A DNA stretch of 64,000 bases from a virus. Shown here one piece after another: positions 1 through 64,000 of this stretch. The stretch covers positions 1 to 64,000 of IMG/VR virus record IMGVR_UViG_3300027805_000010; one strand, 5' to 3'. Each line of letters opens with the position of its first letter. The first letter of the stretch is position 1. Both the position numbers and the translations under genes were made by a program. The notes under the pieces were generated by a model. The model ran no database searches and was not told the origin of the DNA. It saw only the letters and a program-made list of their open reading frames with translations.

Positions 1-51
1 AATTGGATAAATATAGTAGGTGAGAAAAACATCACCTAGTGAGAAAAACTC

Positions 52-82
52 TTTCAGAATCTGAAACAACTTGTTATAATTA
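52..82 (+). promoter_or_regulatory. Class I (early, host sigma-A-like) promoter TTTCA-N18-TATAATTA
   Basis: Same spacing as copies at 6526, 18226, 19701, 26078 and ~25559. Resembles the Bacteroidota -33 TTTG / -7 TAnnTTTG promoter. Overlaps a class II motif AAAC-N18-TATAAA (64-91). Confidence 0.6.
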
Positions 83-106
83 CAGTATAAAATAAAAATA
101 GAAAAA

Positions 107-1267
107 ATGGCAAAAAGTATTACAACCCTATCAACCAACATGTTTAACCAAGCAAAAGCTGAGGCAATCGGAAATCAATTGATCCGTAAAGAGATCAGCC
201 TATCAGAATTCAATGTGGTTGATAACAATCATATTCAAATCGACGGTGTAGCAATCGAGGTTACTGATAAAGCTTTCGGTAAATTACTCGGTCGTCTTCG
301 TATTCCAAAGGCATTCGCCAAAAGATTCTCCGATGGATTCGGAAATGACGGCCTTCGCCAATTGGTTCAAATGATGAAAACTGCGAAATCTACTGCAAAT
401 GATCAAACAGTGACCCTATTAGTTGACCCATCTACTCGTAAAATTACTGATATTCTCCCTGCAGGGTATGCATCTATTAGTAACGAATCATTCTTTGACT
501 TCGCAACCCGTTATATTGATCAATACGGTTTAGGAGTAACTCATGTAGGATCTTCCCCTTATGGCGGATCTCAAATTAACTGTGTATCTCCACACGGAGT
601 ATTCCATGTACCAGGAATGAAAGATGAGGTATTCCAAACAGGTGTTACCTTCCGTAATACACCTACTCGTGGATTGGAAGTATCTCCTTACCTAAATCGT
701 CTTATCTGTACCAATGGAATGACATCAACTGCATTCGCAGAAAACTACGGTTTACATAGTTTAAATGACAAAAGCATCAATGAATTCAATGAGCATATGA
801 TCCGTATGGCCTCTACTGGGTTCCAACCCGTTGGATTAGCGGATACTATCCGTAAAGCTCACAATACAGATGCATCACTAGCAGAAATGCAAAAAGCTGT
901 ATCTGCAATCCTTTCAACTGACCAACGAGTGGACTACGACTATATCCAACGATATATCCCAATCGACCGCGCAATGAAAGCCTACGATATGGCAGGTGCT
1001 GACCCAAATACCTTTACTCAGGTACAACTGAAAAATGCCAAGAGTGGAATGAGTGTATGGGATGTAGTAAATGGTATGACCAATTTTGCATCTAATGATA
1101 ATCGCTATCAAATAGACAACAGTAAAATGGGGAATCTAATGGTAACAGCCGGTAATATACTAACAAAGAAACAATTTGATACTGAAGGTCTTCTTAATGT
1201 GGATCCTTTCGCTAATCGTTCGCTCCTAACTGAGAGAGAAGCTCAATTAGTACGCGGCGATATCTAA
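107..1267 (+). CDS. DUF932/DUF945-like phage/plasmid protein
   Basis: 386-aa ORF with the family-typical RLICTNGM motif preceded by GVTFRN. Confidence 0.6.
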   Translation: MAKSITTLSTNMFNQAKAEAIGNQLIRKEISLSEFNVVDNNHIQIDGVAIEVTDKAFGKLLGRLRIPKAFAKRFSDGFGNDGLRQLVQMMKTAKSTANDQTVTLLVDPSTRKITDILPAGYASISNESFFDFATRYIDQYGLGVTHVGSSPYGGSQINCVSPHGVFHVPGMKDEVFQTGVTFRNTPTRGLEVSPYLNRLICTNGMTSTAFAENYGLHSLNDKSINEFNEHMIRMASTGFQPVGLADTIRKAHNTDASLAEMQKAVSAILSTDQRVDYDYIQRYIPIDRAMKAYDMAGADPNTFTQVQLKNAKSGMSVWDVVNGMTNFASNDNRYQIDNSKMGNLMVTAGNILTKKQFDTEGLLNVDPFANRSLLTEREAQLVRGDI

Positions 1268-1307
1268 TATTGAGGATCGGGTTTTTCCGTTTACCCCCGT
1301 ACCTCCT

Positions 1308-1338
1308 AGGACTGGTTTAATCGCCAGTCCTTTTTTTT
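1308..1338 (+). terminator. Rho-independent terminator
   Basis: AGGACTGG-tttaatcg-CCAGTCC-T8 downstream of the 107..1267 ORF. Confidence 0.85.
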
Positions 1339-1339
1339 G

Positions 1340-2245
1340 TCTCTACATTCGCCCTTGATAGGAAATCTGCTGTAGTGGCGAATCAAGTTTCCGCAAATAC
1401 ACCCAGTTTTAGGCTCATTTTAGGCCCATTCTAGACCTCATCTAGAGCAGCCCCACAACTACCTCATCTAGAGGGCCTAAAATAGCCCTAAAAACACACA
1501 AAATAGCACATTATTAGGGAATTGTTATAGATCTACCATAGAATCTCACCATAATCCCATCTAGAAGGCCCAATTACTCTTAATTAGGGTAATATAGGCG
1601 TACAGCCACTAACACCTTCTAGCCTCAGCTAGCCCACTACCACCCTACATTGCCCAAAAACAACCAAAAAGACCAAAAGGCCTCTACTACCTCTGCAACC
1701 GCTACTACCACTCTAGAGCCCGCTACAGGCCCTAATCAGCCTGCTACAAGCACTAGATGAGAAAACCCTATTATACGGTTATGGAGTGGATCAGGTCTGA
1801 GTGGAGCCGTACCAGTAGATGGGGTACTGTAGGGACCTGTACTGGTGGATCCTGTTTGTCAATGGTGGACAGGTACCTGTACCGGTGGTACCGGCTAGTT
1901 AAAGACCTAGGGTACCCAAAGAGAACAGATCTCTCCAAGTGTATATTTCTCTTGGCCCTTTGGATGTGGGCTAGGGCCCATGGGCCGGTCCAGTCTAGAA
2001 AAATTCCAGCCTGAAATTTCTGGATAGTCCAGAATCCTCTAGTAATACAATGTCCATCCGGCGCACTTTTAGCTCTGGAAAATTTCTAGCCTGAAAAAAC
2101 CGGGTCACGCCAGATCCTCTAGTGGACGCGCCGCATCTATGCCCACACGGTGACCCTTCACCGGGTAGCTCGCGTCCCTTTAGTCTACTAGTCCACCGGT
2201 TGACCACCTAGGTACATCCGGGTACTCTCGTGATCTGGCTAGTCG
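1340..2245. other. GC-rich, palindrome-dense non-coding region; candidate replication origin or genome terminus/packaging region
   Basis: No convincing ORF. C-rich top strand to ~1760, then G-rich. About 19 CTAG sites in 1306-2242 by hand count. Inverted repeat 1407-1435/1467-1494. Imperfect ~80-bp-period direct repeat 1994-2043/2074-2123. Confidence 0.45.
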
Positions 2246-2247
2246 TG

Positions 2248-2276
2248 AAACTAATGGACTCGTGATCCATATAATA
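2248..2276 (+). promoter_or_regulatory. Class II promoter AAAC-N18-TATAAT
   Basis: The motif recurs in front of genes at 64, 2461, 5337, 23150 and 35904 with 17-18 nt spacers. Confidence 0.6.
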
Positions 2277-2302
2277 ACTGTAAGGAAACTAAAGAGAGAG
2301 AT

Positions 2303-2461
2303 ATGAAATGGATAAAGACTACAATCCACTGGTTTACCAGACCGCGAGATCCTCGGAGTCTTAGAGTATGGACCTGGGCCGTTCTATTTGCCACTGGTTG
2401 GGGACTGGGATGGTTCCTATACAGAGCACTCCGTGTAACCTGGGGCTGGATTTGGGAGTGA
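2303..2461 (+). CDS. Small Trp-rich membrane peptide (52 aa), not in the ORF track
   Basis: MKWIKTTIHWFTRPRDPRSLRVWTWAVLFATGWGLGWFLYRALRVTWGWIWE; follows a class II promoter; one hydrophobic segment. Confidence 0.6.
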   Translation: MKWIKTTIHWFTRPRDPRSLRVWTWAVLFATGWGLGWFLYRALRVTWGWIWE

Positions 2462-2489
2462 AACAAGTTGAGGGATCTGCAATATAATT
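2461..2489 (+). promoter_or_regulatory. Class II promoter AAAC-N18-TATAAT
   Basis: aaac aagttgagggatctgcaa tataat upstream of the 2517 ORF. Confidence 0.6.
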
Positions 2490-2516
2490 AAGGTACCAAA
2501 AGGGGACAAACCATAT

Positions 2517-2753
2517 ATGAACAAAACAACTGAAAGACGTGGAAGTTACGCTAGGCTTAACTATCTACAAAAGCTGACCAACTACACTGGTCGTAAGAGA
2601 CGTGGCGACGTAGTATTAATTGCTGAAAGAACTGGCTACAGTGCAGTCCATGTCAGCGATGTACTAAATGGCAAGTACAACAACTTAACGATCTTAAATG
2701 CTGCTTATGATCAGGCACGCGGAAGAAAGACTAACCTGTCTTGGATCGCCTAA
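2517..2753 (+). CDS. Small helix-turn-helix DNA-binding protein
   Basis: GDVVLIAERTGYSAVHVSDVLNG matches an HTH pattern; the protein is basic. Confidence 0.6.
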   Translation: MNKTTERRGSYARLNYLQKLTNYTGRKRRGDVVLIAERTGYSAVHVSDVLNGKYNNLTILNAAYDQARGRKTNLSWIA

Positions 2754-2757
2754 TAGA

Positions 2758-2790
2758 AGAGTGGGGGTGGTCTCTGGCTACCCCGCTTTC
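2758..2790 (+). terminator. Stem-loop, possible terminator
   Basis: AGAGTGGGGGTGGTC-tct-GGCTACCCCGCTTT hairpin after the stop codon; short U tract. Confidence 0.45.
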
Positions 2791-2887
2791 CTATCCCTAC
2801 GAGATCTTGGGCAAGATGGCCAGAGAGGCTCTATGTGCTGCAATGTGCGACTGCCATTGAAAGACTAAAAGAAAGAAGAGAAGAAAC

Positions 2888-3307
2888 GTGATGGAATTAT
2901 TAAATACGCATCCAATTAAAAAATCAGACCTAGGGTTTCATGGTAACCTATTTGGTGGAAAGCTGCTTGCCTGGATTGACGCTGCGGCAGCTGGGTTTAG
3001 CATGCAGTTATGCGATACGCCACGAATGGTTACCGTAAGTATTGACAAGTGTAACTTTGAGAAACCTGCAAGGGAGAGCCAATTACTCAAGATCTATGGA
3101 GAGCCTCGAGAGTTAGGACATACCTCAGTTACAATGTACCTGGAGGCAAGAGCCCATAATGTTTATACAGGAAAACAAACACTAGTCCTTAAGACCCAGA
3201 TTAAATTCGTCCACATAGATGAAGAGGGTAACCCAATTCCTATTGGAGAACGTGGCCGTACCAGAATAACAAAAATAATTGGAGAACAACCAAAATCTGA
3301 AGCATGA
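2888..3307 (+). CDS. Acyl-CoA thioesterase (hotdog fold, YciA-like)
   Basis: DLGFHGNLFGGKLLAWIDAAA motif, VTVSID, and FVHIDEEGNP at the C-terminus. Confidence 0.9.
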   Translation: MMELLNTHPIKKSDLGFHGNLFGGKLLAWIDAAAAGFSMQLCDTPRMVTVSIDKCNFEKPARESQLLKIYGEPRELGHTSVTMYLEARAHNVYTGKQTLVLKTQIKFVHIDEEGNPIPIGERGRTRITKIIGEQPKSEA

Positions 3308-3657
3308 GTATAAAGAGAAAATTTACTGTTGAACCATCTTTACTTGGACTCGGTGGTCAACCCGTTAGAGAAATAACATTAAACATTGGAAACAATCCAC
3401 CTGGATCCACAGGAGCAACTGGGCCGGCTGGGATCGGAGCAACCGGAGCTACTGGTGCTGCTGGGTTTGGGGCTACCGGATCAACTGGAGAAGGGAGCAT
3501 CGGCGCGACTGGACCAGCAGGTAATCCACAAATGGAAGTGACTGCATCTAATGGTTCTGTGTGGGGCATTACCGTTTCTATTAATGGTATACTAGGAACT
3601 ACACAAGTAAGCGGTCCGGTAACTGGATCATCTGGAGTAACTCCTCCAGCAGGATAA
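3304..3657 (+). CDS. Short collagen-like (GAT repeat) protein
   Basis: [18 protein letters not shown] repeats like those in the large fibre genes. Confidence 0.65.
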   Translation: MSIKRKFTVEPSLLGLGGQPVREITLNIGNNPPGSTGATGPAGIGATGATGAAGFGATGSTGEGSIGATGPAGNPQMEVTASNGSVWGITVSINGILGTTQVSGPVTGSSGVTPPAG

Positions 3658-3687
3658 CAAGACGTGATTGATAAATAAAAGAAAACT

Positions 3688-3882
3688 ATGGAAAATACAA
3701 ATAATATCAAAAGTGGTTCTACTCCACCAAACAGCTTTATTTTTAAAGTAGGCGAAGCGTCTGAACCAGTTATTATAATTGACCAACAAGGATTCTGGTA
3801 TAAAGGAGAACTTGTTGAAGATGCTGGTGAAGTGTATCGCATGTTCAAAGAATTTATTGGAAGCGCCAATGAAGACCACTAA
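3688..3882 (+). CDS. Hypothetical protein
   Basis: 64-aa ORF after a GATAAATA late-type motif, with an A-rich start. Confidence 0.6.
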   Translation: MENTNNIKSGSTPPNSFIFKVGEASEPVIIIDQQGFWYKGELVEDAGEVYRMFKEFIGSANEDH

Positions 3883-4165
3883 AAAGAAAAATAGTAAGGC
3901 AGGTAAAATCACTAAGTGTTATCTTTGTGGTTCACCTGCTGCATATAGGATAACCGTTAAACCTGCAAGTAGTAGTCTACATGTATGTGATGATCCAAGT
4001 TGCTCAGAAGATGCATACTTTCAATTAGATCATGCAGGATTTGACTATCAAGGACGTCGTCGTTCTCAAGTAGAGTACACGGAAGCTACTATGGCGGCAA
4101 CTCTTATTCTTTTGATTGCCTTTACTATTGGCGTATTAGTCTATAAGATGTTAACCTCTCTTTAA
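3869..4165 (+). CDS. Zn-finger-like protein with C-terminal membrane anchor
   Basis: CYLC...CDDPSC plus a hydrophobic C-terminus. Start moved to the ATG at 3869. Confidence 0.55.
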   Translation: MKTTKKKNSKAGKITKCYLCGSPAAYRITVKPASSSLHVCDDPSCSEDAYFQLDHAGFDYQGRRRSQVEYTEATMAATLILLIAFTIGVLVYKMLTSL

Positions 4166-4485
4166 TGGAAAACGAAAAACATAAGGACCTAGGGGAGTTT
4201 AAAGTTGAACTCCAATGGGAAGGTAATGGTAACCAGGTTGTACTGGTTAAAGCTGCATGTCGTCAAAAGACCGACTGGTTTCAATATCGTCAAATGATCT
4301 ATAGAAGACTACCTTCTTGGAGTAAAGAATGTTACTATTGCTTATGGGGATCTGCATCTAAACCAATCACCCAGTTGGCTCCAATTGAATGTATTACTCC
4401 AACTGGAAGAATGCAAGGTTTAGGACCTTCACTTAAGTTCTTTAATCAGCTAGTTAATTCTGCACAGCAGATTCAAATGTCATAA
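4165..4485 (+). CDS. Hypothetical protein
   Basis: Translationally coupled ORF (TAATG overlap). Confidence 0.6.
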
Positions 4486-4487
4486 TT

Positions 4488-4973
4488 ATGAGTATCTTTA
4501 ACCACCCACAATTTGTACATGATTCACATGGCTATCTTATTAGCAATACCAGAATTGATGGACTTATTCCTAATGCAGTTGAAGTTGGGGAAAATTTAAT
4601 ATCTGCGGTTGGTTCATGGATTCTATGTCATGACTCCTCAATCATCAACCATGTTGGCAAAGTAGCCGTTAGAAAAACGGTCATAGGTAATAATGTGTTC
4701 ATTGGATTGAATGCAATTATTATGCCTGGTGTAAATATCGGTGACGGTGTAATAGTAGGCGCAGGATCTGTTGTAACTAAAGATGCTAAACCTTATACGG
4801 TAATCGCAGGAAATCCTGCAAAATTTATATGTACGGTTGAAGACTACGTAGAAAGGGTAACAGCTAAAGCAATTTTAGTTGATCCAATCAAAGGAGACGT
4901 CAACGGTGATTCATTAACTGACTTTAGACTAAGATGGATAAGCCTATCCAATGAAACAACCGAATCTAACTAA
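4488..4973 (+). CDS. Hexapeptide-repeat sugar O-acyltransferase
   Basis: Left-handed beta-helix signature [36 protein letters not shown]...IAGNPAK. Confidence 0.9.
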
Positions 4974-5020
4974 TTTTCATTTTTTAATTTCACTTTAACA
5001 TTTAATTCAAAACTATTATC

Positions 5021-5251
5021 ATGGAACTGCAAAAGAATCCCTTTTTTGTAAGCGAGCCCGTTAGTGGCAAAAATTACAAGCTTTGGAGTTTGCCAAAAGG
5101 TTCAACCGTAATTCGCGATGGTCTTAAGATCGTCGGTAAAGAAGTTGGGCCATTTGAAATTGTAAGACAGTCTGGAGATACCACTATTGGTAAGACTAAC
5201 TGGGATTACGAATTTCATCTTGATGCATCTCTTGACGTAATTGCTGCATAA
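5021..5251 (+). CDS. Hypothetical protein
   Basis: 76-aa ORF in the gene run. Confidence 0.6.
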   Translation: MELQKNPFFVSEPVSGKNYKLWSLPKGSTVIRDGLKIVGKEVGPFEIVRQSGDTTIGKTNWDYEFHLDASLDVIAA

Positions 5252-5260
5252 GCTTCGTTG

Positions 5261-5333
5261 ACCCTTATAGCTCAACGGTTAGAGCAGGATCCTTATACGA
5301 TCAAGGTTATGGGTTCAAATCCCGTTAAGGGTA
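5261..5333 (+). tRNA. tRNA-Ile(UAU)
   Basis: Acceptor ACCCTTA/TAAGGGT, D arm GCTC/GAGC, anticodon loop CT-TAT-AC, T arm ATGGG-TTCAAAT-CCCGT. No encoded CCA; G-A mismatch at the top of the anticodon stem. Confidence 0.85.
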
Positions 5334-5377
5334 CTTAAACAATGTACATAATATTCATATAATAATAAACATAAACT

Positions 5378-5575
5378 ATGCGAAAGACTTTATCCTTTTT
5401 AAGAACAAATTTACTTAGCCTTCAGTCGGTTATAATGTGGCTAATGGCAATAGTAAATTTTGGCAATGACACTTTTTGGTTCTTTGCAATTCCAGCAATC
5501 ATTGTTGGTGGTATGCAAGATATCCTTGACGAAATTCGTGAAATAAGAAAAGATGGCAAACCAGAAATTTTTTGA
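5378..5575 (+). CDS. Small membrane protein
   Basis: Two hydrophobic segments; class II promoter at 5337-5364. Confidence 0.6.
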   Translation: MRKTLSFLRTNLLSLQSVIMWLMAIVNFGNDTFWFFAIPAIIVGGMQDILDEIREIRKDGKPEIF

Positions 5576-5729
5576 TGCCGACTTTCATATTGATGAAATC
5601 TTAATGGAAGCCAAAGCATATGGGCTTAGTCGAGAAGTTGATGAATATGCAAAAAAATTCTTAAAAGAAAATCCAGCTTTGGATAAAGTTGAAGCATATC
5701 AATTGGCATATCAAGAATGGATCAAATAA
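5553..5729 (+). CDS. Hypothetical protein (58 aa), not in the ORF track
   Basis: MANQKFFDADFHIDEILMEAKAYGLSREVDEYAKKFLKENPALDKVEAYQLAYQEWIK fills the gap between neighbouring genes. Confidence 0.65.
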   Translation: MANQKFFDADFHIDEILMEAKAYGLSREVDEYAKKFLKENPALDKVEAYQLAYQEWIK

Positions 5730-5923
5730 ACAATAGAAAATTTCCATGTGACCCAGATCATAACGGAGAATGCTTAGTATGCGACTGTTGGCCGAGTGAT
5801 TGCGCGTTTGATCGTTGGCTTAACAAAGACTATAAGTGGGAGACCGAGGAAGAACTTGACAAAATGTTTAAAGACTACAACAAAAAAGATTATGAAGACT
5901 ATTTACATGGATCAAACAATTAG
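5717..5923 (+). CDS. Small Cys-rich protein
   Basis: CDPDHNGECLVCDCWPSDC putative metal-binding motif. Confidence 0.5.
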   Translation: MDQINNRKFPCDPDHNGECLVCDCWPSDCAFDRWLNKDYKWETEEELDKMFKDYNKKDYEDYLHGSNN

Positions 5924-6045
5924 GTTAATTGCATCACAGGATCCTGCATATGCGCAAGAATTGATTAAGAGTGGAGTGGTTAAAGAAACCGAAGACAAAT
6001 TACCTTACCTGGTGATTGAAGAATAATTAACAAAATTAAACAGTA

Positions 6046-6333
6046 ATGAAAATTGAAGATAAAGCCCTTCTTAAAGAAGGTAAAGTATTGATTGACTTTT
6101 GGGCTCCTTGGTGTGGCCCATGCAAGATGTTAAAACCTATGGTTGAAAAATTCGCGGATGAGAAAGACGACGTTAAGGTTTACTTTTGTAATATAGATGA
6201 AGACTATGAAATGGCTGGCGCATTTAGTGTTAGAAGTATTCCTACACTTGTCTATTTAGAAGACGGCGAAATAAAAGGTCGTAAGGTTGGTGTTGTACCA
6301 CAGAGTGAGATTGAGGAAATGGTAAATTCGTAA
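6046..6333 (+). CDS. trxA: Thioredoxin
   Basis: DFWAPWCGPCK active site and SIPTL. Confidence 0.95.
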   Translation: MKIEDKALLKEGKVLIDFWAPWCGPCKMLKPMVEKFADEKDDVKVYFCNIDEDYEMAGAFSVRSIPTLVYLEDGEIKGRKVGVVPQSEIEEMVNS

Positions 6334-6334
6334 T

Positions 6335-6514
6335 ATGAATATCTTTAATATTATAGTTGTCTATCTCTCTATAGGTATTTTATGTGGAATGAGCATAGAA
6401 TCATTGATGGCAGAAACCGATCTTAATGAAAACACTACAAACGTTGAAAGATTCCTTTGGGTTACGTTTTGGCCTATCTTTGTCATCATCTTTTTATTTG
6501 GAATGAAAAAATAA
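6335..6514 (+). CDS. Small two-TM membrane protein (59 aa), not in the ORF track
   Basis: MNIFNIIVVYLSIGILCGMSIES...FLWVTFWPIFVIIFLFGMKK. Confidence 0.65.
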   Translation: MNIFNIIVVYLSIGILCGMSIESLMAETDLNENTTNVERFLWVTFWPIFVIIFLFGMKK

Positions 6515-6580
6515 TTTCAAATTACTTTCAGAACCAACAACCACTTGTTATTATTATTCTATAATCAAATAAAAACAAAT

Positions 6581-6808
6581 ATGAATAAATCTGCTGCTGC
6601 ATTTGCCCTAGGTCTATTATTACTGTTAGGTGCAATCGTTATTGGAATCTTTCTTGCATGGCCAATCCAATGGTTATGGAATAACGCCCTCGTTGGTTCT
6701 GTTAATGGAATCAATCCAATCGGATTTTGGCAGGCATACGGTATCTATATCTTAAGTACCATTATGTTTCGTAGTAATGTAAAAGCTTCATCCAATAACG
6801 ATAAATAA
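6581..6808 (+). CDS. Membrane protein
   Basis: Hydrophobic ORF (likely ATG at 6581) with WLWN and IGFWQAYG motifs; class I promoter at 6526-6556. Confidence 0.6.
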   Translation: MNKSAAAFALGLLLLLGAIVIGIFLAWPIQWLWNNALVGSVNGINPIGFWQAYGIYILSTIMFRSNVKASSNNDK

Positions 6809-6816
6809 CAACTGAT

Positions 6817-6905
6817 GGCCAGGTGGTGAAATAGGTAGACACAAGGGACTTAAAATCCCTCGGGCTGAAAAGCCCATGCGGGTTCGATTCCCGCCCTGGC
6901 TACCA
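6817..6905 (+). tRNA. tRNA-Leu(UAA)
   Basis: GGCCAGG/CCTGGCT acceptor, anticodon loop CT-TAA-AA, long variable arm, encoded CCA. Confidence 0.95.
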
Positions 6906-6910
6906 CAAAT

Positions 6911-6984
6911 GCCCGTATAGCTCAATTGGATAGAGCAACGCACTTCTAATGCGTAGGTTTCTGGTTCGAATCCAGATATGGGTA
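6911..6984 (+). tRNA. tRNA-Arg(UCU)
   Basis: GCCCGTA/TATGGGT acceptor, ACGCA-CTTCTAA-TGCGT anticodon arm, GGTTCGAATCC T arm. Confidence 0.95.
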
Positions 6985-7007
6985 CTAATTTTAAACAATT
7001 ATATAAC

Positions 7008-7268
7008 ATGGCAAATTTTAAAATCGGAGATCAAGTAAGTTGGGTAAAGAAAATGGCATGTGTGCCTCACCCTGAAGGTAGAACTGACCGCGAAGGTAAT
7101 ATCCTTCCTGTGTTTAGGGATACTGTTGTTAAAGGTAGAATTGTAGAATGGGGTGGAACCAATGCATGGTTCGTTAGACCTGAATTTGCAGAAGCTCATA
7201 AGAATAGAATCTGCGGAGAAAGGTATTATGATATTAAGATTGCTGAGCAAGATATCATTCTAGGATAA
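7008..7268 (+). CDS. Hypothetical protein (SH3/KOW-like start FKIGDQV)
   Basis: Likely start at ATG 7008; the track start lies inside tRNA-Arg. Confidence 0.6.
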   Translation: MANFKIGDQVSWVKKMACVPHPEGRTDREGNILPVFRDTVVKGRIVEWGGTNAWFVRPEFAEAHKNRICGERYYDIKIAEQDIILG

Positions 7269-7272
7269 ATAA

Positions 7273-7695
7273 AAAGACTGTCGTTCTTTGAAATAAAAAA
7301 AACAAAATTATGGAAACACTTTATTTTACTTTGGGTGTGCTTACGGTTCTGGTTGTACTTGGGGTTGTAGGTATGCTTATGGTTTGGAAAAAAGCTGCTA
7401 ATGCAGCAGAAGAAGCCCACTCCGTTTGGGATGGGATTGATTCATTGGCCGTTGATTTGGCTAAAGAAGCAGAAACTATTCATCGTCGTATAGATGAAGA
7501 ATTAACAAAAGTATCGTATAACTGCGATTCTATTGATAAAAACTTAGACGGTAAGGTTGAAGAAATTTACCGTACATTAGATTCACGTTTAGATAAACTT
7601 GAAAATAAATTAACGAAAATTTTTGAGGATGGGTGTAAACCTGTTCAAGAAAAGTAATATAATAAACAAATAAAAAATAAAGAACGACAGTTTTT
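7273..7695 (+). repeat. 17-nt inverted repeat enclosing one gene and abutting tRNA-Gly
   Basis: AAAGACTGTCGTTCTTT (7273-7289) versus AAAGAACGACAGTTTTT (7679-7695): 13 bp perfect, extended by one G-U and three A-U pairs. Confidence 0.75.
7310..7657 (+). CDS. Membrane-anchored coiled-coil protein
   Basis: N-terminal TM helix; heptad-rich LDSRLDKLENKL. Confidence 0.7.
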   Translation: METLYFTLGVLTVLVVLGVVGMLMVWKKAANAAEEAHSVWDGIDSLAVDLAKEAETIHRRIDEELTKVSYNCDSIDKNLDGKVEEIYRTLDSRLDKLENKLTKIFEDGCKPVQEK

Positions 7696-7767
7696 GCGGA
7701 TATCGTATAAAGGCTATTACTTCAGCCTTCCAAGCTGAAGATGAGGGTTCGATTCCCTCTATCCGCT
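7696..7767 (+). tRNA. tRNA-Gly(UCC)
   Basis: GCGGATA/TATCCGC acceptor, TCAGC-CTTCCAA-GCTGA anticodon arm, U discriminator. Confidence 0.95.
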
Positions 7768-7808
7768 CAATTTGGACACGGGGTCCAAAGGTTAAATTAA
7801 ATAATATC

Positions 7809-7970
7809 ATGAAGAAAATCTTCGCTCTTTTGGCTGTCGTAACAATGTTTGCGGCATGTAACATGGGAACTGGTACTTCAACCACAGACAGCACAGCGGC
7901 TGACTCTACAATGGTTGATAGTGTTGCGGTTGACAGTGTTGCAGTTGACTCTGCTGTAGTAGCTGAGTAA
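7809..7970 (+). CDS. Small Bacteroidota-type lipoprotein with D-S-(T/V/A) repeats (53 aa), not in the ORF track
   Basis: MKKIFALLAVVTMFAAC|NMGTGTSTTDSTAADSTMVDSVAVDSVAVDSAVVAE: lipobox FAAC and five D-S-x sequons. Confidence 0.8.
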   Translation: MKKIFALLAVVTMFAACNMGTGTSTTDSTAADSTMVDSVAVDSVAVDSAVVAE

Positions 7971-7979
7971 TTACCTAGT

Positions 7980-8060
7980 GTCTCGGTACGCTCTGAAGAA
8001 ATTCAACGACGAGGTCTCGGTAGGCAGATCTGCCTAAGCAGAACAAGTCTGATCCTACCC
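7980..8060 (+). ncRNA. Candidate structured RNA
   Basis: CTCG..TGAA-GAAA-TTCA..CGAG hairpin with a GNRA loop, and a GGTAGG/CCTACC stem enclosing CAGAT/GTCTG and CTGC-CTAA-GCAG. GTCTCGGTA occurs twice. Confidence 0.45.
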
Positions 8061-8065
8061 ACATT

Positions 8066-8174
8066 GCCGAAGTAGCTCAGTGGTAGAGCAGTGGTACGTA
8101 TCTATTTTTAGGGACGCCTAGAAATACAAAAAGAGAAATACCTGTGACGCAGGGTTCGATCCCCACCTTCGGCA
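8066..8174 (+). ncRNA. tRNA-like RNA with the anticodon arm replaced by an extended hairpin
   Basis: Perfect acceptor GCCGAAG/CTTCGGC+A, canonical D arm TAGCTCAGTGGTAGAGC, T loop GGGTTCGATCCCC. The ~55-nt insert contains TATTTTTAGG-GACG-CCTAGAAATA. Confidence 0.7.
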
Positions 8175-8193
8175 CAATTTTTAAAATGTTCTT

Positions 8194-9060
8194 ATGATAA
8201 AAATACTTATTACCGGTGGAGCCGGTTTTATTGGTTCTAATTTGGTAAGGTCCTTAAAAGAACAATATGATAATATAGACATTACTGTCTTAGATAATTA
8301 TTTTACTGGTAAAGAAGAAAACCACATTCCAGGTGTTACTTATATTAAAGGACATACTTGGGATGCTGATACAATTTTTGCTGGTAAAGTTTTTCATGTG
8401 GTTTATCATTTTGGTGAATACTCAAGAATCGTAAAGTCATTTGATGATATTGATTATGTTCAAAGATCTATCCTATCAGGTACCCCAACTATTCTTAACT
8501 TATGTAAGCAGTGGAATGCTAAACTAATCTACTCGGCATCTTCATCTAAATTTGGCAATGATGGTAAGGACGAAAACCTTTCTCCTTATGCGTGGTCTAA
8601 ATCAAAGATGGTTGAATTAATTAAAAACTATGGCAAGTGGTTTGGATTAAGATACGAGATCTGCTATTTCTTTAATGTATATGGGCCTGGTCAAATTATG
8701 GAAGGTGATTATTCAACTGTAATAGGTATCTTTGAAAGACAATATAAAAATGGAGAATCTCTAACCGTTGTTGAACCGGGTACTCAAAGTAGAGACTTTA
8801 CTCATGTAAACGATATTGTAGCCGGACTTATAAAAGTATTCAGTAAAGAACTATGTCATGAATGGCATTTACGTTCAGGCAAGAATGTAACAATTCTTGA
8901 TGTAGCAAATATGTTTGGTGGAGAATATAAAATAGTACCTGCACGAAGAGGTGAAAGATTCACAAGTTATGAATTTTCATCTGACACTGAAATTCTTTTA
9001 GATTGGAAACCTACTCATACTTTAGAAGATTGGATAGAAAATATAAAGAATAAGAAATGA
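8194..9060 (+). CDS. NAD-dependent nucleotide-sugar epimerase/dehydratase
   Basis: ITGGAGFIGS Rossmann motif, YAWSK (YxxxK), FNVYGP, RDFTHV. Confidence 0.92.
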   Translation: MIKILITGGAGFIGSNLVRSLKEQYDNIDITVLDNYFTGKEENHIPGVTYIKGHTWDADTIFAGKVFHVVYHFGEYSRIVKSFDDIDYVQRSILSGTPTILNLCKQWNAKLIYSASSSKFGNDGKDENLSPYAWSKSKMVELIKNYGKWFGLRYEICYFFNVYGPGQIMEGDYSTVIGIFERQYKNGESLTVVEPGTQSRDFTHVNDIVAGLIKVFSKELCHEWHLRSGKNVTILDVANMFGGEYKIVPARRGERFTSYEFSSDTEILLDWKPTHTLEDWIENIKNKK

Positions 9061-9257
9061 TCATAATTAAGAAAAAGGAAAAAGACACCGTCGACCGTAT
9101 GCTAAAAGAGTACAAAAGAAAATCAATTAGATACGGTGTAATTAATGAAGTTAAGAGCAGGAAAGAGTTTGTCAAACCTTCTGTTAAAAAGAGACAAACT
9201 AGATTAAAAGCTATTTTTTACCAGATGGTAAAAACGACAAAAGAGAACAACTTATAA
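9057..9257 (+). CDS. rpsU: Ribosomal protein bS21 (phage-encoded)
   Basis: DRMLKEYKRK...EVKSRKEFVKPSVKKR...KA matches Bacteroidota-type bS21. Confidence 0.9.
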   Translation: MIIIKKKEKDTVDRMLKEYKRKSIRYGVINEVKSRKEFVKPSVKKRQTRLKAIFYQMVKTTKENNL

Positions 9258-9288
9258 CATCCTAATTAGAATACCATCGTAGATCATT

Positions 9289-9314
9289 ACCTACTCTTAA
9301 AACAGTAGGTTTTC
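9289..9314 (+). terminator. Probable terminator after rpsU
   Basis: ACCTACT-cttaaaac-AGTAGGT-TTT. Confidence 0.55.
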
Positions 9315-9329
9315 ATTACTTTTTTATGC

Positions 9330-9359
9330 TTAACTTTTTATAAATAATAAAAAAGTTAA
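9330..9359 (+). promoter_or_regulatory. T4-type late promoter TATAAATA inside a stem-loop covering the endolysin initiation region
   Basis: TTAACTTTTT-ataaataata-AAAAAGTTAA; TATAAATA at 9339-9346; ATG at 9365. Confidence 0.6.
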
Positions 9360-9364
9360 CAAGT

Positions 9365-10198
9365 ATGGTATTACGAAATGGATCAAAGGGTCCTGAGGTT
9401 AAAAAGATTCAGGAAAAACTAGGCGTAGAGCCAACGGGTAATTTTGGCCCGAAAACAGAAGCCGCTGTAAAAGCTTGGCAAAAAGCAAACGGTCTAACCG
9501 ACGATGGTATTGTTGGACCTAACACTTTAACTAAAATGGGAATCAGTGTTTCAGCTGCCCCTACCCCAACCGCTGCACCAGTTGCAATCCCACCTTCTGC
9601 ATTTAAACTTGAAAAATTAAAAGGACATATTCCTGATGCAGTTATTGCTCAAATTCCAGATACAGCTGCAAAGTTTGGTATTACTAATATTTTAAGATTA
9701 GCTCATTTCTTAGCACAGTGTGGTCATGAGAGTGGTGGATTCAAAGCAGTATCAGAAAATCTAAATTATTCAGCTGATGGATTAAAAAAGATTTTCCCTA
9801 AGTACTTCCCTGGTAATCTTAATGAATCATACGCTCGTAATCCTGAAAAGATTGCATCAAGAGTTTATGCATCTCGTATGGGTAACGGAGATGAAGCTTC
9901 TAAAGAAGGTTTCAAATTCCGCGGTCGTGGTTATATTCAATTAACTGGAAAATCAAACTACACAAACTTTGCTAAATTCATTGGCGAAGATACTATTGCT
10001 AATCCTGATTTGGTAGCAACTAAATATCCTTTAGCTTCTGCTGCATTCTTCTTTAACTCAAATAGCCTTTGGTCAATTTGTGATAGAGGTGCTGATGATG
10101 CTACAGTTACATCAGTAACTAAAAGAGTTAACGGTGGTACTATCGGTCTTGCTGATCGTATCAAACATTTCAAAGAATACTACAACTTACTTAAGTAA
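9365..10198 (+). CDS. Endolysin: PG_binding_1 domain + GH19-family lysozyme
   Basis: FGPKTEAAVKAWQKANGLTDDGIVGPNT binding domain; HFLAQCGHESGG, ENLNYS, RGRGYIQLTG, TKRVNGGTIGLADR. Confidence 0.92.
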   Translation: MVLRNGSKGPEVKKIQEKLGVEPTGNFGPKTEAAVKAWQKANGLTDDGIVGPNTLTKMGISVSAAPTPTAAPVAIPPSAFKLEKLKGHIPDAVIAQIPDTAAKFGITNILRLAHFLAQCGHESGGFKAVSENLNYSADGLKKIFPKYFPGNLNESYARNPEKIASRVYASRMGNGDEASKEGFKFRGRGYIQLTGKSNYTNFAKFIGEDTIANPDLVATKYPLASAAFFFNSNSLWSICDRGADDATVTSVTKRVNGGTIGLADRIKHFKEYYNLLK

Positions 10199-10223
10199 AC
10201 CATAAAAAATAAAAGAAAATAAA

Positions 10224-10811
10224 ATGTACACAAGAGAACAAATTGAAGCTGCTGTTAAAGCAAAAGGATATGCTTGGTTCGAAGGAGCTAAGGATTTTGA
10301 TGTTAACATTGTTGGGGTAAGAAACTCGGCAACTGGGAATAAAGTTACAAATGTATTTGATGATACTATGACCGTTTCATATAAAGAAGGTGGAGTATGG
10401 AAATTTCATTCATGGACTTGTACTACCGATCCTGGTAAGAAAGGCGTAATGGAATATCATAATTCGGCAGGAGTTGCTAGACTTGTTGAAGGTCAGTATA
10501 GAGGTTCTCATACTTTAGGTTTACACCAAGGTAAATATGAAGCTCTTAAACAACAAAAACCTGTAAAAGTATATCGTGATGCTAACCGTGACATGACTTA
10601 TGATGAAACTAAAATTGCTGAAGGTGTCTTTGGTATTAACATTCATAAAGCAGGCGCAGATTCTACTTATGTTGAAAACTGGTCAGAAGGATGCCAAGTA
10701 TTTAAAAAAGCCGCAGACTTTGAATCATTTATGACTATCTGTAGAAAGGCTGCCGCTATTCATGGTAAGTCATTTACATATACATTAATTGAATCTTCTG
10801 ATATCAAGTAA
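10224..10811 (+). CDS. YkuD/L,D-transpeptidase-like peptidoglycan peptidase
   Basis: GINIH-x11-SEGCQV His/Cys motif; adjacent to the endolysin. Confidence 0.6.
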   Translation: MYTREQIEAAVKAKGYAWFEGAKDFDVNIVGVRNSATGNKVTNVFDDTMTVSYKEGGVWKFHSWTCTTDPGKKGVMEYHNSAGVARLVEGQYRGSHTLGLHQGKYEALKQQKPVKVYRDANRDMTYDETKIAEGVFGINIHKAGADSTYVENWSEGCQVFKKAADFESFMTICRKAAAIHGKSFTYTLIESSDIK

Positions 10812-10860
10812 TTTATACAACACTAATTTATTAACCCTTTAAAATAACTATTTATGAACA

Positions 10861-12780
10861 ATGAAAACCTTTCTAAAAAAATTGGCCATCTTAATGATGG
10901 TTATGGCGCCCTTTGTTGGGTTTTCCCAAACGGCGCCACCGGCACCAGGTAACGGAGTCTATGCAATTATAGATACCACATATCAGGTAGGTACACATAC
11001 ACAAGGATTCTCTAAAGCAAAAATTACTTTACAGAATACAACCGCTACTCTTATTACTGGTGTACAGTTTAGAGTATTCTATGACAAGAATGCATTCTCA
11101 TCTGCAACACCAACATTATTAGGATCTACATCAAACCTAAACTTACAATACGTAGATAATAATGCAGGTGGCTATTTAACAATCACTCTAGTTTATACAG
11201 GATCCTCTGCCACATATTCAATAGCAAACGGTGAAAAGTTTGAAGTAACATTTAACCACGTTGGTGCTTCTTCATTTTATGCATTATCAACAATCAGTGA
11301 TCTAACTTGGAGTGGTGTTAATACATTTAATCAATTGGCGGCAACTAATCCAGGTTTAGATACAACATTAGCATTACATAGTTATGGTGGTGTATGGGAA
11401 AAACCAGAACTTAATTATCACGGAACATTTACAAATACAACCGGAACTGGTGCTAAAAACTTAACATTAGCTCTAGAGAAAAAAGTTAAAACTGGTTCAA
11501 CTTGGTCTATTCATGATACTTATGTTACAGATATCAATGGTGATTTTGCTTTCACTGAAATTATTGATACTACATATTATGATGTACGTCTGGCAATTAA
11601 AGGTGATACGATGTCTGTGGGTAACGTTATTTCTTCGGCAGATGCTCAATTAATTAATCAATGGGTTTTAGGATCTGCAACCCCTTCAGGTTGGGACTTC
11701 TATACCGCAGATGTTAATGGATCTAACAATATATCAATTACCGATGCTTATGGTGTATTTGGTAGAATTGCTGGTAGATTCAGTGCTTGGCCTAACAGTG
11801 TAAAAGATGTTAAATTCTTTACTGTTGCTGAAAAGAATACAATCACAGGAACACCTACTACTAACTACACATCTACTATTTCAGGTGTAACTAACTTCTA
11901 TCATAATATTCTGCCAGGTCAACCTGATTCAGTTCAATTCTATGTACTAGTCCCTGGTGATGCTAATGGAACAGGATATAATATGGCCCGTGTAACTCCA
12001 ATTGAAGTTGCAATTGATCCGTTACCCGGTACACCTGCCCAACAGGAGAATGTAATTGATACTAAAGTTGAGTATGATTTTCCTACACAGTCAATAGAGG
12101 TTAATGTACCTAGCATTTCTGTTAATGAAGGAAACTTAGTAGAAATTCCAGTGAAGGTTAATACTAATGGAATTAACATTACATCGCTTCAAATGGGGTT
12201 CCTTTACGATGAAGATATCTTAGAATTTAGAGATGTATACAATTCACCAAAATCTATGTTTTGGTTATCATCCGTTAATCCTCTTGACGGAATAGTAGAA
12301 TGGGTTGGATTTGATCCATCTGCTAATAAAGCATATGCAATTGAAGATGGTTATAATATTTTTACATTACGCTTTTTAGCTAAGTCACCACAGAACGAAT
12401 GGGCACAATCTCCTCTTTATACTTCTAGAAAATTTTCAGGTGATTTTAATTCAAAGGACTTAAGTATAAATCCTGCAAACGGAATTCTAGTTGTAGCTAA
12501 AATGGCTGGTGGTTCTGGTTCAATGGAAGAAACTATTAAAGTTTATCCTAACCCAACAACTGGTGATTTTTCGGTTAGCTTTACTGTTAAAGAAGCCGGT
12601 AGAATTAAACTTTTAGTAACCGATATGAATGGCCGTATCATTAATTCAATTTTAGATAAAGATATGCCAATAGGAAAATACGTATACTATTCAAATATTG
12701 AAAATGTATCAACTGGCGTTTACTTTACAACTTTACAATCTCTTACTGAGATTGAATCTTTCAAATTAATAAAAAAATAA
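10861..12780 (+). CDS. Secreted cohesin-(prealbumin-like)-dockerin-cohesin protein with T9SS C-terminal sorting domain
   Basis: Signal peptide ..GFS|Q. Cohesin-like ITGVQFRVFYD and VEIPVKV..ITSLQMGFLYDEDILEF. Dockerin ADVNGSNNISITDA and GDANG. CTD IKVYPNPT...GVYF...FKLIKK. Confidence 0.8.
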   Translation: MKTFLKKLAILMMVMAPFVGFSQTAPPAPGNGVYAIIDTTYQVGTHTQGFSKAKITLQNTTATLITGVQFRVFYDKNAFSSATPTLLGSTSNLNLQYVDNNAGGYLTITLVYTGSSATYSIANGEKFEVTFNHVGASSFYALSTISDLTWSGVNTFNQLAATNPGLDTTLALHSYGGVWEKPELNYHGTFTNTTGTGAKNLTLALEKKVKTGSTWSIHDTYVTDINGDFAFTEIIDTTYYDVRLAIKGDTMSVGNVISSADAQLINQWVLGSATPSGWDFYTADVNGSNNISITDAYGVFGRIAGRFSAWPNSVKDVKFFTVAEKNTITGTPTTNYTSTISGVTNFYHNILPGQPDSVQFYVLVPGDANGTGYNMARVTPIEVAIDPLPGTPAQQENVIDTKVEYDFPTQSIEVNVPSISVNEGNLVEIPVKVNTNGINITSLQMGFLYDEDILEFRDVYNSPKSMFWLSSVNPLDGIVEWVGFDPSANKAYAIEDGYNIFTLRFLAKSPQNEWAQSPLYTSRKFSGDFNSKDLSINPANGILVVAKMAGGSGSMEETIKVYPNPTTGDFSVSFTVKEAGRIKLLVTDMNGRIINSILDKDMPIGKYVYYSNIENVSTGVYFTTLQSLTEIESFKLIKK

Positions 12781-12786
12781 AAAACA

Positions 12787-13110
12787 ATGTCTGAAGAAAC
12801 AAACAACATGGAAAATGATGGGACATGGTCAGGTCTTAAGAAGACTTTAATTGGTACCATCTCAACTGCAATATTAGCAGGAGGCACCTATCTAACTACT
12901 ACACTATTCGGTGGGGGTGGTGAAGATAAAGAAGAAACTAAAACTGAGCAGGCTGCGCCCGCACCGGTTGTAGTTAATGTTCAACAAAATCAGGAAAATA
13001 CGCAACAGCAAAAATCAGGTGGTACCACTGTGATTAAAGAAAGAGTTGTAGAAAAACCTGTTGAAAAGAAAGAGGAGAAGAAATCAGAATCTGAAGACGC
13101 TCCTTGGTAA
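12787..13110 (+). CDS. Single-pass membrane protein with disordered C-terminus
   Basis: TM segment LIGTISTAILAGGTYL; Q/E/K-rich tail. Confidence 0.7.
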   Translation: MSEETNNMENDGTWSGLKKTLIGTISTAILAGGTYLTTTLFGGGGEDKEETKTEQAAPAPVVVNVQQNQENTQQQKSGGTTVIKERVVEKPVEKKEEKKSESEDAPW

Positions 13111-13130
13111 TAAAAAAAACACAAATAAAC

Positions 13131-13421
13131 ATGGGAACAAAAGTAACTAAAAAACCAAATTTCTTAAAAAGAATGTTCATGGATGATAATGACATCAATG
13201 AAAAATCAGTAGTAGGGTTTGGCGCATTCTTAATGATGGTAGTTTGCCTAGCTGTTGATATTTACACCGGATTCCAAGGCAAAGAAATGCCAATCAATGA
13301 ATTCGTATTTGATGGCTTTATGGTTATTACATTAGGCGCATTTGGAATTGCTTCGGTTGATAAATTCATTACCACTAAACATGGTAAAAAAGAAGAGTCA
13401 ACTGAGGAATACATTGACTAA
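13131..13421 (+). CDS. Two-TM membrane protein (holin-like topology)
   Basis: Two hydrophobic helices and a charged C-terminus; ATG at 13131 after an A-rich leader. Confidence 0.6.
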   Translation: MGTKVTKKPNFLKRMFMDDNDINEKSVVGFGAFLMMVVCLAVDIYTGFQGKEMPINEFVFDGFMVITLGAFGIASVDKFITTKHGKKEESTEEYID

Positions 13422-13436
13422 AAATAGAAATTAGAA

Positions 13437-14156
13437 ATGAAGAATTTACTAACAACATTAGTATTAATTCTCACAACACAGATTGGTATTGCTCAGGTCG
13501 GAACTATTAAGACCGAGCAATATCAAGCTGAGTTTGAAAAGAAGCAATCTATAGATGCTTTACCTGAATATACTGATACTATTCAAATACCAATACAAAT
13601 TCTTAAGATAGGAATTAACGAGGATCTATATGAAATGTATCCTGAATTAAAAGACAAAAGAGTTGGTCTTGGTGTAACAAATATTGTTTTGGAATACCTA
13701 GAGTATACTAACCGCTTTGTGTTTACGGAGGATAAGCTTGAAATTAAAGAAAGAATGGTTCAACAGTTTAAGGCATCGGATAAAGGCTTCACTGAAAACA
13801 AAGTAGATGGTAGAGGTAAAATTAAACTCGCCAAGTATTTTGTTTATATTGAAGTTTATGACTTTTCGGTTTCCGAAGATGAGGTTATTAAAATAAACGG
13901 TGAATCAAAAACTACACAAGTTACAAGACTGGGTTTACAGGTTAGATTTGTTGATGCAGAGACAGGCGAAATTCTTATGGGATCTGGTTTAGGTGAAGCA
14001 ACAACAGTAAAGACGGTTTCTATTCTTGATGGTGTAGATGACACAGAAATCAAGTTTAATCAAAGTACGATAGGAATTACAACTAAGAAAGCCCTAGAAA
14101 CGGCTTCATCAAGAATTGTTTCTAGGATGATCAAAAAAGGAATTTTTAAATCATAA
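13437..14156 (+). CDS. CsgG/HfaB-like exported protein
   Basis: Signal peptide ..GIA|Q; GLGVTNIVLEYL..TNRF and QVRFVDAETGEIL, typical of the CsgG/TolB_N fold. Confidence 0.7.
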   Translation: MKNLLTTLVLILTTQIGIAQVGTIKTEQYQAEFEKKQSIDALPEYTDTIQIPIQILKIGINEDLYEMYPELKDKRVGLGVTNIVLEYLEYTNRFVFTEDKLEIKERMVQQFKASDKGFTENKVDGRGKIKLAKYFVYIEVYDFSVSEDEVIKINGESKTTQVTRLGLQVRFVDAETGEILMGSGLGEATTVKTVSILDGVDDTEIKFNQSTIGITTKKALETASSRIVSRMIKKGIFKS

Positions 14157-15656
14157 ATGTATCGTAAACAGATCATACTTACACTAATATTTTGGATTCT
14201 TTCTATATCAGCATATTCTCAGATTAGCTATTCATATACAGATCCATGTACAGGAGCTATTAAAACATTACAAGTTCCATCAAGCGGTGTGACTGTTACT
14301 TACTATGGGCAGGTAAATACTTTTCAACCTGCCGATTTTTATAATGGTGGTTTTGAAAGTTGGGCACAAGGTGTATTTGGGTCATTTGGAAATAATAATC
14401 CATGTGCATCAATTGTCGGCCTTCCTGCCGCGATAAATGTTGCCCAAAATACTGCAATTAATTTCTTAGGAACAATAAACACAATTTCAAGTCTATCTAG
14501 CTTAAGCAGTATAGGTGGATCATCAAACCTAATTTCAGGAGCTGTTAATAGTACACAAAATTCAACTAGTAACAGTAAGAAAGATAAATCAACCCAAGGT
14601 GGTAATGGAGGGGCATCAAATGGAAACACTTCTACGAATAACCAGAATACTAATGCAAATGGGAACACCAATGGGGGAGGCACTGGCCAAGGCCAAACAA
14701 ATGCTGGCTCCAATGGAAGTACCGGAAGTACTGGAAGTACCGAAGGCGGCACAAGCGGATCAGGCACAAGCGGATCAGGCACAAGTGGATCAGGTACAAG
14801 TGGATCAGGTACAAGTGGATCAGGTACAAGTGGATCAGGCACAAGTGGATCAGGCACAAGTGGATCAGGTACAAGTGGATCAGGCACCGAAGGTGGAACA
14901 AACACAACAAGCGAACCACCAGGGACCGAGGAAGGTGGTAAAACAAATCTTGTAGGATCATCTGTAAATTCAGTACAAAATTCAACGTCGGGTGGGAATC
15001 CTAGTAACAAAAATGGAAACCGTCCTACTGTTTTGGCAAGTTCGGATTTTGTTGGTTTCCAATTTCAGAATTCAGATGTAGCAGTAGGTGGCAAATTTAC
15101 CGGTGGTTATGCATCAATGAGATGGGACGGTGCAAGATCCTGGGGTATTAACATGGATTATACTACTGCATTAAGAGGTCCTAATATTACCGGCTATTAT
15201 GCCTTTATGAAACCAAAACGAATAGATCTTATATCAGTAACAGGTACAATAGGATTTGAGGCTCAACCTACGTTATACAGTACATTATCAGTTGGGCAGA
15301 TGTGGAGTTTAAATAAACCAAAGAATATGAAATTGGTTTATATGTTAACTGGTTCATTTGGTCAGGTTTACGGAGCTGACTTTATTGGTACTGCAGCTAT
15401 TGCTGGTGGTATGTATGATTTTAAAATAACTAATAGATTTGACTTTAAGGTATTAATGCTTTATGTTTATGCACCTTATGTTAGCTATTATAATGATATA
15501 TTACTTAAATCCCCTCATGTAGTGTTACCTATTATTGGTACTAATATTAATTTGACAAAGAGGTTTAAACTTAATATAAACACAGGTGGTGCATGGGCAG
15601 TAAAAGATGCTGCGCTTAACTACACCATTATGTTAGGAACTAGAATGTTATTATGA
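14157..15656 (+). CDS. Exported protein with Gly/Ser/Asn/Thr-rich linker and C-terminal outer-membrane beta-barrel-like domain
   Basis: Signal peptide ..AYS|Q; (GTSGS)9 linker; C-terminal amphipathic strands ending LNYTIMLGTRMLL. Confidence 0.6.
   Translation: MYRKQIILTLIFWILSISAYSQISYSYTDPCTGAIKTLQVPSSGVTVTYYGQVNTFQPADFYNGGFESWAQGVFGSFGNNNPCASIVGLPAAINVAQNTAINFLGTINTISSLSSLSSIGGSSNLISGAVNSTQNSTSNSKKDKSTQGGNGGASNGNTSTNNQNTNANGNTNGGGTGQGQTNAGSNGSTGSTGSTEGGTSGSGTSGSGTSGSGTSGSGTSGSGTSGSGTSGSGTSGSGTSGSGTEGGTNTTSEPPGTEEGGKTNLVGSSVNSVQNSTSGGNPSNKNGNRPTVLASSDFVGFQFQNSDVAVGGKFTGGYASMRWDGARSWGINMDYTTALRGPNITGYYAFMKPKRIDLISVTGTIGFEAQPTLYSTLSVGQMWSLNKPKNMKLVYMLTGSFGQVYGADFIGTAAIAGGMYDFKITNRFDFKVLMLYVYAPYVSYYNDILLKSPHVVLPIIGTNINLTKRFKLNINTGGAWAVKDAALNYTIMLGTRMLL
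14748..14882 (+). repeat. 15-bp tandem repeat x9 (GGYACAAGYGGATCA; encodes GTSGS)
   Basis: Read directly from the sequence. Confidence 0.95.
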
Positions 15657-24003: not shown

Positions 24004-24827
24004 AAGACCCATATAAAGTATTAGGATTAGAAAGATCAGCATCTGACGATGAGATTAAAAAGACTTATCGTAAATTGGCAATGGAACATCACCCGGACCG
24101 GACGGGTGGCGACGATTCAAGATTTAAGGAAATAGCCGAGGCATATGATATCTTAGGAGATCCAAAAAAGAAAGCCCAGTGGCATACACAGTCAAAATTT
24201 GCAGGTGGCGGATCTTTCCAATTTGATGATCAACTGTTTGAAGACTTTTTAAAGAATCATGGATTCTCTGAGGCGTTTAATGCTAGGTATGGCTATTCTC
24301 AAAACGGGAAGGGTACTAATGTTAATGCACAGATACAGATAACTTTAGAAGAAGCATATTTCGGTACTCGTAGAGAATTACGAATAGGTATGAGAACTGT
24401 TGCCGTATCAATAGAACCTGGTATTATGAATGGTCAAAGACTTAAGTTAAAAGGTCTTGGGCAAAAAGGAATGACCGAAGAACTAAACGGAGATCTAATT
24501 CTTACAGTCAATATATTGGACCACCTTGACTATATGATAGACAATAGAGGCTTACATAAGATACACCGTGTTGGTGTTTTTGATGCAATGCTAGGTGGCA
24601 AATCATCAATAGATATTTTTGATAAGAAAATTAATTTCACTATTCCACAGGGTACCCAGAATGGAATGGTGTTAAGAATACAAGGAAAAGGATTTCCTAT
24701 TTATAATCAGCCTGAAAAATATGGAGATCTCTATGTAAATGTTCTGGTTGAATTACCAAAGGAACTTAATGAAGATGAAATTAATCTTATTAGACAAGTT
24801 AAAGATATGATAGATGGAAGAAAATAA
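24000..24827 (+). CDS. dnaJ: DnaJ/CbpA-type co-chaperone
   Basis: DPYKVLG, HPD motif, C-terminal DnaJ_C (LRIQGKGFP..GDLYV); no Zn finger; start at ATG 24000. Confidence 0.92.
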   Translation: MKDPYKVLGLERSASDDEIKKTYRKLAMEHHPDRTGGDDSRFKEIAEAYDILGDPKKKAQWHTQSKFAGGGSFQFDDQLFEDFLKNHGFSEAFNARYGYSQNGKGTNVNAQIQITLEEAYFGTRRELRIGMRTVAVSIEPGIMNGQRLKLKGLGQKGMTEELNGDLILTVNILDHLDYMIDNRGLHKIHRVGVFDAMLGGKSSIDIFDKKINFTIPQGTQNGMVLRIQGKGFPIYNQPEKYGDLYVNVLVELPKELNEDEINLIRQVKDMIDGRK

Positions 24828-25065
24828 AAGACCTAAAATAATTATACTTGGATTAGGAGAACTTGCCCATGAAGAGTTTATGGAAGTATTCTACAACCTG
24901 ATAATTTCTTCGCCCGAAGATATATTAGGCTATGATGAAACACCTGAACATAAGATAGCAAAACTAAATCATTTGCTTGAATTTTTTGAGGAACGTGAAC
25001 AGTACGAAAAATGCGCAAAGATTAAAGATATACAAGAACTCATAAAAGACAATACCAATGAATAA
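24814..25065 (+). CDS. Small protein with C-terminal UVR-like motif
   Basis: FEEREQYEKCAKIKD. Confidence 0.55.
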   Translation: MEENKRPKIIILGLGELAHEEFMEVFYNLIISSPEDILGYDETPEHKIAKLNHLLEFFEEREQYEKCAKIKDIQELIKDNTNE

Positions 25066-25519
25066 GGAAGATGAATTAAAGAAAACATTGTTAGGCATAC
25101 TTGGCGAAAAGATTGTTGCAAAGTACCTTAGAGATTGTGGTCATAGTGTTAATGAATCTCTCTATATGTTTGATTCCACAAAAGACCTTGATGTTGATGG
25201 CGAAATGGTAGAAGTAAAAACGCAAGTACCTTTTCTTATTTATGATTCATTTGCAGTAAGTATCAATCAGATGAATAAAATTCAAAACTCACATAGGGTG
25301 TATTGGGTGAGTGTGCCACCAAGCAAGGTAAATGATGTTATGAGTGGATTTGTATTTGAAATGGATCCTAAGGTTGCAACAAGTTTTATGCATAGGTTAA
25401 AAACTGGTAGAGAAGTAATGTGCTTTAAAAGAAACCAGGAAGGTATGAAAATTGTATATCAGATAAAAGATCAAAAACTCCTAAAACACTTACAGGAATT
25501 ATCCACAAGTTACCTATAA
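25058..25519 (+). CDS. PD-(D/E)xK nuclease-like protein
   Basis: GEKIVAKYL...KDL.VDG..VEVKT. Confidence 0.6.
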   Translation: MNKEDELKKTLLGILGEKIVAKYLRDCGHSVNESLYMFDSTKDLDVDGEMVEVKTQVPFLIYDSFAVSINQMNKIQNSHRVYWVSVPPSKVNDVMSGFVFEMDPKVATSFMHRLKTGREVMCFKRNQEGMKIVYQIKDQKLLKHLQELSTSYL

Positions 25520-25617
25520 ACTTTTTTCTCTCTAGAGTGAAAAAAGTTGGTGAAATATTTTTTTATCCCAAAAAATTGTATTAAATTTATACTATAAATT
25601 AATTAATACAATATACT
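25519..25617 (+). repeat. Dispersed promoter/operator element, diverged copy
   Basis: AACTTTTTTC-tctctagagt-GAAAAAAGTT palindrome followed by ATCCCAA..TTGTAT-TAAATTTA. Confidence 0.7.
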
Positions 25618-26037
25618 ATGATTAACAACGTACAATACCTAATTCAGAAATACGCTGAAGCCCGTGAGAACATGAACCAACCAGGATCTGCTACCGAATA
25701 TTGGAAAGGATCAATGGACACTTACCATTCATTACTTATTTTAGGATTCAATGACTGGGCATTACCAGGGTCGGTAGGATACTATGTATTTTACGAAGGT
25801 ATGAATTATGATTCTGCTTTAGGTAAAGTAGAGAGAGAAAGAGAATCCATTAATGATCAATCCGAAGACATGGAACAGTTCAATACAAAGGAAGAGATTG
25901 TGGAACTCTTAGTTAAAAGATGCGGTATGAAAAGATCCACTTTTTACAACACCGATACTAATAAGCAACGTGAAAAACACTGGACCTTTAATAGAACCCT
26001 TAATTTTTACATGGGGTTAAAGAACCAGAATTGTTAA
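25618..26037 (+). CDS. Hypothetical protein
   Basis: 139-aa ORF behind the repeat element. Confidence 0.6.
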   Translation: MINNVQYLIQKYAEARENMNQPGSATEYWKGSMDTYHSLLILGFNDWALPGSVGYYVFYEGMNYDSALGKVERERESINDQSEDMEQFNTKEEIVELLVKRCGMKRSTFYNTDTNKQREKHWTFNRTLNFYMGLKNQNC

Positions 26038-26126
26038 TAACTTTTTTCATATTGGGAGAAAAAAGTTAGAGAAAAATTTTCAAATCCCAATTATTTGTAT
26101 TATATTTATATAAAATTAAACGGTAT
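26030..26126 (+). repeat. Dispersed ~95-bp promoter/operator element, copy 2
   Basis: Near-identical to 19652-19747; directly precedes the ligase ATG. Confidence 0.85.
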
Positions 26127-27431
26127 ATGGAAAACCTTACAAAAGATCTAAACTACTTACAATCATTCCTGGATGAAATGAACGCATCATCTTCAGGGAA
26201 TCATAAGATTGCAACAATTCGTAAACATGCTGATAATGAATTCCTTAAGAAGGTTTTCTATTATACATACAATCCTTTCAAAAAGTACGGTGTGCATACC
26301 AAGGTTCTACTAAAGAACTCGCATCTAACTGCACCTGAAAATATCTATTCCGATTTATTCCAATTGTTGGATAACCTGGCTGATAACAATTTAACCGGGC
26401 ATGCTGCTATCCAAGCAGTAAATACATTCGTAAATGAATTGCCATCTGACTTACAAAAATTGGTACACTTTATCTTAGACCGCGATCTTCGTATGGGTGC
26501 ATCAATTACATCGGTACTTAAGGTACATCCTAATATCATACCTACATTTAAGGTTGCACTCGCACACCCATACTCGCCAACCCGTGTAAACTTCGGAACT
26601 GAGGAATGGTACGGTTCTCGTAAACTCGATGGCGTCCGTTGTATCTGTCGCAAGGAAGGTAATTCTGTAACTTTTTATTCAAGAAACGGTAAAGAATTTG
26701 AAACACTAGGTCGTATTGCCGAAGACATTAAACAGATCCCTGGTAATTTTATCCTAGATGGAGAAGTCTGTATGGTTGACCAAAATGGTAAAGAAGACTT
26801 CCAAGGTATTATGAAGGAGATTCGCCGTAAGGATCATACAATTCAAAATCCTAAGTTCTTGGTATTTGACTGTCTTACCATTGAGGAATTTGATAATCAT
26901 AAAGGTACTGATAAATTGGCTGACCGTTTACAACGTCCTACTATGAACAGTATTCTAAACGGAGAATTTAACACTCTTACTATTGTTGAACAGATCCGTA
27001 TCAATACCGAAGAGGAATTTACCGAAATGGCTAAGGATGCCGAAATTAACGGTTATGAAGGTATCATGGTTCGTAAGAACATTGGTTATGAAGGTACCCG
27101 TTCACATAGCCTCTTAAAGGTGAAAAAATTCCATGATGCAGAATACACGGTTTTAGAATGTGTAAACGGTACAATTCGTTGGACTGAAAATGGCCAACAA
27201 GTTGAAAAGGAATGTTTAAGCAGTATCATTATTGAACATAAAGGTTACCGTGTATCGGTAGGATCTGGATTTTCCAAGGAACAACGAGAATATTACTTAA
27301 ACCGCCACAATGAATTGGTAGGTAAAACTGTAACGGTTCAATACTTTGAGGAATCTCAAAATCAAATGGGTGGTTACTCATTAAGATTCCCTGTTGTGAA
27401 ACATATATATACAAATGGTAGAGATTGTTAA
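26127..27431 (+). CDS. lig: ATP-dependent DNA ligase
   Basis: KLDGVR, LDGE, FDCL, EGIMVR, LLKVK, VGSGFS, SLRFP. Confidence 0.95.
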   Translation: MENLTKDLNYLQSFLDEMNASSSGNHKIATIRKHADNEFLKKVFYYTYNPFKKYGVHTKVLLKNSHLTAPENIYSDLFQLLDNLADNNLTGHAAIQAVNTFVNELPSDLQKLVHFILDRDLRMGASITSVLKVHPNIIPTFKVALAHPYSPTRVNFGTEEWYGSRKLDGVRCICRKEGNSVTFYSRNGKEFETLGRIAEDIKQIPGNFILDGEVCMVDQNGKEDFQGIMKEIRRKDHTIQNPKFLVFDCLTIEEFDNHKGTDKLADRLQRPTMNSILNGEFNTLTIVEQIRINTEEEFTEMAKDAEINGYEGIMVRKNIGYEGTRSHSLLKVKKFHDAEYTVLECVNGTIRWTENGQQVEKECLSSIIIEHKGYRVSVGSGFSKEQREYYLNRHNELVGKTVTVQYFEESQNQMGGYSLRFPVVKHIYTNGRDC

Positions 27432-27493
27432 TCCAGTCTCTATCAAAACTCACCTCTAGTGCGGAGAAAATAGATTAACGATAATTACCATAT

Positions 27494-28081
27494 ATGATGT
27501 TATATGAAAGCTTTAGGAATAACAAACACATCACAGTATTTGATGTAGATGATACTCTTGTTGTTACACAGAGTAAAATCAAAGTAAGCAATCCACAGAC
27601 CGGCTTCTATAAAGAATTAACACCGCAAGATTTTAATGAATTTGAAAGAAGAGAAAACGATGAAATGGATTTTTCTGATTTTAAAGATTTAGATATTCTT
27701 AAAGCTGGTCGTATCATTGAATGGGTGTTTGATATTCTAAAGAGAACAATATCAAAAGGAGACCCGGTTGGAATTATTACTGCACGCGACGATTCAAAAC
27801 TTATATACGATTTTCTCTACCACCACGGTGTGAGAATTGACCCAGCCTATATCTTTGCAATTAATGATCCTAAGTCAGAGTTTAGTGGATCTATTGCAGA
27901 AAGAAAAAAGCAAGCCTTTGTTAAACTTATCGAACAAGGATTTAGAAACTTTACATTTTTTGATGATGATAAAGAAAACATTAAAATCGCAAAAAGTTTA
28001 ACTAAAGAATTCCCTGACATCAAAATGGATGCCACTTTAATTAAGAAGAAATGGATACCAAAATTCAACGACTGGAGTTAA
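27494..28081 (+). CDS. HAD-superfamily phosphatase-like protein
   Basis: FDVDDTL, ITAR, FFDDD..NI. Confidence 0.75.
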   Translation: MMLYESFRNNKHITVFDVDDTLVVTQSKIKVSNPQTGFYKELTPQDFNEFERRENDEMDFSDFKDLDILKAGRIIEWVFDILKRTISKGDPVGIITARDDSKLIYDFLYHHGVRIDPAYIFAINDPKSEFSGSIAERKKQAFVKLIEQGFRNFTFFDDDKENIKIAKSLTKEFPDIKMDATLIKKKWIPKFNDWS

Positions 28082-28524
28082 AGATCAATACTTTTATTGA
28101 TATTTTGCTTAGCATAAAAAATCTATCAAACTCATCCACTACAAAAGTAGGGTGTATGACTCTTAAAAGGGACTTTAGTAAAATAGCCAGTTTTGGTTAT
28201 AACGGTTCTTACAGCGGAGCACAAATGAATCCAGAAACAGGCACCGAAGAAGAATCATTAATACCAGGAGAAAGTGGATTTATACATGCCGAGGTTAATA
28301 TGATTGCAAAATTTAAAGAATATGATCCTGAAAACTACATCGTACTCTTAACTCTTTCACCGTGTAAAATGTGCACTAAGATTCTGGTCAATGCAGGGTT
28401 TAAACACGTGTATTGGATAGATGAATACCGAGATACTTCTCATCTTACAATCCTGAATGATTGCGGTATTACAAATGGTAACATCAAAGATCTTATAAAT
28501 AACTACCAGCAGATTAAAGGGTGA
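28051..28524 (+). CDS. dCMP deaminase
   Basis: KVGC, GYNG, HAEVN, SPCKMC. Confidence 0.9.
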   Translation: MDTKIQRLELKINTFIDILLSIKNLSNSSTTKVGCMTLKRDFSKIASFGYNGSYSGAQMNPETGTEEESLIPGESGFIHAEVNMIAKFKEYDPENYIVLLTLSPCKMCTKILVNAGFKHVYWIDEYRDTSHLTILNDCGITNGNIKDLINNYQQIKG

Positions 28525-28549
28525 ATATATACAAAAAAGTATAGTCACC

Positions 28550-29125
28550 TTGATAGTTGAAGCCTTATCATTTAAATTAGCATTAGATTTTTTACAATAT
28601 CTTAAAAAGAACAGAATTAATACTACAGGTATTAAGATTATGTTCTGGGATAGAATCAATAATGAATTTATTACATATGAAGATGTTAATACAATGTCTT
28701 TATACTTTGACACACAATACAAGCTTATTGATAATTGTGTGTTAGGATCTTTATGTTCGCTTGAACTTTTTAGCGGTGTAAGTGACCTGTATGATTTTAC
28801 TACTGAATACACTGCAAGTAATATCACAGGTTCATACAAACTCACATCAGGCTCACAATATGATCGTCAACGAAATAGTCAAAGAAGTATATTTACAGAT
28901 AGACAGATTTCTTTTATCAATCAATCGGTAGGAGAGTACTTAAAATTCTATAATGAAATTCGTCGTATTTATGTAACTGGGATTTATTCTCCATGTTATG
29001 CAGAACCGGGTTGGAGTCAAAATACATGGTACCTAAGTTCATTAAGAAAAGGGCTACTTGAGATTAGAGGAAATAAGCAATTTCCATACAAGGGTGTTAA
29101 GATAGAGAAAGATCCTCCTGCTTAA
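28550..29125 (+). CDS. Hypothetical (probably virion) protein
   Basis: TTG start after a late-type GAATATATA motif. Confidence 0.55.
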   Translation: MIVEALSFKLALDFLQYLKKNRINTTGIKIMFWDRINNEFITYEDVNTMSLYFDTQYKLIDNCVLGSLCSLELFSGVSDLYDFTTEYTASNITGSYKLTSGSQYDRQRNSQRSIFTDRQISFINQSVGEYLKFYNEIRRIYVTGIYSPCYAEPGWSQNTWYLSSLRKGLLEIRGNKQFPYKGVKIEKDPPA

Positions 29126-29153
29126 GAAAATAAATAAAAAAAGATACTAGATA

Positions 29154-31103
29154 ATGGCATTTAATTTACAAGAATATATTCTCTTTAGAACCGAAATAGG
29201 TAGAGAACTGTTCAATGCTGAAGTTGATACGAACTTCAGAATGGTTGCTAATCCTTGGGTTAATGACAGGGTGTATGACGAAGGAAATATTGTATATCAT
29301 CCAGTTGAGGTTGATAGCCCAACAGGAAACAGTGGTACAACCAGCGGACCTGAGCAGGTTCTGGCGTGGTGGAGAGCCAATCAAAGAACAACATTAGGTA
29401 CATTTGATACAAATGAATGGGACTTAATTGGTGGAATTGGTACAGGAGACATTACAGTTGGTGCTCAACCAGGATTTGGTAAAATTAGAGTAAATTACAC
29501 CGGAACAATTGGATCATGGCAAGCTGGTAACAATGCCTTATTAAATGCGCCTACGCCTGATGCAACAGTAAACCTTGTTGCAGGTAGTGGTATGAGTTTA
29601 CAATATGATGTTACTACAAATTCAATTAGACTTATTAATACAGGATCACAAGGCGAAGTAAACCAAGGGATAAACATAGGTACTGGTTTGGCAGTTTTTG
29701 CTGGTATGAGTGGTACCGATTTAACTTTTAAAGGACTAGGCGTTTCAGTATCAAGTAGTCCAGCATTATCTATTTCTACCGATGCATTTAATAATGTGGT
29801 ATATCGATTAGACGAAGGTCAAATTAATTTATCAAATCTAAATAATGGTCAACCTACAGCAGATTTGTTATATGATGTAACATATGTAGGTGGCGGACCA
29901 ACTAATAATGATATTCTTCAGTGGAATGCTTCGAGCAATAGTTGGAGAAACGTTTCATTAACAACGGCAGGTGCACAAGGTCCTACTGGAGCAATTGGTG
30001 CAACTGGAGCGCAAGGCTTTACCGGAGCAACCGGTTCTGGTGCAACTGGCAGTATAGGTTTTACTGGTGCAACTGGAAATCAAGGATTTACTGGTTCAAC
30101 TGGTTCAGGTTTTACCGGAGCCACTGGAATCGGAGCAACTGGTGCAACTGGAAATCAAGGATTTACTGGTTCAACTGGATTAGGTTTTACTGGAGCAACT
30201 GGGATTGGAGCAACTGGTGCAACTGGAAATCAAGGATTTACTGGTTCAACTGGATTAGGCTCTACTGGAGCAACCGGACCACAAGGAGATATTGGTGCGA
30301 CTGGTTCAGGCTCTATTGGAGCAACTGGGCTTGGGGCAACCGGAGCAACCGGAGCAACTGGATCACAAGGAAATATCGGTTCAACTGGACTTGGTTCAAC
30401 TGGCGCAACTGGACCAGGTTCTACTGGAGCAACTGGACCACAAGGAAATATTGGTGCAACTGGCGCCGGTAGCGGTGGTACCTCTACTATATACAATACA
30501 GTTTCTCGCTACCAGGCATTTGTAAGTGGTGACATTGAATGTTGGTTACTTTCAAGTGCCACAGTTAACACTGGTTTATCTTGGACAAGAACAAGTACCA
30601 CTCTAACAATTACGCGTAACAGTCATGGTCATGCAAATGGTGATACTGTCATAATAAGAAATGCAAACCAGGATAATTTCTATGGAGTCGTTTCTAATGC
30701 GGCTACAAACACATTTGATGTAACCACTGCCGACACGGGAGCAACATCAGGTTCTGCTGCAGGTTATTCTTTAGGATTTAAGGTTACTTCTGCAACAGCA
30801 ACGGTATTAACCATAGCAGCACCGACCGGAGGTGATGTACAACTATTAGGAGTTTTGTATGCCACTGGGTCAAGAGGTGGTGCCACAACTTTAGCCGTTA
30901 CGGTACCCGCATCGGCGACTAATGGAGCAGGAGCTGATAGTGTAGCACAAAATACATTCTTTCCTATAATCAGAGGTCATTTAGTAGGAGGAGCTATTAT
31001 ATCCGCTTTGTCCATGACATTAACGGCTGGCCCAAACCATAATATATTTAATTTAGCTTCATTAAATTCAACCGCTAGCTGTTTGATAAGACTAGACTTT
31101 TAA
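29154..31103 (+). CDS. Collagen-like fibre protein
   Basis: Long G-A-T/G-S-T/G-F-T triplet run with a 75-bp-period DNA repeat; beta-rich C-terminal domain. Confidence 0.8.
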
Positions 31104-31120
31104 AAAATTAATATACCCAA

Positions 31121-35890
<4,770 letters not shown>

Positions 35891-35939
35891 ACTAGTCATT
35901 CTTAAACTATTTTTCTAATTGTCATATAAAAATAAAACT

Positions 35940-36464
35940 ATGGATAATAGTACCGGTACACAAGAGCTAACTTTACAATGGGTAAAGGGAGACAAAATAG
36001 GCAACATTGAAAAGGTATCATCACAGGATAACGAATGGACTATCTTTCAAAGTGGGTCAAGAATTTCAACTGGTCTTATTCATGAATTTATGATTCCTAT
36101 TGAAGGAGAACCTCTTAGTTTTGATCCAACACTGCCTGTATTAGAAGGTCCTACTGGTTCAGTTGGACCAGGACCTCATCCTGCAGGAATTTCAGAATCT
36201 GCTAAATCGGCAAAAGAAAATCCAATTAAGACTCTTTTTAATAAACAAAAGAAAACTGATAAGGTTGATCTTAAACTTTCATTTTCAATTAATGTACCAG
36301 CTAAAGATATCTTTGATATTATAAGTATGACATTTGATGAAGAAGAAGTAATTACAGAACTTGATTCATTTATATCAAATCAAATTGATCCAAGTATTTT
36401 AAAGGATACATTAAGAACCTCAATTGAGGAACTTATTATCAATAGGTACAAACTTAACTCTTAA
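35940..36464 (+). CDS. Hypothetical protein
   Basis: Likely ATG at 35940; class II promoter at 35904-35930. Confidence 0.6.
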   Translation: MDNSTGTQELTLQWVKGDKIGNIEKVSSQDNEWTIFQSGSRISTGLIHEFMIPIEGEPLSFDPTLPVLEGPTGSVGPGPHPAGISESAKSAKENPIKTLFNKQKKTDKVDLKLSFSINVPAKDIFDIISMTFDEEEVITELDSFISNQIDPSILKDTLRTSIEELIINRYKLNS

Positions 36465-36497
36465 TTTTTAAGATAATATATATTAAAATAACAAACT

Positions 36498-36857
36498 ATG
36501 ACTAAAATTCCAACACGTAGAGAAAGAAGAGCGGCTATGAAATATCAAGGCGTTTTAAAAATGAAAAGTAAATTACCATTTTCTAAATGGTTAGAATTTA
36601 CTAGGGAATCTATTAAAAATGGCAATCAAATTTTTACAGCCAATCAAGAAGCAGTTGATAGATCTATCTCTGAACAACTTGAGGCCAAAGAATTAGTAAT
36701 GATTGAAGGATGGAAAGAAGCAGGACATACAGCCGAAGAAATTGAAAAACTTAGAGAAGCTTATGCAGCTCTTACCATAAGAGATCTTTCTACATGGCAT
36801 ACTGATAAAAAAGTAGCAAGAAATCTAATTAAAGAAGTTAATAAATCTAGAGCATAA
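36498..36857 (+). CDS. Hypothetical protein
   Basis: 119-aa ORF with PTRRERR N-terminus. Confidence 0.6.
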   Translation: MTKIPTRRERRAAMKYQGVLKMKSKLPFSKWLEFTRESIKNGNQIFTANQEAVDRSISEQLEAKELVMIEGWKEAGHTAEEIEKLREAYAALTIRDLSTWHTDKKVARNLIKEVNKSRA

Positions 36858-36864
36858 AAGATAC

Positions 36865-37188
36865 ATGGTTAAAATTGCGCTTGAACCAGCTAAGAATGGA
36901 ATAATTAAGAGAACCGTTGATGACAATCATGGGGGCGCTCGAGAACAATGGACTTCAACTGACGTATACGAAGAATCTGAAAAAGATAAACTTGGATATG
37001 TAATGAAGTTCTTTTTTGATTTATGCGAAGATCTTGGCGTTAACTTAGGTAGCAAATTTGATAAAGATGTTATTACAATACGAAAAGAATGGGGTACTCA
37101 CTACGAACCAGGTAGTAAAGAACTCGAATCAAAAATAAAAGAACTTGAAGCCCAGCTTCAACTGCTTAAAGAATGTCGGAAATCTTAG
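36865..37188 (+). CDS. Hypothetical protein
   Basis: ORF in operon. Confidence 0.6.
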   Translation: MVKIALEPAKNGIIKRTVDDNHGGAREQWTSTDVYEESEKDKLGYVMKFFFDLCEDLGVNLGSKFDKDVITIRKEWGTHYEPGSKELESKIKELEAQLQLLKECRKS

Positions 37189-37571
37189 AATTTTCTTTTA
37201 TATACTCCAAAGATGCAGTAAAGATAAAAGCATTTCTGGGTTCAGTACCTAGAAGTATTGAGTGTATTAATTACATGGACATCTATAATAAGTTGTCTAA
37301 AAACGACTATCTCCAGTCTGAACCATCTGACGCGGTTGTATCTTCTTATCTAATGAGACAGTTACAATCCACGGTTGATAGAAGTACCACAAGATCTTTA
37401 TTCTATGTACTAGGTGAATTGGATAAAGATGTTATTTGTGGGATTAAGGAATACGTGGAAACTTTAACCGAAAGAGAAATACATTATAAGATATATCATA
37501 CACCTGAAGTAAATATAAATGGATCTTCTTTTCTATTCAATGAATCGGTTGAATTTGAAATTGATTTATAA
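37173..37571 (+). CDS. Hypothetical protein
   Basis: ORF in operon. Confidence 0.6.
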   Translation: MSEILEFSFIYSKDAVKIKAFLGSVPRSIECINYMDIYNKLSKNDYLQSEPSDAVVSSYLMRQLQSTVDRSTTRSLFYVLGELDKDVICGIKEYVETLTEREIHYKIYHTPEVNINGSSFLFNESVEFEIDL

Positions 37572-38134
37572 TGAAAGCACACAGGATTTTTACAAAAGGG
37601 CAACATGTCTATTGTTTACTATCATCATTCAGTAGACCTAATGTTCTTATACCAATAAAGGGTGTTGTAATTGATACCGCATGGGATCCTGTTAATCCTC
37701 TCTACAAAATAAAGATTATCAAAATGTATGATAATATGAAGTTCCTCAAAACTTATTTTTTTGATATGAACTTCCGTTATGAGTTTGATAATCGTGCTAG
37801 AAAAATGCCTCTTAAGAAAGATGATTATAATACTACAAAATCATTAGAGGACAGGCTTAATGAAAATGACTACGAAAGATTCTATGTAATCGTTGAATCT
37901 GTTATGTGCACTAAAACAAAGGTTGATCTACAGAAACTTTTTGAGCGTGTACAATTCTATATTATTTCAAAAAATTTAAAGGAGATCAGAGAAATATCAA
38001 CCAGACCATTTTTCAAAGGATCATTATCATTAGATAGTGTTAACGAATTTGATATTAGGTTTAAAAAAGGATGGTCTGATAAGTTCCAACAATCAGGAAT
38101 AGACATCAATAAATATCTAACCAGTTTAGGTTAA
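37571..38134 (+). CDS. Hypothetical protein
   Basis: ORF in operon. Confidence 0.6.
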   Translation: MKAHRIFTKGQHVYCLLSSFSRPNVLIPIKGVVIDTAWDPVNPLYKIKIIKMYDNMKFLKTYFFDMNFRYEFDNRARKMPLKKDDYNTTKSLEDRLNENDYERFYVIVESVMCTKTKVDLQKLFERVQFYIISKNLKEIREISTRPFFKGSLSLDSVNEFDIRFKKGWSDKFQQSGIDINKYLTSLG

Positions 38135-38161
38135 ATATATACTAAAAATAGATCATAGTCT

Positions 38162-39970
38162 ATGAGAGATGGTGTTAGTACTACAGGTAGCGCGTTACCT
38201 CCTAATCCTGCAAGTATCAATGGTGGTGTTTTAGGAACATTTGGTGGAGAGTCTGCTGGTTTTGCTCAGGAAGTTTTACATGAAGTTACCAAAAACTTTT
38301 ATACTAAAAGAGCAGTAGGTGATGCATTTACTGTTGCAAAAGGTATGGGTACGCCGATTCCTAGATCTATATTTAATGAATATGCTCTATTTAACTTTAG
38401 AGGTATGTATGGTGGTTTAACTGGGGGCGAACCGTTTAGATATTTTACAGATAAAGCTAATAACCCTCTTATGGGAGGATACGATGCGCATAATGTAACT
38501 ATACCTAGACTAATAGAATTCTTTGATAGTTTTTATCCTAAGATTAGTTATAAAGCGCAAGACTTCTTATATCTCAAATACTATAAGAAAATTCCAGTAA
38601 ACCATTTAGTAACTTTAAGAAGGTTTCCGGTACCAGTAAATGATAACATATTTGATTTATCTTTAAAATATCCAGAAACACCAGAAGGTGGTAAACCTGA
38701 AGATGCTGTAATGAAAGTTGCAGATGTTACTCAGGTTGCTGGTGTAACCGCCGTTACATACTTAGGTGAAACGGCAGGTAATAAGATTGATGATATTCTT
38801 AAATTTTCATACGGATTAAATTGGAAAGAAATTGAATCCAAAATGGAAGCTGTACAAAGTAGTGCAGGAAGTTATACACAACAACCATTCTATAGTAAGA
38901 TAGGTGGTATTGGACGTGCAACTGCAGATGCATTTAAAGGCATTAGCCCAGGTACTAAATTTAGAAGACAAAATGATCCGAATTCAGGCGAAGACCGTTT
39001 CGGAACTACATATGCCAACTTTGTAATTGGTCCAGTAAACGTAGTAAATAAAACTAACGTTAGAGACATGGGACTTAAGTTTGAAAATGACATTAAGTTA
39101 AACTTTGAATATGAACTTAAATCTCTAAACTATGTTAACCCAAAAATTGCAATGATTGATATCATTAGTAATATGTTAACCATGACAACTAATAATGCAC
39201 AGTTCTTTGGTGGTGGACATAGATATTACGGAAGTGCAGGTTATGTTGCTAGTACATTTGGTGATATGGGTAAACTAAGACAAGGTGATTTTGCAGGATA
39301 TATTGGATCCGTTGTTAGAGATGTTGAAACTGGATTTAAGAGTGTATTTGGTGGTGGCACTGGGGAAATTAATCTAGAAAATGGTATAGACGGTTTACTA
39401 AAAGTAGGTAAGACTTTATTAGGAAATATGCTAGGTGGATTTCTCGGCGAGAATATGGGGGCAATTAATGGTAGTACGGCAACAGCTGCATTTATTAGCG
39501 CTGAACCTACAGGTAACTGGCATATCACAGTAGGTAACCCTCTTAATCCAATCGTTATGATGGGAAATATGTACTGTGACAATTCAACAATGACATTAGG
39601 TCATGGATTAGGTTATGATGATTTTCCAATGGAGGTTAAATTTGAAGTTGATCTAAAACATGGTAAGCCTAGAGATAAGGGAGACATTGAAAATATGTTT
39701 AACGGTGGCCGTGGTAGAATTTATGCATCTGTTGCAGATGAAAAAGATATCCTAAATCTTAAAGGTGCTGATGTTGCTACATATGGGTCTGTTAAAGCAG
39801 GTAAAGCTAATTTACAGAAAACACAATCAGGTGCACAAGCTGGAAGTGTTAATTCAAATTCAATAAGTAACACTAAGTCTAGCCCCGGTACTAAACCTAA
39901 GTCTAGTATATTCACAAGCAATGATTCACAATATGTACATAATGTGGTTTCCATGATAATTGATTCATAA
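38162..39970 (+). CDS. Virion/tail structural protein (baseplate cluster)
   Basis: Late-type motif upstream; directly precedes the gp53-like gene. Confidence 0.5.
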   Translation: MRDGVSTTGSALPPNPASINGGVLGTFGGESAGFAQEVLHEVTKNFYTKRAVGDAFTVAKGMGTPIPRSIFNEYALFNFRGMYGGLTGGEPFRYFTDKANNPLMGGYDAHNVTIPRLIEFFDSFYPKISYKAQDFLYLKYYKKIPVNHLVTLRRFPVPVNDNIFDLSLKYPETPEGGKPEDAVMKVADVTQVAGVTAVTYLGETAGNKIDDILKFSYGLNWKEIESKMEAVQSSAGSYTQQPFYSKIGGIGRATADAFKGISPGTKFRRQNDPNSGEDRFGTTYANFVIGPVNVVNKTNVRDMGLKFENDIKLNFEYELKSLNYVNPKIAMIDIISNMLTMTTNNAQFFGGGHRYYGSAGYVASTFGDMGKLRQGDFAGYIGSVVRDVETGFKSVFGGGTGEINLENGIDGLLKVGKTLLGNMLGGFLGENMGAINGSTATAAFISAEPTGNWHITVGNPLNPIVMMGNMYCDNSTMTLGHGLGYDDFPMEVKFEVDLKHGKPRDKGDIENMFNGGRGRIYASVADEKDILNLKGADVATYGSVKAGKANLQKTQSGAQAGSVNSNSISNTKSSPGTKPKSSIFTSNDSQYVHNVVSMIIDS

Positions 39971-39983
39971 AAAATAAAGTGTA

Positions 39984-40544
39984 ATGAACGTTAAATCCTT
40001 AACATTAAAAAATAAACTGGTTGACGAAAAGACTGGTGAGTTTTATTTTGACTTAACTGCGCCTTCATTTGTATATGAAGCAGATCTTGGTGTTAAAGCA
40101 TTGCACTATGTAATGCCTGATCAAATTGGACGAATTGATAAAATATCAGAAATCTATTTTGGTAGCTCTGAATACATTGATGCGATATGTGTAATCAATA
40201 ACATATTTAATCCATTCATAATACAAGAAGGTGATGTTCTTGTTATTCCTGATTTATCAAGACCTGATCTTGTTTATCAACGACCTAACCCAGCATCTAG
40301 GCCAACTCCTACACAGGAACCTTATGTTGATACTGGACGTCAATCACAAAAGGATCAATCTAGAGTTCAGAGACTTATACAAAAAGCAAAAGAAAAACCA
40401 GCAGGAGTAAAAACCCCTCTCCCTCCTAATATGCTACAGCCCGGTCAGGATGTTAAAGTATATGAAGGCGGTAATATTAAATTAGGAGCAAACTTACCTT
40501 CTAGAAGCACTTTTATTAACGCAAACGATAGTAGTAATAGATAA
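39984..40544 (+). CDS. Baseplate wedge protein, gp53/LysM-like
   Basis: HYV....GRIDKISEIYFGS...ICVINNIFNPF.IQEGDVLVIP. Confidence 0.75.
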   Translation: MNVKSLTLKNKLVDEKTGEFYFDLTAPSFVYEADLGVKALHYVMPDQIGRIDKISEIYFGSSEYIDAICVINNIFNPFIIQEGDVLVIPDLSRPDLVYQRPNPASRPTPTQEPYVDTGRQSQKDQSRVQRLIQKAKEKPAGVKTPLPPNMLQPGQDVKVYEGGNIKLGANLPSRSTFINANDSSNR

Positions 40545-42025
40545 TGTCAGCAATTGAAAGAAACATATTAACAATAATTGAACCAACAATTGTATTAGAT
40601 GAATTAAAGATTCCTGATATTGAAAGCGGCACAGCAAATTCAAATGGCAGTGCAGCAAAAGAAAAGCCCAGTAAATTTGCTAACGTTATACCTATTGTCA
40701 AAATAAATCAATATGATGTTCAGGGTGATAGATTAGAAATGTTTGAAATTGACTGCACTGGGTTTTACCCAACATGTAGATTTTCATTCTCTGATAGGGA
40801 CGGTATGTTTACTGCAAGACACTTCCCAAAGGACGGTGATATTATTCAAGTCTATATAAGATCAGCTGGTGAAGAAACTACATTTAAGCCAATACGAATT
40901 GATTTTACTATTGAAGATATTAAACCAATAGGTGGTGGAGGATCAACTAATGAAGCAAGTCAAATTTTAGTTGAAGGTAGAATGAATGTACCTAATCTGT
41001 TTACAGAGAAGGTTGAGTTCCAAGAAGGTAATAGCTGGGATGCTTTATTAAATATTGCAGAAGGTTTAAAGTTAGGATATGCATCCAATGTTGATTTAAC
41101 AGATGATGCTCAGGTGTGGACAAATTCATATGATACTTCAATGAAATTTATACAGGACATTACGGCAAATGTATATCTTAATGATGAATCATTTTTTACA
41201 TCATACATTGATCCTTATTATTACTTAACCCTAGTTGATGTAAACAAACTATTTGGGCAAGAAACAGATTTAGAATCATCATTAATGTTTACACAAAATG
41301 CAGGAGATACTATGGGAGCAGGTGATCCTAAAGATTCTGAATATCAAATGCCTAATATGCTAAGTAATATGATACAGATGCAAGGCACCGCTAGATACAT
41401 TTCTAGGTATCAACAAATAAACAGAAGTGGTCAAATCAGTAAGGATAATGGTTATAAAAGATACACTCAATTTTGGGATCTTAACTCTAAAGAATTTATC
41501 AGTGAATTCGTTGATCCTATTATGGGTGATACCCCAGGTATGGTACCTGTGACAAAAGGAAGACTGATTAATGGGGAAGTTGAAGGCCCACGTAATGATC
41601 AAGTTAAATACAAGTATCTAGGTACACAAGGCGACAATGTTCATCCTAATTACATGTATAGTGCAATTCTAAATTATCAAAACTTAGTAGAGATTAATAA
41701 ATTTGGAATGATTGTTGAATTAGACATGATTAATCCTGCAATCTGGAGATACAGTAGAATTTATTGCCAAATATTAGAATTTGGTCAAAATGTTAAAGAT
41801 GTTCTTACTGCGCCTAGTAATGATCCAAATGTACCAAGCGGTACTAAGAGAAGACAGGAAACTCCAAATAACGTAGGAAGCGATAGTAGTTCTGATAATG
41901 GAGTTATCAATGAATATCTTACCGGGTTTTATGTTATCACTGGTATTGATTATATTTTAACAAAGCCAGGTGGCTTACGTCAAAGACTACATTTACGTAG
42001 AAGAGAAGTGGTTCCAACTACATAA
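40544..42025 (+). CDS. Baseplate hub-like protein (gp27/gp44 type)
   Basis: Position between the LysM wedge and the spike; C-terminal YLTGFYVITGIDY..QRLHLRRRE. Confidence 0.55.
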   Translation: MSAIERNILTIIEPTIVLDELKIPDIESGTANSNGSAAKEKPSKFANVIPIVKINQYDVQGDRLEMFEIDCTGFYPTCRFSFSDRDGMFTARHFPKDGDIIQVYIRSAGEETTFKPIRIDFTIEDIKPIGGGGSTNEASQILVEGRMNVPNLFTEKVEFQEGNSWDALLNIAEGLKLGYASNVDLTDDAQVWTNSYDTSMKFIQDITANVYLNDESFFTSYIDPYYYLTLVDVNKLFGQETDLESSLMFTQNAGDTMGAGDPKDSEYQMPNMLSNMIQMQGTARYISRYQQINRSGQISKDNGYKRYTQFWDLNSKEFISEFVDPIMGDTPGMVPVTKGRLINGEVEGPRNDQVKYKYLGTQGDNVHPNYMYSAILNYQNLVEINKFGMIVELDMINPAIWRYSRIYCQILEFGQNVKDVLTAPSNDPNVPSGTKRRQETPNNVGSDSSSDNGVINEYLTGFYVITGIDYILTKPGGLRQRLHLRRREVVPTT

Positions 42026-42049
42026 AATAAATAAAAAAACAAATAAGTA

Positions 42050-43417
42050 ATGCCAATTAATGAACCATATAATCCTGTAAATGATCCTACTATAAATCCG
42101 TTTGCTAGGAGACGTGGAAATTTTATTAAGACATTTGTAACACCAGCTAGTTCAGTTTCTGGTGGAGGCAATGGTGTTACCAGTTTAGATGATCCAACCT
42201 ATTTAGGATTTTCGCTAAGATTCGATATATCAAGTCCACTATTTAATGGAGCTGCGAATGGAACACCTGCAAAACCACCGAGTGAAACTCCATTGGTTGA
42301 TGCGATTGGAGATAGTTTATTAGGACCAGCCCCAGAGCCACCATTAAGTGGCGAAGAAGGACAATTTATACCAGGCGGTGAATCAGCAATAGGTTACTTA
42401 AAAAAAGTTGGAGAAAAAACTAGAGCATCATATCTAGCTTCATTTATACAAGGTCTTCGTGAAGTTAATGAATACCGACCTTATTATTGGCAAACTATTG
42501 AAGGTTTAAATGATGCATGGACTAAATCTTTAAATATGCTTGATCCGTTTCAGGGATCAGGTGATGGTGAAGGTATTACAATCGGTTGTCTTGAGGCGGT
42601 TGATTTAAAGATAAGCGCGCTATTTAATTTATATAAATCTGCTGTTTATGATGTTGGATATAAAAGAACAGTTCTACCAAAGAACTTAATGTATTTTAGA
42701 GTTTATGTTGATGTTTATGAAATAAGAAGATTCAAATCAACACAAGGCTGGTTAACAAAGCTTAATCCTAATGCTCCACAAAACGATGTAGATAGATTTC
42801 TAAATGATAACACTTCAAGAATAACTTTTGTTTTTGACGAATGTCAATGGATGCCTGAAGCAAGCGGTAAAGTATTTGATAATGTTACTAATGCAGGAGG
42901 AAATGAAATGTCTGCAACTAGCATGAAATGGTCATATAGTACAATTTCAATGATATCTGATTTTGCAGGAATAGATCAGGAGTTAAGCGATAAAGCTAAA
43001 TTACAAACCCAAGGTGGATTAGGAGCCGCTGTTAAAAATGCCGCTAAGAATCAGGCACTTAAGGCAGCTAACGCCGCATTAAATAGAGGAGTAGGCGCAG
43101 TTAAAGCTTTGGCACAAGGCGCAATATTAGGTAATGCATTTGGTCTGAGAAATCAAATCATTGGAGTATTACAAAATCCAGGAGCTGTATCAAGTGCTAT
43201 AGCAGGTGCTATGGTACAATCAGGTGGATCTTCTTCCAATATTAAACTAGGTGATAATCCTTTAGGCGCTGGTATACAACCAGGTGGATCTTTACCAACT
43301 GATAATATCTATTTAGGATTAGTCCCTGGCAGTGGATCTCAATTAGGATCTTCTAATGTATTTGGTCCTGGTCCTTCTGGCCCTGGTCCTTTAGAATCTA
43401 ATAACGTATTTGGTTAA
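42050..43417 (+). CDS. Tail-tube-like / baseplate structural protein
   Basis: Genomic context and tube-like strand pattern (ITIGCLE..D, ITFVFDEC). Confidence 0.4.
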   Translation: MPINEPYNPVNDPTINPFARRRGNFIKTFVTPASSVSGGGNGVTSLDDPTYLGFSLRFDISSPLFNGAANGTPAKPPSETPLVDAIGDSLLGPAPEPPLSGEEGQFIPGGESAIGYLKKVGEKTRASYLASFIQGLREVNEYRPYYWQTIEGLNDAWTKSLNMLDPFQGSGDGEGITIGCLEAVDLKISALFNLYKSAVYDVGYKRTVLPKNLMYFRVYVDVYEIRRFKSTQGWLTKLNPNAPQNDVDRFLNDNTSRITFVFDECQWMPEASGKVFDNVTNAGGNEMSATSMKWSYSTISMISDFAGIDQELSDKAKLQTQGGLGAAVKNAAKNQALKAANAALNRGVGAVKALAQGAILGNAFGLRNQIIGVLQNPGAVSSAIAGAMVQSGGSSSNIKLGDNPLGAGIQPGGSLPTDNIYLGLVPGSGSQLGSSNVFGPGPSGPGPLESNNVFG

Positions 43418-44313
43418 TGAAGTTATCAGCAAAAGATTTAAAAACAGATGATTTAAAAGGATCACAGTGGATTGGTATCGTTGAAGATACTAATGATGAT
43501 CTATTTGAAGGTCGATGCAAAATTAGAGTACTCGGCAAAATGGATCAGCGAGTTGATCCAGCCGATCCTGCTAGCGATTTTGTTTTACCTACACAAGCTC
43601 TACCTTGGGCTAGGCCTTCTGTTGCTTCATCGGGTGGTAGTCAAACCGGAAGTGGAACATTCTCTGTACCTAAATTAGGAACCGTTCTTAGAATTACATT
43701 TGACAATGGAAATTACTATTCTCCAGTTTATCATGAATCTATTTATCCTTCAGATGAATTAAAGACAGAAATTCAAAACTCATATCCTAACTCTCATATA
43801 CTTATTTATGATACCGCGTTTGGTTTAACTGGTGGTGGTAATGAAGAAGTAACAAACGAAAGGGAAGGGGAAAGTATAAAAGTTTTCTTCACAGAAGAAA
43901 AAGGATTAGTAATGGATTATACAACTGCGACTGGTCCAACCGTGATTAACATTAAACCAGATAACAGTGTTGAAATAACCAATGCAAATGGTGATACAAT
44001 CGTTATGTTAAATGATGGTAATATTACATTTACACATTCAGCTAAGTTCATTATTAATAGTACTGATAACACAGAGATCAATTGTAAAGACGCAATCATA
44101 AAATGTCAAACGGCAGATGTAACTGCATCTACTAAAGCAATTATTGATTCTCCTAAAATTGAGTTAGGTAGAGGAGCAACGGAATCTGTTATTAAAGGTG
44201 ATGCATTTGCACAAATCTTTGATAATCATATTCACCCAACTCCATCAGGACCTAGTTCAAAACCAATTGTATCAATGAAATCAACTTTAAGTAAAGTTTC
44301 TGCAACTAAATAA
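43417..44313 (+). CDS. Baseplate central spike (gp5/VgrG OB-fold)
   Basis: WIGIVED..D..EGRCKIRV, LPWA.P, VPKLGT.V.I.F.NG..Y.PVY; C-terminal HIH metal motif. Confidence 0.85.
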   Translation: MKLSAKDLKTDDLKGSQWIGIVEDTNDDLFEGRCKIRVLGKMDQRVDPADPASDFVLPTQALPWARPSVASSGGSQTGSGTFSVPKLGTVLRITFDNGNYYSPVYHESIYPSDELKTEIQNSYPNSHILIYDTAFGLTGGGNEEVTNEREGESIKVFFTEEKGLVMDYTTATGPTVINIKPDNSVEITNANGDTIVMLNDGNITFTHSAKFIINSTDNTEINCKDAIIKCQTADVTASTKAIIDSPKIELGRGATESVIKGDAFAQIFDNHIHPTPSGPSSKPIVSMKSTLSKVSATK

Positions 44314-44315
44314 TT

Positions 44316-44951
44316 ATGCCGGCAAATTGGTCAACCTTTAGAAGTAATATGAAAGCTAAGTTAGGTACTCCTAACCAGCGAACAATATCTGAGATTGCAG
44401 ATATCCATGCAACTGAATATGTTAATGCAGTTAAATCTGCGCAATTAGTTATAACATCAAGTAAGGTAACTATTGGAGTAAACAAAGGCGTGGTTAAGTC
44501 TGCATATGAAGCTGCGTTTAACAAACTCTTTAAAGAAACAACTGAAATGTCACCTAATTACAAAGGAGATAATCCTAACCCAAATCAAGAAGATTCCAGA
44601 AATAAGATAGAAGCAATCTTTGCGCCAGTTGCAACAGCAATTACGGTGGAATGGGCAAAAGAAATATTTACTCCAGTTACGGTACCGGTTGGATATGTTT
44701 TACCAACTACAGGTTACCAGGTATTAGTACCAGGAGATCCTAACGCTCTCAAGAAAGATTTAGCTAAAGCCTTTTTTATTGCACAATCAGAGACTAATCA
44801 AGAAACTGCATTTAATGTTTTTATTACTGCTCTTATCGCAGCATATGCCGAACATCTCCTTAAAATAGCAGGAGTCTTTAACGGATTAATTCCGGTACCA
44901 TCGGCACCACCGGTTCCAGGTCCACCCTTTCCATGGGTTGGTGTTGTGTAA
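44316..44951 (+). CDS. Hypothetical structural protein
   Basis: Follows the spike gene; Pro-rich PFPWVG end. Confidence 0.55.
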   Translation: MPANWSTFRSNMKAKLGTPNQRTISEIADIHATEYVNAVKSAQLVITSSKVTIGVNKGVVKSAYEAAFNKLFKETTEMSPNYKGDNPNPNQEDSRNKIEAIFAPVATAITVEWAKEIFTPVTVPVGYVLPTTGYQVLVPGDPNALKKDLAKAFFIAQSETNQETAFNVFITALIAAYAEHLLKIAGVFNGLIPVPSAPPVPGPPFPWVGVV

Positions 44952-45040
44952 ATGAAACAATTCTAGTATTCATACATAAAATATCTAAAGTAGACGACTA
45001 ATATATAATCTATAGTTAACATCCTAATGTAAAAAAAATA

Positions 45041-46195
45041 ATGATCGAACAAGAAATTACAATCCAAATTGGAGAAAGTCCATTTGACACAAAAAAAGTT
45101 AAAGTTCAAGTACCACACGGCACGAAAATATTATGTACTGAAAGCTATGTACTAGAATCCTTAGCATTATATGGCTTAGGGGAAGACATAGAAGGTAATA
45201 TACAAAAATGTGAAAACAAAGAAAAGTATATTACACAAGGTGAAATCGTAGTGATATCTAGAGATAAAGCCGGAAATAAAGAAAGCGCATTAATTGATAT
45301 AGGATCTAAATTTACTGCCTTCTGTTCCTTATTAAAAGAACCTAAAGAAATTATTGATCAACTTGAAGTAGGCATGACGGTTGATGTTAAAGTAAAAACA
45401 GCGCCAAATGGTACTGTAATGGCTTCAATATCAGATGCAATAGATGAAGTTAAATTTAATGAAATCTATAATGCGGTTGGAAATAAATCAATTGGATTTA
45501 ATGGACAAATCGTTGAACTTATTAATGGAGGTTACTGGGTAGATCTTGCTGGAATTAAATGCTTTATGCCAGGTTCTCTTGCTGGTCTAAATAAATTATG
45601 GAACTTTGAATCTATTGTTGGCGAAACTCTAATCGTTATGCCAGTATCATATTCTATAGAAAAGAATACAATAATTGTTTCTCATAGAGAATATCTTAAT
45701 ACACTTATTCCAAATGCAATTGATGATCTTAATGAAAATATTAAGGATCACTTAACTGGAGTTGTTACAGGTACTACCAAGTTTGGAGTATTTGCTGAAT
45801 TTAATAAGTGCTTAACTGGATTGATTCCTAACACTGAATTGGACGAAGAAACACTAGATAAATTCAATAGATATGAAATTAAACCTGGTGATGAAATATC
45901 TTTCTGGACTAAAGAGATAATTAATGATAAGAAAATTATTTTAACTCAAACTGGACCAAAGGAAGATCTTTGGGATAAGATTGATGAAAAGTATAAACCT
46001 ATGATGATTGCCCCAGGTGTTGTAACAAAGGTTACAAAGTATGGTGCTTTCGTTGAATTAGAGAAAGGTATTAGTGGTCTTATTCATAAAACTAAACTTA
46101 AAGAAACTTCGTTAGATCGAGGCGATAAGGTTAGTATTAGAATTCAAGCTGTTAATTCATCTGAGAGAAAGATAACGATGACCCTTGCTGATTAA
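45041..46195 (+). CDS. rpsA: Ribosomal protein bS1-like multi-S1-domain RNA-binding protein
   Basis: S1 repeats GGYWVDLAGIKCFMPGS, GVVTGTTKFGVFAEF..LTGLIP, GVVTKVTKYGAFVELEKGISGLIH..ERKITMTL. Confidence 0.8.
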   Translation: MIEQEITIQIGESPFDTKKVKVQVPHGTKILCTESYVLESLALYGLGEDIEGNIQKCENKEKYITQGEIVVISRDKAGNKESALIDIGSKFTAFCSLLKEPKEIIDQLEVGMTVDVKVKTAPNGTVMASISDAIDEVKFNEIYNAVGNKSIGFNGQIVELINGGYWVDLAGIKCFMPGSLAGLNKLWNFESIVGETLIVMPVSYSIEKNTIIVSHREYLNTLIPNAIDDLNENIKDHLTGVVTGTTKFGVFAEFNKCLTGLIPNTELDEETLDKFNRYEIKPGDEISFWTKEIINDKKIILTQTGPKEDLWDKIDEKYKPMMIAPGVVTKVTKYGAFVELEKGISGLIHKTKLKETSLDRGDKVSIRIQAVNSSERKITMTLAD

Positions 46196-46224
46196 CTTAG
46201 ATATATAAAAAAAAATAAAACAAG

Positions 46225-47223
46225 ATGAATAGACAGGATATCCTTAAACAAATTCAGGAACAAAGCCGATTCACCTATGCACAGGCTAGAAAAAATGCTT
46301 TGCATGAAGCTGTAATTAATAATCCATTAGCTAATGCTGCTGCGGCGGGTGCTGCGGCAAGTGGTGGTGGAAGACCTACTGTATTTGAATTTGTAGTAAA
46401 TACAACACAAGAACTTGACTTTAGATTTGAATTTGTTTCTACAGGTGAACCAATTGAATTTACTATTGATTGGGGTGATGGTAATATTCATGTAGATTCA
46501 GGTGGTGGAGGATTCTATTCAGAAGAACATACATATGACGAAGGCGGAGAGTACACAGTTAAAGTTACATTTGATGATCCTCTTAAAGTATTACAGTTGG
46601 ATTTTCCAGGTTGGGATGATAATTATTCATCTTTAGTATCAATAACTGGTTTACAAACCCTTGCCAATTTACAACAGTTTAGAGCGGACTATAATTCATT
46701 AGTAAGCGTAGATTTTTCAGGAATGACTAATCTTACATATATTGATATAAGTGATTGTGATGATCTTGATACAGGCGCGCCATCATTAACAAGTGTTAAT
46801 GTTTCAGGTTGTACTTCATTAGTATCTCTTTATCTTGATGACAGTGATTTTTCTGCTGGAACTCCAGATTTAACTGGTTTAAATAACCTTGAATTTATAG
46901 ATATTGATGATTGTAATATTACTAGTATTGACTTATCAATGTTGCCTTCTTTAAAAGGTTTTGATCTAAGTAATAACGACGGTATCACAAATGTAATTAT
47001 ATCAAATACCCAGCCTCTTGGTGATGGCTATGATGTGGATGTGGATGACGGAGCTCTAACGGAAGAAGCTGTAGATAACATCTTAGTTGCTTTAAGTACT
47101 AATGGGATAGAAAATGGTTATGTTGATTTGGCCGGAGGTACCAATGCAATTCCTAGTGCAACTGGTCTTTCTGCTAAAACAGTCCTAGAGGGTAACGGCT
47201 GGAGTGTGAATGTTAATTCATAA
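46225..47223 (+). CDS. PKD + leucine-rich-repeat protein
   Basis: IDWGDG..HTY...GEYTVKV (PKD); LxxLxxLxLxxNxL repeats. Confidence 0.75.
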   Translation: MNRQDILKQIQEQSRFTYAQARKNALHEAVINNPLANAAAAGAAASGGGRPTVFEFVVNTTQELDFRFEFVSTGEPIEFTIDWGDGNIHVDSGGGGFYSEEHTYDEGGEYTVKVTFDDPLKVLQLDFPGWDDNYSSLVSITGLQTLANLQQFRADYNSLVSVDFSGMTNLTYIDISDCDDLDTGAPSLTSVNVSGCTSLVSLYLDDSDFSAGTPDLTGLNNLEFIDIDDCNITSIDLSMLPSLKGFDLSNNDGITNVIISNTQPLGDGYDVDVDDGALTEEAVDNILVALSTNGIENGYVDLAGGTNAIPSATGLSAKTVLEGNGWSVNVNS

Positions 47224-47243
47224 AAGAAAATCATAGACCATAC

Positions 47244-48545
47244 ATGTATTCTAATGAGCAACTTAATGCTATACATTTTTCAAAGATAGGATTTGGATTT
47301 GAGTTTATTGCTAAAGATAGTGTTAACACTGTAAAGGATAATCTTTCAAATGCATTAAACAAAAGAATTCGTGTAGATGAAAATAGGAATAGTGATTTTT
47401 TACCAACATCTGATACATTTAAACTAGTACCTAACTTTAATGCTAGTAAAGGAATGACCAGTCTTTCAACCGGTCTTCTTCCTTTTGTTGAAGCAAAGTT
47501 AATTTTATCAAAAACTTTAAAGTGGATAAGAGAAAATGCCACGACTACCGATAGATGTTCTATTCATGTTCAAATTTCATTTGATAGTGAAAAGCTAGGT
47601 CCATCTATAAATATACCAAGATTGGATATTGGTAAATTTGTTCTTAACTTTGATGAAGATAAAGTTTATGATGCCTTTCCTGAAAGAAGAGATACAGTTC
47701 ACGCTAAATCTATTAAGTTTATTCTACCCTTTAGTGGAATGACTCATTCTTCACCGGGTAAGAGTATGTGGAAAAACTATATGTTTATTGATGATAAGTA
47801 TTACGGTGTAGATTTTACCGGCATTGGAAAGGGACATATTGATTTTAAATATTTAGGTGGTACCGATTATGAAAAAAAGTATACCACGGTACTTTCAATG
47901 ATAGAGCATTTTATTGTTTCGCTATATGATGTACTTAGTAATCCAATCTATACAAAGGATGATCTAAAAAAATTAGACGATGTTTTAGCTAAGCATAAGG
48001 ATGTTATGCAGGCATATAAGAACTTTGATTCATTTAAAAAACAGTTTCCTAAAATATCAGTATTAGTTGATCTTAAAACTCCAAGTCAAATTGTTAGTAT
48101 GTATTATCCAAAAATTAGAGAAAAGATTTTTGATTTACTAACTAAAGGTGGTATGGATACTGGAGTAATTAATTATGATAGCGATTCTGGACGTATACAA
48201 ATTAAAGATGCTACGTTAACACAATGTTTTGAAATTACAGGCGTTGATATTTTCCAATGTAAAGTAAAAGGTAATATTAAGCAATGTGATATATTCCATT
48301 CTGAAATTGTGGATTCTAATATTTTTGAATCCAATGTATTTGGAATGTCTGAATGTAAAGATTCAAAAATTGAAGATTCATATATTAGTCGAAACGTAGA
48401 AGTTAATAATTGCTATGTATTTGGACCTAAAGGTGTTTTTAGTGGTGATATGAAAGGCGGTATTTTTAGACAAGGCCGAGCTACTAAATTTGCAACATTT
48501 TCAGATGATACTGAAATTGTAGAAATACAAAAAATTAATATGTAA
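47244..48545 (+). CDS. Amidoligase (COOH-NH2 ligase)-like protein with C-terminal beta-helix
   Basis: IGFGFEF, T.DRCSIHV.ISF, KYYGVDF, IDFKYLGG; several expected Glu/Arg positions look substituted. Confidence 0.55.
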   Translation: MYSNEQLNAIHFSKIGFGFEFIAKDSVNTVKDNLSNALNKRIRVDENRNSDFLPTSDTFKLVPNFNASKGMTSLSTGLLPFVEAKLILSKTLKWIRENATTTDRCSIHVQISFDSEKLGPSINIPRLDIGKFVLNFDEDKVYDAFPERRDTVHAKSIKFILPFSGMTHSSPGKSMWKNYMFIDDKYYGVDFTGIGKGHIDFKYLGGTDYEKKYTTVLSMIEHFIVSLYDVLSNPIYTKDDLKKLDDVLAKHKDVMQAYKNFDSFKKQFPKISVLVDLKTPSQIVSMYYPKIREKIFDLLTKGGMDTGVINYDSDSGRIQIKDATLTQCFEITGVDIFQCKVKGNIKQCDIFHSEIVDSNIFESNVFGMSECKDSKIEDSYISRNVEVNNCYVFGPKGVFSGDMKGGIFRQGRATKFATFSDDTEIVEIQKINM

Positions 48546-48549
48546 GTAT

Positions 48550-49392
48550 ATGGGTTACGTAGATTGTAATAGTCCTGAATCGCAAGCATGCTTAGATGAA
48601 TTAATCAAACAGATTAATGATGATCTAACCATTGGTTGTCAATTACCCTTTACAGTTCCTAAACGAGAATTGGCTAGGATTATTGATAGAGCAAAAGATT
48701 ACTTTTATAAAGTATATGAAGATAGTGTAGAGGAAATGTATATTGCATTACCTGCATCTGCATGGTCAAAACCAACTTTTAGAAAAGGTATAGAGGATGA
48801 CAGTGATACTCTTTCAAAGACTAACACTGAAGATACTCGCGGTATAGTACCAATGCCATCGACTGTTTATTCAGTTAATAATGTTTTTGAATGGCAAGGT
48901 TTTTCTGGTGAAGATGGCGGATGGCAAACAAATTACTTTTCTGCTGGCGACGTTGACTTCTCTATTCAAAAGTTTATATACTCAGATACTTATGGACCAG
49001 GTTTAGGTTCAGAGAACTTAATGGCATATGTAATTAATTCAAGTTTCCTTGATACTACTCGTCAAGTTTTATTACCACAAATATCATATTCATATAATCG
49101 TTTAACCAAGAAATTTAGATTCCAAGGTCAGTTACCAAAACAGGCGTGTATTTTTCAGGTGTATAACACAATTCCTGACTGTGCATTGTTCCAGGATGAA
49201 ATTTTTGTTAGATATTGTATTGCAAAAGCAAAAATACAATTGGCAAGGATTTTAGGAACATTCTCATTTAATCTTCCAGGTAACATTACGATTAATTTTG
49301 ACCTTATCTCATCAGAAGGAAAAGACGACTTAGCTGCTATTATAGAAGAGATTAAAGGTGATGAAGGTGTAGATTGGTTTTACACTGGATAA
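48550..49392 (+). CDS. Neck/head-tail adaptor protein (T4 gp13-like)
   Basis: YCIAKAKIQLARILGTF..NLPGNITIN..I..EG. Confidence 0.7.
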   Translation: MGYVDCNSPESQACLDELIKQINDDLTIGCQLPFTVPKRELARIIDRAKDYFYKVYEDSVEEMYIALPASAWSKPTFRKGIEDDSDTLSKTNTEDTRGIVPMPSTVYSVNNVFEWQGFSGEDGGWQTNYFSAGDVDFSIQKFIYSDTYGPGLGSENLMAYVINSSFLDTTRQVLLPQISYSYNRLTKKFRFQGQLPKQACIFQVYNTIPDCALFQDEIFVRYCIAKAKIQLARILGTFSFNLPGNITINFDLISSEGKDDLAAIIEEIKGDEGVDWFYTG

Positions 49393-49459
49393 TACCTTTG
49401 AATCTATAATCTAATTTACTATTTTTTAGCAGAGAATATATATTAAAAGAATATTCTCT

Positions 49460-49825
49460 ATGTTAAACGATATCTATAGCAGGGGTCAAGCCGAAAACAA
49501 ATTTAACTCTACAGTTGTAGAGGTTACGGACGATATATCACAGCTTATATTGAAAATTGAGAACGCTCTTTTTACAAGAAAGGGAGAAGTATTAGGTGTA
49601 CCTGATTTTGGCTGTAATTTAGATGACCTTATTTTTTCATTAGTACTTAACGAGTCAGTAATTCAAGAAAGAATTAATAGTCAAATACAGGCATATTGTT
49701 TACTTGATTATGATACGAGATTTAATATTGATACTCAGGTATCATTTTTTCAAACAGAAGGAAGAAATGGTGCGTTGGTCGATATTTATATAAATGAGAC
49801 CAGGGTAATTGGGGCCCTATTTTAA
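49460..49825 (+). CDS. Baseplate wedge protein, gp25-like
   Basis: LFTRKGEVLGVPDFGCNLDDLIF. Confidence 0.85.
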   Translation: MLNDIYSRGQAENKFNSTVVEVTDDISQLILKIENALFTRKGEVLGVPDFGCNLDDLIFSLVLNESVIQERINSQIQAYCLLDYDTRFNIDTQVSFFQTEGRNGALVDIYINETRVIGALF

Positions 49826-49845
49826 AAATAAAAACATAAAGATAA

Positions 49846-51702
49846 ATGTCATTCTTTAGTAAAACGCGATTACGAGCAAGCCAATTATTCTTTGATGCAT
49901 TTGAATATTTGCAAAGAACATATGACCAGGCAGCTGAGGTGTTTACACCAGCCTCGCCATTCGGGCAATTGTTAACGGTTGTTGCAAATTTAGGTGAAAT
50001 GATTTTCTATTATATTGAAGCAGTAGCAACAGAGCTTAATATTTTTAGAGCCAGAAACATTGAATCAATTTACGGATTATCAAGATTAACAGGTCATGAT
50101 CCAACTAGAGGGATCTCAGCCAAAGGAATTATTGGGTTAAGACTTAACACTAGCGCAGGCGGAGCATTTAGTGGAGACTATGTTCAAATACTTAACGGCG
50201 CTGCTTTAGAGGTTGGTAATAATAGTTTATCATACTTTTTAAGATTTGATAGTGATTTTATAAGACTTGAAAAAACCAATAGAGAATGGATAAATGTTGA
50301 ACTAATACAAGGTGAAATTGATAGCCAAACATTTACTGGTAGCGGTCAAGCATTACAAAGTTATAATTTAACTACAAAGGAACCTACCGACCAATACATG
50401 GTAACGGTTGATATAGATGGACAACTGTGGAAAAAGGTTGACTCTCTTTATGATATGGCTCCAAGCGAAAGGTCTTATATGTGTAAGACTAGTGTTAATG
50501 GTGGTTTAAGTATTTTCTTTGGTAATAATCAATTTGGCTATCCACCGCCATTAGGCTCAATCATTACGGTTACTTATGTTAAGACTAGAGGTAATGCAGG
50601 TAACATTGGTGGTAAAAATTTAAACATTAAGTTTAAAGATCCTGGTACTGATTTTTTAGGCAATGAAGTAGATCTTAATGAAATCTTATCGTTAAACATT
50701 GTTAGAAATCCTAACTTTGGTTCTGATAGCGAAGATCCTCAATTTACTAGACTTATTGCTCCATACCAAAGTAATTCATTTGTTTTAGCAAATCCAAATA
50801 ATTACATATACTATTTGAGTAAGTATGATTTCTTTTCTTTTATAAATGCATATAATACAAAAGATGACCAGTACATAAATGATGATAATATTATCTACCT
50901 GTTTTTAGTACCTGATATTAAGAAAAAGATAACAAGTGATACTGATTATTTCACAGTACCTTTAGAAGAATTTACATTAACCCTTGATGAAAAAGCTCAG
51001 GTTATTGAAACATTAAATAAAAGCGGTAGACAAGTAGTTACTGCCGAGGTTAGAATAGATGATCCTAACGTTAAGAAATACGTAATTAATATTGTGGTTC
51101 GTTGGATTGAAGGATATGATAAAAATGCAATAACAGTTGCAATTAGAAATACCCTTAATGAATATTTCCTAACAATTAATAGAAGAGATAGAGTTCCTAG
51201 ATCTGACTTAATTTCATTAATTGAAAGTATTGAAGGTATTGACTCAATTAATTTGTTTTTCTTATCACAAGAAAACGAAGAAGCTATCAGAAACGGATTC
51301 TATTTTGTACCAGTTTACGGTATTGATCCAGCAACTGATCAAAAGGTTTTAATTGAAAATAAGAAAATTATGTTAGCACCTGAAGAAGATCCTCAAATGG
51401 GATTAGATGAATTTGGTGATATCATAATAGGTTCAAACGATATTGTTGTAATTAGAGGAGGATGGGAAGATCGTAATGGTACATACTATGAAGAAACACC
51501 GGTACCTAATGGTATAGGTTCTCTTAATGTGTTCTATAAGAATATGATTAGTTCTAATCTTTATAACAAAACACAACAAGAAAAATTTGATGAGCTTAAG
51601 CGTAACCGTGGTACAACCATAGCTACCGGAAATAATTCAAGATCTACTAATGCAGGTAGACTTATTGGCGAATCAACACAGAGCGCTATTAAAAAAGTAT
51701 AA
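49846..51702 (+). CDS. Baseplate wedge protein, gp6-like
   Basis: ELNIFRARNIESIYGLSRLTGHDP, IFFGNNQFGYPP..GSIITVTY..T.G..GN; follows gp25. Confidence 0.8.
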   Translation: MSFFSKTRLRASQLFFDAFEYLQRTYDQAAEVFTPASPFGQLLTVVANLGEMIFYYIEAVATELNIFRARNIESIYGLSRLTGHDPTRGISAKGIIGLRLNTSAGGAFSGDYVQILNGAALEVGNNSLSYFLRFDSDFIRLEKTNREWINVELIQGEIDSQTFTGSGQALQSYNLTTKEPTDQYMVTVDIDGQLWKKVDSLYDMAPSERSYMCKTSVNGGLSIFFGNNQFGYPPPLGSIITVTYVKTRGNAGNIGGKNLNIKFKDPGTDFLGNEVDLNEILSLNIVRNPNFGSDSEDPQFTRLIAPYQSNSFVLANPNNYIYYLSKYDFFSFINAYNTKDDQYINDDNIIYLFLVPDIKKKITSDTDYFTVPLEEFTLTLDEKAQVIETLNKSGRQVVTAEVRIDDPNVKKYVINIVVRWIEGYDKNAITVAIRNTLNEYFLTINRRDRVPRSDLISLIESIEGIDSINLFFLSQENEEAIRNGFYFVPVYGIDPATDQKVLIENKKIMLAPEEDPQMGLDEFGDIIIGSNDIVVIRGGWEDRNGTYYEETPVPNGIGSLNVFYKNMISSNLYNKTQQEKFDELKRNRGTTIATGNNSRSTNAGRLIGESTQSAIKKV

Positions 51703-51707
51703 TAAAA

Positions 51708-51983
51708 TTGGCAATGAATTACTTAACAGAAAAAAGAAAAGGATATCCTAGTTTGTATAAAGCTACTTACGAGAGTGACTGGGAATTAAAAAATCTTGGG
51801 TATGACTATGGAAGTAATTTAATGTCTAAGATGTTATCTTCTTACATGTTTAGGAATGAAAGACTACGTCAATTTATTGATGAACATCTTAGTCCTATTA
51901 TGGTATACTTTATTAACAAGGTAAAGTATCTAAGAATTTATTATAACTTTGCTGTTCCTAAAGATTACGAAAAAATAAATTAA
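51708..51983 (+). CDS. Hypothetical protein
   Basis: ORF between baseplate genes. Confidence 0.55.
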   Translation: MAMNYLTEKRKGYPSLYKATYESDWELKNLGYDYGSNLMSKMLSSYMFRNERLRQFIDEHLSPIMVYFINKVKYLRIYYNFAVPKDYEKIN

Positions 51984-51984
51984 T

Positions 51985-54900
51985 ATGAATCGCTGGAAAC
52001 ATATATACTTTTTTGATAAGAACGGTAAATATTATAACTTTGACTACGACGAAGTAAATGATATTTGGTCCGGCAACATTTACCTGCCTGAAGTATCCAC
52101 TGGGTTATTCGAGGTTGGGCAAATGTTTATTCTTCAGGAATTTATTCAGCAATCAAATAATACTAAAAAGTTTGGTTATCCTCATTCATATGATGCTCCT
52201 CCTACAGGAGTTACAGGATACACTGGGTATACAGGTAACACTGGATCAACTGGCGGTAACACTGGTACTTGTGATTGGATTGTAGAATGGGAGACAACGG
52301 ATCCTGAAGATATTTTCTTATTCCAGTTTAATACTGATTTTAGTACAGCTACACAGTCTGCACTTGAAGTTGAAATCCCTGGTCCACCTTTAATTAAATA
52401 TGATCAAATTAGTGTACCTTTGGATTATGATCCATTACAAACGGTTGACTCTAATGGTTATGTTATTACAAATGATATACGATCTGAGACAATTCAAATC
52501 AACTTTACTATAAACTCAAATGAAGAGAATACATTTAAGAGGACTCTTATTGTTAAAGATGAATGTACAGGTACTATAGTAGGTAAGTTTACAGTATATG
52601 CAGAGACTATAGGCGAAGATGAACGTCTTAAGGTTATGACCGAGAATTTAGGTTATACCATATCTATGGATGACAGTTTAATATTTAGAGATACTAATGT
52701 ATATGAACAGTTTCCTGATTTTATTGAAATAAACCGAAAGAGAAAAGAGCTGATGATGGAAGGGCATAACATTTACCCTTACATTGGTTCTTATAAAGGT
52801 CTTATTAATGCCATTAAGTTTTTTGGTTATAATAATCTTCAAGTAAAGGAGTTTTGGAAAAACATAAATAAGTCTTCACCTAGATACGGTAAATACATTC
52901 AATCAAATCCTATCAGTATATTTGACCCACAGGTTAATTATAATGATATGTCAATTACTTTACCTAATAAAAATTTTAGAAAGACTAATATGTTTAGTCT
53001 GATTTATAAAATCAATCAGATTAAAGAAGGGTTTTATGATTCATTAGATCTTCCTATAACCGAGGAATCATTTGATTTTTCAATTGAAGAAGTGTTAATT
53101 AAATTATTTGGTTTAAAGAAAAAACTTGAAAAAGAATTCTTACCACTTAATGCTCATATTAAAGATATCGTAGGGGAGGCTGACTTCTTTGGATTGAACA
53201 GTATCACAAACACTGTGAGTAGAAATGATAAGAGAAACATTACTGCGGGTATTGCCGCAGATTTTAAAGTTTTTCCAGAAAAATGTACTTACCTAGAAGA
53301 TCTTAGAAATATTACTGGATTTTGTTTTAATTCAGGTGGTGTTGTTGGACAGGCTGTAGTTGGTTTATGTAATGCATATATTAATCCATACCAGATTGCT
53401 TCCGGAAGTGGCAGTATTACGCGTAATCTTTTATTAGGTCCATATACTCCAGGAGATCCTTTGCCACTTCCACCAATAGGCCCAGACCTTAATAGTGTAT
53501 TAGGTAGTCCTAGTGGAGGTCAAAACATTACTATTGGTGATGTCTCTAATGTATTCTTATCTTATTTTAGTAATTATGCACCTAACTTAAATAAAGTTGG
53601 AAATCCTCCGGCTGGGTATTCATCACTGTACCTACCAGACAAACCTAACATTCCTGTTGGTGCTGCTGTTGTTTTAGAAAATACCAGCTTTGAAACTTTA
53701 TCTTGGAATGATATTCGCATGACATACAATCAAGTATCTAATGCAAATAAATTTTATACATTTGACTTAGATCCACAAGGTGCATATCCTGGGGATATTT
53801 TTATTGTTAACGATCCTATAACTAATACTGGAGCAACATACACGGTACAGGCTGGTGATGATGATACTGACGTAAGAAATGCTCTTTATAATCAATTACA
53901 ATCATTAAAGGCTACTTTTATTACGCCTTGGTTACATTGGGATTTAAGCCAGGTTACTTTACCAACCACTGGATCTGCGATAAGAGTTTTTGGTAGTGAT
54001 ACACAGAGAATAGAAGTTAGAGTTATAAGAGGACCATTAAGTGGAGCTATTTTTAATAGAATTGAAAATCCTGGTGAAATCTTATATACCTGGAATAGCA
54101 TACAACGAGGTAACTTTAGTGAAATTGAGTGGATCATATATAAAGAAGAAACTGATGTATCTCCTGAATACTTTTCTAGTATAAGAGGGCCAATTAATCA
54201 GTATGATAAACTACCGTTAGTTTTACCTTATGTAGGTTCATATAGTGTAGAAATGAGAATGTATGATTTATTCAATAACATATCTTCAATTGTAAAAACA
54301 CATACTATTTGTGTTGATCCTAAAGAGGTTGAATACTCAGGGTGGTATCAAGCAAGAAAGGAAAATTATACATGGTCAGAAGAAGGTAAATGGAAATGGA
54401 AAGATTATGGTTCAACATGGAATCTTCCTATTGAGCCTAGCGTAACCTGGGATGAAGAAACTCCAAGTCTATATGAATCTCTAGATCGTGTTAATGCAAT
54501 TTTAAATAACTTTGGGTTAGGCGCATCTCCTAATTTTACACTTCTTAATTTTCAAAATAATGGAAATGTTAGTTTTTCAGGTCCTTACTTCTGGAATAAT
54601 CTAAGCGGAGGTAATTGGAATGATTCATATCATTTATGGTGGGACTTAACTTCTGTTACTGGAGATACTCCTGCATTTTTTCAATTTAAAGAAATTGTAC
54701 CAAACACGTATCTTAGGATAGATGATCTTAAAGGTAATATCGGATCTTTTTATTTTGATCAAACAATAACGACATTGGCACAAGCAGCAGCCGGATTAAA
54801 TTTAAGTAATGATCCTATCATTAATAAGTATATCTATAATGTAGTATATGACGCGACAAACAATGAAAAATTCATACAAGCAGTATCAAGATATTTTGGA

Positions 54901-55371
54901 TCTTACGGTGATTGGACTAATGTTGATATTGTTGACGTTAATGATAATAGAATTTGCGCTCCAACCGGATCAACAGGGACAACTGGTAATACTGGGGTCA
55001 CTGGCAATACTGGAATAACCGGTTTAACTGGCAATACTGGTACAGGATGTGCTAGTCTTATCTATAGAAAAGGTCTTCATACAGCAAGTAACCCATCTTG
55101 GGTAACCGCAAGGTTTATTAATGAGGGTGTTACTTTACCAAAATTAACATGGATCATGTTTGTATATGATAAATGTAAGATAAATGGAAAAGATAAACCT
55201 AGATGGATCATAAAAAATACCTCAGATTCTTCGATGCCTGATATATATTTTGAAAGTAAGTACTTAACATACCTATTTCAAAAACCAGGTAGATATGAAA
55301 TAGGTTTAGAACTTACAGATTCTAATGGGAATAAATATAAAAAGGAAAGAAATATCCTAATAATAAAATAA
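51985..55371 (+). CDS. Large baseplate wedge protein (gp7-like) with PKD-like repeats
   Basis: YIGSYKGLINAIKFFGY..L.VKEFW; GSYSVEM.MYD and PGRYEIGLELTD. Confidence 0.55.
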   Translation: MNRWKHIYFFDKNGKYYNFDYDEVNDIWSGNIYLPEVSTGLFEVGQMFILQEFIQQSNNTKKFGYPHSYDAPPTGVTGYTGYTGNTGSTGGNTGTCDWIVEWETTDPEDIFLFQFNTDFSTATQSALEVEIPGPPLIKYDQISVPLDYDPLQTVDSNGYVITNDIRSETIQINFTINSNEENTFKRTLIVKDECTGTIVGKFTVYAETIGEDERLKVMTENLGYTISMDDSLIFRDTNVYEQFPDFIEINRKRKELMMEGHNIYPYIGSYKGLINAIKFFGYNNLQVKEFWKNINKSSPRYGKYIQSNPISIFDPQVNYNDMSITLPNKNFRKTNMFSLIYKINQIKEGFYDSLDLPITEESFDFSIEEVLIKLFGLKKKLEKEFLPLNAHIKDIVGEADFFGLNSITNTVSRNDKRNITAGIAADFKVFPEKCTYLEDLRNITGFCFNSGGVVGQAVVGLCNAYINPYQIASGSGSITRNLLLGPYTPGDPLPLPPIGPDLNSVLGSPSGGQNITIGDVSNVFLSYFSNYAPNLNKVGNPPAGYSSLYLPDKPNIPVGAAVVLENTSFETLSWNDIRMTYNQVSNANKFYTFDLDPQGAYPGDIFIVNDPITNTGATYTVQAGDDDTDVRNALYNQLQSLKATFITPWLHWDLSQVTLPTTGSAIRVFGSDTQRIEVRVIRGPLSGAIFNRIENPGEILYTWNSIQRGNFSEIEWIIYKEETDVSPEYFSSIRGPINQYDKLPLVLPYVGSYSVEMRMYDLFNNISSIVKTHTICVDPKEVEYSGWYQARKENYTWSEEGKWKWKDYGSTWNLPIEPSVTWDEETPSLYESLDRVNAILNNFGLGASPNFTLLNFQNNGNVSFSGPYFWNNLSGGNWNDSYHLWWDLTSVTGDTPAFFQFKEIVPNTYLRIDDLKGNIGSFYFDQTITTLAQAAAGLNLSNDPIINKYIYNVVYDATNNEKFIQAVSRYFGSYGDWTNVDIVDVNDNRICAPTGSTGTTGNTGVTGNTGITGLTGNTGTGCASLIYRKGLHTASNPSWVTARFINEGVTLPKLTWIMFVYDKCKINGKDKPRWIIKNTSDSSMPDIYFESKYLTYLFQKPGRYEIGLELTDSNGNKYKKERNILIIK

Positions 55372-55378
55372 AAAAACA

Positions 55379-56020
55379 ATGGCAATAAGCGTAACAGAAA
55401 TTCTTGGAACAGATTCATTATCAGGATCTAGATTGGTTATCAATGATAACTTTAATATTCTTGCTAGTGAGATTAATGCAATGGAGGTTTACTTTAATCC
55501 AACTGCAGGTACTATAACTAATCTTAATGATCTTAAAACGGAAGCTTTAAGAGTAGGTTTAAGTACGGTCTTACTTGACATTAATGCAAATAACTTTAAC
55601 ATATTAACCCGTGTTAATTTAAGTGGTAATCTTAACCTAAATGGCGGCGGTCTATTTAGAAATGATATTGATCCACAAACTTTAAATGATACCTACGCTG
55701 GTCCTTCCATGACAATTGCGGTTGGTACAAGTACTGCAATTCCGCCTTACACAGTAGAAAGAGTAGGTAATACTTCAACAAGTGTACTTAACATTGAATT
55801 AAATGATGGAAGTATCGGTCAGGAAATATTCTTTGTTTACTCTGATGCTACTACTGGTGTTGTTGAAATCGCAGGAGCAATTGATCCTATTATTTTAGAT
55901 GGTGGTACCGCTATCCAATTAAATGCCAAAGGTCAGTCCGTTCATTTATTATGTGTTGATGATGGTACAGGAAATGGTGATTGGTATATTACTGGCGGTA
56001 GTGGATATACTATCGTGTAA
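55379..56020 (+). CDS. Virion structural protein
   Basis: ILGTDSLSGSRLVINDNF fibre-type N-terminus. Confidence 0.5.
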   Translation: MAISVTEILGTDSLSGSRLVINDNFNILASEINAMEVYFNPTAGTITNLNDLKTEALRVGLSTVLLDINANNFNILTRVNLSGNLNLNGGGLFRNDIDPQTLNDTYAGPSMTIAVGTSTAIPPYTVERVGNTSTSVLNIELNDGSIGQEIFFVYSDATTGVVEIAGAIDPIILDGGTAIQLNAKGQSVHLLCVDDGTGNGDWYITGGSGYTIV

Positions 56021-56042
56021 AAAGATTAAATTAGACTAAAAT

Positions 56043-58157
56043 ATGGCCACAACGCCTTTAATTAAAACACCTCAGGCAGACGGAGGAACTTTTTATACTT
56101 TCTCTTCAGCTACAAGAGACCTTTCTAAGACTTTGAATAATGAGAATCTTAGACTGGTCTTTTCTAAGTTTGTGCTTCTTAATATTCCAGATTTTGATAG
56201 GTTAGACCCTAACACATTTGGTAACTTTCAAAACTACATGCAGTTTGATACCATTGATGGTATGATTGCAAACGGTGGATTGAAAGGAGACCCTAATGTT
56301 AACTGGACTGAAAGTCTACAAAACTATGCTTTTAATTTAGAGGAGTTAATCTTAACTAATTCAGGTTATGATAACAACGAAAGACGTTCAGTTTCAGAAC
56401 GTGTATTTTTTAAATGGCTAAAAGAAACTGGTGCTATTCGTTTTAGACAAGCTACAAATCTAGAAAAGAGTGGTTTAGTTACCGGTAGTGCATATGTAGA
56501 AGAAGATGAAAAACTTACAGGTTTAACACAATACCGAAGAGTAGTTAAGTATGTAGGCGATATTGATATTGTAAATAATGTAGACAGAGCTGGAGAAGCA
56601 TATACCGAGTTATATATTAACGTACCTACAGAAGTGGGTAATACTCCGACTATCCTCTTTGATACTATATCAGATAATAACTATCAACCTAATCTTAAGA
56701 TCATTGGATCAGATGAATATATCCAAGGTAGAAATGTAAATACAATCCACCCACAAGGTTTAGATATCTTTGCATTTTATGATTATGATCAACCTTTGTT
56801 AGGAGCAGGACCTGCTGGGTATACCGATCCTAATGCGAACTGGATGGATGAAACGACTCCACCTAGTACAATTGATGCATACTTTACGGAACCTATTACA
56901 TTTGATGATTCTCTTAATGATGACATTAGAAAATATCCTGCTGATTATAATAGCCCAGCTGGATTTAGCGGAGTTGCATATAGAAGAAGTAGATTAGATG
57001 GTATCACTGTAGATTTTAATCCTAATCATTATCAACAAATTGTACAGGACCCTTCAGTTTCTACTATACAACAGTTCAATGGAACAGATCTTTCGTCTAC
57101 CTTTGAATTCAACTCAGTATTAGTTTATTATGATTTAGTTGATCTAAGTAACTCTGCAAATACTACAACCAATTTATATGGTATTCTTATGTTGGATAAC
57201 ATCACACCTACAGTTGATGGTGGATTTATTCAAAGATATCCAAAATATAAGCCAAACAAAGTTACTGGTCAAAACGGTAACAGTTATGGATTTAAGATAA
57301 ACTTACGCTTTGATGCTTCACCTGGAACATCAGGAGTTGATACAATTATTAATGACTACAATACATTCTCAATGGGTCTGTTTGTTGATGCAACAACCCA
57401 GTTACAAGAATCTGCAAAAATCTTCCAAAGACAACAGATTCAGATTAGAGAATTAGATGTTAGGGTACAAGGATTAGAAAATAGTATTACTGCTGCGAAT
57501 GCAGTAACTTCTCTTCAAGACCAGATTAATAATTTACAAAAGCAACTTGATAACGCATCGCTTTCAATGGCCAATGGAACTACTCTATTGGATTTGATTG
57601 CAAAAAATGCAGAAGAAATACAGTCGTTAGCAAATGGAAATATTTCAACGACTCTTCAATATAACACAGATGTATTAAGAGCTGGTCCAGGTATTGCACT
57701 TAATCGTAATACGCCTAACCAAGTTAGAGTTGATGTAATTACTCAACAGTATACATTTATGATTCCGTTTGATGAAAATGGAAACGAGATCAATTTTAAT
57801 AACCCAGTTGATCTTAACGTGGCTTCTCCTAAAGCATTTACTTCTTTAGAGACATTTACAAACATGTTAAGAATTAATACAATTAACACCGCGGCTGGCG
57901 ATTTATTAATTTACATCGATGATAGTGCAATTCAATGGAAGAAAGGTCAAACTATAAGATTGACTTTTAATAATAATTTAGCAATAGGTTCATACAATAT
58001 GAGAATCTTTACCGATTCTATTAATCGACTTAATCAAGGTGTATACGGTGTAACTGTAGCTATCATACCTAATGATGAATTAAGTACAAAACCTATCATT
58101 GAATTAATTTGTACCGAGCAAGGTATATTAAATTTTGTCTATGACATTATCAAATAA
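56043..58157 (+). CDS. Virion structural protein with coiled coil
   Basis: 704 aa in the late cluster. Confidence 0.5.
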   Translation: MATTPLIKTPQADGGTFYTFSSATRDLSKTLNNENLRLVFSKFVLLNIPDFDRLDPNTFGNFQNYMQFDTIDGMIANGGLKGDPNVNWTESLQNYAFNLEELILTNSGYDNNERRSVSERVFFKWLKETGAIRFRQATNLEKSGLVTGSAYVEEDEKLTGLTQYRRVVKYVGDIDIVNNVDRAGEAYTELYINVPTEVGNTPTILFDTISDNNYQPNLKIIGSDEYIQGRNVNTIHPQGLDIFAFYDYDQPLLGAGPAGYTDPNANWMDETTPPSTIDAYFTEPITFDDSLNDDIRKYPADYNSPAGFSGVAYRRSRLDGITVDFNPNHYQQIVQDPSVSTIQQFNGTDLSSTFEFNSVLVYYDLVDLSNSANTTTNLYGILMLDNITPTVDGGFIQRYPKYKPNKVTGQNGNSYGFKINLRFDASPGTSGVDTIINDYNTFSMGLFVDATTQLQESAKIFQRQQIQIRELDVRVQGLENSITAANAVTSLQDQINNLQKQLDNASLSMANGTTLLDLIAKNAEEIQSLANGNISTTLQYNTDVLRAGPGIALNRNTPNQVRVDVITQQYTFMIPFDENGNEINFNNPVDLNVASPKAFTSLETFTNMLRINTINTAAGDLLIYIDDSAIQWKKGQTIRLTFNNNLAIGSYNMRIFTDSINRLNQGVYGVTVAIIPNDELSTKPIIELICTEQGILNFVYDIIK

Positions 58158-58178
58158 ATAATAAAAGTATCTAAATAA

Positions 58179-61100
58179 ATGGCCGAAAATAATTCAATAT
58201 CAACACTTTTACCTGAGCTGTTAAGACTTTTTAATAACTCACTTGAAAGTTTTGAAAAGGTTAATCAAGCAATAACTTCAAACAGGGATTCAGTTACCGT
58301 CAACATTCAGAATGAAGATGGTACAAATTCTCGTGTAACTATTCCATCATTTGGGTTTCTTAAAAACTCCGTTGATCGTTTACAATCAAATATTAATACT
58401 ATTACAAACGTTGGTGGTGGGTCAAGTTCAGTTAGATTAGCCGACGGTACATTTAGAAAATTAGTATTAGCGAAACTTCCTACTGAAGCACCAGACTTAA
58501 CCTCTATTAACTCAGTTAATCAGTTTAGGATAAAACCTAATTGGTTCTTTGAAGAGCTCATTAATCCGCTTCTATACATTTCGTTTGACTTAACTAACCA
58601 GGTACCAATTGATACCGAGAAGGCAATCATACAGAGATACATTTTAGATACTAATACGCAGGCAAAGATCCAATTCTTTGACAATAATTATAATGGTAAA
58701 TCAGGCTTAGATTATTTTACATTCTTACAGGAAATCGTAGAAAGAAATATCTCATATGTACTGGATGAAGCGGTTGTTGATTTGCCACCTAGAACAAAAA
58801 GATATACCGGTAAATTTAGTGTTACTAGAATTACTGAGGTTGATTTTACAGAGGAAATCAATGGAGTTTCAGTAACTTCACCAAAGAAACAGTATAAACT
58901 TAACAAGATATTTTATACTGATTCCGAAGCAGACTTTAATGACACCGTACAGTTAAAGGTTGGTGATAGCGTTGAAGTGGTATCAAATCCAATAGATACT
59001 CGCTACATAGTTAAAAGTGTAGACTCTAGTACAAGTACGGTTATACTTGATTTAGTTGAAGGAACTCGCCCAATTCAAATTGGAGCAGATATTTTAAAGA
59101 TTGGATCAAGCATAAATAACAATGTACAGGTAGACGTTACGGTAGGCTTTAATGAAAGATGTGTAACCTTCGTTAAACCGATTGATCCGGATTCAAAGAT
59201 TCCTGCTGTCAATTGGTCTCCAGGTGCTGGGTTTTATACGAACGCTTTAACAACTATTGCTGAGGATGGTACTCAACAAACACTAGCTGACTATTATCAA
59301 AGATATGCAGTTGATTTTGGTAAGTTCTTATTATCATTTGCTGAAGATAAGATACCTACAAGTAGAGAAGGTCTTATACCTAATGCTCCTGCACCTACAT
59401 CGGCTGACTTTAAAGTTAAACTAGTTAATGGCCAAGTTACTAATGCAGATGCAGTAGTTCAATTACAAGATCTTAATAATCAAAAGAATACATTGGATTC
59501 AACTCTTAAGGAGTTGGATACTGCAATATCACAATATAGAACTAAGATCCAAACTACCAATTATGCAACTAATGTTGAGCGTGACGCTGATAAGAATGCA
59601 TTACAAGGGTTAATAACTGAAAGAAGTTCTCAGGCTGAATTATATGCATCTATAGTAAAAGAAATTGATGCAAAGAGTAAAGATAATTCAGTTGCAAGTA
59701 TTACACCTAAATATAGAGCTCGTGGTTTTTGGCCAATGCCACAGGAAAAATCTTCTCCTGCAACTGGACCACAAGCTGTTGTTAAATTTAAGATAAGATA
59801 TCGTTATCTTTCTCAGGATGGTGCGGCTAACCCAGTTGATCAATTTACATTTGTTGATGGTGGTTCACAGAGCCAAGGCGCATTTTCAAATTATGAAATT
59901 ATTGAAAGTGTTTTAAGACCTAGAGGTAAGAACCCAATTACTGGACTTTACCAATGGGCACCAATTAATAATGACAATGCAGATGCGGTTAATATTAACC
60001 AACTTGATATTGCAATTAGAAAAGGTGAAATTTTAGAAGTACAAGTTAAATCTATATCTGAAGCAGGTTGGCCATCAAATCCACTTGAGAGTGAATGGTC
60101 AGAACCAGTTAGAATTGAATTTCCAGCTGACTTAAGTTCTGATAGTGCAGTAGAAGCAATTCTTGCACAAAACAAACAGGATATAGCAAAAGTTAGTCTA
60201 CAGGAAACTCTAAATGCCAAAGGTATTGATGAACATTTAAGTAGTTCATTTGTTGCCAATGAAAAATATTATGCTCACAGCGCACAGGTGATTGCCTCAG
60301 GTTTCTTATCAGAGAACCAAACGCCAGTTGACTTATTTAGTAAACTTGCAGAAATGCAAGCACGACTAGATGAATTCAGTGAAATACTAAGAAATGCTTC
60401 AGGTGAGTTAGCGGTTACCTTAGTTGATGATCAAGGTAATGTAATTAATCTTAATCGTAATTCAACTACAAAGGTATTTGCTGGATTTTATTTTAATGAA
60501 GTTAAGGCACTTGATGATCCACGCGGTGCGATCATTAGTAAAACATTCTTTATTAATATTGCAAATGCTGAGCAGACTGGTTTAAGATTAATATCAAGAG
60601 TTGCTGGTTCAAGAAACAGAATGACTAAGCAATCAGAGAATCCTGGTTATACAAATGCGGAAGCTGCAAATGGAACTGTTATTTTACCTGCAACATATTC
60701 ATGGTTAGATAACAGTGCAACAAATCAAAGTGATGGTAGACCTACATATGTAGGAAATGATACTGATTATAACACAATTCGTAAATATGACTTAACGCCT
60801 ATTTTGTTGACTAACCCATCGGTTACTTCTACAAGCAAGTATGGTCAAACTATATCTCTGTCACCTTATCAATCTACACAGAATAAGAATCAATTTATAT
60901 ATGCAAGATATAAAGACGTTTCATCCGAGGAGAGTTTTTATAATTATCTAAATCCTGATAATGATTACACGTTTAACTTAGACACATGCGAAAACTTTTT
61001 CCTAAAAGATAACTTTTCTTCAGTGGCTACAGCCGGTGAGTTTATTTGGGGTGGAGGTTTTGATGCAGCTGGGTTACCAACAACGTCGCCTAGCTACGAT

Positions 61101-62030
61101 TTACCACAAGGTGATCAGTCAATAGAGATACATATTACACATCCATGGGTAACGTCATATACTGCATATCGTGCAGCTTACATTGCTTTAACTGGTGATA
61201 CTTCAACATTGCCGACTACATTAGTAGCCCCAATCGATTGTACTGCGCCGTCAGGTAATGGTACTGCTAGATTAATGTTTAGACAATCTAAGTTTATTCC
61301 ACTATTCTCAGATCAACCAAAAGGTAAACAGCAATCTATTTACTTAAATGAAAACCCGGCATTACTAACTGTTTTATCAAGTACACCGATAAACTTTAAT
61401 AGTGGTCAAACATTACAGGCAAGTCCATCATTAATGTTTATCCCAGTATTGAGTAATCCAATAACACCAGGATTTGTAAATTATTCAAGAAATGTTAAAA
61501 CTTCTTTTGAAACATTTGATCAATATCAATTAGGAAAAAATAGTTGTGGTTCATATCTATTTATGTCAGCCGATGATCATAGAGTTATTCAAACGGACGG
61601 TGATTCAATTCAGTCTAGTAAGATCGTACAATTTGGTAGCGCTAATGCTATAAACATTCCAATTGTTTTCCAATATAGAATGACAGATTATTACGGTGTA
61701 GGTAGCGGTTCATCCGGTGGTATTGGTAATGTTGCAGGTAATTCAACAGGGGCTGTTACCAATTTAACTTATGCTAAGAAAATCGGTTTTGATATTTGGC
61801 CAAGCGGTGGTACAGTAGCCCAATATGATGTTGAATTTTTTGCTAAGTACAAATCAGACAATCTTAATATTGATGTATTCCCTGCGGCTACGGTAACTAA
61901 AGGGCTGGGCGATCTTGAAAAGGTTGTAAGTAATCTAAGACCAAGTATTACAGAGACTAAGGTTAATAAGGTACAAAATACTGGAAGAAACTTTATTTCA
62001 AACGACAGTGGTGATTTCATTATTCAATAA
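58179..62030 (+). CDS. Large virion structural protein (coiled coil + FN3-like segment)
   Basis: 1283 aa; EVQVKSISEAGW..ESEWSEP FN3-like end. Confidence 0.5.
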   Translation: MAENNSISTLLPELLRLFNNSLESFEKVNQAITSNRDSVTVNIQNEDGTNSRVTIPSFGFLKNSVDRLQSNINTITNVGGGSSSVRLADGTFRKLVLAKLPTEAPDLTSINSVNQFRIKPNWFFEELINPLLYISFDLTNQVPIDTEKAIIQRYILDTNTQAKIQFFDNNYNGKSGLDYFTFLQEIVERNISYVLDEAVVDLPPRTKRYTGKFSVTRITEVDFTEEINGVSVTSPKKQYKLNKIFYTDSEADFNDTVQLKVGDSVEVVSNPIDTRYIVKSVDSSTSTVILDLVEGTRPIQIGADILKIGSSINNNVQVDVTVGFNERCVTFVKPIDPDSKIPAVNWSPGAGFYTNALTTIAEDGTQQTLADYYQRYAVDFGKFLLSFAEDKIPTSREGLIPNAPAPTSADFKVKLVNGQVTNADAVVQLQDLNNQKNTLDSTLKELDTAISQYRTKIQTTNYATNVERDADKNALQGLITERSSQAELYASIVKEIDAKSKDNSVASITPKYRARGFWPMPQEKSSPATGPQAVVKFKIRYRYLSQDGAANPVDQFTFVDGGSQSQGAFSNYEIIESVLRPRGKNPITGLYQWAPINNDNADAVNINQLDIAIRKGEILEVQVKSISEAGWPSNPLESEWSEPVRIEFPADLSSDSAVEAILAQNKQDIAKVSLQETLNAKGIDEHLSSSFVANEKYYAHSAQVIASGFLSENQTPVDLFSKLAEMQARLDEFSEILRNASGELAVTLVDDQGNVINLNRNSTTKVFAGFYFNEVKALDDPRGAIISKTFFINIANAEQTGLRLISRVAGSRNRMTKQSENPGYTNAEAANGTVILPATYSWLDNSATNQSDGRPTYVGNDTDYNTIRKYDLTPILLTNPSVTSTSKYGQTISLSPYQSTQNKNQFIYARYKDVSSEESFYNYLNPDNDYTFNLDTCENFFLKDNFSSVATAGEFIWGGGFDAAGLPTTSPSYDLPQGDQSIEIHITHPWVTSYTAYRAAYIALTGDTSTLPTTLVAPIDCTAPSGNGTARLMFRQSKFIPLFSDQPKGKQQSIYLNENPALLTVLSSTPINFNSGQTLQASPSLMFIPVLSNPITPGFVNYSRNVKTSFETFDQYQLGKNSCGSYLFMSADDHRVIQTDGDSIQSSKIVQFGSANAINIPIVFQYRMTDYYGVGSGSSGGIGNVAGNSTGAVTNLTYAKKIGFDIWPSGGTVAQYDVEFFAKYKSDNLNIDVFPAATVTKGLGDLEKVVSNLRPSITETKVNKVQNTGRNFISNDSGDFIIQ

Positions 62031-62106
62031 CTATTGACTATCATTTCCTATAGGCCTTTGATTTATTAGCCAGGAATGGTGAATAAATAAAAAAAGTGAA
62101 ACTTAA

Positions 62107-64000
62107 ATGGCCGAGCCAATACTTGATAAAGCATCATACAGTCTTGTACGTACTAACCCTAAGCTAACAGCGAATGTAAAGCTTATCTATAATGGTAACG
62201 ATCTTTACCTTGAGTCGTTTAGTGCAAATAATATTCTGTCATCTTCATCATTTAAGGCATTTAAAATTGATGGCACTTCAACATATGATCAGGATGTATA
62301 TAAGTTTTTTAAAAACGGAACTGTACCTACTGACATAGCATACGAAGCTTTTCAAGAATTCCAAGATACTTCTGTCCTATCATCATACGGTAATCAGTAT
62401 GAAATGTTTTATGCGGCTGGTGCAAGATCTCTTTCATCTGAAGTATATACGGAAGACTTAGGTATTCTTGCTCCTCTTTGGTTAAATAGCCAAATACCAA
62501 AATACTTTGTGGTATATAGATTAAACGATCCTTCTTCTGTAAATAATGTCAATGCGTTTTCACAAAACGATGGAGAGACTGCTGCGCAAACTGCAGAAAA
62601 GTTTTCACAGTTTGTTTTACAAAATTGTACGGCCGTTAAAACCTTTGATTTAAGAGAAACATCTAAACTAGGTGGCTATATTAGAAGATATTTTAATCAG
62701 GATGCATTTCCTAAAGCGCCACTTACAATGACATGGCGATCAGACGATCCTGTTTTATGGAATGGTATTTCTTACACTAAAGGCGGGTTTACTTCAGGTG
62801 GCAGTTATTCTTATACAGATTTAGTTACAAAGGATTCAACTATTTTACAAGATGAATATTTCTTTACACAGGGGTTTCAAAGAAACGGTATTATTTTAGC
62901 AAACCTAATTAATCTTGAATTTTTGTTTTCTGATGTTAATGCAGATGAATACTCAATTAACCGTTACTTTGGTTTATATGTAGATGAGGTAACTGAAGGT
63001 ACATTTAAAATATCAGGAGAAGGTTTTTATGGTAATGTTGAAAAAACACAATTGCCTAAAATTAAAACAATAACTGAGGTATCACAGTTTTTAAACAAAC
63101 CGCTTGAAATTAAGAATACTAATGGTGTAATAGTTTATCTGGATAGTTCATCAATTAATACGGTTACTGGTATACCAACGCCGGCTAGAGTTAATGAAGT
63201 TGAATCTATCTTTTACATAAAGGATAAAAATGACCAGTTTCATACAATTAAGAAAGGTTCTTTTTGGGGCGAAAACCAAATAAGAATATTTGATACTAAG
63301 ATTGATATATCTCAATTAACCGGATTTGATGAACCTGATACATTTGCAAATGCTCAGATTTTAAATAGGAAGGGTAAGGCCACTGCGTACATTAATGTCA
63401 TTGGTGAATTTCCAAATGGTTCAAAGATTACATTTTATGATGGTTTAAATCAGATAGGTCAGGTTAGTGCAAATGAATCATTGACAGCTGGTCCTGGTAC
63501 TTCTTTTGAAAGCTTTTTTAATCCTAAGGGTACTACAAAGGAAATTGCCTCTGCTATATGTAAAGCAATTCAATTTGGAATTAGCGAAGAAACTCGTTTC
63601 TTTAATCCTACTATAAATGAATCTACAGTTTACTTACAATCAAGATTTACTGGTACTAGATTTAATCGTTTAAGACTTGGTTTAAATTGGGATGAATATC
63701 CAGAACTAGACGAATCTTTAGTAACCTATCCAGTTACTAACACGTTAACTACAACTGCATACTTTGTTGGCGGTACCGATTTAGAAAATTCATTACTCTT
63801 AGTTGAGCCCGGAGATCAAGATAGATTTATAAAAGGAGACTATGTTAATACAAAGGGCGGGTTTGTAACTATATCTGATTGGGTACCTTATCTTGATGAG
63901 CCTGTAATAAGTGGGAATGGGACACAAACTGGATATCGTAATATAGATAAATATGTTGTCATAGCAGTAAATGGAAATCAGCTTGATGTAACACGATCTG
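62107..64000 (+). CDS. Large structural protein, truncated by the window end
   Basis: MAEPILDKASYSLVRTNPKLTANVKL... apparently open to the end; late-type GAATAAATA upstream. Confidence 0.7.
   Translation, partial: MAEPILDKASYSLVRTNPKLTANVKLIYNGNDLYLESFSANNILSSSSFKAFKIDGTSTYDQDVYKFFKNGTVPTDIAYEAFQEFQDTSVLSSYGNQYEMFYAAGARSLSSEVYTEDLGILAPLWLNSQIPKYFVVYRLNDPSSVNNVNAFSQNDGETAAQTAEKFSQFVLQNCTAVKTFDLRETSKLGGYIRRYFNQDAFPKAPLTMTWRSDDPVLWNGISYTKGGFTSGGSYSYTDLVTKDSTILQDEYFFTQGFQRNGIILANLINLEFLFSDVNADEYSINRYFGLYVDEVTEGTFKISGEGFYGNVEKTQLPKIKTITEVSQFLNKPLEIKNTNGVIVYLDSSSINTVTGIPTPARVNEVESIFYIKDKNDQFHTIKKGSFWGENQIRIFDTKIDISQLTGFDEPDTFANAQILNRKGKATAYINVIGEFPNGSKITFYDGLNQIGQVSANESLTAGPGTSFESFFNPKGTTKEIASAICKAIQFGISEETRFFNPTINESTVYLQSRFTGTRFNRLRLGLNWDEYPELDESLVTYPVTNTLTTTAYFVGGTDLENSLLLVEPGDQDRFIKGDYVNTKGGFVTISDWVPYLDEPVISGNGTQTGYRNIDKYVVIAVNGNQLDVTRS

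What the first reader, a model, noticed from the sequence alone, without database searches (positions are those of the whole stretch)
10861..12780. A phage protein carrying a host type IX secretion sorting signal and self-compatible cohesin/dockerin modules
Seen: the C-terminal ~80 aa (IKVYPNPT...GVYF...KLIKK) are a typical T9SS type A CTD, and cohesin-like domains flank a permuted dockerin (ISSADAQLINQWVLG..ADVNGSNNISITDA..GDANG). Inference: with both modules the protein could polymerise head-to-tail and still have a free cohesin to capture the dockerin-lectin at 15653, which has no CTD of its own.
Basis: partly seen in the sequence, partly recalled or inferred. Interest (0 to 1): 0.78.

Follow-up and report, generated by a model that had tools for sequence, protein, structure and literature searches.

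The report
Phage cohesin-dockerin scaffold with T9SS tag
A large freshwater phage of Flavobacterium-type bacteria encodes a secreted mini-scaffold (two cohesins, one dockerin, a host type IX secretion tag) that probably uses the host's export machine to display a phage lectin on the infected cell, a cellulosome-like arrangement I found no paper describing for viruses.

Summary
The ORF at 10861-12780 (639 aa) is real and sits in a phage. Its order is signal peptide, cohesin 1, small beta-sandwich (X), dockerin, cohesin 2, T9SS type A CTD. The CTD passes Pfam and TIGR04183 cut-offs and matches solved T9SS CTDs (Z 9.5). Both flanking domains are true cohesin folds (Z 14.4 and 14.8).

The dockerin is genuine but not permuted. 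It aligns end to end, in normal order, with a solved scaffoldin dockerin. Only its second Ca2+ loop is canonical, and GDANG is not part of it.

The protein is conserved in at least 154 viral contigs and leads a syntenic block of 7-8 exported-protein genes. That block always contains one CTD-less protein with a variable lectin-type head and the same X-dockerin tail (15653 here). In the cultured Flavobacterium phage immuto the gene is split into SP-Coh1-XDoc and SP-Coh2-CTD.

This fits a hierarchical assembly (lectin-XDoc to Coh1, own XDoc to Coh2-CTD) better than head-to-tail polymerisation. Neither has been tested, and no binding or secretion is shown. The same five-module cassette ends large metagenomic T9SS-type proteins, and phage T9SS cargo was reported in 2020. 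This scan had already noted the module on other phage genomes.

The parts
10861..10926 (+). Sec signal peptide (residues 1-22), predicted cleavage before Gln23 (Bacteroidetes Q-rule)
   Evidence: There is a hydrophobic window at residues 3-22. The AF2 model shows an N-terminal helix at 2-19 followed by a low-confidence stretch. Q23 is nearly invariant in 32 homologues. The Q-rule is described in PMC5837995. No dedicated signal-peptide predictor was available.
10951..11406 (+). Cohesin 1 (residues 31-182)
   Evidence: VIA-align gives Z 14.4, 2.7 A over 139 residues, to the type I cohesin 3ul4_A, and matches many other cohesins. Pfam Cohesin scores only 19.1-19.5 bits, E 6.5e-5 to 0.0012, below the cut-off of 24.1.
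11410..11601 (+). X module: small beta-sandwich (residues 184-247), CarboxypepD_reg / SdrD_B-like
   Evidence: AF2 strands run through residues 184-247. There is a weak SdrD_B hit, and relatives hit CarboxypepD_reg and SdrD_B at the same position. The Coh-X-Doc order aligns with CipA CohI9-X-DocII (3kcp_A) at Z 13.3-13.5 over 237-239 residues.
11602..11790 (+). Dockerin (residues 248-310): degenerate loop 1, canonical loop 2, three helices
   Evidence: The single sequence matches 4uyp_B at E 0.004 by phmmer, and the 21-sequence profile at E 5e-5, colinear over the whole dockerin. Pfam Dockerin_1 scores 18.9-22.3 bits against a cut-off of 22.9. AF2 places helices at 259-270, 279-283 and 293-303. 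D261, D284, N286 and D295 are invariant.
11791..12000 (+). Post-dockerin segment (residues 311-380): one helix and three to four strands, ending in the invariant GDANGTG and conserved M375
   Evidence: AF2 confidence is high, and the segment belongs to the rigid N-terminal unit (pTM 0.76). G366 and D367 are invariant. The same segment follows the dockerin in 15653. It was not folded or searched on its own.
12001..12072 (+). Low-confidence linker (residues 381-404), at the point where phage immuto splits the gene
   Evidence: pLDDT is about 57. The immuto gp014/gp015 boundary and the in-frame TGA of L047-L049 both lie just upstream, at residue 374.
12073..12504 (+). Cohesin 2 (residues 405-548)
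   Evidence: Pfam Cohesin is over the cut-off, with protein E 1.7e-10 and a domain score of 31.7 bits. VIA-align gives Z 14.8, 2.3 A over 137 residues, to 6kgc_A. Foldseek TM is 0.75-0.80 to type I cohesins.
12532..12780 (+). T9SS type A C-terminal sorting domain (residues 558-639) plus stop codon
   Evidence: PF18962 scores 37 bits against a cut-off of 27, and TIGR04183 31.2 bits against 23. The fold matches T9SS CTDs at Z 9.5. The YPNP, GxY and KxIK motifs are conserved.
15653..17326 (+). Presumed partner: signal peptide, C-type lectin with LamG insert, C-terminal X-dockerin module (residues 399-557 = nt 16847-17323), no CTD
   Evidence: Lectin_C scores E 5e-8 and Laminin_G_3 E 2e-12. Its X-dockerin module is homologous to residues 209-366 of 10861 at E 7e-7. 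The dockerin HMM hit is weak at 14.3-15.8 bits. It occupies a conserved position and its head varies across loci.
12787..18212 (+). Rest of the co-oriented, tightly packed block: 12787 (bitopic membrane protein), 13104 (2 TM), 13437 and 17326 (CsgG/LpoB-like leads), 14157 (Gly/Ser-rich tether plus 12-strand autotransporter/OmpL-like barrel), 17757 (HExxH protein)
   Evidence: Gene spacing runs from -22 to +15 nt. Synteny holds across 38 viral loci and phage immuto. ESM Atlas gave the leads for 13437 and 14157. All six signal-peptide proteins have Gln just after the hydrophobic core.

Best explanation
This is a phage-encoded, non-cellulolytic mini-scaffoldin that exploits the host's type IX secretion system.

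Shown:
- The architecture is SP-Coh1-X-Doc-Coh2-CTD.
- It is phage-borne, strongly conserved, and embedded in a syntenic block of exported proteins.
- That block includes one CTD-less protein with a lectin-type head and an X-dockerin tail.

Inferred mechanism:
1. The protein crosses the inner membrane by Sec. Signal peptidase I cuts it before Gln23, and it folds in the periplasm.
2. Its type A CTD takes it through the host T9SS translocon to the cell surface, where it is either anchored or released.
3. Assembly is hierarchical, as in a cellulosome. Coh1 captures the X-dockerin of the lectin (15653). The scaffold's own X-dockerin plugs into Coh2 next to the CTD. In phage immuto, where adaptor (SP-Coh1-XDoc) and anchor (SP-Coh2-CTD) are separate proteins, this contact would be intermolecular. 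In the fused form here it would be within one chain or between chains.
4. The CTD-less partner reaches the outside by one of three routes: riding pre-assembled through the T9SS, passing another route encoded in the block (CsgG-like or barrel proteins), or being released at lysis.

Net effect: the infected cell or its debris becomes coated with a phage-chosen, lineage-variable carbohydrate-binding head. The most likely purpose is to make cells stick to each other or to particles (host capture), or to mask receptors against superinfection or loss of progeny.
For: Architecture: HMM and fold evidence supports every module.

Phage origin and conservation:
- The record is viral and carries structural and lysis genes.
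- More than 1,600 homologues were found, the best 120 all full length.
- 154 IMG/VR loci carry the gene, 151 of them in fused form.
- A homologue exists in the cultured Flavobacterium phage immuto.

Operon context:
- Synteny holds in 38 loci.
- Each locus has one partner gene with a variable head (322-570 aa) and a conserved X-dockerin tail.
- The same tail is fused elsewhere to PA14, GEVED and Ig heads.
- The record has two cohesins, two dockerins and one CTD.

Hierarchy:
- Immuto shows a natural fission, with a separate signal peptide on Coh2-CTD.
- Coh1 and Coh2 are unrelated in sequence.
- The Coh-X-Doc order matches CipA CohI9-X-DocII, 3kcp_A.
- Partner-tail distances correlate with Coh1 (r 0.42, p 0.006; partial r 0.43) and not with Coh2 (r 0.13; partial r -0.39).

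Bacteroidota export signature: Gln follows the signal peptide in all six exported proteins of the block (PMC5837995).

Precedent: phage T9SS cargo has been reported (PMC7468147).

Presence in RNA libraries: a freshwater metatranscriptome holds contigs identical to parts of the gene. This is weak evidence.
Against: - No binding, secretion or localisation data exist.
- Dockerin loop 1 cannot bind Ca2+ canonically, and both dockerin HMM scores are under Pfam's cut-off. Pairing competence is therefore assumed.
- The Mantel signal rests on 21 related sequences and is modest. The scaffold's own dockerin also co-varies with Coh1 (r 0.90), which would equally fit Doc binding Coh1.
- Hitchhiking of CTD-less partners through the T9SS is, to my knowledge, not established.
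- Non-cellulosomal cohesin and dockerin modules often have unknown or different partners.
- The same cassette at the end of large metagenomic T9SS-type proteins hints at a generic stalk or anchor role that needs no separate partner.
- The host, and whether it has a T9SS, is inferred and not identified.
Confidence: 0.55

Rival explanations
1. Self-polymerising lattice. The dockerin of one molecule binds a cohesin of the next, giving head-to-tail chains on the cell surface. The spare cohesin captures the lectin.
For: Dockerin and cohesins sit in one chain. The same Coh-X-Doc-Coh-CTD cassette recurs in single-chain large proteins, which suggests the cassette interacts with itself. The scaffold's dockerin co-varies strongly with Coh1 (r 0.90). 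The immuto split implies that a Doc-Coh2 contact can be intermolecular.
Against: Nothing distinguishes intermolecular from intramolecular docking in the fused form. The linker before Coh2 is about 20-25 flexible residues, which permits fold-back. An independent BFVD model of a 58%-identical homologue superposes on the full-length model at TM 0.80, which hints at a defined compact monomer. In immuto the two-protein form would cap at a 1:1:1 complex and could not form a polymer.
Confidence: 0.15
2. A stand-alone secreted or surface coat protein. The cohesin and dockerin folds serve as Ig-like or Ca2+-stabilised spacer or adhesin domains without specific Coh-Doc pairing. The protein would change the cell surface by itself, for example for superinfection exclusion, receptor masking or adhesion.
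For: The dockerin is sub-threshold and has one degenerate loop. Cohesin-like and dockerin-like modules are common outside cellulosomes, where their partners are mostly unknown (established knowledge). The cassette behaves as a generic C-terminal stalk in FG-GAP, LVIVD and cadherin-headed proteins.
Against: The dockerin's canonical ligands D284, N286 and D295 are invariant down to 22% identity. A second X-dockerin on a CTD-less lectin sits in the same operon in every locus. The 2:2 module count and the natural fission would all have to be coincidences.
Confidence: 0.18
3. An envelope or lysis accessory. The block works inside the periplasm and outer membrane late in infection, for example weakening or bridging the envelope like spanins or modifying the outer membrane for release. 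The CTD serves only to insert or park the protein at the outer membrane.
For: The block lies next to the GH19-type endolysin and a second lysis-type gene in this and most related loci. It contains two small membrane proteins at 12787 and 13104. Earlier scan notes on sister genomes stress the same adjacency.
Against: The endolysin's orientation and distance vary among loci. In immuto the block sits beside nuclease and RNR genes, not lysis genes. Lectin, PA14 and GEVED heads point to extracellular ligand binding. No spanin-like lipoprotein is present.
Confidence: 0.08

Closest known systems
Cellulosomal scaffoldin CipA with anchoring protein SdbA of Acetivibrio (Clostridium) thermocellum (CohI9-X-DocII fragment, PDB 3KCP)
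   Same: The N-terminal half has the same cohesin, X module, dockerin order and aligns over 237-239 residues at Z 13.3-13.5. The proposed logic is also the same: a cargo dockerin binds a scaffold cohesin, and the scaffold X-dockerin binds a cohesin on a surface-anchoring module.
   Different: Here adaptor and anchor are fused in one chain. Anchoring is by a T9SS type A CTD in a didermic Bacteroidota host, not by SLH domains on a Gram-positive wall. The cargo is a lectin-type binding head, not a glycoside hydrolase, and there is no CBM. Dockerin loop 1 is degenerate. The gene is viral.
C-terminal Coh-CarboxypepD_reg-Dockerin-Coh-Por_Secre_tail cassette of large metagenomic T9SS-type proteins (e.g. 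P0198, 1354 aa, FG-GAP head; also P0245, P0240, P0218)
   Same: The five modules come in the same order. Coh2-CTD aligns with P0198 residues 1117-1350 at 25% identity, E 8e-16. This is probably the kind of gene from which the phage cassette derives.
   Different: Those proteins carry large heads (FG-GAP, LVIVD, cadherin-like) in the same chain, and their organisms are unknown. The phage version is the headless cassette with its own signal peptide, and the head (lectin) is supplied in trans on a second X-dockerin protein.
Flavobacterium phage vB_FspM_immuto gp014 ('hypothetical') and gp015 ('cohesin domain-containing protein'), NC_055915
   Same: These are orthologues at 31-35% identity over 94% of the query. 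They have the same neighbours: C-type lectin with X-dockerin, a small TM protein, a CsgG-like protein and a barrel protein.
   Different: The gene is split after the GD-x-NGTG motif into SP-Coh1-XDoc (no CTD) and SP-Coh2-CTD, each with its own Q-rule signal peptide. The block lies beside nuclease and RNR genes, not the endolysin. No function has been published that I could find.
Phage-encoded T9SS cargo of 'Cryophage' (Bellas et al. 2020, Nat Commun, PMC7468147)
   Same: These are phage genes carrying T9SS type A sorting domains. The authors propose that they hijack the host system, that they vary between phage variants, and that they may act in competition or superinfection.
   Different: The Cryophage cargo are enzyme or PA14 proteins that each carry their own CTD. 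No cohesin-dockerin scaffold or CTD-less partner was described.
Partial curli (CsgF/CsgG) cluster of pelagimyophages (Zaragoza-Solas et al. 2020, PMC7029224)
   Same: This is another conserved block of exported envelope proteins in large aquatic myophages. Its function is unknown, and its authors proposed a 'sibling capture' aggregation role. The block here also holds two CsgG-like leads.
   Different: The host phylum and secretion route differ, and there are no cohesin, dockerin, lectin or T9SS elements. This comparison concerns the surrounding block, not the protein itself.

Membership tests
T9SS type A C-terminal sorting domain (TIGR04183 / PF18962) | HMM score above the curated cut-off, located at the extreme C-terminus | tested here: met
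   PF18962 scores 37 bits against 27, at residues 561-632. TIGR04183 scores 31.2 bits against 23, at residues 561-639. The six-frame search gives 40.7 bits.
T9SS type A C-terminal sorting domain (TIGR04183 / PF18962) | Ig-like beta-sandwich fold of solved CTDs | tested here: met
   Z 9.5, 2.5 A over 75-77 residues, to mirolase CTD 8qb1_A and T9SS-bound NucA 8glk_D. PorU 6za2 and PorZ 5m11 also match. Unrelated Ig-like domains score about the same, so the fold alone is not specific.
T9SS type A C-terminal sorting domain (TIGR04183 / PF18962) | N-terminal Sec signal peptide, since cargo must first reach the periplasm | tested here: met
   Hydrophobic residues 3-22 are followed by a nearly invariant Gln23. 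This rests on heuristics only; no SignalP-type tool was available.
T9SS type A C-terminal sorting domain (TIGR04183 / PF18962) | CTD-dependent secretion by a host T9SS | not testable with these tools
   The host is not identified. The relative immuto infects Flavobacterium sp. LMO8. That Flavobacterium has a T9SS is general knowledge and was not tested here.
Cohesin (PF00963) | HMM score above the gathering cut-off | tested here: met
   The whole protein scores 41.6 bits against 24.1. Coh2 alone scores 31.7 bits, which is met. Coh1 alone scores 19.1-19.5 bits, which is not met by sequence.
Cohesin (PF00963) | Nine-stranded jelly-roll beta-sandwich of solved cohesins | tested here: met
   Coh1 gives Z 14.4 (3ul4_A, 2.7 A over 139 residues). 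Coh2 gives Z 14.8 (6kgc_A, 2.3 A over 137 residues). The top 10-20 hits for each are all cohesins.
Cohesin (PF00963) | Binds a dockerin | not testable with these tools
   No complex prediction or coordinates were available. There is only contextual evidence.
Dockerin (PF00404) | HMM score above the gathering cut-off | tested here: not met
   Scores are 18.9 bits in the whole protein, 22.3 bits for the isolated segment and 20.8 bits in the six-frame search, against a cut-off of 22.9. Relatives with the same cassette do pass: P0212 at 25.2 and P0198 at 25.1 bits.
Dockerin (PF00404) | Colinear homology to a solved dockerin over both duplicated segments | tested here: met
   The family profile matches 4uyp_B (ScaB dockerin) at E 5.1e-5 and 26.8 bits, positions 7-73 against 3-70 of 75. 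The single sequence gives E 0.004.
Dockerin (PF00404) | Two EF-hand-like Ca2+ loops (ligands at positions 1, 3, 5 and 12), each followed by a helix | tested here: inconclusive
   Loop 2 (D284, N286, S288, D295) is canonical and invariant. Loop 1 is one residue longer and has M251 and V253 at positions 3 and 5. The three helices are present in the AF2 model. One Ca2+ site is likely (inference).
Cellulosome-type scaffoldin system | Scaffold with cohesin(s), a separate dockerin-bearing partner, and a cell-surface anchoring module | tested here: met
   The test was at architecture level only: two cohesins and a CTD in 10861, and an X-dockerin on 15653.
Cellulosome-type scaffoldin system | Dockerin-bearing carbohydrate-active enzymes and a scaffold CBM | tested here: not met
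   No CBM or glycoside hydrolase domain was found in the scaffold, in the partner, or in the other X-dockerin proteins scanned. Partner heads are lectin, LamG, PA14 or GEVED. It works like a scaffoldin but is not a cellulosome.

The most novel reading that the evidence does not exclude
A whole clade of large Flavobacteriia phages carries a virus-encoded cohesin-dockerin display system. A T9SS-tagged anchor and adaptor take CTD-less, lineage-variable lectins to the surface of the infected cell, either by hitchhiking as a folded complex through the T9SS or through the CsgG-like or barrel proteins of the same operon. The virus thereby reprogrammes what its host cell sticks to before lysis, capturing new hosts or particles or masking receptors. 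This would be the first viral cellulosome-like system and the first case of Coh-Doc-mediated piggy-back export through the T9SS.
Probability: 0.3. Interest if true: 0.8.

Novelty: new variant of a known kind. Interest (0 to 1): 0.62.

Why it matters
If the model holds, it has four consequences.

1. Cohesin-dockerin assembly, so far a bacterial and archaeal device, is also a viral tool.
2. Phages of Bacteroidota systematically use the host T9SS to remodel the surface of the infected cell. They would do so not just with single enzymes, as noted once before, but with a modular scaffold and exchangeable binding heads.
3. It offers a concrete way to ask whether CTD-less proteins can ride through the T9SS bound to a CTD-bearing partner.
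4. It may bear on how phages find hosts in dilute freshwater, through aggregation or 'host capture', or on how they avoid superinfection.

The system is experimentally reachable. A cultured phage-host pair (immuto and Flavobacterium sp. LMO8) carries the naturally split version, and F. johnsoniae T9SS mutants exist.

The family is abundant. I found more than 1,600 proteins and at least 154 viral contigs, and near-identical DNA in freshwater, lake, estuary and plankton metagenomes of at least seven studies.

Tried and rejected
- Permuted dockerin: rejected. The alignment to 4uyp_B is colinear.
- Natural split forms without a signal peptide (P0133 and P0144, which start at 'MAR...'): rejected as gene-calling artefacts. 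Their 98-99% identical IMG/VR relatives are fused, and 151 of 154 loci are fused. Only L047-L049 carry a real in-frame TGA.
- Megablast against phage GenBank records found no match. PHROGs gave no hit for this protein or its exported neighbours.
- Two scans of genome contigs found no bacterial relative. These scans are pattern-limited, so they do not show the family is confined to phages.
- Relatives of a virus record cannot be drawn.
The contexts of the 200-360 kb contigs and of the cassette-bearing large proteins, and their taxonomy, could therefore not be read. The listing of cluster members gave no names or taxa.
- Promoters: sigma-70-like sites are fewer than in shuffled sequence. No Bacteroidota TAnnTTTG motif lies on the + strand between 9446 and 13943, and the motif is not enriched in the window. 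No promoter is assigned.
- Expression: RNA-library contigs identical to parts of 10592-14482 exist in one freshwater metatranscriptome. Contigs cannot prove transcription, and DNA carry-over is possible.
No multimer prediction was possible.
- Literature searches combining phage or bacteriophage with cohesin, dockerin, T9SS or type IX secretion found no description of a phage cohesin-dockerin system. The library lacks most subscription journals.
Full report
**What is there.** The ORF at 10861-12780 (+) encodes 639 aa. The window belongs to an IMG/VR virus record of 78.6 kb, rated about 30% complete. The window also holds an ATP-dependent DNA ligase, tail-fibre and baseplate-wedge genes, a GH19-type endolysin at 9365-10198 and four tRNAs. 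G+C is an even 0.33-0.36 around the gene. The phage context is therefore sound. Related viral contigs reach 217-292 kb, so this is probably a very large (jumbo-size) phage.

**Checking the observation.** Pfam finds Cohesin (E 1.7e-10, two stretches), Por_Secre_tail (E 4.1e-9, above cut-off) and a sub-threshold Dockerin_1 (18.9 bits against 22.9). NCBIfam TIGR04183 is above its cut-off.

An AlphaFold2 model built on 32 homologues has pLDDT 86 and pTM 0.67. It gives this layout:
- signal helix 2-19
- beta-sandwich 30-180
- small beta-sandwich 184-247
- three short helices at 259-303, then a helix and strands to 380
- weak linker 381-400
- beta-sandwich 400-546
- weak linker 548-557
- beta-sandwich 560-638

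VIA-align against 48,161 PDB representatives puts residues 408-548 on type I cohesins (Z 14.8, 2.3 A over 137 residues). It puts 554-639 on solved T9SS CTDs (Z 9.5: mirolase CTD, PorU, PorZ, NucA inside the T9SS). The N-terminal half, folded alone, has pLDDT 90 and pTM 0.76. Its residues 31-182 land on type I cohesins at Z 14.4, 2.7 A over 139 residues. Both flanking domains are thus real cohesin folds, although Coh1 is under Pfam's threshold by sequence.

The dockerin is real but not permuted. Residues 247-314 align colinearly with the entire ScaB dockerin 4uyp_B, at E 0.004 for the single sequence and E 5e-5 for a 21-sequence profile. Across homologues down to 22% identity, D261, D284, N286 and D295 are invariant. 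Loop 2 (D-x-N-x-S...D) is canonical. Loop 1 is a residue too long, with Met and Val at ligand positions, so probably only one Ca2+ site remains (inference).

**Family and context.** The word-indexed search found 1,669 relatives. The best 120 are all full length (620-658 aa, 56-99% identity), and 119 of them carry both Cohesin and Por_Secre_tail. They lie on contigs of up to 358 kb. In the exhaustive 50%-cluster library only about a dozen clusters are full length, down to 22-30% identity. I fetched 154 IMG/VR loci that contain the gene.

In the first 38 loci the order 10861 / 12787 / (13104) / 13437 / 14157 / 15653 / 17326 / 17757 is kept wherever the contig extends. The endolysin is nearby, but its orientation varies.

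The genes are packed with spacings of -22 to +15 nt. Six of the eight proteins have signal peptides followed by Gln. This is the Bacteroidetes Q-rule (PMC5837995), which has also been noted for Porphyromonas phage proteins (PMC10367356). The other two are small membrane proteins. By ESM Atlas leads, 13437 is CsgG/LpoB-like, and 14157 ends in a 12-strand autotransporter/OmpL-like barrel. The block ends before a PNKP-type phosphatase and kinase pair.

**The partner.** 15653 (557 aa) has a signal peptide, a C-type lectin with a LamG insert and no CTD. The record holds only one CTD. Its last roughly 160 residues are homologous to residues 209-366 of the scaffold (27% identity, E 7e-7). The shared piece runs from the X beta-sandwich through the dockerin and the following segment, so it is an 'X-dockerin' module. 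The record contains exactly two cohesins and two dockerin-like segments.

Each related locus has one such gene at the same place. Its head varies (322, 329-335, 359, 390, 540-559 or 569-570 aa) while the X-dockerin tail is conserved. Elsewhere the same tail is attached to PA14, GEVED and Ig heads. A constant docking module with variable binding heads is the hallmark of a cohesin-dockerin system.

**Which dockerin goes where.** Four pieces of indirect evidence favour a hierarchy over self-polymerisation.
1. Coh1 and Coh2 have no detectable sequence similarity, and the two X-dockerins are only 27% identical. That makes two specificities plausible.
2. The N-terminal Coh-X-Doc aligns as a unit with CipA CohI9-X-DocII (3kcp_A, Z 13.3-13.5). 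That part of the scaffoldin receives cargo on its cohesin and plugs its X-dockerin into an anchoring cohesin.
3. In the cultured Flavobacterium phage immuto the gene is split right after the GD-x-NGTG motif. The products are gp014 (SP-Coh1-XDoc, no CTD) and gp015 (its own signal peptide MKSWIVILLLSINSLYSQ|V, then Coh2 and the CTD). All three proteins (lectin gp013, gp014 and gp015) are connected only if gp014's dockerin binds gp015's cohesin and the lectin's dockerin binds Coh1.
4. Among 21 loci, divergence of the partner's tail correlates with Coh1 (Mantel r 0.42, p 0.006; partial r 0.43). It does not correlate with Coh2 (r 0.13; partial r -0.39).

The fourth point is a lead only. The sequences are related to one another, and the scaffold's own dockerin co-varies with Coh1 as well (r 0.90).

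An independent BFVD model of a 58%-identical phage homologue superposes on my full-length model at TM 0.80, which hints at a defined compact conformation.

**Origin.** The same five modules in the same order (Cohesin, CarboxypepD_reg, Dockerin, Cohesin, Por_Secre_tail) end large metagenomic proteins with FG-GAP, LVIVD or cadherin-like heads. Coh2-CTD aligns with one of them at E 8e-16. The phage protein therefore looks like a headless copy of a pre-existing T9SS-cargo cassette, with the head supplied in trans. I could not establish the organisms of these proteins.

**Mechanism.** My preferred model has four steps:
1. Sec export and cleavage before Gln23.
2. Periplasmic folding.
3. CTD-guided passage through the host T9SS.
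4. Hierarchical Coh-Doc assembly with the lectin on the outside of the infected cell, or on released material.

How the CTD-less partner crosses the outer membrane is open. It could hitchhike as a folded complex, use the CsgG-like or barrel proteins of the block, or be released at lysis. The biological purpose is inferred. It may be adhesion or aggregation, comparable to the 'sibling capture' idea for the pelagimyophage curli cluster (PMC7029224). Alternatively it may be receptor masking or superinfection exclusion, as suggested for the T9SS cargo of Cryophage (PMC7468147). No step after the architecture has been shown.

**Known or new.** Phage-encoded T9SS cargo has been reported once (PMC7468147). 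GenBank and UniProt auto-annotations already say 'cohesin domain-containing protein' for immuto gp015 and 'Secretion system C-terminal sorting domain' for an uncultured phage homologue. I found no paper describing a phage cohesin-dockerin system. This scan has noted the same module on other phage genomes, with two follow-ups reaching similar views of the block. I rate it a new variant of known kinds: a scaffoldin-type Coh-Doc system, and phage T9SS cargo.

**Occurrence.** Near-identical DNA (44-82% of sampled words) is held by freshwater, lake, estuary and plankton metagenomes of at least seven studies. One freshwater metatranscriptome holds contigs identical to parts of 9413-14482, including three pieces inside this gene. 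That is compatible with expression but does not prove it.

Noticed in passing
L047:639-2531, L048 and L049:4001-5893 (IMG/VR relatives): Three related phage contigs carry an in-frame TGA exactly at the adaptor/anchor boundary (GTGI-TGA-MARLTP, against GTGYHMAR in 151 other loci). The stop is conserved despite about 17-25% synonymous divergence. The 261 codons after it stay open and under purifying selection (pN/pS 0.11-0.22). That suggests programmed read-through or re-initiation, which would give both a free adaptor and the full scaffold.
   Followed up: partly
L002:7010-8834 (Flavobacterium phage immuto gp014/gp015, NC_055915): This is a natural fission of the scaffold into SP-Coh1-XDoc and SP-Coh2-CTD, each with its own Q-rule signal peptide, in a cultured phage-host pair. 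That makes it an experimentally tractable version of the system.
   Followed up: yes
window 15653-17326; also P0216, P0246 and L002:5939-6937: The partner proteins start, right after the signal peptide, with a strand-like motif (TFTHSGYIRNADGSGAINVPVKLYKRT). It resembles the first strands of the scaffold's X module (YHGTFTNTTGTGAKNLTLALEKKV). The lectin or PA14 head therefore seems to be inserted into a loop of the X beta-sandwich rather than placed in front of it. This was seen by eye and in the conserved N-termini and was not tested statistically.
   Followed up: no
P0203 (266 aa, metagenomic): An X-dockerin module is fused to an Mtd_N (major tropism determinant, tail-fibre type) N-terminus without a signal peptide. 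In some phages the module may therefore sit on virion fibres. It comes from a 1.2 kb contig, so it could be a fragment.
   Followed up: no
window 14157-15656: This 499-aa exported protein has a small Cys-containing N-domain and about 170 aa of Gly/Ser/Thr/Asn-rich low complexity that includes SGTSG repeats. Its C-terminal roughly 200 aa match 12-strand autotransporter, OmpL and KdgM barrels in ESM Atlas models (TM 0.76-0.85). It may be an autotransporter-like surface tether in the same operon.
   Followed up: partly
window 17757-18212: The last gene of the block encodes a 151-aa exported protein with an HESFH (HExxH-type) motif and no Pfam or PHROG hit.
   Followed up: no
window 18277-19137: A polynucleotide kinase/phosphatase pair is split into two genes: HAD_PNKP phosphatase (E 6e-33) and an AAA_33 kinase. 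It lies directly after the exported-protein block.
   Followed up: no
window 5261-7768: The window carries a cluster of four phage tRNAs: Ile-TAT, Leu-TAA, Arg-TCT and Gly-TCC.
   Followed up: no
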